Shown: positions 1 through 38,406 of the stretch, one piece after another | Position numbering within the stretch: the stretch's first letter is position 1 | How the letters are laid out: each line of letters opens with the position of its first letter | Assembly (NCBI GenBank): GCA_903925425.1 | Contig: CAIYFD010000313.1 | Span: 1 to 38,406, forward strand | Direction of reading: 5' to 3' | Source of the DNA: an uncultured Opitutia bacterium | GTDB lineage: Bacteria; Verrucomicrobiota; Verrucomicrobiia; Opitutales; Opitutaceae | Length of the DNA stretch: 38,406 nt | Made by a program: the position numbers and the translations under genes | The notes under the pieces: model-generated | Seen by the model: only the letters and a program-made list of their open reading frames with translations | The model's database searches: none | Told to the model about the DNA's origin: nothing

Positions 1-105
1 CCGGGCCCGTCGGCTTGGCATACTGTTCATCATATCGGTGAAAAGTCGGCACCGCCGACGGGTCTCCGGGTTGTTTTTGGCGGGTGAATTGTTTTCGCTG
101 GCGGG

Positions 106-600
106 GTGAATGCCGAGGCTGCCCAAGTGATCGCGCGTCATGGGCTCCAGCCCCTGCCGAAGGAGGGCGGTTTTTTCCGGCGCACCTGGACCAGCTCAGA
201 AACGGTGCGGGGATCGCCGGGCCGTCCGGCGGGCACCGCGATTCTCTACCTGATGACCGCCGGCGACTTCTCGGCGCTGCATGTCCTGGATGCCGACGAG
301 CTCTGGCGATACCAATCAGGCGATCCGGTGGAGCATGTGCGCCTCGATCCCCGGTCCGGCACGGTTCAGTCCGTCGTGCTCGGTTTCGATGTCAGCGCGG
401 GTCACGTCTCCCAACTGGTGGTGCCGGCGGGCGTGTGGCAGGGGGCCCGACCCCTGTCGGGCGGGGTCCGGGGCTGGTCGCTGGTGGCCGCCACCTGCAC
501 GCCGGGCTGGGATGATGCGGGTTTTGTCCTCGGCGACCCGCGGGAGTTGGGCGCGACATTTCCCGGCGCCGCGGATGGGATCCGGAAGTTTTCGCGATGA
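106..600 (+). CDS. Cupin-fold protein, DUF985 family
   Basis: 164-aa ORF with a GTG start. The N-terminal L.PLPKEGGFFRRTW motif and overall length match DUF985 cupins. Confidence 0.7.
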   Translation: MNAEAAQVIARHGLQPLPKEGGFFRRTWTSSETVRGSPGRPAGTAILYLMTAGDFSALHVLDADELWRYQSGDPVEHVRLDPRSGTVQSVVLGFDVSAGHVSQLVVPAGVWQGARPLSGGVRGWSLVAATCTPGWDDAGFVLGDPRELGATFPGAADGIRKFSR

Positions 601-639
601 TTTTTTGACAGCGCCGGACCGAACCGGCACGGTCTGGCC

Positions 640-1275
640 ATGCCTCTCGCGGACCTTAGGAAAGACTACACGCTTGCCGGGCTGGCGGAGAAGGACCTCG
701 CGAAGGACCCCTTCCGCCAGTTCGAGAAATGGTTCCAGGAGGCGCTGGCCGCGAAGGTCCCCGAGCCCAACGCGACCGTGCTGTCGACCGCCGCGCGCGA
801 CGGTACCCCCTCGGGGCGCATTGTCCTGCTCAAGGGCATCGATGGCCGGGGTTTTGTCTTTTTCACCAGTTACGAGAGCCGCAAGGGCCGCGAGCTCGAG
901 GCCAACCCGCGGGCGAGCCTCGTCTTTCCGTGGATCACGCAGGAGCGCCAGGTCATCGTTGAGGGCGCGGTGGCGAAGGTGACGCGCGAGGAGAGTGAGG
1001 CGTATTTCCACTCGCGGCCCGTCGCCAGCCAGCTTGGGGCCTGGGCCTCGCAGCAGAGCGCCATCATCCCGGGGCGCGCGGGGTTGGAGGACAACCTGAA
1101 GGCGCTCGAGAAAAAGTACGCGGGGAGCGAGGTGCCCGTGCCGCCGCATTGGGGCGGGTACCGGCTCGTGCCGCAGTCCGTGGAATTCTGGCAGGGGCGC
1201 CGCAGTCGGTTGCACGACCGGCTCCGCTATCGTCGGACGGACGACGGCTGGGTGATCGAGCGGCTCAGCCCCTGA
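640..1275 (+). CDS. pdxH: Pyridoxamine 5'-phosphate oxidase
   Basis: 211 aa with an ATG start. Full-length PdxH-like sequence (LRKDYT...; C-terminal [16 protein letters not shown]...W.IERLSP). Confidence 0.9.
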
Positions 1276-1279
1276 ACCG

Positions 1280-1828
1280 ATGCCTGGCGCCAAAGCCGCG
1301 AAGCGGGGTAAAAAGAAACCGGCGGCGCCCGCCCGCCGGGACTCCTTCCAGCTGTTCCTGATTCGCCACGCGCAGGCGGTGGAGGTCACGGTGAGCCCGA
1401 CCCGGCCGTTGAGCCTAAAGGGGCGGAGGCAAGCGGCGCTGCTCGCCCGGTTTCTCAAGCGCAACGGGGCGCTGGAGATCGAGGAGATGTGGCACAGCCC
1501 GCTCGTGCGCTCGGTGGAAACGGCCGGAATTCTCGGCCGCGATCTTGGCTTGAAGGCACCTTGCCTGGAGGTGGCGGGGATCGAGCCCTTTGATGCCCCG
1601 GAGCCGATGGTCAAACGCATCGCGGCGTTTGGCCGCAACCTCGCGGTGGTGGGTCATGAGCCGCAGCTCAGCGCGCTGGCCGGGCGGCTGCTCGGCGGCG
1701 CGAAGGCCCCGACGCCGATTGAAATGAAGAAAGGCGCCTGCCTCGCGCTCGAGTGGACGCCCGAAGGCTGGCGGATCTGCTGGCTGATCACGCCGAAGCT
1801 GCTGACCAGAAAATCGCCGCGGGACTGA
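1280..1828 (+). CDS. Histidine phosphatase family protein (SixA-like phosphohistidine phosphatase)
   Basis: 182 aa. Catalytic LIRHAQA (RHG-type) motif near the N-terminus and a downstream VGHEP motif. Lies 4 nt after pdxH. The exact start is uncertain because of a Lys-rich leader. Confidence 0.7.
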   Translation: MPGAKAAKRGKKKPAAPARRDSFQLFLIRHAQAVEVTVSPTRPLSLKGRRQAALLARFLKRNGALEIEEMWHSPLVRSVETAGILGRDLGLKAPCLEVAGIEPFDAPEPMVKRIAAFGRNLAVVGHEPQLSALAGRLLGGAKAPTPIEMKKGACLALEWTPEGWRICWLITPKLLTRKSPRD

Positions 1829-1829
1829 G

Positions 1830-2678
1830 TCAGTTCTCCCGGACCCAGATGTTGCGGAAGCTATTGGGCGGGCTGGGGTCGCCGTGGGTCTGCAGCTTGA
1901 TCGGGGCGGAGTCGTATTTCTTGTAGACGGGCGGGCCGACAAAAAGCGTCTCGCCCTTGAGCTCGACGTTGTTCTGCACGACGACTCCGTTGAACAGCAG
2001 GGTGACGCGCGCGAGGGTCTTGACCGCGCCGTCTTCGTTGAAGGTCGGCGCGATCCAGGCGATGTCGTAGACGTTCCACTCGCCGGCGGGGCGGGACGGA
2101 TTGGCGAGCGGGATGAACTGCTTGTAGATACTCCCGGCCATGCCGTTGGCGTAGGTCTTGTTCTCGTAGGAATCGAGGATCTGCAGCTCGTAGCCGGCGT
2201 CGCCCATGCCGGTGGAGGCGAGGAACACGCCGCTGTTGCCGCGGGACTGGTCGGTGCCGGTGATGTTGGCCGGGACGCGCCACTCGAGGTGCAGCTGGTA
2301 GTTCTTGAAGAGGCGCTTCGTTTCGATGTTGGAGCGGACCGTCTTGTTCACGGTCAGCTCGCCGTTGGCGACGGTCCAAGAGACCGGCTTCTTATCGGTC
2401 GTGTTCACCCATTCGTCGGTGTTCTTCCCGTCGAAGAGAACGAAGGCGTCCGAAGGCGGGGGCGCCGACACGAACGGGCCCGGGGTGACCTTCTTCGGCT
2501 GGGGCTCCCAGACCTCGGTGTCAGCGGCGACGGGCCGGCGCGGCGCGGCTGGGGCCGTAGCTGCGGGAGCGGCCGGTGCGCCGGAGTTGGCCGGCGCGGG
2601 CGCCTGCGCCTGCAGGTGAAGGGAGAATGGGAGGCCGAGCGCGAGGGCCAGAACACGGAGGGGGAGGTTCGTTTTCAT
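1830..2678 (-). CDS. Secreted DUF1080 protein (3-keto-disaccharide hydrolase family)
   Basis: 282 aa with an ATG start. Signal peptide MKTNLPLRVLALALGLPFSLHLQAQA, a Pro/Ala linker, then a DUF1080-like body (FDGKNTDEW..., NSGVFL..., YELQILDS..., FNGVVVQNNVEL, IKLQTHG). Confidence 0.8.
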   Translation of the reverse strand: MKTNLPLRVLALALGLPFSLHLQAQAPAPANSGAPAAPAATAPAAPRRPVAADTEVWEPQPKKVTPGPFVSAPPPSDAFVLFDGKNTDEWVNTTDKKPVSWTVANGELTVNKTVRSNIETKRLFKNYQLHLEWRVPANITGTDQSRGNSGVFLASTGMGDAGYELQILDSYENKTYANGMAGSIYKQFIPLANPSRPAGEWNVYDIAWIAPTFNEDGAVKTLARVTLLFNGVVVQNNVELKGETLFVGPPVYKKYDSAPIKLQTHGDPSPPNSFRNIWVREN

Positions 2679-2697
2679 CGGTGGGGCGGGGTGGATT

Positions 2698-4842
2698 TCA
2701 GGGATTCGCGAGCTGATTGAGATAGGCGAGGATGGCGTCCCATTGCGCGTGGGCGTCGCCGTCGAGGATTCCGGTTTGGAGGCTGCGCCCGGGTTCTCCG
2801 GTGAAGCGGGGCATCTTGGTCAGGGGGTCGATGCGCTGCGGATTGTCGAGCCAGCGACGGTAATACTCGTCACGGAGCCGGCTGGGAACGAGGGGAAAAT
2901 TAATCCCGGGCGCCCCGAACGGAGCGGCGGCGGGCGTGGGGCCGGCCGCATGGCAGGCCACGCAACCAAAGAACTCAGCGCTGACCAATCGCTCGCCGAC
3001 CGCGGCCAGATCGGGATCAAGTTTCGGAGCGGGCGCGAGGCCCGGCAACAGGCCGTGCTCGAGAGCGAGTCCGTGCGCGATGCCTTCGGCCCTCGTCCCG
3101 AACCCGGGCATTTTTACTTTCAACCACGGCCGGGCTCGCTCGGACACCGTGCCGCTCAGCAGGCGGAGGAGCGCATCGGCCTGAAGTTTTTCCCCGGCCC
3201 ACGTGAGTGACGGGGGATCCTGCGAGAGCGACTGCCCTTCCGCTTCGACCTCGACCGTTCCGGAGCGTTTGCCCAGGGCCAGTGCTTCCTCGGTGAAGGC
3301 GGTGAAGCCCGCAGCTTGGCCGTCGCGATCGTGGCAGGCGTTGCAACGCAGGGCGGTAAAGGTGCGTCGGGCGAACTCGACCGGGGCATCCTGCGCGAGG
3401 GCGCTCACGCCCACCGCGGCGAACGCCCGGAGATGGTCGCGCTGTGTCTCATCGAGCCCGAAATCCGGGGCGGCCCCGCGCGCGGCCGGCGTCGCGCCAA
3501 GGCATCCGGCGGTCCAGTTGCGCTCCAGCAACGCGGTGAACGTGGGACGTGCGGTCGTCCGGCTCAAGTTCACCGGGGAAGGCGCGCCATGGCAGTCATA
3601 GCAGCCGACAGCAGGCGTGTCATAGTATAAGGTCCGTCCGCGACTGGCATCGCCGGCTACCGCGGTCGGCGCAGGATTGGGGCTGGCGAGCAGGAAGGCC
3701 GCAAGCTGCCGCGCGTCGCCGGCGGACAAACGGAAATCCGGCATGCGCGAGGCCGGATAGTTTTTCTGCGGAGCCTGGAGATATTCCGCGAGTGCGGCGG
3801 GCTGCCATTTTGCCGGCACCGCGGCGAGACTCACCCGGCCGGCGGGGGCGGCCGTGCCGGGCGGGGTGTGGCAGGCATTGCAGCGCAGCTCGGCGAAGAG
3901 GCGGCCGCCACCGTTGACCAGCGCGGCCGCGGCCGGCGCGGGCGCTGGGGGCGGCGTGCCCAGCGAAGCGAGGAAGGCCGCGATGTCATTGGCATCTTGG
4001 GGCGAGCCGAGAGGCACGCGCGGCATGCGGGCGTCGGGGCGCTGGGCCTTGGGATCGAGAATCCACGCTGCGATCCAGGATTCGCGAAACCGGGGACCCG
4101 CTTCCGCCAGGGAGGGAGGCTGGTCCTGCAGCTCTGGCACGCCGAGCGGCAGCTGGGCTTCACCGGCGCGGATGGTGCCGGGGGGATTACCGAGATGGCA
4201 CTTGATGCAATTCAGCTCGGCAAAAAGCTCCCGGCCCGCGCGGATGCGGCTGGCCTCGCGCAAGGCAATCCCGGCCGTGTCGGCGGTGAGCACGGCGGGC
4301 GGCACCGGCTCGGCGCCGAATCCCTTGCCTGACCAGATGAGCCGGAAACTCGCGTCCCCGTTTTGCATCGGACTCGTGTATGCGACTTGGATTCGGTTCG
4401 CGCCCTTGTTGAGCACGACGGTGACGGCCGGCTTTGCTCCTAGTGCGGCTCCGGTTTCGGTCAGCACGGCCTGCCCGTTCACGGTGAGCGTCGCGGTGCC
4501 CTGGCCCTCGAAGGCAAAGGCGTACTCGGCCCGCAGGGGAATGGTCAGGCTCGCTTCCCACGTGGCGCGGAACGGCCCGGCGGACAGCAATGAACTCGGC
4601 GGTGTGCCGCCCGGGACCGCGAGCGCGATGAGGCGGTCGCGGCGGACGTCGCTTTTCCCTGTGGCGGTGGAGGTGAAGGTGACGACCACCCCGGGTTCGG
4701 GATGGGCCGCCTCGGTCGCGAGGGGGCGGGGCTGCGGGGCCGCGTGGAGGACGGGGATCCCGGCGCCATGGACGAATGACGTCAGCACGACGGCGACGGC
4801 GAAGAGCCGGGCCCCGGCAATATGTAGTCGGGGTTCCCTCAC
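2698..4842 (-). CDS. Secreted multi-haem c-type cytochrome (five CxxCH motifs)
   Basis: Five CxxCH motifs are read directly: CIKCH, CNACH, CYDCH, CNACH, CVACH. The 958-aa track ORF runs upstream into the neighbouring gene in a different frame. A signal peptide (REPRLHIAGARLFAVAVVLTSFVHGAG) follows an in-frame GTG at 4842. An alternative GTG lies at 4872, so the start is uncertain. Confidence 0.75.
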   Translation of the reverse strand: MREPRLHIAGARLFAVAVVLTSFVHGAGIPVLHAAPQPRPLATEAAHPEPGVVVTFTSTATGKSDVRRDRLIALAVPGGTPPSSLLSAGPFRATWEASLTIPLRAEYAFAFEGQGTATLTVNGQAVLTETGAALGAKPAVTVVLNKGANRIQVAYTSPMQNGDASFRLIWSGKGFGAEPVPPAVLTADTAGIALREASRIRAGRELFAELNCIKCHLGNPPGTIRAGEAQLPLGVPELQDQPPSLAEAGPRFRESWIAAWILDPKAQRPDARMPRVPLGSPQDANDIAAFLASLGTPPPAPAPAAAALVNGGGRLFAELRCNACHTPPGTAAPAGRVSLAAVPAKWQPAALAEYLQAPQKNYPASRMPDFRLSAGDARQLAAFLLASPNPAPTAVAGDASRGRTLYYDTPAVGCYDCHGAPSPVNLSRTTARPTFTALLERNWTAGCLGATPAARGAAPDFGLDETQRDHLRAFAAVGVSALAQDAPVEFARRTFTALRCNACHDRDGQAAGFTAFTEEALALGKRSGTVEVEAEGQSLSQDPPSLTWAGEKLQADALLRLLSGTVSERARPWLKVKMPGFGTRAEGIAHGLALEHGLLPGLAPAPKLDPDLAAVGERLVSAEFFGCVACHAAGPTPAAAPFGAPGINFPLVPSRLRDEYYRRWLDNPQRIDPLTKMPRFTGEPGRSLQTGILDGDAHAQWDAILAYLNQLANP

Positions 4843-4884
4843 CCCGAATCGAGCAACTCCGGGTGAGGGCACCCGGACTACATA
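4821..4884 (-). promoter_or_regulatory. Long intercistronic stem-loop between the dehydrogenase and cytochrome genes
   Basis: tatgtagtcggggttccctcaccc (4821-4844) pairs with gggtgagggcacccggactacata (4861-4884) at 22 of 24 positions, with a 16-nt loop. The structure begins 12 nt after the upstream stop codon and contains both candidate GTG starts of the cytochrome gene. Confidence 0.6.
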
Positions 4885-4895
4885 GGGTCTCCGAT

Positions 4896-7559
4896 TCACA
4901 GCGCGGGCACGTGGGCGACGGTGTTGTGGATCTCGGCCTCGAGTGGCCGGCCGGCGGCGGTGTTGATGGTGAAGTTCACCTTCATCTGCATGACCGGCTT
5001 GATGCCCGGGATCTCGAGAAAGAGGGTGCGGCCGTCGGCCGAGAGCTGGACGGATTTCACGTCCACCGAATCGTGTTCCTGTTTGGTGGGGTCCTTGACC
5101 GAGTATTCCGCGGAGCCGTAGCTGGAGGTCCACTTGTAGTTCCACTGCTCCACCGCAAAATTCTGCAGGTCGGTGGCGGATTTCCGTTCGAGCGGAACGG
5201 TGAAGTCGATTTGGAGTCCGCCCGCCACCACATGAAGCTGCGCCGGCATCTCCACGTCCTTGCCGGTGTAGCGGACGCGCTGGAAGGCGCCGTCGCGCAC
5301 CGCGGTGGTCTGCCAGCCCTTCAGGCCGCAGAGGTAGAGCTGGCCGTCGACGGCGTTGAACCGTGCGCGCATCACGCCGGTGTCGACCGTGAGCGGGAAG
5401 CGGAACACGCCGCCCTGGTTCAGGCCCCCGGAGACCTCGCGCATGACGAGGAACAGGGAGGTCTTGCCATAGGATGTATAGATCAAGCCTCCGCCAAAGG
5501 GACCCCAGCGGTTGTTGTTGGGCACCCAGGCCTGGCCGCCGCCGGAGTTGTCGATGGTGCCGTGGGGCAGCCACATGATGGGATTACCATAGTTGTCGGG
5601 TGGCACCGCGCGCTGCGCAAGATCGACGACGCCGAGGAAGTCGCCTTGCTTGACGAGGTTAAGGCGGTCGGCGGGCGTCCAGGTGCCCTCGTTGTCGGCG
5701 AGGGTAAGCTCGTCATTCGGTCCGATGCCCATGCCGTTCGGCGCGCGCACGCCGGTGGCAAAGATGTCGAGCTTCGCGCCGTCGGCCGAAACCCGCAGGA
5801 CCGTGCCGGTGTGCGGGGTGATCACCTGCCAGCCGCGGCCGCCGGGAGCGACGGCGCCGCCCTTGGCGAAATAGAAATTGCCGGCGCGGTCCGTTTGGAG
5901 ATCGAGCGCGAACTCATGGAACGAAGGCGACACGATGACGTCGTGGTTGAAGCTCTCGTAGAAGTCCGCCTCGCCGTCGCCGTTCAGATCCTTCAGGCGC
6001 GTGATGCCGTCGCGGCCGAGCACGTACACCTCGTCCTTCACGATGCGGAGGCCGAGCGGCTGGAAGAGGCCGGTTGCGAAACGCTTCCACGTGAGGGATT
6101 CGAGTTTCTCGTCGATGCCCGAGACGATCCAGACATCGCCGCTCCACGTGGTGATGGCAGCGCGATGGCCGTCGGCGAAGAAGTCGAAGCCGCCGAAGCG
6201 CATCCAGGAGAAGTACGGGTTGTTGTCGGGCGCGGTGATGGTGTCCACGGTGTAGGCCCCGTCAGGCGTGGTGCTGGTGCCGAGCTGGCCCTTGGTGACG
6301 ATCTTCTCGTTCCAGCGCGAGGGACCGCCCTGTTGCGAAAGCGCGAGGTCGGGAGCGGGCGGGGCGGACTTGAGCCAGGCGTTGAAGGCGGTCTGCGTCT
6401 CCGGGACGATCTGGGTGACGGCGACCGTGAACGTGGCGCCGTCGGGCAGGACGGGCAGGCGGAGCGCCATGCGGCCGGCCTGGACATCGAACTGCATGCC
6501 CTCGACCGCGCCGATCAGGCCGGCGACGGTCCGGACCTCGGAGGCGGCGGGGATGCGGACCATGCCGATGGTCAGGCCGGCGTCCTTGGGCGTTTCCCCC
6601 ACGGGTTCCGTGGTGGGGCTCACGTCCGCGATGAGGAGCGACCGCTGCAGGGTGCTCGGCCCAACCTTGAACGTGCGGGTGAAAACCGGGGTGCCGTCGG
6701 CGAGCTTCGCCAGGCCCGGGGATTCCAGGACCTCGGTGTCGCCCACGGTGTAGGACACGACGACGCGATCGCCGTTGAGATAAAGGCCTCGGTATTTACC
6801 GGTGGCTGCGGGGAGAGGGCCGAACGGTTTTTCCCGGGGATCGGTGAAGGTGGGGCGCGCTGCGCCGGCGACCCAGCCCGGGACGGCGGCGGTGGCAAAA
6901 CTGAGGCGGCCGGCCGGCACGGGGTTGGGCCCGTGGACGCCGTTGAAGGCCACGCCGGTCAGGGTGAGAAAGCCATCGGTCCAGCCCGCGGACCAACGGA
7001 GGAGATCCGTGTCGAAGAGCATCGCGCCCTCTCCGGCGGCGCCGAGCTTGATGGCGATGCCCTTGTTGGTCGTGTTGCCCTGCGGCCAGCGCGCGACGAT
7101 GGTGGCGGACAGGAACGGGCCGTAGTCGATCGCCTGGGCCTTGCTGGAGCTGAGGAGGGTCGCGGCCGACATGCCCGTGATCGAGCCGGCCGGCGTGCGT
7201 TGCACCACGACCGCGACTTGGTCCGGGGCGAGCTTGTCGGGTGAGCGCTGCAACCGGGCAAAGGAATCGGCCCGGGCGAGGGCGAGCGCGCGTTCCGCGG
7301 TGGCGAGGGCCTCGGCTTTCGCGGTGATCGCCGCCGGATCACCCGGGATGAGGAGGGAGGCCTCGGTCAGCGCGGTGCGGGCGTTAACCACGGACTGCAA
7401 CGGGACCGCGACGTCCTGATCGAGCGCGTTGGTCAGGCCCAGCGTCTGTGCCGAGGTGACATTGGGGATGGGCGGGCGGGCGGCGGCTTGGGCGAGGACG
7501 GAATTCGCGCCAAGGCTGCACGAAACCACGGTAACGATGACGAAGGCAGGAATCTTCAT
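4896..7559 (-). CDS. Secreted PVC-type membrane-bound-dehydrogenase-domain / glucose-sorbosone-dehydrogenase-like beta-propeller protein
   Basis: An internal ATG at 7559 gives the signal peptide MKIPAFVIVTVVSCSLGANSVLAQA. The central region shows propeller-like repeats (DGHRAAITTWSGDVWIV, DLNGDGEADFYESF, GNFYFAKGG, RAPNGMGIGPNDELTLADNEGTW). The protein has no CxxCH of its own. Confidence 0.7.
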   Translation of the reverse strand: MKIPAFVIVTVVSCSLGANSVLAQAAARPPIPNVTSAQTLGLTNALDQDVAVPLQSVVNARTALTEASLLIPGDPAAITAKAEALATAERALALARADSFARLQRSPDKLAPDQVAVVVQRTPAGSITGMSAATLLSSSKAQAIDYGPFLSATIVARWPQGNTTNKGIAIKLGAAGEGAMLFDTDLLRWSAGWTDGFLTLTGVAFNGVHGPNPVPAGRLSFATAAVPGWVAGAARPTFTDPREKPFGPLPAATGKYRGLYLNGDRVVVSYTVGDTEVLESPGLAKLADGTPVFTRTFKVGPSTLQRSLLIADVSPTTEPVGETPKDAGLTIGMVRIPAASEVRTVAGLIGAVEGMQFDVQAGRMALRLPVLPDGATFTVAVTQIVPETQTAFNAWLKSAPPAPDLALSQQGGPSRWNEKIVTKGQLGTSTTPDGAYTVDTITAPDNNPYFSWMRFGGFDFFADGHRAAITTWSGDVWIVSGIDEKLESLTWKRFATGLFQPLGLRIVKDEVYVLGRDGITRLKDLNGDGEADFYESFNHDVIVSPSFHEFALDLQTDRAGNFYFAKGGAVAPGGRGWQVITPHTGTVLRVSADGAKLDIFATGVRAPNGMGIGPNDELTLADNEGTWTPADRLNLVKQGDFLGVVDLAQRAVPPDNYGNPIMWLPHGTIDNSGGGQAWVPNNNRWGPFGGGLIYTSYGKTSLFLVMREVSGGLNQGGVFRFPLTVDTGVMRARFNAVDGQLYLCGLKGWQTTAVRDGAFQRVRYTGKDVEMPAQLHVVAGGLQIDFTVPLERKSATDLQNFAVEQWNYKWTSSYGSAEYSVKDPTKQEHDSVDVKSVQLSADGRTLFLEIPGIKPVMQMKVNFTINTAAGRPLEAEIHNTVAHVPAL

Positions 7560-7755
7560 GGGTAATAAAGGCTCGCCGTTCGGCGGCCACAGGGCCGGCG
7601 GACAGGCAGGGCTGCTACAATCGGAGGGGGTGGATCCATGAGGATTTTTCCGGCCTCGGGCGTCAACCGCTAACCCGGGGAAGAGCGCGCCCGGCGCCGC
7701 CTGAACCTTGCAGACGAAACTTGGCAACGGCGCCGGGCTGCACTGCCTTGGAGCG

Positions 7756-8469
7756 GTGACGGCCCATCTTCAGCTCCTTCCCACCCGCTCCGGCTCGGCG
7801 GCCGAGAACATGGCGCTGGATTTTCTCCTGCTGCAGCGCTTCCCCGAGCCGCAGATCGCACGTTTCCGCCACTACGGCTGGCACCGGCCGGCCTTCACCT
7901 TCGGTTACTCGCAAAAGATCGCGGCGATCCGGGCCAGCTTGCCGGCGGGCGAGAGGTTCGACCTCTGCCGGCGTCCGACGGGCGGCGGGCTGGTCGACCA
8001 CCGCGACGACTGGACCTATTCGCTTGTGATCCCGCGGGGACACCCGCTGGAGGAGCAGCCCGCCCCGCACAGTTATCGCCTCATTCATGAGGCCCTCGCC
8101 GTGGCGCTGCGCGCGCAGGGCGTAGCGGCCGCGGTGAAATCCGCGCCCGACGAGGATGCGGCCGGACCGGCGGGAATCTGTTTTGAGCGCGCCGAGAAAT
8201 CCGACGTGGTGCGGGCATCCGACGGGGCGAAGATCGCGGGCGCCGCGCAGAAGCGGAACAAGCACGGCCTGCTTTTCCAGGGTTCTCTCTGGCGGCCCGC
8301 GGCCGGCGCGGCGGTGGATTGGGATCAATTCCACGGCGATTTTGCCGCCCAGCTCGCCACGGTCATGGGCCTCGCCGCCGCGCCGGCGCCGTGGCCGGAG
8401 CTCAACGAGGAAGAAGTCACCGGCCTGACCGAGCGCTACGAGTCCCCCGAGTGGCTGGAGCAGCGGTGA
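7756..8469 (+). CDS. Biotin/lipoate A/B protein ligase family protein (lipoate-protein ligase-like)
   Basis: N-terminal SGSAAENMALDFLLL, then RHYGW.RPAFTFGYSQ, GGGLVDH and KIAGAAQKRNKHGLLFQGS motifs typical of the BPL_LplA_LipB family. The start is either GTG 7756 or TTG 7708. Confidence 0.7.
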   Translation: MTAHLQLLPTRSGSAAENMALDFLLLQRFPEPQIARFRHYGWHRPAFTFGYSQKIAAIRASLPAGERFDLCRRPTGGGLVDHRDDWTYSLVIPRGHPLEEQPAPHSYRLIHEALAVALRAQGVAAAVKSAPDEDAAGPAGICFERAEKSDVVRASDGAKIAGAAQKRNKHGLLFQGSLWRPAAGAAVDWDQFHGDFAAQLATVMGLAAAPAPWPELNEEEVTGLTERYESPEWLEQR

Positions 8470-8488
8470 GCGCTGCCGGGTGCTGGGC

Positions 8489-10630
8489 CTAAAGCCCGAG
8501 GAGCCCGCGCAGCTGGGTGTAATAGCCCTGATGGCGCAGCAGCCATGCGGCGACCGCGAGGGCCGCGACCACGGCCGTGACGGTGAACTGCCGGCGCTTC
8601 CTCACCGCCTCCTTGTCTTCGTAAGGATCCTCCAGTGAACGGTGCGATCCGGGTGGGAGCATCGCCACGTCGGTCAGCGCCGTGCCGAAGGGAAGGTTGA
8701 TCTTCACGCGGCCGTTCACCGCCCAGCCGTTACCCTCGAGGATGGGACCGAGCGTGCGCTGGCGGAGCTTGAGCCACGCGATGGCCATGGACGGGAGCGA
8801 GATCACGAGGATAACGCCGACCAGGACCAGCGGGAGCTGCCAGACTGCGAGTTTGGCGAGGCCCGTGGCGATGGCTCCGAGGGCGCCCATGATGGCGCCG
8901 AATGCCACGCCCAAGGCGGCGACCGTGCCGATATCGATCTTTTTGGGGGCGGCGGCGGGGCCGGTCTTGTCCGCGTTGGCGGTCTTCTCCGCGGCGGCCG
9001 CGAGCCGGCTGTTGGACTCGGCATCCGCGGCGGCCGCCCGCTTGGCGACCTGTTCCTCGATCATCCGGATGAATTTCTTGTAGGGGGCCCAGAACGCCTG
9101 GCGGATGCTGATCGGGTTGTCCGTGATGCTCGTGATGACGGCGTCCCAATCCCGGCCCTGCCGGTCGTAGAATACGCCGTGGCGGCCGACGAAGAGATAG
9201 TCGCTGTCGCCCTGCGTGAAGCAGGCGGCGATGACCATCGTCGGGGCGTTTTTCCGCGTGCAGCTGCAGTAGGCGATGTAGGCCTTGCTCATCGCGGCGA
9301 GCGGGTTCGGTCCGTCGACCTTCAAGCAGAGCTCGGTCGAGCGGCTGTCGAGGTAGAGCGTGCCGGCCTGGAAAACGGCGAGGCGGTCGCGCGAATAGAA
9401 GTCGGCGAAGTTGACGAAATTGTGCAGCAGCGCGCGGAGGTCGCGGTGGTAGCGCACGAGCCGCTCGACGTCCGTGATGGCCTTGAGCTCCGGCTCGAGC
9501 GCCTGGTCCCGCGCGACCAGCGCGGCGAGGGCGGCCTGGCTGTTGCCGGCGAGAATCTCCTTCACGCGCGGCAGGCCGAGTTGCTCGACGGCGCTGCCCT
9601 GCTTGCCGCCCAGCCAGGTTTCGTAGGGGGCAAATCGGGTGGCGAGGTCGGTCCACTCCTGCTCGGTCAGGCTGGCCTTGGCCGCGCCGAGGAGGGGAGC
9701 GACCACCCGGGAATGCAGGCCGGCGAGGGCGGTGGCCCAGGCCGGATTGACCCCCGCCCGCAGCGGCAGGGGTTGGTTGGCCTCGATGCGGGCGAGGGGA
9801 AATCCGGAGATTTCCTCCGCGGTGATCTTCATGTCCTTGGCCGCGATCGCCAGGTAGTCGGCCTCGCTCCGGTTGAGGGCGCCGAGGGCCCGCTGGTCAA
9901 ACGCGGCCAGCCGGGTCCGCGCAAAATAATCCTCCACCTTCGGCCGCACCGCTTTCAGCGCGGCGCAGGCGGCGGCGGTTTCCTCGCCGAGGATGGCGAT
10001 GTCCTTGGTGGCGCTCTGTTCGACCCACGAGGCGTAGGCGGCCAGCTCGGTGAAAAAGGCCGCGATCTTCTCGGCGGTCACGCCCACGGCGCCGGTGCGG
10101 TCATTACTGCCGCCGAGGCAGGTGACGATGTCCTTGATGAGGGCCTGGACTGCCGGGTCGTCGGTCGCCTCGGGGGGGATCACGCCGTCGCCATTGAGCG
10201 GGCTGGCTGAAAAGATCTTCGCGGTGTCGGCCGCCTCGGCGACCGAGATCGTCGCCGCATCCTTTTTCCCGAGATTGATCAGGATCTGGCGCGCGGAGCG
10301 GAGCAGGATTTGCCCGTCCGGCGTCGCGTCGTTGATTGCGTCCAGCGGGAGGGATTCATCGCCGCGGAGCACGATGGCCGGTTCCTTGAGCCGGGCGGCC
10401 GCCCACTGCACGGACGCGATAAGCTCGGCGACGCGGATGCGGCCGTCGTCATCGGAGTCGATCAAGGCGAGGGTTTTCTCGTCGAGCTCGAGCCCCTTCA
10501 CGGGGCAGCTCAGTGCGACCCAGAGCTTCTGGTCGAGCCCGGGCAGGGCGAGCAGGTCCGCGGCGGAGGCGAGGGTGACCTGGTCGAGGCCGCCGGTGCG
10601 GAAGAAGTTCCAAGGGTGCGTGGTCGGCAT
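8489..10630 (-). CDS. Conserved hypothetical membrane protein with an N-terminal EF-hand-type Ca-binding loop
   Basis: 713 aa from ATG 10630 (MPTTHPWNFFRTGG...). The DSDDDGRIRVAEL loop fits the DxDxDG EF-hand pattern. A soluble region of about 590 aa is followed by three hydrophobic segments near the C-terminus. No enzymatic motif was recognised. Confidence 0.6.
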   Translation of the reverse strand: MPTTHPWNFFRTGGLDQVTLASAADLLALPGLDQKLWVALSCPVKGLELDEKTLALIDSDDDGRIRVAELIASVQWAAARLKEPAIVLRGDESLPLDAINDATPDGQILLRSARQILINLGKKDAATISVAEAADTAKIFSASPLNGDGVIPPEATDDPAVQALIKDIVTCLGGSNDRTGAVGVTAEKIAAFFTELAAYASWVEQSATKDIAILGEETAAACAALKAVRPKVEDYFARTRLAAFDQRALGALNRSEADYLAIAAKDMKITAEEISGFPLARIEANQPLPLRAGVNPAWATALAGLHSRVVAPLLGAAKASLTEQEWTDLATRFAPYETWLGGKQGSAVEQLGLPRVKEILAGNSQAALAALVARDQALEPELKAITDVERLVRYHRDLRALLHNFVNFADFYSRDRLAVFQAGTLYLDSRSTELCLKVDGPNPLAAMSKAYIAYCSCTRKNAPTMVIAACFTQGDSDYLFVGRHGVFYDRQGRDWDAVITSITDNPISIRQAFWAPYKKFIRMIEEQVAKRAAAADAESNSRLAAAAEKTANADKTGPAAAPKKIDIGTVAALGVAFGAIMGALGAIATGLAKLAVWQLPLVLVGVILVISLPSMAIAWLKLRQRTLGPILEGNGWAVNGRVKINLPFGTALTDVAMLPPGSHRSLEDPYEDKEAVRKRRQFTVTAVVAALAVAAWLLRHQGYYTQLRGLLGL

Positions 10631-10753
10631 GGACGCGGAGGTTCTAACCGCCAAGCAATTGCAACCTGTGGTCGCTGGCAATGCTGGTGATGGGCGGCGT
10701 GGCCCACCGGGTGGGGAGTGGCACTCCGTGACCGCCGGGATTGCGGATGGTCC

Positions 10754-10775
10754 GGCGGTGAGCGGAATCACCGCC
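10754..10775 (-). terminator. GC-rich hairpin 9 nt downstream of the methyltransferase stop codon
   Basis: ggcggtga-gcggaa-tcaccgcc forms an 8-bp perfect stem. No U-tract follows, so intrinsic-terminator status is uncertain. Confidence 0.3.
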
Positions 10776-10783
10776 CTACCGGA

Positions 10784-12136
10784 TCAGGGCCGGTGCAGCG
10801 TGATCACGCACTCAAGGTGGCGGGTCTGCGGGAAGAGATCGAACGGCTGCACTGCGGCGAGCGTGTAGCCGGCGGCGAGGAAGGCCTTGAGGTCGCGCAT
10901 CTGCGTGGCCGGGTCGCACGAGACGTAGACGACGGTGTGCGGGGCGAAGGCAAAGAGCTGGGTGAGGAAGGACTCGTCGCAGCCCTTGCGCGGCGGGTCG
11001 ATGATCACGGCGGTCTCGGCGGCGGGAAACGTCAGCCCGGCGAAGATCGCCGCGGCGTCACCCGCGCGGAATTCGGCGTTGGCGATGCCGTTGGCCGCGG
11101 CATTTTCCCTCGCGAAGCGGACGCTGCTCTCGCTGATCTCGATGCCGGTCACGCGCTCGAATGCCGGCGCGGACGACAGCGCGAAGAGCCCGCTGCCACA
11201 GTAGGCGTCGACGAGGAAACGGGCCGGGCCGGCCGAGGCCTGTACCCGCACATAGCCGGTGAAGGCCGGGAGGATGAAGGGGTTGTTCTGGAAAAAATCG
11301 CGGGCGAGAAAACGGAGCCGGAGCGCCGGTGACGGACTCTGGCTGGCGATCTCCTCGGTGATGATGGCATCGTAGTCGGTCGTGACGCCCTCGGCGGCAT
11401 GGCGGAGGAGCAGGGTGGCATCGCGCTTATAGAATCCCTCGGCGAGTCGCTGCCGGGTTTTGGCGCGCACCTCGGTCAGCTGCGCGTTGATCTCCGGGGT
11501 GGCGATCGGGCACTCCGGGACGTCGACCAGTTCGAAGCGGTTCCCGGCCCGAAGAAACCCGATGGGGGACTCTGGGGTAGTCGCGACCGCATCTGAGATC
11601 TGAGATTTGAGATTTGAAGTTCCCGCATTTTGCCGCGGCGCGGCAAAATGAGGCGTGAGCTTCGACCGGTAGCCGTACTCGCGCGGAGACGCGATGACCG
11701 GGTTCACCGGGAACTCGACGCCCGCCATGTATTTCAACAGTTCGCCGACCTGGCGCTGTTTCCAGAGCAATTGCTCCGCGTAGGCGAGATGCTGGTACTG
11801 GCAGCCACCGCAGCGCCCGAAAAGGCTGCACCGGGCGGCGACCCGCTGGGGCGAGGGGGTGAGCACCGCGATGAGATCGGCCTCGGAGAAATTCTTCTGG
11901 TTGCGGAAAATCCGCACCCGCACCCGTTCGCCGGGCAGGGTGAAAGGGACCATCACAACCCAGCCGCCAGCCGAGGCCGGAGGCTGGCTCGTGGTTTCAG
12001 ACTTCAGATCTGAAATTTGAGACTCCGGCAAGGCCACGCGGCCCAAGCCCGACCCCAGGTTGGTGAGCGTGCTGATCTCCAGCTCGATCTCCTGATGATA
12101 GGCGAACGGATGGTCGTTCAATTTGTTTTTTCCCAC
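10784..12136 (-). CDS. SAM-dependent RNA (uracil-5)-methyltransferase, RlmD/RumA/TrmA family, with TRAM domain and Fe-S cysteine cluster
   Basis: TRAM-like N-terminus (EIELEISTL..GSGLGR...VPFTLPGERVRVRI), a CGGCQYQH cluster, the SAM motif DAYCGSGLFAL, DPPRKG, and C-terminal VYVSCDP...LFPQT.H.E. The start is either GTG 12136 or TTG 12121. The 910-aa track ORF is a shadow extension. The gene contains two in-frame AT-rich heptamer cassettes. Confidence 0.8.
   Translation of the reverse strand: MGKNKLNDHPFAYHQEIELEISTLTNLGSGLGRVALPESQISDLKSETTSQPPASAGGWVVMVPFTLPGERVRVRIFRNQKNFSEADLIAVLTPSPQRVAARCSLFGRCGGCQYQHLAYAEQLLWKQRQVGELLKYMAGVEFPVNPVIASPREYGYRSKLTPHFAAPRQNAGTSNLKSQISDAVATTPESPIGFLRAGNRFELVDVPECPIATPEINAQLTEVRAKTRQRLAEGFYKRDATLLLRHAAEGVTTDYDAIITEEIASQSPSPALRLRFLARDFFQNNPFILPAFTGYVRVQASAGPARFLVDAYCGSGLFALSSAPAFERVTGIEISESSVRFARENAAANGIANAEFRAGDAAAIFAGLTFPAAETAVIIDPPRKGCDESFLTQLFAFAPHTVVYVSCDPATQMRDLKAFLAAGYTLAAVQPFDLFPQTRHLECVITLHRP
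11591..11621. repeat. AT-rich heptanucleotide tandem-repeat cassette A
   Basis: + strand units: atctgag atctgag atttgag atttgaa gtt. On the gene (minus) strand this reads TCAAATC TCAAATC TCAGATC TCAGAT and is translated as TSNLKSQISD inside the methyltransferase. The tract is about one-third G+C in a much more GC-rich background. Confidence 0.9.
11994..12024. repeat. AT-rich heptanucleotide tandem-repeat cassette B (dyad-symmetric)
   Basis: + strand units: gtttcag acttcag atctgaa atttgag act, containing the perfect palindrome ttcagatctgaa. Translated as ESQISDLKSET inside the TRAM domain of the same gene. Confidence 0.9.
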
Positions 12137-12209
12137 GCAACAGACGAAATACACGAAAGCTCCGGAAAAGAAGCGGTTTTCTTTCGTGTCTTTTCGGGGA
12201 TTTCGTGGG
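12132..12209. promoter_or_regulatory. Long imperfect inverted repeat in the divergent promoter region between the two RNA methyltransferase genes
   Basis: The left arm cccacgcaacagacgaaatacacgaaag (12132-12159) mirrors the right arm ctttcgtgtcttttcggggatttcgtggg (12181-12209). The inner 9 bp, acacgaaag/ctttcgtgt, are perfect. CGAAA/TTTCG motifs are repeated on each arm. Confidence 0.45.
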
Positions 12210-12220
12210 CAACGTTGGCT

Positions 12221-13021
12221 GTGCCCCCGGAAAAAATCACCAGCCTCCAGAACCCCCGGGTGAAGGAGTTGGTGCGCCTGCGCGACCGCCGGCCGCGCGA
12301 CGAGGCCGGCCTGTTCCTCGTCGAGGGCTACCGCGAGGTCCGGCGTGCGCTGGAGAAAAAGATCCCGCTGCGGGAGGTGTATTTCGCCCCCGAATGGTTC
12401 CTCGGCGAAAACGAGCGCCCGCTGCTGGAGCAGGCCGCGGCGGCCGGGGCGACGCTCTGCGAGCTTTCCAAGGAGGCCTTCGCCAAGGTCGCCTACCGGG
12501 AGCGTCCCGACGGCCTTCTGGCAGTCGCCCCGCAATGGCACCGGAAACTCGAGGACCTCGTGCTGCCCAAGACGCCCTTTCTGCTCGTCGTCGAGGCGAT
12601 CGAGAAGCCGGGCAACCTCGGCACGATCCTGCGCAGTGCCGACGCCGCCGGCTGCGATGCCGTGATTGTCTGCGATCCGGTCACCGACCTCTTTAATCCC
12701 AACGTGGTCCGGGCTTCCACCGGCGTGCTTTTTTCCGTGCCCTGCGTCGTGGCCGAGAGCACCGCGGTGCACGCCTGGCTCCGCGGAAAGAAGATCCGCA
12801 CGGTGGCGACGACCCCGGCGGCGGAAAAAATCTACTCCGATACCGACCTGCGCGGCCCGCTCGCGGTGGTCATGGGCAGCGAGCAATTCGGACTCAGCAA
12901 GTTCTGGCTGGAGAACGCGGATCTCCCCGTCCGCATCCCGATGGCCGGCCAGGCCGATTCGCTCAATGTCGCGATGGCCACGATCATCACGCTCTTCGAG
13001 GCGGTACGGCAGCGGGGCTGA
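12221..13021 (+). CDS. TrmH/SpoU family RNA 2'-O-methyltransferase
   Basis: Has NPRVKELVRLRD, the SpoU motifs EKPGNLGTILRSADAAG, VMGSEQFGLS and IPM.G.ADSLNVAMA. The start is in-frame GTG 12221 or TTG 12215. The upstream part of the 334-aa track ORF overlaps the divergent gene. Confidence 0.8.
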   Translation: MPPEKITSLQNPRVKELVRLRDRRPRDEAGLFLVEGYREVRRALEKKIPLREVYFAPEWFLGENERPLLEQAAAAGATLCELSKEAFAKVAYRERPDGLLAVAPQWHRKLEDLVLPKTPFLLVVEAIEKPGNLGTILRSADAAGCDAVIVCDPVTDLFNPNVVRASTGVLFSVPCVVAESTAVHAWLRGKKIRTVATTPAAEKIYSDTDLRGPLAVVMGSEQFGLSKFWLENADLPVRIPMAGQADSLNVAMATIITLFEAVRQRG

Positions 13022-13074
13022 TCGGGCCGGCCGGTTTATCCCGGAGCCGCCGTGATGGTGACGACGGTCGAGCC

Positions 13075-13605
13075 CTACCGCGCGGCGCCGCCGTTCCCCG
13101 CCAGACGCTGCACGAGGGCCCGGTAGGGCAACAGGAGCAACAGGGCCATCACGAGCTTGGCCGCGAGGTCGCCCGTGGCGAGCGGCAGCCAGGCCACCGG
13201 GGTGCCGGCGAAGGCGAGGCTGAAGAAGATCGCGGTGTCGATGACCGAGGCGGCGCTCGACCCGAAGAGCGGCGCCTTCCACCAGCTGAGGGTCCGCAGC
13301 CGGTTGAAGACGACAACATCGAGCAGCTGCGAGACGATGAAGGCCGAGCCCGACGCGGCGGCGATGCGCCAGGGCGCGAGCAGCACGGACCAGGCGAGCC
13401 CGACGGCGAATCCCACCCAGGCCACGCGCCGGGCGAGCGCCGGCCCGGTGACGCGGTTGCAGACATCGGTGACAAGATAAGCGACCGGGTAGGAAAAGGC
13501 GCCCCACGTGAGCCACGCGTTCAGCGGGAACTGCACGAGGAGGTTCGAGACCAGCACGATCGCCGCCATGGCGAGGGCCGGGAGGATGATCTGTCGCGGG
13601 TTCAT
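13075..13605 (-). CDS. yhhQ: Queuosine-precursor transporter (YhhQ/VUT, DUF165 family)
   Basis: 176 aa from ATG 13605 (MNPRQIILPALAMAAIVLVSNLLVQFP...). Polytopic hydrophobic protein with YPVAYLVTDV and SQLLDVVVF motifs typical of the family. Its start overlaps the upstream stop codon (ATGA). Confidence 0.7.
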   Translation of the reverse strand: MNPRQIILPALAMAAIVLVSNLLVQFPLNAWLTWGAFSYPVAYLVTDVCNRVTGPALARRVAWVGFAVGLAWSVLLAPWRIAAASGSAFIVSQLLDVVVFNRLRTLSWWKAPLFGSSAASVIDTAIFFSLAFAGTPVAWLPLATGDLAAKLVMALLLLLPYRALVQRLAGNGGAAR

Positions 13606-14609
13606 GCCGGCGGAAGTCCGGGTTGGCGGTGCCAATGGATCAGCTCCGCCGTGCCGGCGGCCATCGAAACGTGAGGCGCGTAGCCCAGATCGCGCCGCGC
13701 CGCGGCGATATCGAACCAGTGGTCCTTGGCGAGCTCGGCCGCGATGAAGCGGGTCATCGGCGGTTCGCCGCGCACCGGCAGCACCCGCCAGGCGGCCTCG
13801 CACAACGCCCCGAAGACACTCGCGGCGCCGAGGGAGATGGTTTTCGTCACGGGCGGAACACCGAGTCCACGGAGGAGTGCGTTGATCCATTCCCAGAGCA
13901 GCACCGGCTCGCCGTTGGTGATGAAGTAGGCTTGGCCGCCGGCCACGGGCCGGGGGCCGGAAAGCGCGCGTTCGGCGAGAAGGTGGGCGGCGACGGCGTT
14001 GTCGATGTGGACCATGTCGACGCGGTTCTGACCGTTGCCGACGATGCGCAGTCGGCCGGCCTTGGCCCGGGCGAGGAGGCGTGGCACGAGATGGGGATCG
14101 CCCACGCCCCAGATCAAATGGGGGCGCAGGGCCACGGTGCGAAGCTCCGGCCCGTGGGCGGCGAGGATCTCGCGCTCGGCGATGGCCTTTGTGAGCGGGT
14201 ACGGACTCGGGCAGTCGCTCGTGAGCGGGAGCGATTCGTTGGCGCCGGCGAGATCGTGGCCGTTGTAGACCACGCTCGGTGTGCTGGTGTAGACGAGCCG
14301 GGCCACGCCGTGCATCCGGCAGCCGGCGAGAATCGCGCGGGTGCCGAGCACGTTGGTCCGGAAGAAATCATCGTAGTCGCCCCAGACGCCGACCTTGGCC
14401 GCGGTGTGGAACACCGTCTCGATCCCGGCGCAGGCGGCCTCCACGGCTGTCGCGTCGCCGAGCGAGGCCTGAATAAAGCGAACACCCCTGGCCTCGAGAT
14501 CGGGTGCGGGGGTGCGGCCGAGCACCGCGACCTGTCGGCCCTCCGCGAGCAGCCGCTCCACCAGTTTCCGGCCGAGGAAACCAGTGCCGCCGGTGACAAG
14601 CACGCTCAT
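13602..14609 (-). CDS. NAD(P)-dependent 3-beta-hydroxysteroid dehydrogenase/epimerase family reductase (OleD-like)
   Basis: 335 aa from ATG 14609. Rossmann motif VTGGTGFLG, then YTSTPSV, YPLTKA (YxxxK) and RP..IWG.GD..LVPRL. ATGA overlaps occur at both ends. Confidence 0.75.
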   Translation of the reverse strand: MSVLVTGGTGFLGRKLVERLLAEGRQVAVLGRTPAPDLEARGVRFIQASLGDATAVEAACAGIETVFHTAAKVGVWGDYDDFFRTNVLGTRAILAGCRMHGVARLVYTSTPSVVYNGHDLAGANESLPLTSDCPSPYPLTKAIAEREILAAHGPELRTVALRPHLIWGVGDPHLVPRLLARAKAGRLRIVGNGQNRVDMVHIDNAVAAHLLAERALSGPRPVAGGQAYFITNGEPVLLWEWINALLRGLGVPPVTKTISLGAASVFGALCEAAWRVLPVRGEPPMTRFIAAELAKDHWFDIAAARRDLGYAPHVSMAAGTAELIHWHRQPGLPPA

Positions 14610-16345
14610 GACGCCGCGTCCTCCGAGAGCGGTTTCGCCGTCGCGGCCCATTTGGCTAGGGTGAGCCGGTGAATCTTGGCGTTGTGGCGGGTGTCCACGG
14701 GAAAAAGCGGATGCACGAAGAACTGACGGATGCCCGCCGTCTGGGGCCGGGATTCGGCCGCTTTTTGCAGCAGGGCGAGGAGCATGACTCGGTCGGTGGT
14801 GAGCGATGATTCCTCCACCACCAGCGCCGGGGTCATGCGGCCCGGAGCACCCAGCCCGATCAGCGCGACGCGCAGGCCGGCGAAAGTGCTGCGAAACACC
14901 TGTTCGCACGGGTCGGTGAAAAGGGTCCCGTCAGCCGTGATCACGCGCTCGGCCTTGCGGCCGCAAAACCAGAGCCGGCCTTCGGGATCGAGCAGGCCGC
15001 AGTCGCCCATGCGGTGCCAGACCTCGGCGCGGGGCGTCGAGGAGGCGGAAGGCGGGAGGTGGGAGGCGGGAGGAGTGGATCTGGCGTCGAAGATTTTCGC
15101 CGCTGCCGTGGCCTCGGGCAGGGCATCGTACTCGCGGGTGACCACCGGCCCACGGACGATGATCTCACCGATCTCGTCGGGCGAAAGCGTCCGGGCCTCG
15201 GTCAGGCGCGCGAGGGGCTCGTCGGAGATCGCGATGATCCGCACCTCGATCCCCGGCAGGGGGCGCCCGACGCAGGTGCCCTGCGGTTGGGCGAGCAGCG
15301 GCAGCGCCTCGGCGGCGGAGATGCTGGCGACGGGCAGCGCCTCGGTGGCGCCGTAAGGGCTGTGCATCTGGCCGGCGGGAAGCCACGCGGTTGAGCTTTG
15401 CCAGAGCGCGGCGGGGACAGGAGCGCCGGCGCAGAGGACCCGGCGGAGTGAGGGCAGGGTGATGCCTTGGTCGCGGCAGTGGGTGCCGATCTTTGTCCAC
15501 AGGGTCGGCGAGCCGAAGGAGTTGGTGACTTTTTCCTGCTGGATGGCCTGCGCGATCTTGGCGGGGTCCACCGTGGCGGGGCGGCTGGGGTCGATCTCCG
15601 GCACGATGGTGGTCATGCCCAGCGCGGGATTGAAGAGGGCGAAGATCGGCAGCATCGGCAGGTCGATCTCGCCGGGCTGGATCCCGTAGGTTTCACGAAT
15701 CAACTGCACCTGCGCCTCGAACATGCCGTGTTCGTAGCAGACCCCCTTGGGTGCGCCGGTGGAGCCACTCGTGAACAGCACGGCGGCGAGGTCCGCGGCC
15801 GTGTTGCTCGCGATTTCAAATTTCAAATTTGAGATTTGAGATTGGGCGGTGAGGCGGGCCGTGAGGGAGCCGCTGACGGGGACGGTGATCTCCACGGAAC
15901 GGAAGGAGCCGCGGAAGAGATGTCGCACGAGGCGGGCCATCGGGATCCCGACGAGGGCGCGGGGGCGGGAGCGGGCGACGCAGGCGAGGAAACTTTTCAG
16001 GCCCATGCCGGGGTCGATGATGATCGGCACCGCGCCCAGCTGGAAGAGGCCGAAGGTGGCCGCGATCAACGGGAGTCCCGGGCGGACCATCACGAGCGTG
16101 CGATCGCCGCGGCGCACGCCGTGCGCCTGCAGCCGCGCGGTCCAGGCGTCGGCCTCGGCGGCGAGTTCGCGGAAACTGAGGCTCAGGTAGTCGATCGCGC
16201 CGGCGGCGGTCCTCCCACGCGGAATCTTGAGCGCGGGCGTGTCCGGCTGGCTCGCCGCCATGAGCCGGAGGTGTCGCGCGATGTTGGCGTCAGCCGGGGT
16301 AGGCACGTCGGGATGGCGGGGGTCCGTGGCGCCCGGCCGGCTCAA
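14606..16345 (-). CDS. AMP-dependent synthetase/ligase (fatty-acid CoA ligase family, OleC-like)
   Basis: 579 aa. Adenylate-forming motif LFTSGSTGAPKG, plus YGATE and a C-terminal region typical of the ANL superfamily. The start is TTG 16345, overlapping the rnd stop as TTGA, or GTG 16306. The gene contains an in-frame heptamer cassette just upstream of the P-loop motif. Confidence 0.8.
   Translation of the reverse strand: MSRPGATDPRHPDVPTPADANIARHLRLMAASQPDTPALKIPRGRTAAGAIDYLSLSFRELAAEADAWTARLQAHGVRRGDRTLVMVRPGLPLIAATFGLFQLGAVPIIIDPGMGLKSFLACVARSRPRALVGIPMARLVRHLFRGSFRSVEITVPVSGSLTARLTAQSQISNLKFEIASNTAADLAAVLFTSGSTGAPKGVCYEHGMFEAQVQLIRETYGIQPGEIDLPMLPIFALFNPALGMTTIVPEIDPSRPATVDPAKIAQAIQQEKVTNSFGSPTLWTKIGTHCRDQGITLPSLRRVLCAGAPVPAALWQSSTAWLPAGQMHSPYGATEALPVASISAAEALPLLAQPQGTCVGRPLPGIEVRIIAISDEPLARLTEARTLSPDEIGEIIVRGPVVTREYDALPEATAAAKIFDARSTPPASHLPPSASSTPRAEVWHRMGDCGLLDPEGRLWFCGRKAERVITADGTLFTDPCEQVFRSTFAGLRVALIGLGAPGRMTPALVVEESSLTTDRVMLLALLQKAAESRPQTAGIRQFFVHPLFPVDTRHNAKIHRLTLAKWAATAKPLSEDAAS
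15812..15843. repeat. AT-rich heptanucleotide tandem-repeat cassette C (dyad-symmetric)
   Basis: + strand units: gatttca aatttca aatttga gatttga gatt. Translated on the minus strand as QSQISNLKFEIAS. G+C is about 22% by direct count (7 of 32 nt). Confidence 0.9.
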
Positions 16346-17538
16346 GTCTGGAGCGAAGGCGATGCGCGCAGGAGGTCCGCCTGCCAGCGCAGCAGGTTGG
16401 CGTCGAGCTGGTCGGGGTCGCGGGCGATTTGGGCCAACTGGGCGCGGTTGGCGATGAGGGTGGCCTCGATGCCGAGCTTGGTGGCGATGGCGTCGCGGTC
16501 GGCCTTGATGCGGTCGAGCCGTGCCAGCTCGGTGTTGTTGAGCGGATTGAAGCGGGTGTCGCGCGCGGGGCGCCGCGGCAGGGTGGCGGGATCCTTGTCG
16601 AAGCCGGCGCGGACGGCGGCGGCGAGCGAGGGGAAGATGCGGTCGTGCCGCCGGCCGAGCTGGATCGGCTGGAGGATGGCCTCAGCGGTGGCGTTCTCCT
16701 CCCCGGAGTCGTAGGCGACCTGGAGAAGAAACTCATTCGAGCAGACCTTGAAGGGCGGCACGTCGAGGCGCTGGGCTTGGGACTCGCGCCAATGCCAGAT
16801 GGCATGGAGCACGGTGAGGCTGACGCCGCGCAGACGCTCGGACTTGCCGATGCGCCAGTCGTGTTCCGTGGCCGGGGCGAACCCGGCGGTGCCGGCCTCG
16901 ATCTGCGCCTCGCATTGCTGCTTCAGCCAGCCGTCGCGGCCCTTGTTTTTGAGCTCGCGCATCAGGATGTCGCGCAGGGCCGGGAGGTGCCAGACGTCGA
17001 GCGCGGCGTAATGGAGAAGCTTGGGGGTGATGGGGCGCTTGGACCAGTTGGCCTTCTGGCCGGACTTGTCGAGGGAGACGCCGAAATGCTCCTCGAGCAG
17101 AGCGGCCAGGCCGAAGCGGGACCGGCCGAGCAGCTGGGCGGCGAGCATGGTGTCGAAGACGCTGTGCGCGCGGAAACCGCAGAGGTCGTGGAGCAGGCGC
17201 AGGTCGAAGTCGCTGCCGTGCATCACGAGGTGCTTGCGGGCGAGGATCGGCCAGAGCGGCTTGAGGTCCATGCCCGGGGCGAGCACGTCGATCAGGAAAA
17301 CGCGCCCTTCGACCAGGAACTGCAGGAGGCAGACCCGGTTGCGGTAGTGGTACATGTTGTCCGCCTCGGTATCGAGGGAGACCTCATCGACCTGCCCGAG
17401 TGCGGCGAGGAAGGGCGCGAGGGCGTCGGGGCTGTCCACCATCTCGAAGGAGACGGGGCGGGCGGCTGCTTTGGGTCCGGGGGCGGCGTTGGCGCCAAAC
17501 AGTCGGCGGACTGAGCCGGGGATAAACCGGGAAATCAT
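16342..17538 (-). CDS. rnd: Ribonuclease D (3'-5' exonuclease plus HRDC domain)
   Basis: 398 aa with an ATG start. DEDD exonuclease motifs (LDTEADNMYHY, HGSDFDLRLL, YAALDVWHL) and a C-terminal HRDC-like region. Confidence 0.85.
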   Translation of the reverse strand: MISRFIPGSVRRLFGANAAPGPKAAARPVSFEMVDSPDALAPFLAALGQVDEVSLDTEADNMYHYRNRVCLLQFLVEGRVFLIDVLAPGMDLKPLWPILARKHLVMHGSDFDLRLLHDLCGFRAHSVFDTMLAAQLLGRSRFGLAALLEEHFGVSLDKSGQKANWSKRPITPKLLHYAALDVWHLPALRDILMRELKNKGRDGWLKQQCEAQIEAGTAGFAPATEHDWRIGKSERLRGVSLTVLHAIWHWRESQAQRLDVPPFKVCSNEFLLQVAYDSGEENATAEAILQPIQLGRRHDRIFPSLAAAVRAGFDKDPATLPRRPARDTRFNPLNNTELARLDRIKADRDAIATKLGIEATLIANRAQLAQIARDPDQLDANLLRWQADLLRASPSLQT

Positions 17539-17675
17539 GCGGAACGGCCGGCTGGGCTTGCGGGAAGGGTCATTGGGGCCATTTCAACCGCACAAGCCGC
17601 CGCCGATCAATTCCGGAAGCGAGCCGCCGAAATCTTTCTTGTGACTTTCCGGTCTTTATTGGCCATCTTGCTCCC

Positions 17676-18377
17676 ATGAAAGTCGTTGTGCTCTGCTCCG
17701 GCGGGATGGATTCGGTGACCGCGCTCCATTGGGCGGCGCGGGAGCACGACGTACAGGGGGTGGTGAGCTTCGATTACGGCTCAAAGCACAACCCCCGCGA
17801 ACTGCCCTTCGCGGCGGAGCAGGCGGCCCGGCTCGGGGTGCGGCATGAGGCGGTGGCGCTGCCGTTCATCGGCCAGTTGTTCGCCTCGGACCTGCTGGCC
17901 GGCGGCGGCCCGGTGCCGGACGGGCATTATGCGGACGAGAACATGCGGCGGACGGTGGTGCCGTTCCGCAACGCGATCATGCTCTCGATTGCGGCGGGCT
18001 TCGCCGAGAGCACCGGGGCGGAGGGCCTCGTGATCGCGGCGCACGCGGGGGACCATACGATCTACCCGGACTGCCGGGAGGATTTCATGCAGGCGATGGG
18101 CGACGCGATGCGGCTCGGCACCTACGCGGGGATCCGGCTGCTGCGGCCCTTCATCGCGCTGGACAAGGCGGCGATTGCCCGGGAAGGCGCCCGGCTGGGG
18201 GTGGACTTTTCGCGGACATATTCCTGCTACAAGGGCGGCGCGATCCATTGCGGCACCTGCGGCACCTGCGTGGAGCGCCGGGAGGCGTTTGCGCTGGCGG
18301 GGCTGAAGGACCCGACGGAGTATGCGTCAACGGCGGCGCTGCCGAAAGGGCCGGAGCTGAAAACATCGGGCTTGTAG
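17676..18377 (+). CDS. queC: 7-cyano-7-deazaguanine synthase
   Basis: 233 aa. N-terminal PP-loop VVLCSGGMDS and a C-terminal Zn-cysteine cluster (CYKGG..HCGTCGTCVER). Confidence 0.9.
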   Translation: MKVVVLCSGGMDSVTALHWAAREHDVQGVVSFDYGSKHNPRELPFAAEQAARLGVRHEAVALPFIGQLFASDLLAGGGPVPDGHYADENMRRTVVPFRNAIMLSIAAGFAESTGAEGLVIAAHAGDHTIYPDCREDFMQAMGDAMRLGTYAGIRLLRPFIALDKAAIAREGARLGVDFSRTYSCYKGGAIHCGTCGTCVERREAFALAGLKDPTEYASTAALPKGPELKTSGL

Positions 18378-18420
18378 GTCCCAGGGGACCTAGAGGGCTT
18401 ATGACCGGTCACAGTCCAAC

Positions 18421-19116
18421 ATGCTAATCTCCGAGATTTTCTACTCCTTGCAGGGTGAAGGTTCCCTTACCGGGGTGCCCTCGGTCTTTGTGCGGACGAG
18501 CGGCTGCAACCTGCGCTGCACGTGGTGCGACACGCCCTATGCGTCATGGAATCCCGAGGGTGAGCCGCGTACGGTCGACGCGATCGTGGCCGAGGTGCAG
18601 GGTCACCGCACGGCGCGGCATGTGGTGCTGACCGGCGGCGAACCGATGATCGCCAAGGAGATTTCCGTGCTGGCGGCCGAGCTCAAGATGCTGGGTTACC
18701 ACATCACGATCGAGACGGCGGGCACTGTGCCACCGGCCGGCATCGCCTGTGACCTCGGGTCCATTTCGCCGAAATTGCTGAACTCGACGCCGCAGCAGGC
18801 GGAGCACGCGGCGTGGCGGAAAAAGCACGAGGCGATCCGCTGGCAGCCGGCGGTGGTGCGCGCGTGGCTCGAGGCCTGTCCCTGGCAGCTCAAGTTCGTG
18901 GTGACGGCGCCGGGCGACGTCGACGAACTTGAGGGGATGCTGGATTCGCTCGGCCGCGAGGTTCCGCGGCACCAGGTTTTCCTCATGCCGGAGTCGACCA
19001 CGGCGGCGCGCCAGCACGAGCGCGCCGGCTGGCTGAGCGAGCTGTGCAAGGCGCGCGGGTTCCGTTACGCGCACCGGCTCCACCTTGACCTGTACGGCAA
19101 CCGCCGCGGCACATGA
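18421..19116 (+). CDS. queE: 7-carboxy-7-deazaguanine synthase (radical SAM)
   Basis: 231 aa. Begins EIFYSLQGEG and carries the radical-SAM cluster CNLRCTWCDT. Confidence 0.88.
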   Translation: MLISEIFYSLQGEGSLTGVPSVFVRTSGCNLRCTWCDTPYASWNPEGEPRTVDAIVAEVQGHRTARHVVLTGGEPMIAKEISVLAAELKMLGYHITIETAGTVPPAGIACDLGSISPKLLNSTPQQAEHAAWRKKHEAIRWQPAVVRAWLEACPWQLKFVVTAPGDVDELEGMLDSLGREVPRHQVFLMPESTTAARQHERAGWLSELCKARGFRYAHRLHLDLYGNRRGT

Positions 19117-19781
19117 GCGCATCCGCCCCGAACCCGGCGCCAGCGCCCGGGCGGCGGCCCCATCCGCCGGTCCGGAAGCTCTCGGAGGAACTGCGCCTGC
19201 TGCAGGAGCGCGCGAAGACCGAGGAGATCACGGCGCGGACGGTGATCGTGGCTCTCGGGGGGCGCGCCTATTCGCTGCTGCTGATCCTGCTCGCGCTGCC
19301 GTTCATCACTCCGATTCCGCTGCCGGGCCTGTCGACGCCCTTCGGCCTCGCGATCGTCCTGATCGCGCTGCGGCTGACGCTCGGGCAGCGTCCGTGGCTG
19401 CCGAAGACGTTCCAGCGCCGGGTGCTGCCGCCGAAATTCTTCGACCAGCTCATGCGGTTCGCGGGACGGATCATCGCCGGGTTTGAAAAACTGCTGCGTC
19501 CGCGCCTGGCGCTCCTCACCGATTACGGCTGGCAGCGTCAGGCCCACGCGGGCCTGATGATGATCTCGGGCCTGGCGCTGCTTCTCCCGCTGCCGATCCC
19601 GTTCACTAATTCGTTTCCGGCGTGGGTGGTGGTGCTGATGGCGGGCGGCCTGCTGGAGCGCGACGGGGTCTTTGTCACAGCGGCCTATGCGATGTTCGCC
19701 GCGGGCATCCTCTACTTTGTCCTCCTCGGCGAGGCCGCGGCCAAGCTGATGGAACGGCTCGGGCACTGGATCATGGGGTGA
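19113..19781 (+). CDS. exoD: Exopolysaccharide biosynthesis protein ExoD family (membrane)
   Basis: 222 aa. Its ATG overlaps the queE stop (ATGA). ExoD-like layout: GGRAYSLLLILLALPFITPIPLPGLSTPFG, followed by further transmembrane segments. Confidence 0.7.
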   Translation: MSASAPNPAPAPGRRPHPPVRKLSEELRLLQERAKTEEITARTVIVALGGRAYSLLLILLALPFITPIPLPGLSTPFGLAIVLIALRLTLGQRPWLPKTFQRRVLPPKFFDQLMRFAGRIIAGFEKLLRPRLALLTDYGWQRQAHAGLMMISGLALLLPLPIPFTNSFPAWVVVLMAGGLLERDGVFVTAAYAMFAAGILYFVLLGEAAAKLMERLGHWIMG

Positions 19782-19792
19782 GTCTGAGGTAG

Positions 19793-19851
19793 GGCTGAGA
19801 CGGTGCCTCAGCCGCGATGATATTCGATCCGGCGGACTCACCGAGTCCGCC
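19793..19851. terminator. Two GC-rich hairpins in the convergent gap between exoD and the feo operon
   Basis: ggctgag-N7-ctcagcc (19793-19813) and ggcggactc-acc-gagtccgcc (19831-19851, 9-bp perfect stem). Neither has a clear U-tract. Confidence 0.4.
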
Positions 19852-19881
19852 CTGCCTTCGCCAGCGCGAACCATGCACTAC

Positions 19882-20025
19882 TCAGTGCTTCGTCAGTTTT
19901 GTCCCGCAGCCGCAGTCGCTGCCGCAGCCGGGATGCTTCTTTTTCGCGAAGGCGCGGCGCGCAAGCCAGAGCGCGGCGATGGCGACCACGGCGAGGGCGA
20001 GCAGGGATTGGACTTCGGCGGTCAT
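19882..20025 (-). CDS. FeoB-associated Cys-rich small membrane protein
   Basis: Hand-translated 47-aa ORF that is absent from the ORF track: MTAEVQSLLALAVVAIAALWLARRAFAKKKHPGCGSDCGCGTKLTKH. It has one transmembrane helix and a C-terminal GCGSDCGCG cluster. It lies 15 nt downstream of feoB. Confidence 0.7.
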   Translation of the reverse strand: MTAEVQSLLALAVVAIAALWLARRAFAKKKHPGCGSDCGCGTKLTKH

Positions 20026-20040
20026 GGAGAGTGGAACGGT

Positions 20041-22176
20041 TCAGAAGCCGAGCCCGCGCCCGACCTGGTACACCAGTAGCGCAAGAATCCACGCGGTGCC
20101 AGTCATGTAAGCGGTTTGGAAGAGCGGCCATTTCCAGCTGTTGGTCTCGCGCTTCACGATCGCGATGGTGCTGATGCACTGCATGGCAAAGACGTAGAAG
20201 ATCATCAGGCCGAAGCACACCAGCGGGGTAAAAAGCATGCGGCCGTCGGGCCAGCGCGCCTTGAGCAGGGCCGAGCGGAGCGGCGCGGTGTCGCCGTCGT
20301 CGGCCTCGGCGTTGAAGACCACGCCCATGGTGCTGACGAAGACCTCGCGGGCGGCGAAGGAGCTGATGAGCCCGATGCCGATCTGCCAGTCGAAGCCGAG
20401 CGGCTTGATGACCGGCTCAAGGGCGTGCCCGGCCATGCCGGCGAAGCTGCCCGAGAGCTGTTCGGAAGGCGACGCACCGGCGGGGGCCTTGGGGTAGGCG
20501 GAGAGGAACCAGAGCACGATGCTGATGCCGAGGATCACGGTGCCCGCGCGACGGAGGAAGATCCAGGCGCGCTCCAGCATGTGGAGACCGACGTCCTTCA
20601 CGCCTGGCATGCGGTAGGGCGGCAGCTCCATGATCATCATCGGCGGGACGCCCTTGAGGAGGGTGCGCTTGAAGAGCCAGGCAAAGCCGAAGGCCGCGAA
20701 GGTGCCGAGGAAGTACATCAGGAACATGATGCCGACCTTGGTCGTCAGGGGCACCCGCTCGGCGGGCAGGAGCGCGGCGATCATGAGGAGATAGACTGGG
20801 AGCCGCGCCGAGCAGCTCATCAGCGGGGCGACGAGGATGGTGACCAGGCGGTCCTTGGGATCCTCGATCGTGCGCGTCGCCATGATGCCCGGGATGGCGC
20901 AGGCGTAGGAGCTGAGCAGCGGGATGAAGGATTTGCCGTTGAGTCCCACGCGGCTCATCAGGCGGTCCATGATGAAGGCGGCGCGCGCCATGTAGCCGGT
21001 GCTCTCCAGCAGCCCGATGAAGAAAAACAGGATCAGGATCTGCGGGAGAAAAATCACCACTCCGCCCACGCCGGAGATGGCACCGTCGGTGATGAGGTCG
21101 CGCAGGTCGCCCGGAGCCATCGAACCTTTGACCCAGTCCGCGAGCGCAGCGATGTGACGGTCGATCCAGTTCATCGGGTACTCCGCGAGGGTGAAGATGC
21201 TGACGAAGATCAGGCACATCACCGCCCCGAGGGTGATCCACCCCCAGATCGGATGGGTCACGACGGCGTCGATGCGGTCGCTCGGGCTCGGCCCCTGGCC
21301 GGCGGTGCCGGGCTGGACGACCTCGGCGGCGATCCGGCCGATTGCGTCGTAGCGCGAGGAGACGAGCGTGCCGGCCCAATCCATGTTCTCGGCGGACCAG
21401 CGTTTCTGCCAACCGGCGAGGATCTCGGTGGTGCGGGCGCTGAGCGGCGTGGAGCCGGCGACGCGCACGGAATCCTGGTCGGTGAGGAGGAGGAGGGACT
21501 CGGCGCGGGCGATGAGGGGGGATTTTGCGTCGTGCGCGACGAGCGAGGCCTGGATTTCCGCGACGGCGGGGGCAATGGCGCCGGGGACGTCCCACGCATG
21601 GCGCGAGAGCGGCAGGTCGGCGCGGCTCATGGCGAGCCGGAGCTCGATCAGGCCCTTGCCGCGGACGGCTTCGCAGGGAATGACGGGCACGCCGAGTTCC
21701 TGCGCGAGTTTGTCGGGGAAAACCGCCATGCCCGCCTCGGCGGCGAGGTCCATCATGTTGAGGACCACGATCACCGGGCGCCCGAGGTCTAGCACCTGGT
21801 GGACGAGGTAGAGGTTCCGCTCGAGGTTGGTGGCGTCGACGATGCAGAGAATGCGGTCGGGCTGGGCGGTGTCGGAGCGGCGCCCGAGCAGCACGTCGCG
21901 GGTCACGGCCTCGTCGGGCGAGCGGGCGGCGAGCGAGTAGGCGCCGGGCAGGTCGATGACGGTGAGTGGCTGGCCGTGCTGGGAATAGGCGGTGCCGACC
22001 TTTTTCTCGACGGTCACGCCGGGATAATTACCGACCTTCTGCTTCAGCCCGGTGAGGGCGTTGAAGAGGGTGCTCTTGCCGCAGTTGGGGTTGCCGACCA
22101 ACGCGTAGACCGGAGCGCGCGCCGGGGCGGCGTTGCGCTTGGGCGCCGGTGGGTTGATATGCGCTGGCAGTTGCAC
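20041..22176 (-). CDS. feoB: Ferrous iron transporter B
   Basis: 711 aa with a GTG start. N-terminal G-domain GNPNCGKSTLFNALTG, then DLPG and a long polytopic permease domain. Confidence 0.92.
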   Translation of the reverse strand: MQLPAHINPPAPKRNAAPARAPVYALVGNPNCGKSTLFNALTGLKQKVGNYPGVTVEKKVGTAYSQHGQPLTVIDLPGAYSLAARSPDEAVTRDVLLGRRSDTAQPDRILCIVDATNLERNLYLVHQVLDLGRPVIVVLNMMDLAAEAGMAVFPDKLAQELGVPVIPCEAVRGKGLIELRLAMSRADLPLSRHAWDVPGAIAPAVAEIQASLVAHDAKSPLIARAESLLLLTDQDSVRVAGSTPLSARTTEILAGWQKRWSAENMDWAGTLVSSRYDAIGRIAAEVVQPGTAGQGPSPSDRIDAVVTHPIWGWITLGAVMCLIFVSIFTLAEYPMNWIDRHIAALADWVKGSMAPGDLRDLITDGAISGVGGVVIFLPQILILFFFIGLLESTGYMARAAFIMDRLMSRVGLNGKSFIPLLSSYACAIPGIMATRTIEDPKDRLVTILVAPLMSCSARLPVYLLMIAALLPAERVPLTTKVGIMFLMYFLGTFAAFGFAWLFKRTLLKGVPPMMIMELPPYRMPGVKDVGLHMLERAWIFLRRAGTVILGISIVLWFLSAYPKAPAGASPSEQLSGSFAGMAGHALEPVIKPLGFDWQIGIGLISSFAAREVFVSTMGVVFNAEADDGDTAPLRSALLKARWPDGRMLFTPLVCFGLMIFYVFAMQCISTIAIVKRETNSWKWPLFQTAYMTGTAWILALLVYQVGRGLGF

Positions 22177-22208
22177 GGCTTGAAGCAGGGGGGCAGGTCG
22201 CCGGCCGG

Positions 22209-22457
22209 TCAGGCCGCGCCGTCCGTAAGCAGCTCGACCTCGATCTGCTGGGCCTCGGCGCGGCGGACCGATAGGAGATAACCGCGCAGCTTGAATTCCA
22301 GCGGGTCGCCCATCGGGGCGGCGCGGACAAAGGTGACCACGGTGCCGGTGAGCAGGCCCATTTCGCGCAGCCGGATAAACGTGGTTCCGCTTTTTGGAAG
22401 ATCCTTCACCCGGGCCCGGGCGCCGGGCTGGAGCGCGGAGAGATTCGTGGCGGACAT
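22209..22457 (-). CDS. feoA: FeoA family protein (second copy)
   Basis: 82 aa from the internal ATG at 22457 (MSATNLSALQPGARARVKDL...RLREMGLLTGTVVTFVR..P.GDP). SH3-like FeoA signature. Confidence 0.8.
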   Translation of the reverse strand: MSATNLSALQPGARARVKDLPKSGTTFIRLREMGLLTGTVVTFVRAAPMGDPLEFKLRGYLLSVRRAEAQQIEVELLTDGAA

Positions 22458-22486
22458 CGGCGGAGAGGGCGACCGGCGCGGCCGGC

Positions 22487-22780
22487 TCAGGCCCGGCGCG
22501 ATTCGGTCCGCGGAGGCACCGGCACGCGCTCCACGAGGATGTTCATGGCCGCCGAGTGATTGAGAGCGATCCGGGTGCCGTTCACCTGGCAAAGGCTGGT
22601 GGTCGTGCCCGAGATTTTGGTGATCAAGGCCGCTTCGCCGCAGCCCATCTCACGGAGCCGCTGGCAAAACCCCTCGTCGCCGGTGATGGCCTGAACACGA
22701 CCGACGGCACCAGCGGGAAGCTGGCAGAGCGGCAGGCGGGCGATGGGTGAGGGCGCGGGCACGTGGTGAACAGGATCCAC
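22487..22780 (-). CDS. feoA: FeoA family protein (first copy)
   Basis: 97 aa with a GTG start. Has LCQLPAGAVGRVQAI.GDEGFCQRLREMGCGEAALITKI. Confidence 0.75.
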   Translation of the reverse strand: MDPVHHVPAPSPIARLPLCQLPAGAVGRVQAITGDEGFCQRLREMGCGEAALITKISGTTTSLCQVNGTRIALNHSAAMNILVERVPVPPRTESRRA

Positions 22781-22794
22781 TTGAGACTAAGTTT

Positions 22795-22814
22795 CAATGT
22801 CAATAAGCATACAT
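22795..22814. promoter_or_regulatory. AT-rich patch upstream of feoA with weak Fur-box-like character
   Basis: caatgtcaataagcatacat is the only AT-rich stretch in the feoA/GH28 divergent region. It matches roughly 10 of 16 positions of the AATGATAATCATTATC core by eye. The minus strand also carries a TTGACA hexamer. Confidence 0.25.
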
Positions 22815-23035
22815 AAGGTCTTGTCGATGTGAGGCTGAGCGAGTTTGCCGCGGCCGCAGGGGGAGGTGGTCGCGGGTTTTCCAAACCCGGAGCGGCCTGC
22901 CGTCAGGCCAGGCGAGCACTCTGCTGGACGGCAACGTCGGCTAAACGGTAAAGCGATCCCTTGCTTGCAGAAGCCCCGGTCGCAGACGCACATTGAGGCG
23001 CAATTCAACCCCCCCGGCCGTTCCGGGTTTACCCC

Positions 23036-25051
23036 ATGAAACTCCCCTCCTTGCGCCAGCTTTGCTGCGTCTTCGTGTTTGCGGGTGTCGCCGCCCATCC
23101 GACCCGGGCCGCCGAACCCGCGGCAACTGTTTATAATGTTCGTGCTTTCGGCGCGACCGGCGATGGCAAGACGATCGATTCCAGTGCCATCAACCGTGCG
23201 ATCGACGCCGCGGCGGCCGCGGGCGGCGGACAGGTCCTGCTCCCGCCGGGAAATTACCTGAGCTACACCATCCGCCTGAAGAGCAACATCGACCTGCACC
23301 TCGAGCGCGGCGCGACCCTCATCGCCGCCGACCAGCCGGCCGCGGGCCAGCCCGGCTACGATCCGCACGAGCCCAACCGTTTCAGCGATCTCGTCTATCA
23401 GGACTTCGGCCACGGCCATTGGCAGAACAGCCTCATCTGGGGCGAGAACCTCGACCACATTTCCATCACGGGCATGGGCACCATCTGGGGTCGGGGCCTG
23501 CTCCGGAACGGCGGTGAGACCCAGGGCCAGGGCAACAAGTCCATCGCGCTCAAGCTCTGCAAGAACGTCGACCTCCGCGATTTCTCCGTGCTGCAGGGCG
23601 GCTGGTTCGTGCTCCTCGCCACCGGCGTGGACAACATGACGATCAGCAACATCAAGGTGGACACCAACCGCGACGGCTTCGACATCGACTGCTGCCGCAA
23701 CGTGCGGATCTCCGATTGCACGATCAACTCGCCGCTCGATGACGCCATCGTCCTGAAGAGTTCCTACGGTCTCGGCTATGCGCGCTCCACCGACAACGTC
23801 ACGATCACGGGATGCCAGGTCAGCGGCTACACGATGGGCACCTTCTTCGACGGCACCTACCAAGTCCCGGCCAACGGCGGCGGCACCGGCCGCATCAAGT
23901 TCGGCACCGAGTCGAACGGCGGTTTCCGCAATATCACGATCTCGAATTGCATCCTCGTTTACTGCAACGGCCTCGCGATCGAGAGCGTCGACGGCGCGAT
24001 CATCGAGGACGTGACGATCAGCAACATCGCGATGGAGCACATCTCCAACCCGCCGATCTTCGTGCGCCTCGGCGCGCGTATGCGCGGACCCGAGGGTATT
24101 CCGGTCGGCGTCATCCGCCGGCTCAACATCAACAACGTGGTCGTCGGCTACGGCGCGTCGCGCGCCGCCTCCATCATCAGCGGGATTCCCGGCCACCCGG
24201 TCGAGGACATCAGCCTGAGCAACATCCGCATCCTCTACACCGGGGGCGACGGCCCGGCCGGTGTTGTCCTGCCGAATGCCTCCGCGGAACAGACCGCCGC
24301 GGCCAACCTGCTGGCCATTGAAACCGTTGCCCTGCGCACCGCGGTCGCCAACGCGCGCAATGCCCTGACCGCGGCCTCGCTGTCCGCTCCCAATGACAAG
24401 GCCGGTCTCACCGCGAAGGCCCAGACTCTTGCCGCGGCGGACCAGGCGCTGGCCGCGGCGCGCGCGGTTGGTTTTGCCAAGCTCCAGGGGGCGGCCAACA
24501 AATTGAACGCCGAGCAGAAGACCGCGTTGGTCGCGGCCAATGGCAGTCCGGCCGCCGCGCCGCCCGCGGCCGGCGGCGCCGGCCGCACCGGCGGGCGTGG
24601 CACCGGGTTGCCCGCAGCGGGCTCGGACCCGTTCGGCGTCCCGGAACTCGAGGATGTTTATCCCGAGCCGACAATGTTCGGAAATCTTCCGGCGTACGGC
24701 CTTTACCTGCGCCACGTGCGCGACCTGTCGATGGACCACGTCGACCTCAGCCTCACCAAGAGCGAATACCGTCCGCCCATCATGATGTACGATGTCACCG
24801 GTGCGCATTTCGAGCACATGCGCGTGCAGGCGGCCGCCGGTGTCCCGGTCTTCATGCTCAACAAGGTCACGGATTTCTCGACCGAGAAGTTCACGGGCCT
24901 CGCTGATCTGCACCGCGACAAGGTCGACCATGAATCCATTTTCGGCACCGGCCTGCCCGCCCCGGGTTCCACGTACAAAGTTGCCGCTCCCGCCGAGAAT
25001 GTGCCCGAGAGCGCGAATATTCCGATCCGGCCCTCGCCGCGTCCGCTTTGA
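23036..25051 (+). CDS. Secreted glycoside hydrolase family 28 / pectate-lyase-fold protein with an inserted Ala-rich module
   Basis: 671 aa. A signal peptide is followed by YNVRAFGATGDGKTIDSSAINRAIDAA and beta-helix repeats (NRDGFDIDCCRNV, SPLDDAIVLKS, GRIKFGTES). An insertion of about 125 aa (roughly residues 406-532) precedes the VPELEDVYPEP segment. Confidence 0.8.
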   Translation: MKLPSLRQLCCVFVFAGVAAHPTRAAEPAATVYNVRAFGATGDGKTIDSSAINRAIDAAAAAGGGQVLLPPGNYLSYTIRLKSNIDLHLERGATLIAADQPAAGQPGYDPHEPNRFSDLVYQDFGHGHWQNSLIWGENLDHISITGMGTIWGRGLLRNGGETQGQGNKSIALKLCKNVDLRDFSVLQGGWFVLLATGVDNMTISNIKVDTNRDGFDIDCCRNVRISDCTINSPLDDAIVLKSSYGLGYARSTDNVTITGCQVSGYTMGTFFDGTYQVPANGGGTGRIKFGTESNGGFRNITISNCILVYCNGLAIESVDGAIIEDVTISNIAMEHISNPPIFVRLGARMRGPEGIPVGVIRRLNINNVVVGYGASRAASIISGIPGHPVEDISLSNIRILYTGGDGPAGVVLPNASAEQTAAANLLAIETVALRTAVANARNALTAASLSAPNDKAGLTAKAQTLAAADQALAAARAVGFAKLQGAANKLNAEQKTALVAANGSPAAAPPAAGGAGRTGGRGTGLPAAGSDPFGVPELEDVYPEPTMFGNLPAYGLYLRHVRDLSMDHVDLSLTKSEYRPPIMMYDVTGAHFEHMRVQAAAGVPVFMLNKVTDFSTEKFTGLADLHRDKVDHESIFGTGLPAPGSTYKVAAPAENVPESANIPIRPSPRPL

Positions 25052-25064
25052 TTTTCGTTTCACC

Positions 25065-25985
25065 ATGAATCATCCGCTGTCCCGCCGCAGTTTTCTCGCG
25101 CTGACCGGTTCCGCGCTGCCCTTGGCGTTGGCCGCCCCGTCAATTTTACGCGCCGCGGCGGCGGAGGCTGCGCCGGCCCCGGCTTCCGTTCCGATGGGCA
25201 AAAAATATCCCATCGGACTCGAGCTGTATTCCGTGCGCGGCGCCCTGATGAGCGACCTGCCCGGCACCGTCCGGCAGGTGGCGAAGCTGGGTTATGAGGC
25301 CGTGGAATTCTATGCGCCCTACTTCAGCTGGAATTTCGCGCAGGCGAAGGACGTGCGTTCGTTGCTCGATGACCTCGGCATGCGCTGCTACTCGACGCAC
25401 AACAACTTCAACGCGTTCACGACCGGCTTCGACAAGGCCGTCGAGCTGAACCAAATCCTCGGCACGCGTTACGTCGTGCTGGCGAGCGCCCCGAACACGG
25501 CCCGCGGACTCGAGGGCTGGAAGCAACTCTGCGGCCAACTCACTGAGGCGACGACCAAGCTTCAGACGCACGGCCTGACGGCGGGCTTCCACAATCACCA
25601 GACCGAGTGGGCCGCGCTCGATGGCGACCAGCGCATCATGGACGTGCTCGCCGCGAACACGCCGAAGGAGTTCATGCTCCAGTTCGACGTCGGCACCTGC
25701 ATGGAAGCCGGCGCCGATCCGCTCGCGTGGATCAAGGCCAACCCCGGCCGCATCCGCAGCCTCCACCTCAAGGACTGGGCGCCTGGTGCCGCCAAGGATG
25801 AGAAAGGCTACCGGACTCTTTTCGGCGAAGGCGTCTCACCCTGGAAGGAGATCTGCGCCGCCGCCGAGGACTCCGGCGGAGTGGAGTACTATCTCATGGA
25901 GCAGGAAGGCAGCCGCTTCTCTGAATTCGAAACGGCCGAGCGCGGCCTGGCCTCGTGGAAGAAATTCCGGGCCGGCAAGGCCTAG
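25065..25985 (+). CDS. Tat-exported sugar phosphate isomerase/epimerase (xylose-isomerase-like TIM barrel)
   Basis: 306 aa from the internal ATG at 25065. Twin-arginine leader MNHPLSRRSFLALTG, then LELYSVR, GYEAVEF, HNH and HLKD motifs typical of AP-endonuclease-2/TIM-barrel proteins. Confidence 0.8.
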   Translation: MNHPLSRRSFLALTGSALPLALAAPSILRAAAAEAAPAPASVPMGKKYPIGLELYSVRGALMSDLPGTVRQVAKLGYEAVEFYAPYFSWNFAQAKDVRSLLDDLGMRCYSTHNNFNAFTTGFDKAVELNQILGTRYVVLASAPNTARGLEGWKQLCGQLTEATTKLQTHGLTAGFHNHQTEWAALDGDQRIMDVLAANTPKEFMLQFDVGTCMEAGADPLAWIKANPGRIRSLHLKDWAPGAAKDEKGYRTLFGEGVSPWKEICAAAEDSGGVEYYLMEQEGSRFSEFETAERGLASWKKFRAGKA

Positions 25986-26464
25986 GTTCGCCGCCGAGTT
26001 GAAGCTCCGCAAGGGGCAGAGCTGGAAATCACGATCACGGTACCTTGCGTCGGTCGGGAGATTATTCCGCGATTCGAGGTGACGCACGCCGTTCGCAACC
26101 TCGGACGTGATGAGTGGCGGGAGGTTTACATCCGGCGCTATGCTCAAGCCGGGGTTTCCACGGGGACCATTGAATTTGGAAGCCGCCCTTGGCCTCAAAC
26201 GTGGAGCAATCGGCGGCGCCGAGTCCGCGAGCATCCGCGTCGCGAAGCAATTCCGGGCGAGTCCGAGGGGGACTCCGGTCGGGGGGGGGCTGACGCCAAG
26301 TCTGCCGATGGGAGTACCAACCGGCAGACCCTGATTTCTAAAATCTCAGGAAGTCCCGACTCACGCCTCCAGTGGCGGGCGGGTCGGCTCGGGCCAGTCG
26401 AGCCCAGCCTTCGCCAAGGCTACGGCGGGCTGGACCGATTTTCCCTTCGATGTAATCAACCGAT

Positions 26465-27967
26465 TTAAACTTCCAACTGGGGCCTCGACGCTTCTGGCCA
26501 GTCCAGGTGGAAGAACTTCCCGCGGGGCTTGTCGGTGCGCTCGTAGGTGTGGGCGCCGAAGTAGTCGCGCTGGGCCTGGAGCAGGTTGGCCGGCAGGCGG
26601 GCCGAGCGGTAGCTGTCGTAGTAGGCGAGGGCCGAGAAGAAGGTCGGGGCCGGCACGCCGCACTCGGCGGCCAGCGACACGACCTTGCGCCAGTTTTCCT
26701 GCGCCTTCTTCACCGTCTTGGTGAAATAGGGGTCGAGCAGGAGATTCGCGAGGTTCGGGTTCCGGGCGTAGGCCTCGGTGATCTTCTGCAGGAAGGCGGC
26801 GCGGATGATGCAGCCGCCGCGGAAGATCTGCGCGATTTCGCCGAAGTTCAGCTTCCAGCCGTACTCGGCTTGGGCGGTGCGCATGAGCTGGAAGCCCTGC
26901 GCGTACGAGCAGATCTTCGAGCAGTAGAGCGCGTCGTGGATGGCGGCGAGGAGGGCCTTCTTTGAGCCGCGATACTTCTTCGAGGGACCCTTGAGGATCT
27001 TGGAGGCGGCCACGCGCTCGTCCTTCAGGGCGGAAATGCAGCGGGCAAACACCGCCTCGGCGACCGTCGGCGCGGGCACGCCCATGTCGAGGGCGTTGGT
27101 CGAGGTCCACTTGCCGGTGCCTTTTTGCCCGGCCGTATCGAGCACGATGTCGACGAAGGGCTTTTTGCCGGCGGGGTCCTTCTGCTTGAGGATGTCGGCG
27201 GTGATCTCGATCAGGAAGCTGTCGAGGATGCCGGTGTTCCACTCGGAAAAGATCGCGCCCATCTCGGCGGGCTTCAGCCCGAGCAGGCCCTGCATCAGGG
27301 CGTACGCCTCGCAGATCATCTGCATGTCGCCGTACTCGATCCCGTTGTGGACCATTTTCACGTAATGGCCGGCGCCATTGGCCCCGATGTACGTCGTGCA
27401 GGGCACGCCGCCGCTCACGGGCTGGCCGGGCTTCGCGCCCATGATCGGACGGCCGGTCTTGGCGTCGACCTTGGCGGCGATCGCCTCCCAGATCGGCTTC
27501 AGTTCCTGCCAGGCGGCAAATTCGCCGCCGGGCATGAGGGAGGGGCCGAAACGAGCGCCCTCCTCGCCACCGGAGACGCCGCTGCCGATGAAACGCAGGC
27601 CCTGGGCCGCCAGCGCCTTCTCTCGGCGGATGGTGTCGGTCCACAGCGCATTGCCGCCGTCGATCACGATGTCACCTTTCTCCAACAGCGGCACGAGTCC
27701 GTCGATCACGGCATCGGTTGCCTTGCCGGCCTGCACGAGGATGACCATTTTCCGTGGTCGGGAGAGCGAGCCGGCGAACTCGGCGAGGGTCTTGGTGCCC
27801 ACGAGGCCGCCGGGCGTGCCCGGGTTTTCGGCGACGAACTTGTCGGTCTTTTCCGTCGTTCGGTTGTAGACCGAGATCTGGAAGCCGTGGTCGGCGATAT
27901 TAAGGGCGAGGTTCTGGCCCATCACGGCGAGGCCGATGAGCCCGATGTCGGAGTGCTTCTTTGGCAT
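26465..27967 (-). CDS. gnd: 6-phosphogluconate dehydrogenase, decarboxylating
   Basis: 500 aa from the internal ATG at 27967 ([29 protein letters not shown]...). Gnd-like along its whole length ([43 protein letters not shown]). Confidence 0.93.
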
Positions 27968-28020
27968 GGCGGAAGCGGAGTTGGCCACAAAGCCCGCCCA
28001 AAAACCACTGAAAACCCCGC

Positions 28021-28323
28021 CTACATCTTCCGAGCGCCGCCCGCCTGCTTGCCGTAGGATCCCTTGCTGGGGAGGAACGGGGCGATCTGGTCCACGAGCG
28101 GGGTGAGAAACGCCGGCTCGTTGCGCTCGTAGACCCAGCTGAAACCGATGATCACCACGGTGACAAAAACGATGACGGCCAGGAGCACCTTGTTCAGCCG
28201 GGCGAGCTTGCGCAGGATCACGATCGCGACCACGAAACCGGCGAGGACGGCGGCGATCTTCAGCCACGTCATGGGCGGCACCTTTTTCAGGTTGTCGAGC
28301 GTCGTGGCGGCGAGCGGAAGCAT
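28021..28323 (-). CDS. Small hypothetical membrane protein
   Basis: 100 aa from ATG 28323. Two predicted transmembrane helices ([18 protein letters not shown]; [19 protein letters not shown]). No recognisable family, and the start is uncertain. Confidence 0.45.
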
Positions 28324-28407
28324 GATACGGAGGAAAAAGCCGCCGGTCCGGCATGACGAGCGCAAACCCCTTCCGGGAGTCACGGCGCCGGCGGATAAAT
28401 GGGATGG

Positions 28408-28854
28408 TTACCGCAGCGGCTCCGCTTGGGCGTGTTCACCGCGCGTGGCGCAGTTGATCCAGACGGAAGTGGCGCCTGGGTAATGTTCCTTTTTCCAGAT
28501 GGGCACGCGGGCCTTGAGCTCGTCGATGAGGTACCGGCTCGCGCCGTAGGCCGCGTCGCGGTGTTCCGCCGTCACTCCGACCCAGACCGCCATCTCACTG
28601 ATCGCGAGGGAGCCGGTGCGGTGGACGGCGACGATCCCCAGCACGGGGAACTTTGCGCGGGCCTCCGCCACGATGCGCTCACCCTCCTTCACGGCCAGTG
28701 CCGGGTAGGCCTCGTAATCGAGCCGTTCCACTGCGCGGCCGTCCTGGTGGTTGCGCACCCAGCCGGCGAACGTGATGCACGCGCCGGCCCGCGCCTCGCC
28801 CAGCGAACGCAGCAGCGGGACGGGATCGATCGGGATCTCGGAGAGGCGGAACAT
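28408..28854 (-). CDS. moaE: Molybdopterin synthase catalytic subunit
   Basis: 148 aa from the internal ATG at 28854. MoaE-like (ITFAGWVRN...[16 protein letters not shown]...E..V.V.V...HR..A, LK...PIWKKE). Confidence 0.85.
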
Positions 28855-28861
28855 GGGCAAG

Positions 28862-29107
28862 TCAGCCTCCCGCCACCGGCGGGATGAACACCACGGTGGC
28901 GCCGTCGCGCAGCGGCGCGCTCCATGCCGTGAACTCGTCGTTGATTGCCACCCGCAGTCGGTCGGCTGGCAGGCTGAAGCCGTGTTTGGCCTGGAGTTCC
29001 GCGTAGAGGTCGACGGCGGTGGCCGCCGTCGTCGCGAGCGTCTCGCGTGCGAGCCCGCGCTGCTCGCGGAGGATCGCAAAGTACTGGACGTGGACGGTCT
29101 GGGTCAT
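28862..29107 (-). CDS. moaD: Molybdopterin synthase sulfur-carrier subunit
   Basis: 81 aa from ATG 29107. Ubiquitin-like MoaD/ThiS pattern ending in the C-terminal PPVAGG. Lies 7 nt upstream of moaE. Confidence 0.8.
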   Translation of the reverse strand: MTQTVHVQYFAILREQRGLARETLATTAATAVDLYAELQAKHGFSLPADRLRVAINDEFTAWSAPLRDGATVVFIPPVAGG

Positions 29108-29204
29108 GCTTCCGGATTTGTTGCACACAGAGACACGGAGGAAAGCCCGATGTCTGGACCTGGCTTGGGCGCTGTGCTCTCGGTGTCTTTGGGTGAACCG
29201 GTTT

Positions 29205-29678
29205 TCATTCCGCCCGGTAGTGGCTCTTGCCGCCGGTTTTTTCCAGCAGGCGGATCTCGCGGATCACGATCCCGTGGGAAACAGCCTTGCCCATGTCGTA
29301 AAGGGTCAGCGCGGCCACGGTGGCGCCGGTCAGGGCCTCCATCTCGACGCCCGTCTTGGCCTCGGTCTGCACGCGGCAGTGGATGGTGACCTCGCCCTGG
29401 GCGTTCGCCTCGATCTCCACCTGGCAGTCCTCCAGCGGGAGCGGATGGCAGAGGGGGATCAGCTCGGAGGTGCGCTTGGCGCCCATCACGCCGGCGAGCA
29501 CGGCGGTCTGAAAGATGGAGCCCTTCTTCGTGGCGATGTCGCCGCCCTGCAGCAGCGCGGCCAACTCGGGTGGCAGAATCACGATGGCCACCGCGTGGGC
29601 CGTGCGCCGCGTCACGGCCTTGTCCCCCACGTTGACCATGGCGGGGCGGTTCTTCGCATCGAGGTGGGAGAGCTCCAT
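29205..29678 (-). CDS. moaC: Cyclic pyranopterin monophosphate synthase
   Basis: 157 aa. Has MVNVGDK..T.R.A, KKG.....A..AG..GAK.TSELIPLCHPL and TGVEMEALT...VAALT.YDM.KA. Confidence 0.9.
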   Translation of the reverse strand: MELSHLDAKNRPAMVNVGDKAVTRRTAHAVAIVILPPELAALLQGGDIATKKGSIFQTAVLAGVMGAKRTSELIPLCHPLPLEDCQVEIEANAQGEVTIHCRVQTEAKTGVEMEALTGATVAALTLYDMGKAVSHGIVIREIRLLEKTGGKSHYRAE

Positions 29679-29755
29679 GATTCAGGCGGGAATGGACGCG
29701 AATTCAGGGTTTTGGTCGAGGCTGGTCTCGCACGGGGAATCGGCCCCGTTGCGAC

Positions 29756-30235
29756 CTACTTGTCGTTGCCCTTCGGAAAATTGAACGACACCGCGGTGAA
29801 GACCTGGCCCTTGACCTCGAGGCGGGTGAGGACGCCGTCAAAGACCGGGGTGGTCTTGAGCCAGGCGGCCTCGGCCCCGAAGTGGGAGGTGTTGCCGACG
29901 GTTTCGCCCGTGGCGGTGCTGGCGATGGCGCGGAACACGAGTGTCTGGCTCTGGCCGGCGACAGTCGCCGCGATCTCGAAGGTCGGGCTCTCGATGCGGA
30001 TGAAGTTCTCCATCTCGCCGTCGAGCACGTAGGCGGAGAGCGTGCCGGGGTCTTCCTTGACGAGCTCCACGTGGAAGGCCTCCTCGCCGAGCTCGATGGC
30101 GGTGCCGTCGTGCGGGGTCTTGTGCTCGTGGGCCTTGGGCGCCGGGGCCGCGGTGGTCCGGGGTTCGGCCTTGCCGCAGCCTGCGGCCATGAGCGAGAGC
30201 GCCATGAGGGCGGAAAGGAGGGCGGAGCACTTCAT
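29756..30235 (-). CDS. Hypothetical lipoprotein with a His-rich N-terminal segment
   Basis: 159 aa. Lipobox LMAAGC, then KAHEHKTPHDG. The start lies 12 nt downstream of the CNNM gene stop, so co-transcription is likely. Confidence 0.55.
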   Translation of the reverse strand: MKCSALLSALMALSLMAAGCGKAEPRTTAAPAPKAHEHKTPHDGTAIELGEEAFHVELVKEDPGTLSAYVLDGEMENFIRIESPTFEIAATVAGQSQTLVFRAIASTATGETVGNTSHFGAEAAWLKTTPVFDGVLTRLEVKGQVFTAVSFNFPKGNDK

Positions 30236-30247
30236 GGCGGGTGAGGT

Positions 30248-31573
30248 TCAGACCGGGGGAATGCTGTCGAGCTCCCGCTCCAGGCGGACGCGGCGGGGGA
30301 AGTCGGGGCCGCCGTCGAGCACGATGGCGCGGATCTCGCCGACGGAGACGTGTTCGTCGCGTTGCGGGACGCGGCCGAGGTGGCGGACAAACCAGGCGCC
30401 GACCGATTCGCGCGGCAGCCATTCGAGCGGCCAGCCGGTCTCGGCCTGGATCTCCCGCAGGGTGAAAGCGCCGCTGACGGTGATGGAATGCTCGGTCCGC
30501 TCGAAGATGGGGCCGCGCTCGATGTCGAACTCGTCGCGGATGTCGCCGACAATCTCCTCGAGCACGTCCTCGAGTGTGATGATCCCGGCGAGGCCGCCGG
30601 CGTCGTCGAGCACGGCGGCGAGGTGGCTGCGCGCGCTCCGGAACCGTTCGATCATCTCGGAGAGCGGGGTGGTGAGCTTGAAGCGCACGATGGGCCGCAC
30701 GAGCGGGGTGAAGGGCACTTCGCCGCCAAGCGCCTGGATCTGCCAGAGCCACTCGCGCACCAGGACGACGCCCTTGAGGTTGTCGAGGCTGCCCTCGCAG
30801 ACCGGAAAGCGGCTGTGGCCGGAAGTCTGCGCGATGCGGATGTTTTCCGCCGGCGGGCGGTCCAGCCAGAGGGCCACGGCCTGGTCGCGCACGCGCATGA
30901 TCTGGCGGGCGGTGGTGCCGCGGACGCGCAGCGATTGCACCATGAGCTTGTTGACCAGGGCATCGCCTGGGTGGTGGTGCCGCGAGTGGCTGAAGACGTA
31001 CTCAAGTTCCTCGGCGCTGAGGGTCTGGTCATGCGAACCGGAGGGCCCGAGCCCGAGCCAGCCGAGGATGCGGCTTGAACTGCGGTTGAGCACCCAGATG
31101 AAAGGAAAGAACGCGCAGTAGAAGACGATCAGCGGGGCGGCGACCCAGATGGTCACGGCGGTGGACCGCTGGATGGCGAGCCACTTCGGGCCGAGCTCGC
31201 CGAAGACGATGTGGAAAAACGTGATCGTGACGAAGGCCACGGCGAACGAGATCGATTCGACCGTGCCGTGATTCGTGATGCCCCAGCCGGCCAGCACCGG
31301 CTCGAGGTGTTCGGCGACAAACGGCTCGCCGATCCAGCCCAGCCCGAGGCTGGCAAGAGTGATGCCGAGCTGGGTGGCGGAGAGGATGGCGTCGAGGTGC
31401 GTGACCGCCCAAAGCGCGAGCTTCACCCGCCAGCCGCCGGTTTTCACGAGCGGCTTGAGCTGGCTGGTGCGGACCTTGATAAGCGCGAACTCCGCCGCGA
31501 CGAAAAATCCGTTGGCGGCCACCAAGGCCAGGACAGCCAGGGTTTCGAGGGCGATGCCAAACACGTTCGTCAT
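30248..31573 (-). CDS. CNNM/HlyC/CorC family transporter (DUF21-CBS pair-CorC_HlyC)
   Basis: 441 aa. DUF21 N-terminus (NGFFVAAEFALIKVR), a CBS region, and a C-terminal CorC_HlyC-like region (LDDAGGLAGIITLEDVLEEIVGDIRDEFD). Confidence 0.85.
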   Translation of the reverse strand: MTNVFGIALETLAVLALVAANGFFVAAEFALIKVRTSQLKPLVKTGGWRVKLALWAVTHLDAILSATQLGITLASLGLGWIGEPFVAEHLEPVLAGWGITNHGTVESISFAVAFVTITFFHIVFGELGPKWLAIQRSTAVTIWVAAPLIVFYCAFFPFIWVLNRSSSRILGWLGLGPSGSHDQTLSAEELEYVFSHSRHHHPGDALVNKLMVQSLRVRGTTARQIMRVRDQAVALWLDRPPAENIRIAQTSGHSRFPVCEGSLDNLKGVVLVREWLWQIQALGGEVPFTPLVRPIVRFKLTTPLSEMIERFRSARSHLAAVLDDAGGLAGIITLEDVLEEIVGDIRDEFDIERGPIFERTEHSITVSGAFTLREIQAETGWPLEWLPRESVGAWFVRHLGRVPQRDEHVSVGEIRAIVLDGGPDFPRRVRLERELDSIPPV

Positions 31574-31656
31574 TGATTGCCCGAACGATACGGGATCGTC
31601 GCCGCGGCGCCAGTGTTAGATTTTCGGGCGCCACCCCACCCGGGCTGCGCCCAGCA

Positions 31657-31729
31657 TTTCACGTATTACGTGAAAAGTGCGTACCGCGCCTGTGGGCGGC
31701 TCCGCCAAACACGTCACGTATTGCGTGAC
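31657..31729. promoter_or_regulatory. Twin palindromic boxes TCACGTATT(A/G)CGTGA upstream of the CNNM gene
   Basis: tttcacgtattacgtgaaa (31657-31675) is a perfect 9+1+9 palindrome. gtcacgtattgcgtgac (31713-31729) has 6-bp perfect arms. The centres are 55 bp apart. Both lie in the 179-bp gap between the copA stop and the CNNM start. Confidence 0.5.
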
Positions 31730-31752
31730 AGGTTAGGCAGAGCCGGGCCGCC

Positions 31753-33780
<2,028 letters not shown>

Positions 33781-33842
33781 GGGAAACGGTCAGAGCAACA
33801 TACCGGCGAAACCAACGAATGACACGAAAAGGATTTCACCCA

Positions 33843-33871
33843 CCGCGGGGTGCGGGCACCTCGCCCCGCGG
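33843..33871 (-). terminator. GC hairpin downstream of the pentapeptide-repeat gene
   Basis: ccgcgggg-N13-ccccgcgg forms an 8-bp stem. On the minus strand it is followed by tgggtgaaatccttttc. Confidence 0.35.
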
Positions 33872-33924
33872 GAAGATCACATGGTGCCCTCCGGGAAATC
33901 CATGGGTAACAAATACTGCGGCCG

Positions 33925-34191
33925 TCAGGCCTTCTTTTCGTAAACGCGAAAAAGCTCCGTCACCAGCACGCCGTTGATCTTCATGCCGGCGAGATTGCAG
34001 TTCTCGAACTCGACGTTGGTGAGATTGATGTCGCTGAACTTCGTGTCGCTGAGGTTGACGTCGGCAAACAGGGACTCCGCCAGGTTCACATCCGTGAACT
34101 GCGCCTCGTGCAGGTCGACGTTGGTGAACTGCGAGCCCGACAGGTACGTGTTTGTGGCGATGAGGGTTTCGCTGGTATTGGTGAGGTGCAT
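33925..34191 (-). CDS. Pentapeptide-repeat protein
   Basis: 88 aa. Consecutive A(D/N)LxX-type pentapeptides are visible (SQFTNVDLHEAQFTDVNLAESLFADVNLSDTKFSDINLTNVEFENCNL). G+C is visibly lower than in the neighbouring genes. Confidence 0.8.
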   Translation of the reverse strand: MHLTNTSETLIATNTYLSGSQFTNVDLHEAQFTDVNLAESLFADVNLSDTKFSDINLTNVEFENCNLAGMKINGVLVTELFRVYEKKA

Positions 34192-34350
34192 GGGGGGCGG
34201 ACGCTAGGTGCAGCAGGGCGCGAGTTTGATACCAGCCCGCCGAGGCATGACCAGCGCGGACTGGGTTGGGTGCGTTCCGAATCCGGTTTTGTTCGGGGAA
34301 TCCGCGGCTAAACGAGGACCGGGATCGCGGCGCAATGCCGTTCCTGCGGC

Positions 34351-37300
34351 CTAAGCCTTCAACTGCCGCTCGCGGAGCCAGGCGAAGATCACCGGGGTCA
34401 CGATTAGGATGTGGACGAGCGAGGAGAGCATGCCGCCGACGACGGGGGCGGCGAGAGGGCGCATGACTTCCACGCCGGTGCGGGTGCTCCAGAAGATCGG
34501 GAGCAGGCCGGCGACGGCGGTGGCGACGGTCATGACCTTCGGGCGGAGGCGGAGGCGGGCGCCTTCGCGGATCGCGAGGAGCAGCTCCTCGCGATCCAGT
34601 TGAAGGTTGGAAGTTGAAAGTTGAAGGTCGGGTGAAAGCGCGGCGCGCTTGGCAGCGAGACGCCGTTTTACGGCGTCTTCCAAATACACGACCATCACCA
34701 CGCCGGTCTGGATGGCGGTGCCAAAGAGCGCGATGTAGCCGACCCAGACGGCCACGCTGAAGTTGTAGCCGAGCAAACCCTGCAGGATCACGCCGCCGGT
34801 CAGGGCGAAAGGCACGGCGAGAATCACGTGCGCGGCCTCGGCGGCGGAGTGGAACGTGAAGCAGAGGATCAGGAAGATGATGACCAGCACCGCCGGCATG
34901 ATCAGCTGCAGCGTGGCGCGGGCGCGGAGCTGGTTCTCGTACTGGCCGGAGTATTCGAGCGTCATGCCGGGATCGAGTTTGACCTCCTTGGTGACGGCGG
35001 CGCGGACGTCCTCCACGAAACCGCCGAGGTCGCGTCCGGTCACGTTGGCCTGCACGTAGGCGCGGAGCCGGCCGTTCTCGCTCGCGATCTCGTTCGGCCC
35101 GAGCACGCGCTTGATCGTGGCGACCTGCTGCAGGGGAACGTAGGCGCCCGACGGCAGCGGGACCGGGATGGCGCCGAGGCGGTCGATGTCCTCGCGGTCC
35201 GACTTTTCGAGGCGGACCTGCACCGGCCAGCGCTCACGGCCCTGGATCGTGGTCGTGGCGGTGCGCCCGCCGAGGCCGGTCTCGGCGATGGCAAGCACAT
35301 CGGCCGCGCTGAGTCCGAAGCGGGTGAGGGCGGCGCGGTCGACGGAGATCTCGAGATAGGGCTTGCCCTGTACGCGGGAGGGCGAGACGCCCGCGGCGCC
35401 GGGGATCTTGCTGACGACCGCCTCGATCTCGAAGGCCTTGCGCTGAATGGCATCGAGGTCGTCGCCAAAGATCTTCAGTCCGAGCTGGGCGCGGATGCCG
35501 GTGGAGAGCATCAGTACGCGGTTCTCGATCGGCTGGAGGAAACCCGCGGCATAGCCGGGCACCTGGGTGAGTTTTTCCGAGAGGTCGGTAATCAGCATCT
35601 CCTGGGTCATTCCGGGCCGCCACGCGGAGGCCGGCTTGAGCGTGATGGTGGTCTCGATCATCTCTGCCGGCGCAGGATCGGTGGCGGTGTCGAACCGGCC
35701 GAGTTTGCCGGCGACGGACGCGACCTCGGGGGTGGCGGCGATGACCTTGTCCTGCCAGGCCATGATGCGCTTGATCTCGGTAAGCGAGGTGCTCGGCACC
35801 AGCACCGGCATGAAGAGCAGGCTGCCCTCCTGCAGGGTCGGCATGAATTCGGAGCCGAACCCGCCGACGAGGCGTCCGGCGGAAGGCGGGAGGCGGGAGG
35901 CGATGGAGCGCGGCAGCCCGAAGGCGAGCAGGGCGCAGGCGGCGAGCAGCGTGGCGGCGCAGCCGAGGACCGTTTTGCGGTGCTCCAGCGCCCAGTTCAG
36001 GACCGGGTCGTAGATCGCGAGGAGGAAACGCATCAGCCAGTTGCGGTCTTCGGAGTGGAACGGGCCGCGCACGAGATAAGTGCAGAGCACAGGCACGAGC
36101 GTCACGGCGAGCACCGTGGCACCGAGCATCGCGAAGCTCTTGGTCCAGGCCAGCGGATGGAAGAGCTTTCCCTCCTGCCCGGTCAGCGTGAACACCGGCA
36201 CGAAGGCCAGAATGATGATCGCCATCGCGAGGAAGATGGGCCGGCCGACCTGCTGTGAGGCCTCGAGCGTGACCTGCCATGTTTCGGCGGACGTGAGGCG
36301 TGAGCCCTTGGCCTTCTCGGCGAGCTCGCAGTGCCGGATGACATTCTCGGTCATCACGATCGCGGCGTCCACCAGCACGCCAATGGCAATGGCGATGCCG
36401 GTCAGCGACATGATGTGCGACTGGATGCCGAATTCCTTCATCAGGATGAACGCGATCAGGATCGAGGCGGGCAGCGGCAGCGTGACGATCAGGATGCTGC
36501 GGAAGTGAAAGAGAAACAGGACGTGCATCAGCGTCACGAGGATGACGGCTTCCCAAAGCGTGTGCTTGAGCGTGTCGATCGCGCGGCCGATCAGGTCGCT
36601 GCGGTCGTAGAACGGCTCGATCGTCACCCCGGGCGGCAGGCCCGGCGCGATCTGCGCGATCTTGGCCTTCACGTCCTGGATCACCTGCCAGGCGTTCTCG
36701 CCCGACCGCATCACGACCGTGCCACCGACCACCTCGTGCCCGTCGACATCGAGCGCACCGCGGCGGTAGTCGCCGCCGATCTGCACCGTGGCCACGTCGG
36801 TGAGCCGAATCGGCACGCCCTGGCGGACGTCGAGCGCGATGCTTTCGAGATCCGCGGCCGACTTGATCAGGCCGACGCCACGGACGATGAACTCCATGCC
36901 GTTTTCCTCAAGGGTGCGGCCGCCGACGTTGAGATTGTTGCGGGCGATCGTCTCCAGCACGCGGTCGAGCGTGAGCCCGAGCGCGCGGAGTTTGACCGAC
37001 GAGACCTCGACCTGCCACTGGCGCACGAACCCGCCGATGCCGGCGACCTCGGCCACGCCCGGGACGGACGCGAGTTGGAAGCGGATGAAATAATCCTGCA
37101 GCGCGCGGAGGGATCCGAGGTCCTGTTTCCCGGAGGTGTCCTTGAGATGGTACTGATAAACCCAGCCCAGCCCGGTGGCGTCGGGCCCGAGGCGCGGGGT
37201 GACCCCGGCCGGGAGGAGGTTACCGAGGTAGTTCAGCCGCTCGAGGACGCGGGTGCGGGCGAAGTAATTGTCGATCTTGTCGTCGAAGATCACCGTGAGC

Positions 37301-37575
37301 AGCGAGAACCCGAACATCGAGTTGGCGCGCACGCTGCGGACACCGGCGAGGCCCTGAAGGTTGACCGAGAGCGGGTAGGTGATCTGGTCCTCGATCTCCT
37401 GCGGGCTGCGGCCCTCCCAGTCGGCGAAGACGATGACCTGGTTCTCGCTCAGGTCCGGGATCGCGTCGATGGGGACGCGGCGGATGGCGAAGAGGCCCCA
37501 GCCGAAAAGGAGCAGCGTGGCCCCGAGGACCAGCAGGCGGTTTTCGAGCGACCAGCGGATGAGCCGGTTGATCAT
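34351..37575 (-). CDS. cusA: CusA/CzcA family heavy-metal efflux RND permease
   Basis: 1074 aa. N-terminal MINRLIRWSLENRLLVL, 12-TM RND architecture and a C-terminal RLRPKVMT...LP motif. The ATG overlaps the cusB stop (ATGA). A variant heptamer cassette sits in a C-terminal loop. Confidence 0.9.
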   Translation of the reverse strand: MINRLIRWSLENRLLVLGATLLLFGWGLFAIRRVPIDAIPDLSENQVIVFADWEGRSPQEIEDQITYPLSVNLQGLAGVRSVRANSMFGFSLLTVIFDDKIDNYFARTRVLERLNYLGNLLPAGVTPRLGPDATGLGWVYQYHLKDTSGKQDLGSLRALQDYFIRFQLASVPGVAEVAGIGGFVRQWQVEVSSVKLRALGLTLDRVLETIARNNLNVGGRTLEENGMEFIVRGVGLIKSAADLESIALDVRQGVPIRLTDVATVQIGGDYRRGALDVDGHEVVGGTVVMRSGENAWQVIQDVKAKIAQIAPGLPPGVTIEPFYDRSDLIGRAIDTLKHTLWEAVILVTLMHVLFLFHFRSILIVTLPLPASILIAFILMKEFGIQSHIMSLTGIAIAIGVLVDAAIVMTENVIRHCELAEKAKGSRLTSAETWQVTLEASQQVGRPIFLAMAIIILAFVPVFTLTGQEGKLFHPLAWTKSFAMLGATVLAVTLVPVLCTYLVRGPFHSEDRNWLMRFLLAIYDPVLNWALEHRKTVLGCAATLLAACALLAFGLPRSIASRLPPSAGRLVGGFGSEFMPTLQEGSLLFMPVLVPSTSLTEIKRIMAWQDKVIAATPEVASVAGKLGRFDTATDPAPAEMIETTITLKPASAWRPGMTQEMLITDLSEKLTQVPGYAAGFLQPIENRVLMLSTGIRAQLGLKIFGDDLDAIQRKAFEIEAVVSKIPGAAGVSPSRVQGKPYLEISVDRAALTRFGLSAADVLAIAETGLGGRTATTTIQGRERWPVQVRLEKSDREDIDRLGAIPVPLPSGAYVPLQQVATIKRVLGPNEIASENGRLRAYVQANVTGRDLGGFVEDVRAAVTKEVKLDPGMTLEYSGQYENQLRARATLQLIMPAVLVIIFLILCFTFHSAAEAAHVILAVPFALTGGVILQGLLGYNFSVAVWVGYIALFGTAIQTGVVMVVYLEDAVKRRLAAKRAALSPDLQLSTSNLQLDREELLLAIREGARLRLRPKVMTVATAVAGLLPIFWSTRTGVEVMRPLAAPVVGGMLSSLVHILIVTPVIFAWLRERQLKA
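34598..34628. repeat. Heptanucleotide tandem-repeat cassette D (GTTGAAR variant)
   Basis: + strand units: agttgaa ggttgga agttgaa agttgaa ggt. Translated on the minus strand as DLQLSTSNLQLD within cusA. Confidence 0.85.
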
Positions 37576-38406
37576 GACTTGGGCGTGGCGACGACGGGCG
37601 ACTCGAACTGCGCTTGGGCGTCGAGCAGCAGCGCGGCACGGGTCACGACCTTGTCGCCGACGGAAATACCCATGATGACCTCGACCAGATCATCGCCGCG
37701 CCGGCCGAGTACGAGCTTGCGACGCTCGTAGCCGCCGCCGCCCAGTTCGACATAGGCGATGGGGCCGGAGCCGGAGTCGAGGATGGCGGACTTGGGAATC
37801 GCGATGACGACCGGCGCGGGCAGATGCACCCGGCCGGTGGCGACGACGCGGTGCGACATGTAGAGATGCTGGTCCTCGACCTGGAAGTGAACGCCGTTGA
37901 GCACGACCCGGGCCTTGGTCGAACGCGTGGCCTCGTTGAAGTTCGGGTCGATGAAGGCAATCGGCTCGGAGATCGTCTCGCCCGGGATCACGTCGGTCGT
38001 CACATCCACCATCTGCCCGGCCTGGAGGAGGGGCATGTCCGTCTCATAGACATCGAAGAGAAACCACATGCTGGTGAAATCGCCGAGCTCCACGATCCGG
38101 TCGCCCGCGTTCACGTATTGCCCCTCGTAGGCGAGTTTGTACACGACGGTACCGTCCGCGGGCGCCCGGACCACCACGGTGGCCGAGGGCTCGCGGCTCT
38201 TCTCCAGATCCGCGAGATCGCCCGCGGTGAGGCCGAGCATGAGGAGTTTCTCGCGGACCGAGGCGAGCTCCGAGGGTGGGAACGCCTTGCCGGCACCCAG
38301 GTGTTCAACGTAGGTCCGTTGGGCCGTCAGCATGTCGGCGCTGTAGATGGTGGCGAGCTGCTCGCCCTTCGTGACGGCCTGGCCGGTGTAATTGATGTTC
38401 AGCTTC
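37572..38406 (-). CDS. cusB: Efflux RND periplasmic adaptor subunit (CusB-like), 5'-truncated by the window edge
   Basis: The reading frame stays open to the window end. The upstream codons read KLNINYTGQAVTKGEQLATIYSADMLTAQRTYVE, a typical membrane-fusion-protein lipoyl/hairpin junction. The C-terminal beta-barrel region is also recognisable. Confidence 0.8.
   Translation of the reverse strand, partial: KLNINYTGQAVTKGEQLATIYSADMLTAQRTYVEHLGAGKAFPPSELASVREKLLMLGLTAGDLADLEKSREPSATVVVRAPADGTVVYKLAYEGQYVNAGDRIVELGDFTSMWFLFDVYETDMPLLQAGQMVDVTTDVIPGETISEPIAFIDPNFNEATRSTKARVVLNGVHFQVEDQHLYMSHRVVATGRVHLPAPVVIAIPKSAILDSGSGPIAYVELGGGGYERRKLVLGRRGDDLVEVIMGISVGDKVVTRAALLLDAQAQFESPVVATPKS

Follow-up and report, generated by a model that had tools for sequence, protein, structure and literature searches.

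In-frame four-heptamer cassettes in housekeeping genes of an uncultured Opitutaceae bacterium and their association with inverted copies of flanking coding sequence

We analyzed a 38,406-nt stretch of DNA from an uncultured Opitutaceae bacterium (the whole of it hereafter called the window), in which a gene for an RNA methyltransferase carries two short AT-rich heptamer tracts. The gene lies on the minus strand at positions 10784 to 12121 and encodes an RlmD/RlmCD-like TRAM, Fe-S, uracil-C5 RNA methyltransferase of 445 aa. Its reading frame runs from a TTG start at 12121 to a stop at 10784; the public gene annotation starts it at an ATG 11 codons upstream of the TTG, at 12154. A leader motif sought near start codons, TTCGTGGG..AAAA, gave weak matches and was discarded. 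The protein has Pfam domains PF05958 and PF01938, matches RumA (1uwv) with E = 6.5e-41, and is 100% identical to a public protein (P0001/P0130). Tract A (11591-11620, minus strand) is in the loop between TPHF and PIGF and consists of four direct heptamers, (TCAAATC)2(TCAGATC)2, which read TTCAAATCTCAAATCTCAGATCTCAGAT on the gene strand and encode TSNLKSQISD (residues 168-177). Tract B (11993-12025, minus strand) is in the TRAM hairpin loop. It is a four-unit "dyad" module, TCTCAAA TTTCAGA TCTGAAG TCTGAAA, reading GTCTCAAATTTCAGATCTGAAGTCTGAAAC on the gene strand and encoding ESQISDLKSET (residues 33-43). The positions and the reading frame agree with the original prediction, made from the letters alone, of two AT-rich tracts of 7-nt period in frame in this gene. 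G+C content is 0.67 in the window, 0.33-0.36 in tracts A and B, and 0.22-0.36 in AT-rich tracts overall. A two-unit pattern, TCARATYTCARATY with at most one mismatch, gave 10 overlapping matches in three tracts, compared with 0.05 expected from shuffles. TRF assigned a period of 7 to the arrays at 11591, 15812, and 34598, with 3.9-4.7 copies; tract B was read directly.

Two tracts had been counted, and both stand, but the count was too low: we found a third member of the family on the minus strand at 15812-15843. This tract C, a 32-nt module AATCTCAAATCTCAAATTTGAAATTTGAAATC, encodes QSQISNLKFEI in frame within the gene for an AMP-binding enzyme (14606-16345). Of its 32 nt, 2 differ from the module at site B of a relative, L122, which is in a different gene. 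The A/B family thereby has three copies in the 38 kb, spread over two genes. Tracts B and C are dyads, 83-87% self-complementary, and tract A is purely direct. The coding logic put forward for the repeats, a cyclic peptide and one orientation permitted by stop codons, was borne out. For tract A, all three sense frames are open and none of the three antisense frames is, and in tracts B and C the sole open sense frame is the frame used.

Three arrays of other heptamer families also lie in the window. Tract D (34598-34625, minus strand) has four AT-rich heptamers of the TTCAACT family, read in frame as LQLSTSNLQL in a CusA-like RND pump gene (34351-37575), and the loop that holds it is about 10 residues longer than that of CusA. 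The remaining two are GC-rich arrays of the CCTCCCG family, both in frame on the minus strand: one at 15041-15073 (PPASHLPPSAS), in the AMP-binding gene that holds tract C, and one at 35878-35902 (ASRLPPSA), in the RND pump gene. At the site of the first, orthologue L144 has an AT-rich module copy. With the three A/B-family tracts this makes six arrays, all of them (6/6) intragenic and in frame, with two arrays in each of three genes (P = 0.004). Extension of the source genome by about 5 kb, through the RND pump gene, yielded no further arrays.

We aligned orthologues to assess whether the tracts are insertions, as had been proposed, and both sites proved to be variable loops with lineage-specific insertions. 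Tract A lies in a 17-residue gap relative to RumA. Outgroups have empty states at both sites, LPGETEAKW at site B (in many orthologues) and HF-NPPRDxxxP-PIGF at site A. More distant Opitutaceae have other heptamer families there, such that the same loops are reused by different families. Distant orthologues encoding the same peptides in non-repetitive DNA would have argued against inserted elements; their loops are either empty or occupied by these other families. In orthologue L140, 48 nt stand in place of 18 native nt, a replacement that fits a repair junction. Orthologue L151 has one and the same composite of about 97 nt (four heptamers, a spacer, and four inverted heptamers) in both methyltransferase loops. 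In L144, a single gene contains two identical copies of an imperfect 32-nt module, which lie 735 nt apart and whose flanks are unrelated.

These comparisons bear on whether the tracts are functional cassettes, meaning either a selected linker or amphipathic helix, or an RNA or DNA site such as regulator-binding heptamers, a terminator, or a promoter. Long conservation of the tracts within the window's clade would suit such a role, and intergenic heptamer arrays have been proposed as post-transcriptional regulator sites (PMC4679880). However, many orthologues have nothing inserted in these loops, and others have unrelated peptides there. An Rfam scan of the whole window gave no match. Scans for promoter and terminator consensus sequences at the tracts found nothing, and we therefore dropped the regulatory readings. 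The amphipathic heptad with a/d spacing that was originally proposed has no visible structural role, as the stretch is about 10 residues long and is coil in a low-confidence AlphaFold2 model, in which the N-terminal half of the methyltransferase has a mean pLDDT of 59, too poor to prove surface exposure of the tracts. We consider a selected function very unlikely.

The repeat unit of 7 nt is not a multiple of three, and gain or loss of a unit would shift the frame. The original prediction raised the idea that the tracts might in this way switch the methyltransferase on and off, as in contingency loci, which also have a non-triplet repeat unit inside a reading frame. Heptamer repeats drive phase variation in Haemophilus, according to the reports cited here (PMC8262952, PMC12721329). 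We gathered 13 distinct strain sequences at 97-100% identity from NCBI, ENA, JGI, and Logan assemblies. Tracts A and B were invariant in all 13, with four units each, and four units were also kept in four species-level relatives at 80-89% identity. Because unit number does not change among the 13 strain variants, a phase switch is unsupported. Unlike phase-variable contingency loci, the cassettes have a constant copy number and sit mid-gene in three unrelated housekeeping genes, in arrays whose roughly four units are short for efficient slippage. We give the switch hardly any credence.

All four AT-rich tracts in the window (4/4) adjoin an inverted repeat. Inverted repeat A spans 11623-11653, with arms CCGCATTTTGCCGCG and CGCGGCAAAATGAGG, and has a score of 12; scores of at least 12 make up 0.07% of the background. 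Within it, at 11626-11650, lies the GC hairpin noticed earlier near tract A, with two 12-nt arms that pair perfectly. The native arm consists of conserved P-H-F-A-A codons, the arm on the heptamer side is its inverted copy and encodes PRQNA, and relative L122 has a compensatory change. The hairpin noticed near tract B is likewise real, including GCCAGCC/GGCTGGC, but its extent is better given as 11954-11993, with 19-nt arms (11954-11972 and 11975-11993) that are 79% complementary. Here the native arm consists of G-G-W-V codons, and orthologue L124 has a perfect 14-nt repeat at the place. Inverted repeat C (15769-15813) has 20-nt arms that are 80% complementary, the native one consisting of the AAVLFT codons of the AMP-binding motif. 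Inverted repeat D (34569-34597) is a perfect 14-nt pair, GGATCGCGAGGAGC and GCTCCTCGCGATCC, that touches tract D. Its score of 14 was reached by none of 1500 random positions, and its fold z-score is -5.7; across the four hairpin regions, folded as single-stranded DNA, z-scores range from -2.5 to -5.7. Orthologues identify the far arm as native coding sequence for the three tracts of the A/B/C family (F1); for tract D, the alignment with CusA points the same way. Conserved codons make up the far arms (PHF, GGWV, DLAAVLFT, LRLRF), and where lineages differ synonymously the two arms change together.

We took a census of 0.97 Mb of Opitutaceae DNA, with arrays assigned to genes by long open frames and GC3. 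Arrays of period 7 numbered 147, compared with 6 of period 5, 47 of period 8, and 54 of period 10. The period-7 arrays have a median length of 30 nt (interquartile range 26-32) and a mode of four copies. About 107 of 109 Opitutaceae arrays are in long open frames of high GC3. Units are shared between arrays in 8.7% of cases within a locus versus 1.1% between loci. An inverted-repeat score of at least 8 was found for 17.3% of 104 arrays and 0.7% of 3000 random positions (Fisher p = 2e-17), and a score of at least 10 for 10.6% of arrays and 0.1% of random positions. Inverted repeats with arms of 8-18 nt and loops of 0-7 nt lie 0-3 nt from the array, and one of their arms is native flank in the cases that orthologues allowed us to assess. 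The hint in the original prediction that tracts and adjacent hairpins form a composite understated the case, given the window tracts and this association across Opitutaceae, in which a detectable inverted repeat (score at least 7) accompanies only about one-quarter of arrays. In other phyla, we examined 126 members of the family and found no enrichment of hairpin adjacency, which indicates that hairpin coupling is specific to the lineage and not intrinsic to the repeat. About half of the family's tracts there lie outside long ORFs.

The census also bears on whether the arrays are ordinary microsatellites, grown by slippage from a local 7-nt seed, with a period set by the polymerase footprint, a proposal of Mrazek and colleagues, and units that converge because they lack stops and give a tolerated peptide. 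Heptamers are described as the commonest class of long simple sequence repeat in many bacteria, and slippage has been proposed for them (PMC4679880 and PMC4692102, citing Mrazek 2007). Some GC-rich arrays partly resemble their own flank: flank-proximal units in L174 resemble the native CGCCGAT, and site-A units of L144 and L137 contain the reverse complement of the adjacent CCGCA. Some families may thus owe part of their arrays to local stuttering. However, AT-rich units stand within GC-rich flanks, and the similarity of array units to their own direct flanks was no higher than in permuted pairings; in inverted orientation it was 12.7% versus 3.4%, an excess that comes at least partly from composite dyads. 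Array size is fixed at about four units, whereas slippage in frame should favor multiples of three, and copy number is constant among strains and species. Arrays of one genome share unit families. The two identical imperfect modules of L144 and the identity of 30 of 32 nt between modules in different genes also speak against local growth. We regard ordinary slippage as quite an unlikely explanation for the cassettes.

The arrays might also be the ends or minimal forms of MITE-like non-autonomous transposons, moved by an enzyme that acts at hairpin feet, in which case the inverted repeats would be targets and not products. Precedents for insertion directed by hairpins are class C group II introns and IS elements with REP or attC sites as their targets. 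Composites with inverted heptamer arrays as their ends occur in frame in L151 and L184, and at intergenic or gene-junction positions in L122, where the composites are absent from the syntenic window sites. The distance from module to hairpin foot is 0-3 nt, and hairpin-marked sites are used by different heptamer families. Nevertheless, pre-existing hairpin targets are unsupported because the empty orthologous sites have no inverted repeat, and none of the orthologous sites compared has an inverted repeat without module-like sequence adjacent to it. We recognized no direct target-site duplication at the L174, L140, or L151 junctions, which have an inverted flank copy instead, and noticed no transposase candidate in the loci read. 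The L140 insertion, moreover, replaces native sequence. Overall, we think transposition of this kind unlikely.

The original prediction knew of no described element family with these properties, a statement that was too strong. Mazel is said to have described, in 1990, the cyanobacterial STRR sequences as dispersed heptanucleotide repeats. Elhai et al. reportedly found in 2008 that Nostoc has repeats of 21-27 nt, a non-coding size, within genes and heptamer arrays, and they are said to have inferred the mobility of these repeats by comparing orthologues. The small dispersed repeats of Nostoc have other sequences than the Opitutaceae modules and lack a tandem heptamer structure of their own, and to our knowledge no coupling to an inverted flank copy has been reported for them. 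The same argument on stop codons and orientation is found in PMC4679880, which covers the TAACTGA repeats of Beggiatoaceae, cyanobacteria, and Bacteroidetes; further precedents are the GGGAATC/GGGGAYT repeats of Xanthomonas and Nostoc (PMC4692102) and the long simple sequence repeats of Mrazek 2007, as cited in both papers. Like our arrays, these dispersed repeats are short tandem arrays of 7-nt units, with family-specific units and a patchy distribution across phyla; they are spread over the genome, and the Opitutaceae arrays probably are too. Stops in all frames of one strand leave them a single intragenic orientation, and the product of intragenic copies is a cyclic heptapeptide, which for TAACTGA is LSVISYQ. 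The Xanthomonas repeats are reported to favor four units (PMC4692102), and the window tracts share the head-to-tail arrangement of at least three 7-nt units. The known repeats are, however, mainly intergenic, underrepresented in coding sequence, and variable in copy number between relatives, whereas the Opitutaceae arrays are nearly all in frame in conserved genes and fixed at about four units. The literature cited here on dispersed heptamer repeats describes no inverted flank copy.

Rickettsia palindromic elements (Ogata et al. 2000, 2002, reviewed in PMC10969869) are a second precedent, as in-frame selfish repeats in housekeeping genes. They comprise several selfish families inserted in frame in unrelated housekeeping genes, where they are translated as added surface segments that leave the protein able to function, and the cassettes are likewise a family found in frame within conserved genes that are unrelated to one another, at sites that vary among orthologues. 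Each such element is one long palindrome of about 100-150 bp with a conserved encoded peptide, whereas the Opitutaceae modules are heptamer arrays of 28-32 nt. Their host is AT-rich and obligately intracellular, and no inverted target duplication is described for them in these accounts. The REP/BIME-RAYT systems, with extragenic palindromes of 20-40 nt that have a conserved GTAG/CGTC tetranucleotide, do not correspond to our tracts, which are intragenic and have arms of site-specific coding sequence.

The best reading is that the cassettes are akin to selfish DNA of the STRR, TAACTGA, and Rickettsia-palindromic-element type. We find it reasonably probable that they are miniature dispersed cassettes of a copy-paste kind and stable passengers, which in Opitutaceae are coupled to a hairpin with an inverted copy of the native flank. 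This coupling of a heptamer module to an inverted flank copy appears to be undescribed. Tracts A, B, and C would be copies of a four-heptamer module of about 28-32 nt (family TCTSAAA/TCAAATC) that was imported into genes and did not grow there by slippage. For a module to persist, its stop-free strand would have to be the sense strand, the total insertion would have to keep the frame, and the site would have to be a permissive surface loop. The modules may then be carried passively through transcription and translation to give a short hydrophilic linker, as near-neutral passenger DNA; we infer passive translation from the intact conserved ORFs.

We suggest that the cassettes were probably installed by a process associated with hairpins or fold-back. 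In this reading a module sits at the foot of an inverted repeat in which one arm is native flanking coding sequence and the other its inverted copy, and we infer that module and inverted copy were put in place together. An all-against-all blastn search of 85 loci for presence/absence polymorphism returned near-identical pairs without informative indels. A likely route would be fold-back (snap-back) or template-switching synthesis during repair or replication, in which the fold-back step would take as its template a module already present elsewhere, often one close by within the same gene. Snap-back templated insertions, made in synthesis-dependent or polymerase-theta-type microhomology-mediated end joining (PMC5728401, PMC2943611), similarly have an inverted adjacent copy with a loop of a few nucleotides, take their filler from elsewhere, often nearby, and can replace native bases. 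An inverted adjacent copy with a short loop at the junction is what the Opitutaceae arrays have, at the enrichment given above. Snap-back insertions are sporadic scars with unique filler, however, whereas the filler in Opitutaceae would be a recurrent family of four-heptamer modules. The enzymology is plausible in bacteria because, as a preprint describes it, the group-II-intron-like reverse transcriptase G2L4 performs snap-back synthesis in end joining (bioRxiv 10.1101/2022.03.14.484287). Alternatively, a dedicated enzyme might place modules at hairpin feet. We raise only tentatively the possibility that Opitutaceae, and perhaps other bacteria of the PVC group, have an undescribed DNA-writing process that installs a module of about 30 nt together with an inverted adjacent copy. 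A polymerase or reverse transcriptase capable of snap-back or template switching could be its agent, as could an enzyme directed to hairpin feet.

The cassettes account for low-complexity segments of the SQISNLK, IENRKSK, and SQPSALS type in Verrucomicrobiota proteins, and they disturb work on metagenome-assembled Verrucomicrobiota by inflating and fragmenting alignments and gene calls. They also give a handle on two questions, why no other long simple repeat is as common in bacteria as the heptamer and how heptamers disperse, as the cassettes offer defined hot-spot loops and defined junctions in a lineage rich in arrays. If the module and the inverted flank copy arise in one event, they would be the footprint of a bacterial mechanism that has not yet been described, one that moves or writes DNA far too small to encode anything and that would steadily supply conserved proteins with new peptide segments. 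Should the DNA-writing reading be true, the cassettes would define a new class, either of very small mobile elements or of recurrent repair scars. For Opitutaceae this would mean continual remodeling of the surface loops of housekeeping proteins, with hot-spot loops reused across lineages.

Tracts A and B lie in a minus-strand gene that runs from a TTG at 12121 (public calls place the start at an ATG at 12154) to a stop at 10784, in a window with a G+C content of 67%. In the 445-aa product, TRAM and uracil-C5 methyltransferase domains (Pfam PF01938 and PF05958) accompany an Fe-S cysteine cluster, and RumA is a match (1uwv, E = 6.5e-41). Tract A (11591-11620; gene strand TCAAATC TCAAATC TCAGATC TCAGAT) encodes TSNLKSQISD, with all three sense frames open and all three antisense frames closed; tract B (11993-12025; TCTCAAA TTTCAGA TCTGAAG TCTGAAA) encodes SQISDLKSE in its sole open frame. 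A two-unit degenerate pattern had 10 overlapping matches across the window, versus 0.05 expected. The original prediction was correct about the sequence, in-frame read-through, and frame logic of the two tracts, but it was incomplete. It missed one more tract of this family (tract C, 15812-15843, encoding QSQISNLKFEI) in an AMP-binding enzyme gene, and three arrays of other families, one in that same gene (15041-15073) and two in a CusA-like RND pump gene (tract D, 34598-34625; and 35878-35902). Each of the six arrays is in frame, and each of the three genes holds two of them, a clustering with P = 0.004.

The AT-rich divergent intergenic region between the methyltransferase gene and a SpoU-type methyltransferase gene (12122-12230) holds an inverted repeat, CACGAAAG...CTTTCGTG, plus TTTCGTGGG-like words, for which a pattern search returned weak matches at best; a comparable word stands ahead of the AMP-binding gene of L122, a related locus. 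In the same species, about 4 kb past the right end of the window, a 343-aa ORF with no Pfam match contains a tandem repeat whose period is 60/120 nt (2.2-4.3 copies; L205:1727-1994).

The nearest public methyltransferase proteins come from Opitutaceae (Lacunisphaera, Oleiharenicola, and Opitutus). The loops holding the two tracts, which we call sites A and B, are hypervariable in length and content among 120 orthologues, and we compared them at the DNA level in 84 orthologous loci. Empty states (LGRVALPGETEAKWVVM at site B, TPHF-NPPRDxxxP-PIGF at site A) prevail in basal lineages and reappear within the crown group. Compared with E. coli RumA, the window's protein has 17 inserted residues at site A. 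These alignments indicate that tracts A and B are insertions, and old ones. In relatives at 80-89% protein identity, both positions hold arrays of this family, always with four units, and the differences are point changes that include C/G flips at the unit centre. It had been proposed that gain or loss of units could switch the gene on and off. Both tracts are invariant in 13 distinct strain variants (97-100% identity, many assemblies), a strong argument against a slippage switch that leaves phase variation poorly supported.

Other Opitutaceae carry four-unit arrays of different heptamer families at sites A and B: ATCGAAA (IENRKSK), CTCAGCC (SQPSALS), CTCAGGT (SQVSGLS), AAGTGAC (KEVTSDK), TTCCGAG, CCTTCTC, and GCGGATT. 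The site directly before DLAAVLFTSGSTG in the AMP-binding gene behaves in the same way. Across 0.97 Mb of Opitutaceae loci, TRF reported 147 period-7 arrays, versus 6, 47, and 54 for periods 5, 8, and 10; the period-7 arrays have a copy-number mode of four and a median length of 30 nt. Approximately 107 of 109 arrays lie within long open frames of high GC3. In some lineages, palindromic elements replace the arrays at sites A and B. At site A of L126, L131/L166, and L132/L136 these are GC-rich and translated in frame (GGAGGGCC...GGCCCTCC, giving GGPSSRWAAADREVGPP; TGTAGCCGG...CCGGCTACA; and GRANPPDEPR...GGLALP), and their peptides recur in many orthologues; these hot spots thus also serve other small repeat families. 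We also noted a third methyltransferase hot spot directly before LRLRFLARDFF (L174:2798-2829, L178:4185-4209, L121:4744-4763, L122:10777-10812, and window ~11300-11345). In L174 and L178 it holds heptamer arrays plus an inverted repeat that mirrors the LRLRF codons; in the closest relatives of the window the arrays there are GC-rich (CCCTCCG), and the SQSPSPA segment of the window may be a decayed copy.

Several comparisons bear on whether modules arise locally or arrive from elsewhere. Local slippage is poorly supported, as the AT-rich units are unrelated to their GC-rich flanks and direct-orientation unit-flank similarity equals the permutation control. The site-B module of L122, a relative at 84% identity, differs from the window's AMP-binding-gene module at 2 of 32 nt. 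In L144, one gene contains an imperfect 32-nt module (AAATCGTAAATCGTAAATCTGAAATCATAAAT) twice, as identical copies 735 nt apart, both in frame and with unrelated flanks. A ~97-nt composite of four GTTCCGA-type heptamers, a 36-nt spacer (TTGTCCGACAAACCGTCGCCGATG...), and four inverted heptamers occupies both variable methyltransferase loops in frame in L151 (6925-7068 and 7441-7520), and one of this type does so in L184 (3203-3325 and 3675-3767); by its sequence it looks like a MITE with heptamer arrays as terminal inverted repeats. L122 has two composites, (GTGACAN)3 - spacer - (GTCACNC)4, in an intergenic region and at a gene junction (5456-5544 and 7395-7476), both missing at the syntenic window positions (~16345-16390 and 14600-14650). 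Unit sharing is 8 times more frequent between arrays of one locus than between arrays of separate loci. Such identities argue that the modules are dispersed, not home-grown. Separately, flank-proximal units of some GC-rich arrays at site A of L174 resemble the native heptamer (CGCCCAT versus CGCCGAT), and those of L144/L137/L159 include the neighbouring CCGCA in reverse-complement form, which hints at a local-stutter origin for some families.

The suggestion that GC hairpins and tracts form a composite element was borne out. All four AT-rich window tracts touch an inverted repeat, with arms of 15 nt (93% complementarity) at tract A, 19 nt (79%) at B, 20 nt (80%) at C, and 14 nt (100%) at D. 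The arm distal to the heptamers (the far arm) consists of native sequence, conserved at A-C (PHFAA, GGWV, and AAVLFT); for tract D (LLAIR), support comes from alignment to the corresponding CusA positions only. The heptamer-touching arm is an inverted copy of the far arm. Inverted-repeat scores of the four tracts were 12, 6, 7, and 14 (at least 7 in 2.6% of random window positions), and the four hairpin regions folded as single-stranded DNA gave z-scores of -2.5 to -5.7. Among relatives, the repeat at site B pairs perfectly over 14 nt in L124 and 10 nt in L136 and L150. At site A it is perfect in both the window (CATTTTGCCGC / GCGGCAAAATG) and L122 (CATTTTTCCGC / GCGGAAAAATG) with differing synonymous spellings, and likewise perfect over 12 nt in L135 and 13 nt in L151. 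Among 104 non-redundant arrays, 17.3% scored at least 8 and 10.6% at least 10, versus 0.7% (p = 2e-17) and 0.1% of 3000 random positions. We found no inverted repeat at the empty sites A and B of orthologues, and saw no orthologue site A or B with the repeat but without adjoining module-like sequence. In L140, which falls within a group of relatives whose sites are empty, 48 nt stand in place of 18 native nt.

The comparisons show the tracts to be dispersed cassettes that sit stably and in frame in permissive loops, adjoined by an inverted flank copy. Module and flank copy are probably installed by a single fold-back or template-switching event, which would copy an existing module, often from nearby within the same gene. 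Synthesis-dependent end joining is reported to yield snap-back templated insertions (PMC5728401, PMC2943611), and a bacterial reverse transcriptase with snap-back activity is reported in bioRxiv 10.1101/2022.03.14.484287. A dedicated enzyme targeting hairpin feet is a serious alternative to such template switching.

A TCARATY scan of one genome per species returned at least 120 loci, with 3-12 units, in Acidobacteriota, Planctomycetota, Verrucomicrobiota, cyanobacteria, Bacteroidota, and others, so the family extends beyond Opitutaceae. We note a recurrent unit, CCGCGCTTCGTATTTCAAATCTCAAATCTCAAATACGAAATTTCAAAT, in L049, L088 (two copies, both strands), and L117, a dispersed repeat of three heptamers inside a CGTATTT/AAATACG stem.

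Dispersed heptamer repeats, such as STRR, have long been known. They include the long simple sequence repeats of Mrazek 2007, as cited in PMC4679880 and PMC4692102. GGGAATC repeats are dispersed heptamers with their own preference for four units (PMC4692102); TAACTGA repeats, with a few intragenic 'reverse' copies, follow the same stop-codon orientation argument as the window tracts (PMC4679880); and Rickettsia offers a known case of selfish repeats lying in frame within housekeeping genes (PMC10969869). Within the literature searched, three features appear to be new: (i) a fixed four-unit, predominantly intragenic module; (ii) different families reusing the same loops; and (iii) an inverted copy of the flank beside the array. 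Among the TCARATY loci listed, long ORFs miss about half of the tracts (a spanning frame of at least 150-200 aa covers 47-53%, versus 83-88% of random positions) and hairpin adjacency is not enriched, so the intragenic habit and hairpin coupling are lineage features. A regulatory or structural function of the cassettes is poorly supported, and we infer that they are near-neutral passengers whose translation yields short linkers.

Follow-up and report, generated by a model that had tools for sequence, protein, structure and literature searches.

Rickettsia palindromic elements (RPEs) are reportedly inserted in frame in protein-coding genes. Each is a discrete element, about 100-150 bp long, whose full-length sequence is conserved and whose presence or absence at the insertion site is clear. 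In most bacterial genomes, heptanucleotides form the most abundant class of long simple-sequence repeats (LSSRs) (Mrazek et al. 2007, as summarised in PMC4679880 and PMC4692102). Such LSSRs include the cyanobacterial STRR heptamers, the GGGNATC arrays of Xanthomonas and Nostoc, and the TAACTGA arrays of Beggiatoaceae. For Geobacter metallireducens, multicopy "four tandem heptanucleotide" elements were described, with GGACCGG present in 49 copies and also MTYCTGA x 5 (PMC2700814). The locus described here lies in a stretch of 38,406 nucleotides from an uncultured Opitutia bacterium, the whole of which is referred to as the window. Its arrays resemble the bacterial heptanucleotide LSSRs in that 7-nt units are arranged head to tail, usually about four per array, with many dispersed copies per genome. 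The array under study and its host gene are located as follows.

14606-16345, minus strand: fatty-acid CoA ligase family protein (OleC-like, AMP-binding; Pfam PF00501)
15812-15843, minus strand: AT-rich heptanucleotide array inside the AMP-binding ORF 14606-16345

The tract has the letters GATTTCAAATTTCAAATTTGAGATTTGAGATT and contains 7 G or C in 32 positions (21.9%). Tandem Repeats Finder yielded period 7, 4.6 copies and 88% matches, i.e. at least three head-to-tail units. The degenerate two-unit pattern RATTTSARATTTSA was matched nine times in the window, compared with 0.02 matches expected from shuffles. On the sense strand the tract reads AATCTCA AATCTCA AATTTGA AATTTGA AATC, which gives SQISNLKFEI at residues 169-178 of the 579-codon ORF (QSQISNLKFEI with the preceding Q; minus-strand peptide RLTAQSQISNLKFEIASNT). 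Ten codons lie between the tract and the P-loop LFTSGSTGAPKG. Because both other sense frames reach a TGA across the tract, the frame in use is the only open one. A putative -1 frameshift slippery site, A_AAT_TTG, was noted by eye and dropped, being missing in orthologues such as L002. The dyad in the tract is real: the plus strand as RNA has a folding energy of -18.5 kcal/mol (z = -4.7), compared with -8.4 kcal/mol (z = -2.1) for the mRNA strand. A conserved hairpin was rejected as a candidate, since only the version found in the window and in orthologue L210 folds well, and this on the antisense strand; the L001 version does not fold. A G-quadruplex is impossible with an AT-rich main unit in a genome of 67% G+C. 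An earlier note, made from the letters of the window, had described a dyad-symmetric heptameric tract of 22% G+C, translated in the single open frame just before the P-loop, and all of this was confirmed.

The ligase scored 643.7 against NCBIfam NF006754 (fatty acid CoA ligase family) and passes the cut-off of 478. The equivalog cut-offs for OleC (olefin beta-lactone synthetase) were not reached, with 505.3 vs 900 for NF045786 and 455.7 vs 850 for NF045785. The true start is probably the ATG near 16261, which is favoured because near-identical gene calls (P0001) have a length of 551 aa. Immediately downstream of the ligase an OleD-like reductase is encoded, which stays below its cut-off (402 vs 580), and the upstream neighbour is an RNase D-like gene. 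The order RNase D - ligase - reductase - SpoU - RlmD forms a conserved syntenic block. In the AlphaFold model, ligase residues 169-201 have a pLDDT <50 and no secondary structure (coil), in agreement with the loop location that the earlier note had proposed to check by modelling. The best solved homologue, 8wev, could be aligned across the tract loop only with gaps. The tract-encoded loop is predicted to be disordered and to link the N-terminal subdomain to the P-loop strand of the ligase.

Five further heptamer arrays were located in the window.

15041-15073, minus strand: GC-rich array GGAGGCG x 4.7 (sense CCTCCCG; peptide TPPASHLPPSASS), second array in the ligase gene
11995-12024, minus strand: TCAAATC-family array, partly dyad-symmetric, peptide SQISDLKSE, in the TRAM-domain loop of the RlmD methyltransferase
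11591-11621, minus strand: TCAAATC-family array, sense TCAAATC TCAAATC TCAGATC TCAGATG, peptide SNLKSQIS, in a second RlmD loop
34598-34627, minus strand: related array, sense CTTCAAC TTTCAAC TTCCAAC CTTCAAC, peptide DLQLSTSNLQL, near the C-terminus of an RND transporter
35878-35902, minus strand: GC-rich array GGCGGGA x 3.6 in the RND transporter, with the unit family of 15041-15073

The second ligase array sits in a second variable loop, bounded by AAKI and VWHRM. The length of this loop in orthologues runs from about 3 to about 45 residues, and its pLDDT is <50 at residues 428-437. The methyltransferase was assigned as RlmD from TIGR00479, and the segment with the array 11591-11621 is missing in four of the eight aligned RlmD orthologues. 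The array at 34598-34627 is hosted by a CusA/CzcA-type RND transporter. The window thus holds several dispersed copies with a common unit, of the TCAAATC type at 11591, 11995 and 15812 and of the GGCGGGA type at 15041 and 35878; the two RlmD arrays bear out the observation in the earlier note that the repeat family recurs in a methyltransferase about 4 kb away. With one fixed criterion, three tracts of period 7 were found in the window and none of periods 5, 6 or 8-11. In 860 kb around heptamer matches from many phyla, there were 325 period-7 tracts vs at most 15 for any other period between 4 and 12. A scan of genome contigs found (TCAAATC)3 at more than 120 loci in many phyla. The idea that TCAAATC is a special, universally spread unit was given up, and no special status is claimed for it, because counts in viral contigs were similar for TCAAATC (34) and composition-matched control heptamers (27 and 8).

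Ligase orthologues carry arrays at the same site with different units. At least 8 of 10 residues agreed with the translation of a perfect heptamer repeat in the loops of 66 out of 121 orthologues, compared with 6 of 605 control segments from the same ligase proteins. More than half of the Opitutaceae ligase orthologues have a heptamer-coded loop, with lineage-specific units (TCAAATC, TCAACTT, AAAATCG, CCGCAAT and others). On the DNA level, the same codon register is occupied by AATCTCA/AATTTGA in the window, AATTTCA in L001, TTTCAAC in L003 and AATCSAA in L002. The G+C content of the unit at this site ranges from 14% to more than 70% among orthologues, and about 45% of close orthologues as well as most distant ones show no periodicity. 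From the invariant R164 to A187 the query ligase has 24 residues; the mode among the 121 orthologues is 24-25 and the range 20-30, with length varying in steps of 1-4 residues only. Orthologues without heptamer periodicity keep a loop of similar length. Steps of 7 residues (three units, 21 nt), as expected from slippage, were not seen in the 121 ligase orthologues, so simple slippage left no visible footprint.

The units are also shared across loci of one genome. The arrays of the ligase loop and the RlmD loops have a common unit by clade: TCAAATC in the window and L001, TCAACTT in L003, AAAATCG in L205 and L002, and GCCCATC in L126. The rare unit CCGCAAT was found in both the ligase and the RlmD gene of L281, and in L280 the unit AGCGTTS recurs in the ligase loop and in an intergenic array. 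Units within one mismatch were observed in 17.3% of the tract pairs within a locus vs 6.4% between loci, a value that none of 2000 permutations reached. Some genomes were discordant, with different units in ligase and RlmD (L146, L204 and L280). This distribution indicates that unlinked arrays of one genome, in ligase loops, RlmD loops and intergenic arrays, evolve in concert. Persistence at the same codons together with concerted unit change points to conversion, molecular drive or a trans-acting factor as the possible mechanisms, rather than to local slippage on its own.

The reading we favour, and regard as likely on balance, is that the tract is one copy of a set of dispersed short heptanucleotide arrays, located in a disordered loop, with units homogenised by slippage together with conversion between arrays and without any inserted element. 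Both the way in which units are homogenised and the absence of a dedicated function are inferred here. Dispersed arrays, usually of about four units, are common in this Opitutaceae lineage, and the ligase copy occupies a sequence-tolerant loop, where the encoded peptide is probably just a spacer. Since a 7-nt unit runs through all three codon phases, only arrays without stops on the sense strand can survive in genes, and the two TGA-type units of the ligase tract are locked in the single frame that reads TTG AAA / TTT GAA. The array is not a recent insertion, given the normal loop length and the presence of arrays at these codons in orthologues across the family. Units turn over in concert with their neighbours and also across the unlinked arrays of one genome. 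Within an array this may proceed by slipped-strand mispairing with mismatch correction, and between arrays by short-patch ectopic conversion or template switching, amounting to molecular drive. Selection on loop length would keep the ligase array near 30 nt.

A farther-reaching interpretation is that the arrays of Opitutaceae, and perhaps those of many phyla, are not just passive microsatellites but form a genome-wide homogenised, possibly mobile family, in which a few "active" units per lineage are written or converted into many unlinked sites, including in-frame disordered loops. We put this forward tentatively, as rather improbable. If true, free-living bacteria would have a counterpart of the RPEs, dedicated heptamer-specific trans-acting machinery or an undescribed conversion pathway would be implied, and proteins would have a general route to gain and remodel loop segments.

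The ligase tract could also be a functional cis-element of DNA or RNA; the arrays of a genome would then co-evolve by following the specificity of some trans-acting factor. The forms considered were sites for heptamer-specific single- or double-strand binding proteins, an AU-rich processing or decay site, a pause site and an antisense hairpin. The tract is identical in the window, L208, L209 and L210, and the comparison with L210 speaks for such an element: the tract is 100% conserved in nucleotides despite 77.7% amino-acid and 77% DNA identity of the ligases, the mean codon identity at identical residues is 0.64, and the longest identical run in the gene, 40 nt, spans the tract. Together with the rare A/T-ending codons that the tract retains in the 67% G+C genome, this identity could reflect selection on the nucleotide sequence, i.e. 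function. The common units at unlinked loci and the stable plus-strand hairpin are in line with a cis-element, as are proposals that intergenic heptamer arrays of Nostoc and Beggiatoaceae have regulatory roles. However, the hairpin is missing in L001 and other pure tandem versions, and both the spread of unit G+C and the many close and distant orthologues without periodicity argue against such an element. No promoter-like or terminator-like site, known RNA family (Rfam) or tRNA was found, and no candidate trans-acting factor was identified. Overall, a functional cis-element appears unlikely. A general role in rare-codon pausing was among the candidates rejected, being opposed by orthologues with GC-rich units (L126, L192 and L281).

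Selection on the peptide was considered in the form of an amphipathic SQISNLK heptad with I/L at positions a and d that contributes to ligase function. The sequence (TCAAATC)n does translate to a heptad whose hydrophobic residues lie 3 and 4 positions apart. However, unrelated peptides stand at the orthologous place (for example SKIENPKSKI, SQPSTLNSQP and PQSPIRNPQS), AlphaFold predicts no helix there and only about 1.4 heptads are present, which makes this explanation very unlikely.

The earlier note had suggested that the gene took up an element of roughly 53 bp in frame, with duplication of the 7-bp target GGCCGTG; this would be a discrete element like a MITE or RPE. Two copies of this heptamer, one on each side of the ligase tract, are indeed found 60 bp apart.

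15797-15803, plus strand: left GGCCGTG (sense CACGGCC), Thr-Ala codons of NTAAD, chance repeat and no target-site duplication
15857-15863, plus strand: right GGCCGTG (sense CACGGCC), Thr-Ala codons of SLTARL, chance repeat and no target-site duplication

Heptamer-bearing segments are moreover present or absent among orthologues in the RlmD loops and ligase loop 2, so that DNA with arrays can enter or leave genes without disturbing the frame. However, the window contains 22 occurrences of GGCCGTG or its complement, and in a simulation a flanking direct repeat of at least 7 bp within 25 nt was obtained at 6% of random window positions; the pair is no more frequent than chance. At the other window tracts, where similar flanks had been suggested as a check, only matches of 4-5 bp were found, which is chance level. 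L210 carries an identical 33-nt tract with the flanks CTCACCGCC and AGCGCGGCG and CACGGCC on neither side. The array copies differ in unit number, unit sequence and boundaries, with no fixed ends or terminal inverted repeats. The roughly 20 extra residues that an insertion would have added relative to orthologous ligases are absent, the loop R164-A187 being at its modal length. Both outcomes that the earlier note had named as speaking against its proposal, an unchanged length and no flanking duplications elsewhere, were thus observed. The GGCCGTG flanks are a coincidence, each arising from a Thr-Ala codon pair (ACG GCC) within GC-rich coding sequence, and the L210 flanks and loop lengths refute the insertion model for the ligase site, leaving it a negligible probability. 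Thus the heptamer tract, its frame, its family and its loop stood up from the earlier note and the inserted element with a target-site duplication did not, which removes the false lead of a mobile cassette in the ligase.

A phase-variation (contingency) switch, in which adding or losing a single 7-nt unit would change the reading frame and so switch the ligase off or on, is suggested by a unit that is not a multiple of three inside an ORF and by the heptanucleotide switches known in Haemophilus, but is highly improbable given an ORF uninterrupted across the loop in 90 of 90 orthologous loci with DNA (no frameshifted alleles, in consensus assemblies), identical tracts in three independent near-identical contigs (window, L208 and L209), a short, imperfect array of 4.6 units and hosts of housekeeping type (RlmD, RND pump and ligase).

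Among the long simple repeats of bacteria, heptanucleotide arrays show the strongest over-representation. The present dataset contains arrays that are translated in frame within disordered loops of housekeeping enzymes and are kept at the same codons across a bacterial family, with units changing in concert across unlinked loci. The RNase D - ligase - reductase - SpoU - RlmD block offers a tractable comparative system for testing mechanisms. Compared with phase-variable loci of tetra- to heptanucleotides in Haemophilus and Neisseria, the repeat likewise lies in an ORF with a unit that is not a multiple of three, but the array is short and imperfect, its hosts are housekeeping genes and neither length polymorphism nor frameshifted alleles were found. 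RPEs have in common with the tract that repeated, partly palindromic DNA is tolerated in frame, in surface segments of conserved proteins and in several host genes per genome; in contrast to them, the tract consists of about 32 bp of simple heptamers, with no defined ends and no added loop length. The elements of Geobacter metallireducens likewise have 4-5 units each and no known function, but differ in units and phylum, and their description (PMC2700814) contains no analysis of in-frame translation, loop location, conservation of position in orthologues or unit turnover across loci. The bacterial heptanucleotide LSSRs share the period-7-specific excess, the preference for large GC-rich free-living genomes and the lack of a known function. 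The published LSSRs are mostly intergenic and reportedly under-represented in coding DNA, whereas about three-quarters of the tracts placed here against gene calls are in genes and translated in frame, and the main unit is AT-rich in a genome of 67% G+C. Heptamer arrays within genes have already been described in Geobacter and cyanobacteria, and the ligase tract joins this known, poorly understood kind.

The AT-rich tract at 15812-15843 (plus strand GATTTCAAATTTCAAATTTGAGATTTGAGATT) is a genuine, non-random heptanucleotide array. It has 7/32 positions G or C (21.9%), and no other 30-mer island of the window, where G+C is 64-72% throughout, is as AT-rich. Tandem Repeats Finder gave a period of 7 with 4.6 copies and 88% matches, and the window has 9 matches to the degenerate two-unit pattern RATTTSARATTTSA, where dinucleotide-preserving shuffles predict 0.02. 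The tract is translated within the minus-strand ORF 14606-16345 as ...SLTARLTAQSQISNLKFEIASNTAADLAAVLFTSGSTGAPKG..., and both remaining sense frames run into TGA. GGCCGTG is found at 15797-15803 and 15857-15863. The factual statements of the earlier note on position, composition, frame and GGCCGTG flanks were all correct on recomputation. The tract has a genuine dyad, though a lineage-specific one. Folded as RNA, the plus strand (antisense to the gene) reaches -18.5 kcal/mol (z = -4.7) and the mRNA strand only -8.4 kcal/mol, because C-A mismatches stand where G-U pairs were; the pure tandem version in L001, an orthologous locus from another genome, gave no fold. Searches for promoter-like or terminator-like sites, Rfam families and tRNAs found none.

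The host ORF encodes an AMP-binding enzyme (Pfam PF00501), whose nearest homologues carry the names Opitutaceae, Opitutus and Cephaloticoccus, all Verrucomicrobiota. It falls in NCBIfam NF006754, "fatty acid CoA ligase family protein" (643.7 bits, cut-off 478), and under the cut-off of both OleC equivalog models (505 versus 900 and 456 versus 850). The reductase downstream is OleD-like, yet also under its cut-off (402 versus 580). Judged by these scores, OleC-like is a fair description, and the ligase is a candidate OleC only. The syntenic block RNase D-like gene, ligase, reductase, (Vut_1), SpoU methylase (opposite strand) and RlmD methyltransferase was kept in all long orthologous contigs fetched. 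The SpoU-type methylase is divergently transcribed from the plus strand within 12017-13021. The 910-codon minus-strand ORF at 10784-13516 is over-extended; orthologous RlmD proteins have about 420-480 amino acids, with the start near 12200. A 51-nt island of 27% G+C without repeat structure lies at 22775-22825, at the 3' end of the minus-strand ORF 22787-25066. A small pentapeptide-repeat protein (MHLTNTSETLIATNTYLSGSQFTNVDLHEAQFTDVNLAESLFADVNLSDTKFSDINL...) encoded at 33928-34191 (minus) accounts for a tandem-repeat match of 15-nt period at 34012-34063, which is unrelated to the heptamer family.

An AlphaFold2 model of the ligase was built from a 40-sequence alignment (mean pLDDT 76.9, pTM 0.76). 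Residues 169-171 and 173-201 had pLDDT <50 and no secondary structure, a region that takes in the tract plus the P-loop after it. Among solved homologues the best match, feruloyl-CoA synthetase 8wev, could be aligned across this region only with gaps. By low pLDDT and the gapped alignment, the tract encodes a disordered, variable connector ahead of the P-loop, translated in frame and probably a spacer. The earlier note had guessed at an insertion in a loop, and the modeled structure bears out the loop.

A period of seven residues was unexpectedly seen in the loop peptides of the orthologues (SQISNLKSQI, SKIENPKSKI, SQPSTLNSQP, SQLSALSSQL and others). Such a period is what 7-nt repeats give on translation, since 3 x 7 nt make seven codons. 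A translated perfect, stop-free heptamer repeat fitted 66 of 121 loops in at least 8 of 10 residues, compared with 6 of 605 control segments of equal length from the same proteins. The inferred units were diverse (AAATCTC, AACTCTC, AAAATCG, AAAATCC, AAATCGG, AAATCAG, AACTTTC, AGCTCTC and others). DNA of the orthologous contigs bore out the arrays, with the codon register unchanged.

Codons of the ligase loop in the window and three orthologous loci
Window: CAA TCT CAA ATC TCA AAT TTG AAA TTT GAA ATC
L001: GCA ATT TCA AAT TTC AAA TTT CAA ATC
L003: TCT CAA CTT TCA ACT TTC AAC TTT CAA CCG
L002: CAA TCC AAA ATC GAG AAT CCA AAA TCG AAA ATC

GC-rich units occupy this site too (GCCCATC in L126, GCTCTCG in L192, CCGCAAT in L281). 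Differences between lineages are substitutions common to neighboring units: L003 has C in every unit where L001 has A, and the window, compared with L001, has C for T in its first two units and G for C in its last two. Sharing of this kind amounts to concerted evolution of the units in the array. Frameshifted alleles were absent, the ORF being uninterrupted through the loop in all 90 orthologous loci with DNA. The tract recurs unchanged in two independent contigs that match the window at about 99% identity. In L166, a distant orthologue, the ligase loop holds inverted GC-rich arrays, (CGGAAAC)3 and (CTCCGGT)3, 22 nt apart (2206-2273); as in the window, the antisense strand pairs better, with G-U pairs in place of A-C mismatches.

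The window contains at least six arrays, confined to three genes.

Heptamer arrays in the window
15812-15843, ligase (minus strand), AT-rich
15041-15073, ligase, GC-rich, GGAGGCG x 4.7, second disordered loop
11995-12024, RlmD, peptide SQISDLKSE
11591-11621, RlmD, peptide SNLKSQIS
34598-34627, CusA/CzcA-type RND pump, peptide DLQLSTSNLQL
35878-35902, CusA/CzcA-type RND pump, GC-rich, unit family as at 15041

The GC-rich family GGAGGCG/GGCGGGA (sense CCTCCCG) encodes Pro/Ser/Ala-rich peptides. Under one fixed criterion, each locus had 2-3 tracts of period 7 and none of periods 5, 6, 8, 10 or 11. The heptamer-bearing segments in RlmD and ligase loop 2 showed presence/absence polymorphism among orthologues. 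Loop 2, bounded by AAKI and VWHRM (about 15020-15090 in the window; also examined in L210, L002, L206 and L207), ranged from 3 to about 45 residues; many of its inserts were heptamer-derived, some being inverted array pairs that fold as hairpins and are read in frame, such as a 90-nt insert in L002 (-36.8 kcal/mol). At other sites, then, loops can gain sequence from array DNA; it has not lengthened the tract's own ligase loop. A palindromic (GTGACAA)n/(TTGTCAC)n pair lies at or just past the ligase 3' end in several genomes (L002 11753-11837, L126 11261-11285, L140 4310-4335 and L280 11693-11773) and could form a hairpin between the ligase and reductase genes.

Arrays at separate loci of one genome tended toward a common unit, whereas orthologous arrays of different clades differed.

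Units shared between sites of one genome
TCAAATC-type: window and L001; ligase loop and both RlmD loops
TCAAC(T/C)T: L003; ligase, reductase and two RlmD sites
AAAATCG: L205 and L002; ligase and RlmD
GCCCATC: L126; ligase and RlmD

As a prediction test, two orthologues were picked for peptides implying rare units. L281 carried CCGCAAT in the ligase loop and again within RlmD. In L280, AGCGTT(C/G) makes up the ligase-loop array and, 1.7 kb upstream, an intergenic one, but the RlmD loop carries AAAATCG; this RlmD site, L146 and L204 are exceptions. Across 84 tracts from 31 loci, consensus units lay within one mismatch in 17.3% of within-locus pairs (>300 nt apart) versus 6.4% of between-locus pairs, a conservative comparison because the latter class includes orthologous pairs. 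None of 2000 locus-label permutations reached the observed sharing, which gives no clean probability as the loci are interrelated.

The tract is one copy of a dispersed heptanucleotide-array family. Most likely, two processes together would keep the arrays uniform: slipped-strand mispairing with mismatch correction and, from one array to another, short-patch conversion or template switching. Selection on loop length and open frame would limit the arrays surviving inside genes. The main alternative is a nucleic acid-level function of the tract with a co-evolving trans-acting factor. Units common to unlinked loci count toward it, as does the perfect conservation of the tract in L210. There, the tract lies inside a 40-nt identical run, the longest of the gene, at 77% overall DNA identity and a codon identity of 0.64 at identical residues. 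This run gives the best indication that the nucleotide sequence itself may be under constraint or have been homogenized recently. Because of these two observations we keep such a function in consideration, as an unlikely explanation.

The earlier note had proposed an in-frame insertion with a 7-bp target-site duplication, predicting about 20 extra residues and similar direct-repeat flanks at other copies. Neither was found. In an alignment of the ligase with its best 120 orthologues (58-99% identity), all 120 had the segment at the tract position. The spacing from invariant R164 to A187 was 24 in the query, the modal length (mode 24-25, range 20-30 over all 121 sequences), and more distant orthologues (46-68% identity) lacking heptamer periodicity had loops of similar length. 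The window has 22 occurrences of GGCCGTG or its complement, and a 32-nt segment placed at random in it is flanked, no more than 25 nt away, by a direct repeat of at least 7 bp in 6% of cases. The window's other tracts have flank matches of 4-5 bp only, the commonest random value. L210, an orthologue with 77.7% amino acid identity, has exactly the same 33-nt tract between CTCACCGCC...AGCGCGGCG, with CACGGCC absent on both sides. In the window the supposed duplication is ACG GCC (Thr-Ala) twice, in SL-TA-RL and N-TA-AD. Normal loop length, chance-level flanks and the L210 tract without them rule out this origin; the tract did not insert recently, and GGCCGTG stands on both sides of it by coincidence.

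In a species-representative genome collection, (TCAAATC)3 was present in >120 loci, with matches in Verrucomicrobiota, Planctomycetota, Acidobacteriota, Cyanobacteria, Bacteroidota and other phyla; in these loci tracts of period 7 were >20 times as numerous as those of any other period between 4 and 12. A special status of TCAAATC was rejected: in viral contigs it was about as common (34) as composition-matched control heptamers (27 and 8), and the general phenomenon is therefore many kinds of heptamer arrays. A literature search for such arrays in Verrucomicrobia or Opitutaceae found no paper. As summarized in PMC4679880 and PMC4692102, most bacterial genomes have more heptanucleotides than any other class of long simple repeat, an abundance for which slippage linked to the polymerase was put forward as an explanation (Mrazek et al. 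2007). Described examples are the STRR heptamers of cyanobacteria, GGGNATC arrays of Xanthomonas and Nostoc (four units preferred), TAACTGA arrays of Beggiatoaceae and TTTTGAA arrays close to start codons in Nostoc. The tract belongs in this known but unexplained class; in-frame loop occupancy, positional persistence across a bacterial family and cross-locus unit turnover make it worth pursuing. A long intergenic (ATAAATC/AAAAATC)n array in L206 (3635-3691), reaching the ATG of a PfkB-family gene, resembles the arrays reported near start codons in Nostoc and Beggiatoaceae. The published families are mainly intergenic, whereas about three quarters of the tracts counted by hand here, against gene calls in seven orthologous loci and against ORFs in the window, lie inside coding sequence.

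Follow-up and report, generated by a model that had tools for sequence, protein, structure and literature searches.

The window analysed here, a 38,406-nt stretch of DNA from an uncultured Opitutaceae bacterium, carries cusA, a gene which hosts two tandem heptanucleotide tracts, T4 and G2 (Table 1). The encoded protein aligns over residues 1-1070 (E = 8e-252) with the E. coli CusA structures 3K07/3T51, whose three-methionine metal site is formed by M573, M623 and M672. All three of these residues align with Met in the window protein (in the segments LFMP, AEMIETT and LMLSTG), and in L001 a CusB-type gene lies upstream, overlapping the cusA start. With full-length similarity, an ACR_tran domain, an adjacent cusB and the Met site, the window gene has the features of a CusA-type Cu(I)/Ag(I) HME-RND pump and, judged from its sequence, should encode one.

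Table 1 Features of the window discussed in the text (T and G, heptamer tracts; G1 and G2 are GC-rich).
Feature	Position	Strand	Description	Basis
cusA	34351..37575	-	CusA/CzcA-type heavy-metal RND pump, 1074 aa	PF00873, E. coli CusA structure match
T4	34598..34628	-	Heptamer tract in cusA	TRF, six-frame translation, unpaired in DNA fold
Palindrome 14+1+14	34569..34597	.	Perfect, GGATCGCGAGGAGC a GCTCCTCGCGATCC; abuts T4; encodes DREELLLAI	Sequence
Palindrome 7+1+7	34636..34650	.	AAGCGCG g CGCGCTT; encodes (A)KRAAL	Sequence; helix in fold
Hairpin 9+3+9	34658..34678	.	AGACGCCGT ttt ACGGCGTCT; conserved EDAVKRRL, end of TM10	Sequence
G2	35871..35906	-	(GGCGGGA)n on plus strand, (CGCCTCC)n on coding strand; encodes SIASRLPPSAGR; cusA hot spot at aa ~562	TRF 35878-35902
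T1	11589..11620	-	CATCTGA GATCTGA GATTTGA GATTTGA; in frame in TRAM/U5-methyltransferase gene; encodes SNLKSQISD	TRF, Pfam, translation
Palindrome 12+1+12	11626..11650	.	Perfect, CATTTTGCCGCG g CGCGGCAAAATG; adjoins T1; encodes HFAAPRQN	Sequence
T2	11994..12023	-	Inverted 2+2, GTTTCAG ACTTCAG / ATCTGAA ATTTGAG; TRAM-domain loop; encodes ESQISDLKSE	Sequence
G1	15041..15077	-	(GGAGGCG)n in AMP-binding enzyme; encodes PPASHLPPSASS	TRF 15041-15073
T3	15812..15843	-	Inverted 2+2, GATTTCA AATTTCA / AATTTGA GATTTGA, in AMP-binding enzyme; encodes SQISNLKFEIAS	TRF, Pfam, translation

On the plus strand T4 reads AGTTGAA GGTTGGA AGTTGAA AGTTGAA GG, a degenerate four-unit repeat of the RGTTGAA type; the coding strand reads CCTTCAA CTTTCAA CTTCCAA CCTTCAA CTG, with a YTTCAAC-type unit. 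TRF places head-to-tail copies of a 7-nt unit, AGTTGAA, at 34598-34625 (period 7, 4.0 copies, 80% matches). Translation in frame gives DLQLSTSNLQLD, which falls in the cytoplasmic TM10-TM11 loop of the pump and reads (P)DLQLSTSNLQL(D) in the wider context ...SPDLQLSTSNLQLDREELLLAIREGARLRLRPKVMT... of the minus-strand ORF, and its codons are AT-rich and rare for a genome of 67% G+C. The first-pass annotation had proposed a heptamer tract read through in a variable loop of CusA; TRF, the translation and the orthologues all agree with this, and the TM10-TM11 loop ranges from 18 to 61 aa among 67 CusA orthologues. It had also held that the sense orientation is open, as it is in 3/3 frames, and that the antisense orientation carries TGA in every frame. 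The latter overstates the case: the plus strand of the real tract has TGA in only two of three frames, because its second unit is GGTTGGA.

Three inverted repeats surround the tract. The 126 nt between 34560 and 34685 fold at -37.9 kcal/mol (z = -5.5), with T4 unpaired between three hairpins. The 9-bp-stem hairpin reported earlier is confirmed, and so is the existence of a palindrome on the other side, though not its size, given as 19 bp: its arms are 14 nt each. These flanking hairpins are coding sequence of cusA itself (the three peptides in Table 1) and no part of the inserted unit. The codon logic of the left palindrome is R-x-E-L-L-x'-A written as CGC-x-GAG...CTC-x'-GCG, and five orthologues have compensatory codon pairs in this palindrome (GAG/CTC, AGC/GCT, GCG/CGC, GGC/GCC and GAC/GTC); the DNA of P0010, with the pair AGC/GCT, forms a perfect 13-bp stem. 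Among the 67 cusA orthologues, stems of at least 8 bp occur in 6 of the 11 insert-bearing alleles versus none of the 56 with a short loop.

Heptamer tracts in the window, in relatives and in phages

All six heptamer tracts of the window lie in frame within minus-strand genes, and none is intergenic. Units of the GATYTGA type occur three times, in two genes, and the RGTTGAA unit once within these 38 kb of the genome. Orthologues of the methyltransferase have a loop hot spot at the T1 site, the loop that holds T2 varies among orthologues, and T3 directly precedes the TSGSTGxPKG motif of the AMP-binding enzyme.

With a threshold of at least 17/21 self-matches, the window contains five period-7 tracts against 0.055 expected from Markov-3 shuffles, and no tract with any of the other non-3n periods 4, 5, 8, 10 and 11. 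An independent 955 kb from relatives holds 23 tracts of period 7, and 1, 0, 1, 1 and 0 of those other periods, respectively. In the 38 kb of this genome period 7 is over-represented relative to both chance and other periods, and in its relatives relative to other periods. Across 2.44 Mb we found 73 tracts, most often of four units (41/73), with a median length of 31 nt; in 62 of them the G+C content is below that of their own genome. T4 is short and imperfect, as low-complexity sequence arising by chance or from codon usage might be, but the enrichment is confined to period 7, orthologues are periodic at the T4 site and the codons of the tract are rare for this genome. The shuffle controls and the orthologue DNA effectively refute this reading, to which we attach almost no probability.

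The units belong to a family whose members CTTTCAA, CTCAACY, CTCAAAT (GATTTGA when read on the opposite strand) and CTCAGCY differ by one or two substitutions and co-occur within genomes and phage contigs, in keeping with the earlier suggestion of related heptamer elements rather than a single sequence. Nor is the T4 unit unique, which would have spoken against that suggestion: it recurs in L013, in L190 and in 50 viral stretches. In the viral contigs of IMG/VR, a set in which some contigs may be host DNA, we counted 50 stretches with (RGTTGAA)3, 39 with (GATYTGA)3 and at least 120 with (CTCAACY)3, where by our own estimate fewer than one would be expected by chance. In the viral contigs that bear heptamers, period-7 tracts number about 35 per 100 kb, with several unit types in one contig, and in those inspected the tracts form inverted pairs. 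L347, a confirmed tailed-phage module, has such pairs in the gaps just after ORFs (-45 to -51 kcal/mol), and L190 has a (GGGTGAA)n/(CCTTCAA)n pair which includes the cusA unit. Intergenic inverted heptamer pairs are present both in related loci and in phage contigs.

A perfect palindrome with a stem of 12-14 bp lies beside each of the two direct AT-rich tracts of the window, T1 and T4. In methyltransferase orthologues the AAPR core of the T1 palindrome is conserved and its outer 6 bp reach into the insert; a metagenome scan with the methyltransferase returned no relative above 74% identity. As a general architecture, cassette plus hairpin is rejected: the best perfect stem within 45 nt of 33 tracts averages 4.9, no different from random positions, the 28 tracts in related loci likewise give 4.9 versus 4.9 in controls, and at the methyltransferase site a stem test gave only a weak trend (r = 0.28). 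The shared flanking-hairpin architecture that the first-pass annotation had put up for testing is not supported: the hairpins are cusA coding sequence at T4 and show no association with tracts in related loci.

The T4 site in cusA orthologues

Other Opitutaceae whose cusA is about 80% identical likewise have heptamer-periodic DNA at the T4 site. This site reads CCTTCAA CCTTCAA CTTCCCA CTTTCAA in L088 and CTCTCAG CTCTCAT CTCTCAA CTCTCAG in L086, and holds six units of CYTTCAA in L087, so that both unit sequence and unit number (four in the window, L088 and L086 versus six in L087) vary between relatives. The comparison with orthologous DNA had been set as a test which non-repetitive DNA at this site would have failed; the site is repetitive, and the tract position is inherited. 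Most CusA orthologues lack a tract here, and so, in intact form, do L082-L085, which are the closest relatives (87-95% amino acid identity) and have lost or replaced it. Its absence from close and presence in more distant relatives indicates a history of loss, replacement or recombination.

The DNA of T4 is not exceptionally conserved. Third-position identity to L088 is 0.91 in T4 versus 0.63 gene-wide, over 11 codons only, and the overall identity of 88% versus 79% gene-wide is not significant, since 27% of 12-codon windows score as high. The tract is as similar to L087 as the gene is on average.

The 22 tracts that we found in cusA genes are confined to four loop positions. One of these, the hot spot at aa ~562 occupied by G2 in the window, carries at least six unit types among orthologues. 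The tracts are present or absent at orthologous sites, always in frame and in surface loops. P0066 and P0082 share one common insert in which every unit differs (CTCAACY versus CTCAAAT), which indicates homogenisation within the tract. The sense strand is C-rich and G-poor in 18 of the 22, and in six related loci the cusA start codon is immediately preceded by heptamer tracts. In relatives, the loops of cusA and of the methyltransferase also carry a hairpin element, GGTAGGGC...GCCCTACC, and a 'GLRPA..ETRPTL' element. Because the same loop positions in cusA hold different units in different lineages, a gene tree can be used to date their gain, loss and homogenisation.

No length variation was seen within the population. 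Eight CusA protein variants at 99-100% identity, on 37 contigs, all have 1074 aa, and Logan contigs of four lake or biofilm metagenomes, which as contigs hide rare variants, contain no T4 indel and a single SNP (34654 A>G) over 34300-35000. These data bear on whether the locus is a phase-variable contingency locus, in which adding or removing a single 7-nt unit would change the reading frame and so turn off the final two helices of CusA. A unit length not divisible by three and a position inside a coding region would suit such a switch. However, phase-variable SSRs are long, near-perfect and length-polymorphic in the population, whereas T4 has four imperfect units (80% matches), lies close to the 3' end of cusA and is constant in length across the variants and metagenomes, so that we regard phase variation as very improbable.

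Comparison with known repeats and mutational processes

Of all long simple repeats, those with heptameric units show the greatest over-representation in many bacteria, and their origin, their period, the preference for four units and the genome-specific units are unexplained. Rehm et al. 2015 (PMC4692102) describe heptameric SSRs as over-represented, favouring four units, occurring as inverted pairs and differing between relatives; slippage of the polymerase is one proposal for their unexplained origin, and the GGGAATC repeats of Xanthomonas and the GGGGAYT/STRR repeats of Nostoc are mostly intergenic and under-represented in coding DNA (PMC4692102). The work of Mrazek et al. 2007, as far as its summaries in PMC4692102 and PMC4679880 go, agrees with the picture found here. 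The present tracts share with the Xanthomonas and Nostoc repeats the tandem 7-nt units, the excess specific to period 7, the preference for about four units, the inverted pairs, the differences in length and sequence from one relative to another and, across the loci and contigs compared, the spread of one family over many loci. They differ in their host, from the Opitutaceae (Verrucomicrobiota), in being intragenic and in frame throughout the window, and in having AT-rich units which cannot form G-quadruplexes, so that quadruplexes cannot explain the four-unit preference here. A literature search for heptamer repeats in Verrucomicrobia returned nothing.

In cyanobacteria, Bacteroidetes and marine Beggiatoaceae, TAACTGA repeats come in sets of 2-6 copies; their reverse orientation is open and is read through in some ORFs at the protein periphery, many lie just upstream of start codons, and mobility was suspected although no mechanism was found (MacGregor 2015, PMC4679880). 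The window and its relatives resemble them in having TGA-containing heptamers with stops in one orientation and none in the other, and tracts before start codons (the six cusA loci). Here, however, the unit is different and belongs to a varying family rather than to one heptamer, the insertions lie within conserved enzymes and transporters, in internal loops at hot spots shared by orthologues, and there is a link to phage intergenic hairpins.

Rickettsia palindromic elements, which Ogata et al. are said to have described in 2000, are reportedly small repeat insertions in frame. Like these, and like REP/MITE-like elements (REPINs, PMC3116915), the heptamer tracts are short non-coding repeat DNA that conserved proteins accommodate in frame in their surface loops, varying in presence and absence between orthologues, and the GGTAGGGC...GCCCTACC unit in cusA loops of relatives is a true hairpin element of this sort. 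T4 itself is no such defined element: it has neither terminal inverted repeats nor a full-length consensus nor a hairpin of its own, it is unpaired, its copies differ in unit rather than being near-identical, and its flanks encode conserved CusA residues. Template switching at imperfect inverted repeats, or quasipalindrome-templated mutation, was reportedly described by Ripley in 1982 and by Dutra and Lovett in 2006. This is a process of mutation rather than an element, and it would explain perfect palindromes whose arms change together, amino acid changes included; that it acts here is suggested by the covariation pattern alone.

Origin and role of the T4 tract

T4 is a short, degenerate tandem heptanucleotide repeat of the bacterial heptameric 'long simple sequence repeat' class. 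We favour, at roughly even odds, the view that it was made by slippage and template switching and is tolerated as a loop linker. Replication slippage together with template switching would create, and keep re-homogenising, tracts of about four units (about 30 nt); within genes, those that survive would be the ones in permissive surface loops, read in the orientation free of stops and adding up to a multiple of three. The Leu/Gln/Ser/Thr/Asn peptide encoded by T4 would then be a passive linker with no part in metal transport, and a harmless linker is indeed its most likely role in cusA. The neighbouring palindromes, which are not the ends of a cassette, may have been made perfect by the same template-switch-prone context or may be its cause. 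The tracts illustrate a route from non-coding repeat DNA to protein sequence in loops of essential-type proteins.

A possible but distinctly less probable origin is templated or mobile: pieces of a dispersed intergenic hairpin with heptamer arms, itself abundant in phages and hosts of this group, either direct half-arms or short inverted 2+2 pairs, would be inserted at fragile or palindromic sites by some enzyme, or by break repair with heptamer DNA or RNA as filler, and insertions that are in frame and stop-free in loops would survive. The recurrence of one unit family at unrelated loci in different genera fits this origin, as do the viral stretches with their multiple unit types per contig, the intergenic hairpins of L347 and the L190 pair with the cusA unit. 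T2 and T3 are miniature inverted pairs, tract size is almost constant at about 30 nt, other small repeat elements gather in the cusA and methyltransferase loops, and the palindrome is specific to insert-bearing cusA alleles. Yet the tracts lack terminal inverted repeats and target-site duplications, their ends are fuzzy and their copies are not near-identical; the tract at the T4 site is old and orthologous rather than a recent insertion, the unit changes within the P0066/P0082 insert resemble evolution in place, and part of the IMG/VR signal may be host DNA. More speculatively still, Opitutaceae-type bacteria and their phages might share a system that makes or spreads heptamer DNA of about 30 nt, with intergenic hairpins as its native form and pieces written into chromosomal break or palindrome sites, also within genes, where new loop peptides would arise in conserved proteins; the co-varying 14-bp palindrome could then be a target or a repair intermediate. 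The phage intergenic hairpins and this palindrome offer testable leads on mechanism.

That T4 is instead a functional cis-element seems to us improbable. Here the G-poor, pyrimidine-rich (YYUUCAA)n, single-stranded between hairpins of the cusA mRNA, would be a binding or pausing site which tunes the expression of the last two TM helices or mRNA stability: a Rho utilisation-like site, a site for an RNA-binding protein of the S1/Csp/CsrA type, a rare-codon pause before TM11 or, at the DNA level, a protein-binding array. The unpaired state of T4 in a strong fold, the compensatory codon pairs of the palindrome, the retention of rare AT-rich codons across about 20% DNA divergence and the C-rich, G-poor sense strand of most cusA tracts are all consistent with such a function, and the tracts directly upstream of cusA in six related loci echo the translational regulation proposed for TAACTGA repeats (PMC4679880). 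But neither the closest relatives nor most orthologues have the T4 tract intact, similar tracts occur in the unrelated methyltransferase and AMP-binding enzyme genes of the window, and templated mutation can keep palindromes perfect without selection. Searches for promoter-like or terminator-like sites in 34200-35000 and against Rfam over the whole window were negative.

Some observations sit uneasily with slippage, the mechanism that we infer, and with the neutral linker that would result from it. Plain local slippage should amplify whatever 7-mer exists locally, and the recurrence of an AT-rich unit family (CTCAACY, CTTTCAA, CTCAAAT) across genes, genera and phages suggests instead that they share a source or that certain sequences are preferred. 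Nor does plain slippage produce tract pairs in inverted orientation, and T4 retains rare AT-rich codons. Finally, four units amount to 28 nt, a length not divisible by three, and an in-frame tract therefore always needs an extra change in its flanks.

The heptamer tract in cusA

The minus-strand cusA gene, whose product matches the E. coli CusA structures over its full length (E = 8e-252) and conserves the Met573/623/672 triad, carries a heptamer tract (T4) in which Tandem Repeats Finder (TRF) recognises 4.0 copies of a 7-bp unit with 80% matches, confirming the 7-bp repeat proposed in the first-pass annotation. A CusB-type gene overlaps the cusA start; named relatives are Opitutaceae/Verrucomicrobiota MAGs, and lake and biofilm metagenomes contain the sequence. 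T4 is translated within its host ORF as ...AAKRAALSPDLQLSTSNLQLDREELLLAIREGARLRLRPKVMT..., and RND topology places it in the cytoplasmic TM10-TM11 loop. The annotation had also described the sense strand as open and the antisense strand as carrying TGA in every frame. The sense strand is indeed open in 3/3 frames; on the + strand TGA closes 2/3, and the third is open because the second unit is GGTTGGA, so the antisense statement is true of the idealised repeat only.

The orthologous protein P0009 (1076 aa) has the same loop as the window CusA. Eight CusA protein variants with 99-100% identity, in 37 contigs, are all 1074 aa long, and no T4 indels were found in contigs from four metagenomes covering the tract, contigs being a form of data that hides rare variants; phase variation at T4 is therefore unlikely.

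Period-7 tracts in the window, relatives and phages

T4 is not a chance occurrence: at a threshold of at least 17/21 self-matches, the window (67% G+C) contains five period-7 tracts against 0.055 expected from Markov-3 shuffles, and none at periods 4, 5, 8, 10 or 11. A looser look at the window gives six heptamer tracts, four AT-rich (T1-T4) and two GC-rich (G1, G2), all in frame within minus-strand genes. Tract peptides are SNLKSQISD and ESQISDLKSE in a TRAM/U5-methyltransferase gene, and SQISNLKFEIAS (directly ahead of TSGSTGxPKG) and PPASHLPPSASS in an AMP-binding enzyme.

All AT-rich window tracts show TTGA or CTGA on the + strand. G1 and G2 are (GGAGGCG)n on the + strand and encode in-frame Pro/Ser/Ala/Arg-rich peptides; this unit is stop-free both ways, yet the C-rich strand is sense in both and in similar orthologue tracts. 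The + strand has a positive GC skew (about +0.1) over almost all of positions 1-38406, although all genes examined lie on the minus strand.

Features in the window and in related or phage loci
Feature	Coordinates	Strand or host	Description
T4	34598-34628	+	AGTTGAA GGTTGGA AGTTGAA AGTTGAA GG
ORF hosting T4 (cusA)	34351-37575	minus	1074 aa
T1	11589-11620	minus-strand gene	AT-rich
T2	11994-12023	minus-strand gene	AT-rich, inverted type
T3	15812-15843	minus-strand gene	AT-rich, inverted type
G1	15041-15077	minus-strand gene	GC-rich
G2	35871-35906	minus-strand gene, inside cusA	GC-rich
Palindrome abutting T4	34569-34597		14+1+14, perfect
Palindrome	34636-34650		7+1+7
Hairpin	34658-34678		9+3+9
Palindrome between ORFs	31657-31675		9+1+9, perfect, TTTCACGTA t TACGTGAAA
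Repeat downstream of cusA	33863-33905		23-bp, 2 copies
Repeat downstream of cusA	34012-34063		15-bp, 3.5 copies, 67% matches
T4 site, L088			CCTTCAA CCTTCAA CTTCCCA CTTTCAA
T4 site, L087			six CYTTCAA-type units
T4 site, L086			CTCTCAG CTCTCAT CTCTCAA CTCTCAG
cusB-cusA junction tracts	L009 9952-10003; L064 9964-9997; L074 9893-9998; L075 8532-8650; L078 120-163; L027 367-410		
Inverted pairs, L347	395-504; 845-932; 5562-5648; 6726-6825; 8880-8971; 9648-9750		

Verrucomicrobiota loci, together with some from Acidobacteriota (2.44 Mb in all), contained 73 heptamer tracts (four units in 41, five in 21; median length 31 nt), 62 of which have a G+C content below that of their own genome. An independent 955 kb gave 23 period-7 tracts, against 1, 0, 1, 1 and 0 for periods 4, 5, 8, 10 and 11. 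Many intergenic tracts are inverted pairs (L011, L073-L075, L079, L101, L111, L135). At the cusB-cusA junction of six related loci, including Blastocatellia (Acidobacteriota), tracts or pairs lie directly upstream of the cusA start codon or overlap it.

Scans of IMG/VR returned (RGTTGAA)3 in 50 stretches, (GATYTGA)3 in 39 and (CTCAACY)3 in at least 120, where by our own estimate chance would give fewer than one; in contigs with matches, period-7 tracts number about 35 per 100 kb, and a single contig often mixes several unit types. One of them, L347, is a true structural module of a tailed phage (with portal, head protease, major head protein and tape measure), in which inverted tract pairs occupy short gaps directly after ORFs and form long predicted hairpins (-45 to -51 kcal/mol). 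On the L190 contig there is a (GGGTGAA)n/(CCTTCAA)n pair that shares its unit with T4. Phage contigs L347, L306, L257 and L190 have 60-64% G+C and several unit types each; almost all intergenic gaps of the phage structural module contain inverted pairs, which form 30-50 bp hairpins immediately after ORF ends and are possibly terminators or processing sites.

Turnover of cusA loops

In an alignment of 32 cusA orthologues, length differences are concentrated at five spots (aa ~148, ~423, ~562, ~809 and 979-991), and when period-7 tracts were mapped exhaustively in cusA across 88 loci, all 22 fell at four loop positions. At least six unit types occur at aa ~562 (CGCCTCC, CTCAGCY, CTCAACY, GATTTCA, CGTCTCC, CACTCGC). 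At aa ~148 the orthologous proteins P0066 (VSPTPSLNSQPSTLNS) and P0082 (VSDTPSLKSQISDLES) have one insert in common with every unit different (CTCAACY versus CTCAAAT-type, back-translated from protein), which indicates homogenisation within the tract. The units CTCAACY, CTTTCAA (T4), CTCAAAT (the reverse complement of GATTTGA) and CTCAGCY are interconnected, which supports the earlier proposal that the heptamer elements are related and make up a family.

Among 67 orthologues, the length of the TM10-TM11 loop varies between 18 and 61 aa. The exact T4 site is heptamer-periodic in the DNA of ~80%-identity orthologues (L086-L088), so the refuting check set by the first-pass annotation, whether related genomes are non-repetitive here at the DNA level, does not refute it. 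The closest relatives differ: L083 and L085 have short loops, whereas the loop of L082 (95% aa identity) contains a hairpin element of ~60 nt, GGTAGGGC...GCCCTACC, and of the tract a 3' end remnant only. In contigs from related populations, ~34566-34666 is swapped for 93-124 unrelated letters. The loop thus turns over through gain, loss and replacement.

The ~60-nt hairpin element (GGTAGGGCTGACTCGGTGAGTCAGCC...GTCCGCCCTACC, read in frame as GRADSVSQPS...SALP) does not keep to one cusA loop among close relatives, lying at aa ~985 in L082 (~7585-7650) and L084 and at aa ~423 in L083, and it resembles a REP/MITE-like element that inserts into coding loops. Another insert that recurs in frame, AGLRPA(x)GG(x)ETRPTL (L003, L047, P0082; also L032), occupies two cusA loops (aa ~423, ~985), both inside P0082 and among other orthologues. 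Methyltransferase loops contain further recurrent inserts, e.g. (L/P)GTC(D/G/K)L(E/G/D) and IENQKSxIxN.

Palindromes, known heptamer repeats and origin of the tract

The first-pass annotation saw T4 as a cassette with flanking hairpins. The right-hand hairpin was confirmed and the left palindrome is present, in a form larger than claimed, but all three palindromes near T4 are cusA coding sequence (EDAVKRRL, AKRAAL, DREELLLAI) and flanking hairpins were not found as a general feature of heptamer tracts, so the cassette description is not supported. In the window, which has only ~7 distinct perfect hairpins of at least 9 bp, perfect palindromes with stems of 12-14 bp directly adjoin both direct AT-rich tracts, T1 and T4, and the inverted T2 and T3 have a palindromic centre. 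The 126-nt region has a predicted fold of -37.9 kcal/mol (z = -5.5), far better than shuffles, with T4 unpaired between helices.

Among cusA orthologues a perfect stem of at least 8 bp just before GAR is present in 0/56 short-loop and 6/11 insert-bearing alleles, counts that are not fully independent because the orthologues are phylogenetically related; the association is with inserts of any kind, not heptamers alone. Five of the six stems have a common centre, E|L(L), and different complementary codon pairs in R-x-E-L-L-x'-A (GAG/CTC in the window, AGC/GCT in L082, GCG/CGC in L088, GGC/GCC in L084, GAC/GTC in L032). The arms thus covary at the nucleic-acid level, dictating amino acids, as would be expected either if the hairpin is selected for or if "quasipalindrome correction" from a template is at work. 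The most likely mechanism for T4 itself, to which we give an even chance, is that slippage and template switching would generate tracts and selection would then retain them by frame, orientation and loop position, the T4-encoded peptide being a passive linker. We consider it less likely that T4 has a templated or mobile origin, and less likely again that it is a functional RNA or DNA element.

In many bacteria, heptameric repeats are reported to exceed all other long SSRs in over-representation, for which polymerase slippage has been hypothesised (Mrazek 2007, from the summaries given by PMC4679880 and PMC4692102). The GGGAATC repeats of Xanthomonas and the GGGGAYT repeats of Nostoc prefer four units, form inverted pairs and vary between relatives, and are mostly intergenic and G4-forming (PMC4692102). 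Beggiatoa TAACTGA repeats bring a stop into every frame when they lie one way round; the other way round, some ORFs read through them, at the periphery of the protein (PMC4679880). T4 fits among these known repeats. It differs, however, in host phylum, in its AT-rich units that are unable to form G-quadruplexes, in that such tracts sit in frame within internal loops, at hot spots shared by orthologues where the units turn over, and in the family's tie to phage intergenic hairpins. Our literature search found no publication on such heptamer repeats in Verrucomicrobia. The tract is thus a known kind of repeat, some of whose features deserve a genome-wide look.

A short way past the cusA stop codon, TRF reports two further repeats. 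The palindrome at 31657-31675 falls within an AT-rich island that separates two ORFs of the minus strand (30248-31573 and 31753-33780) and might serve a dimeric regulator as its operator.
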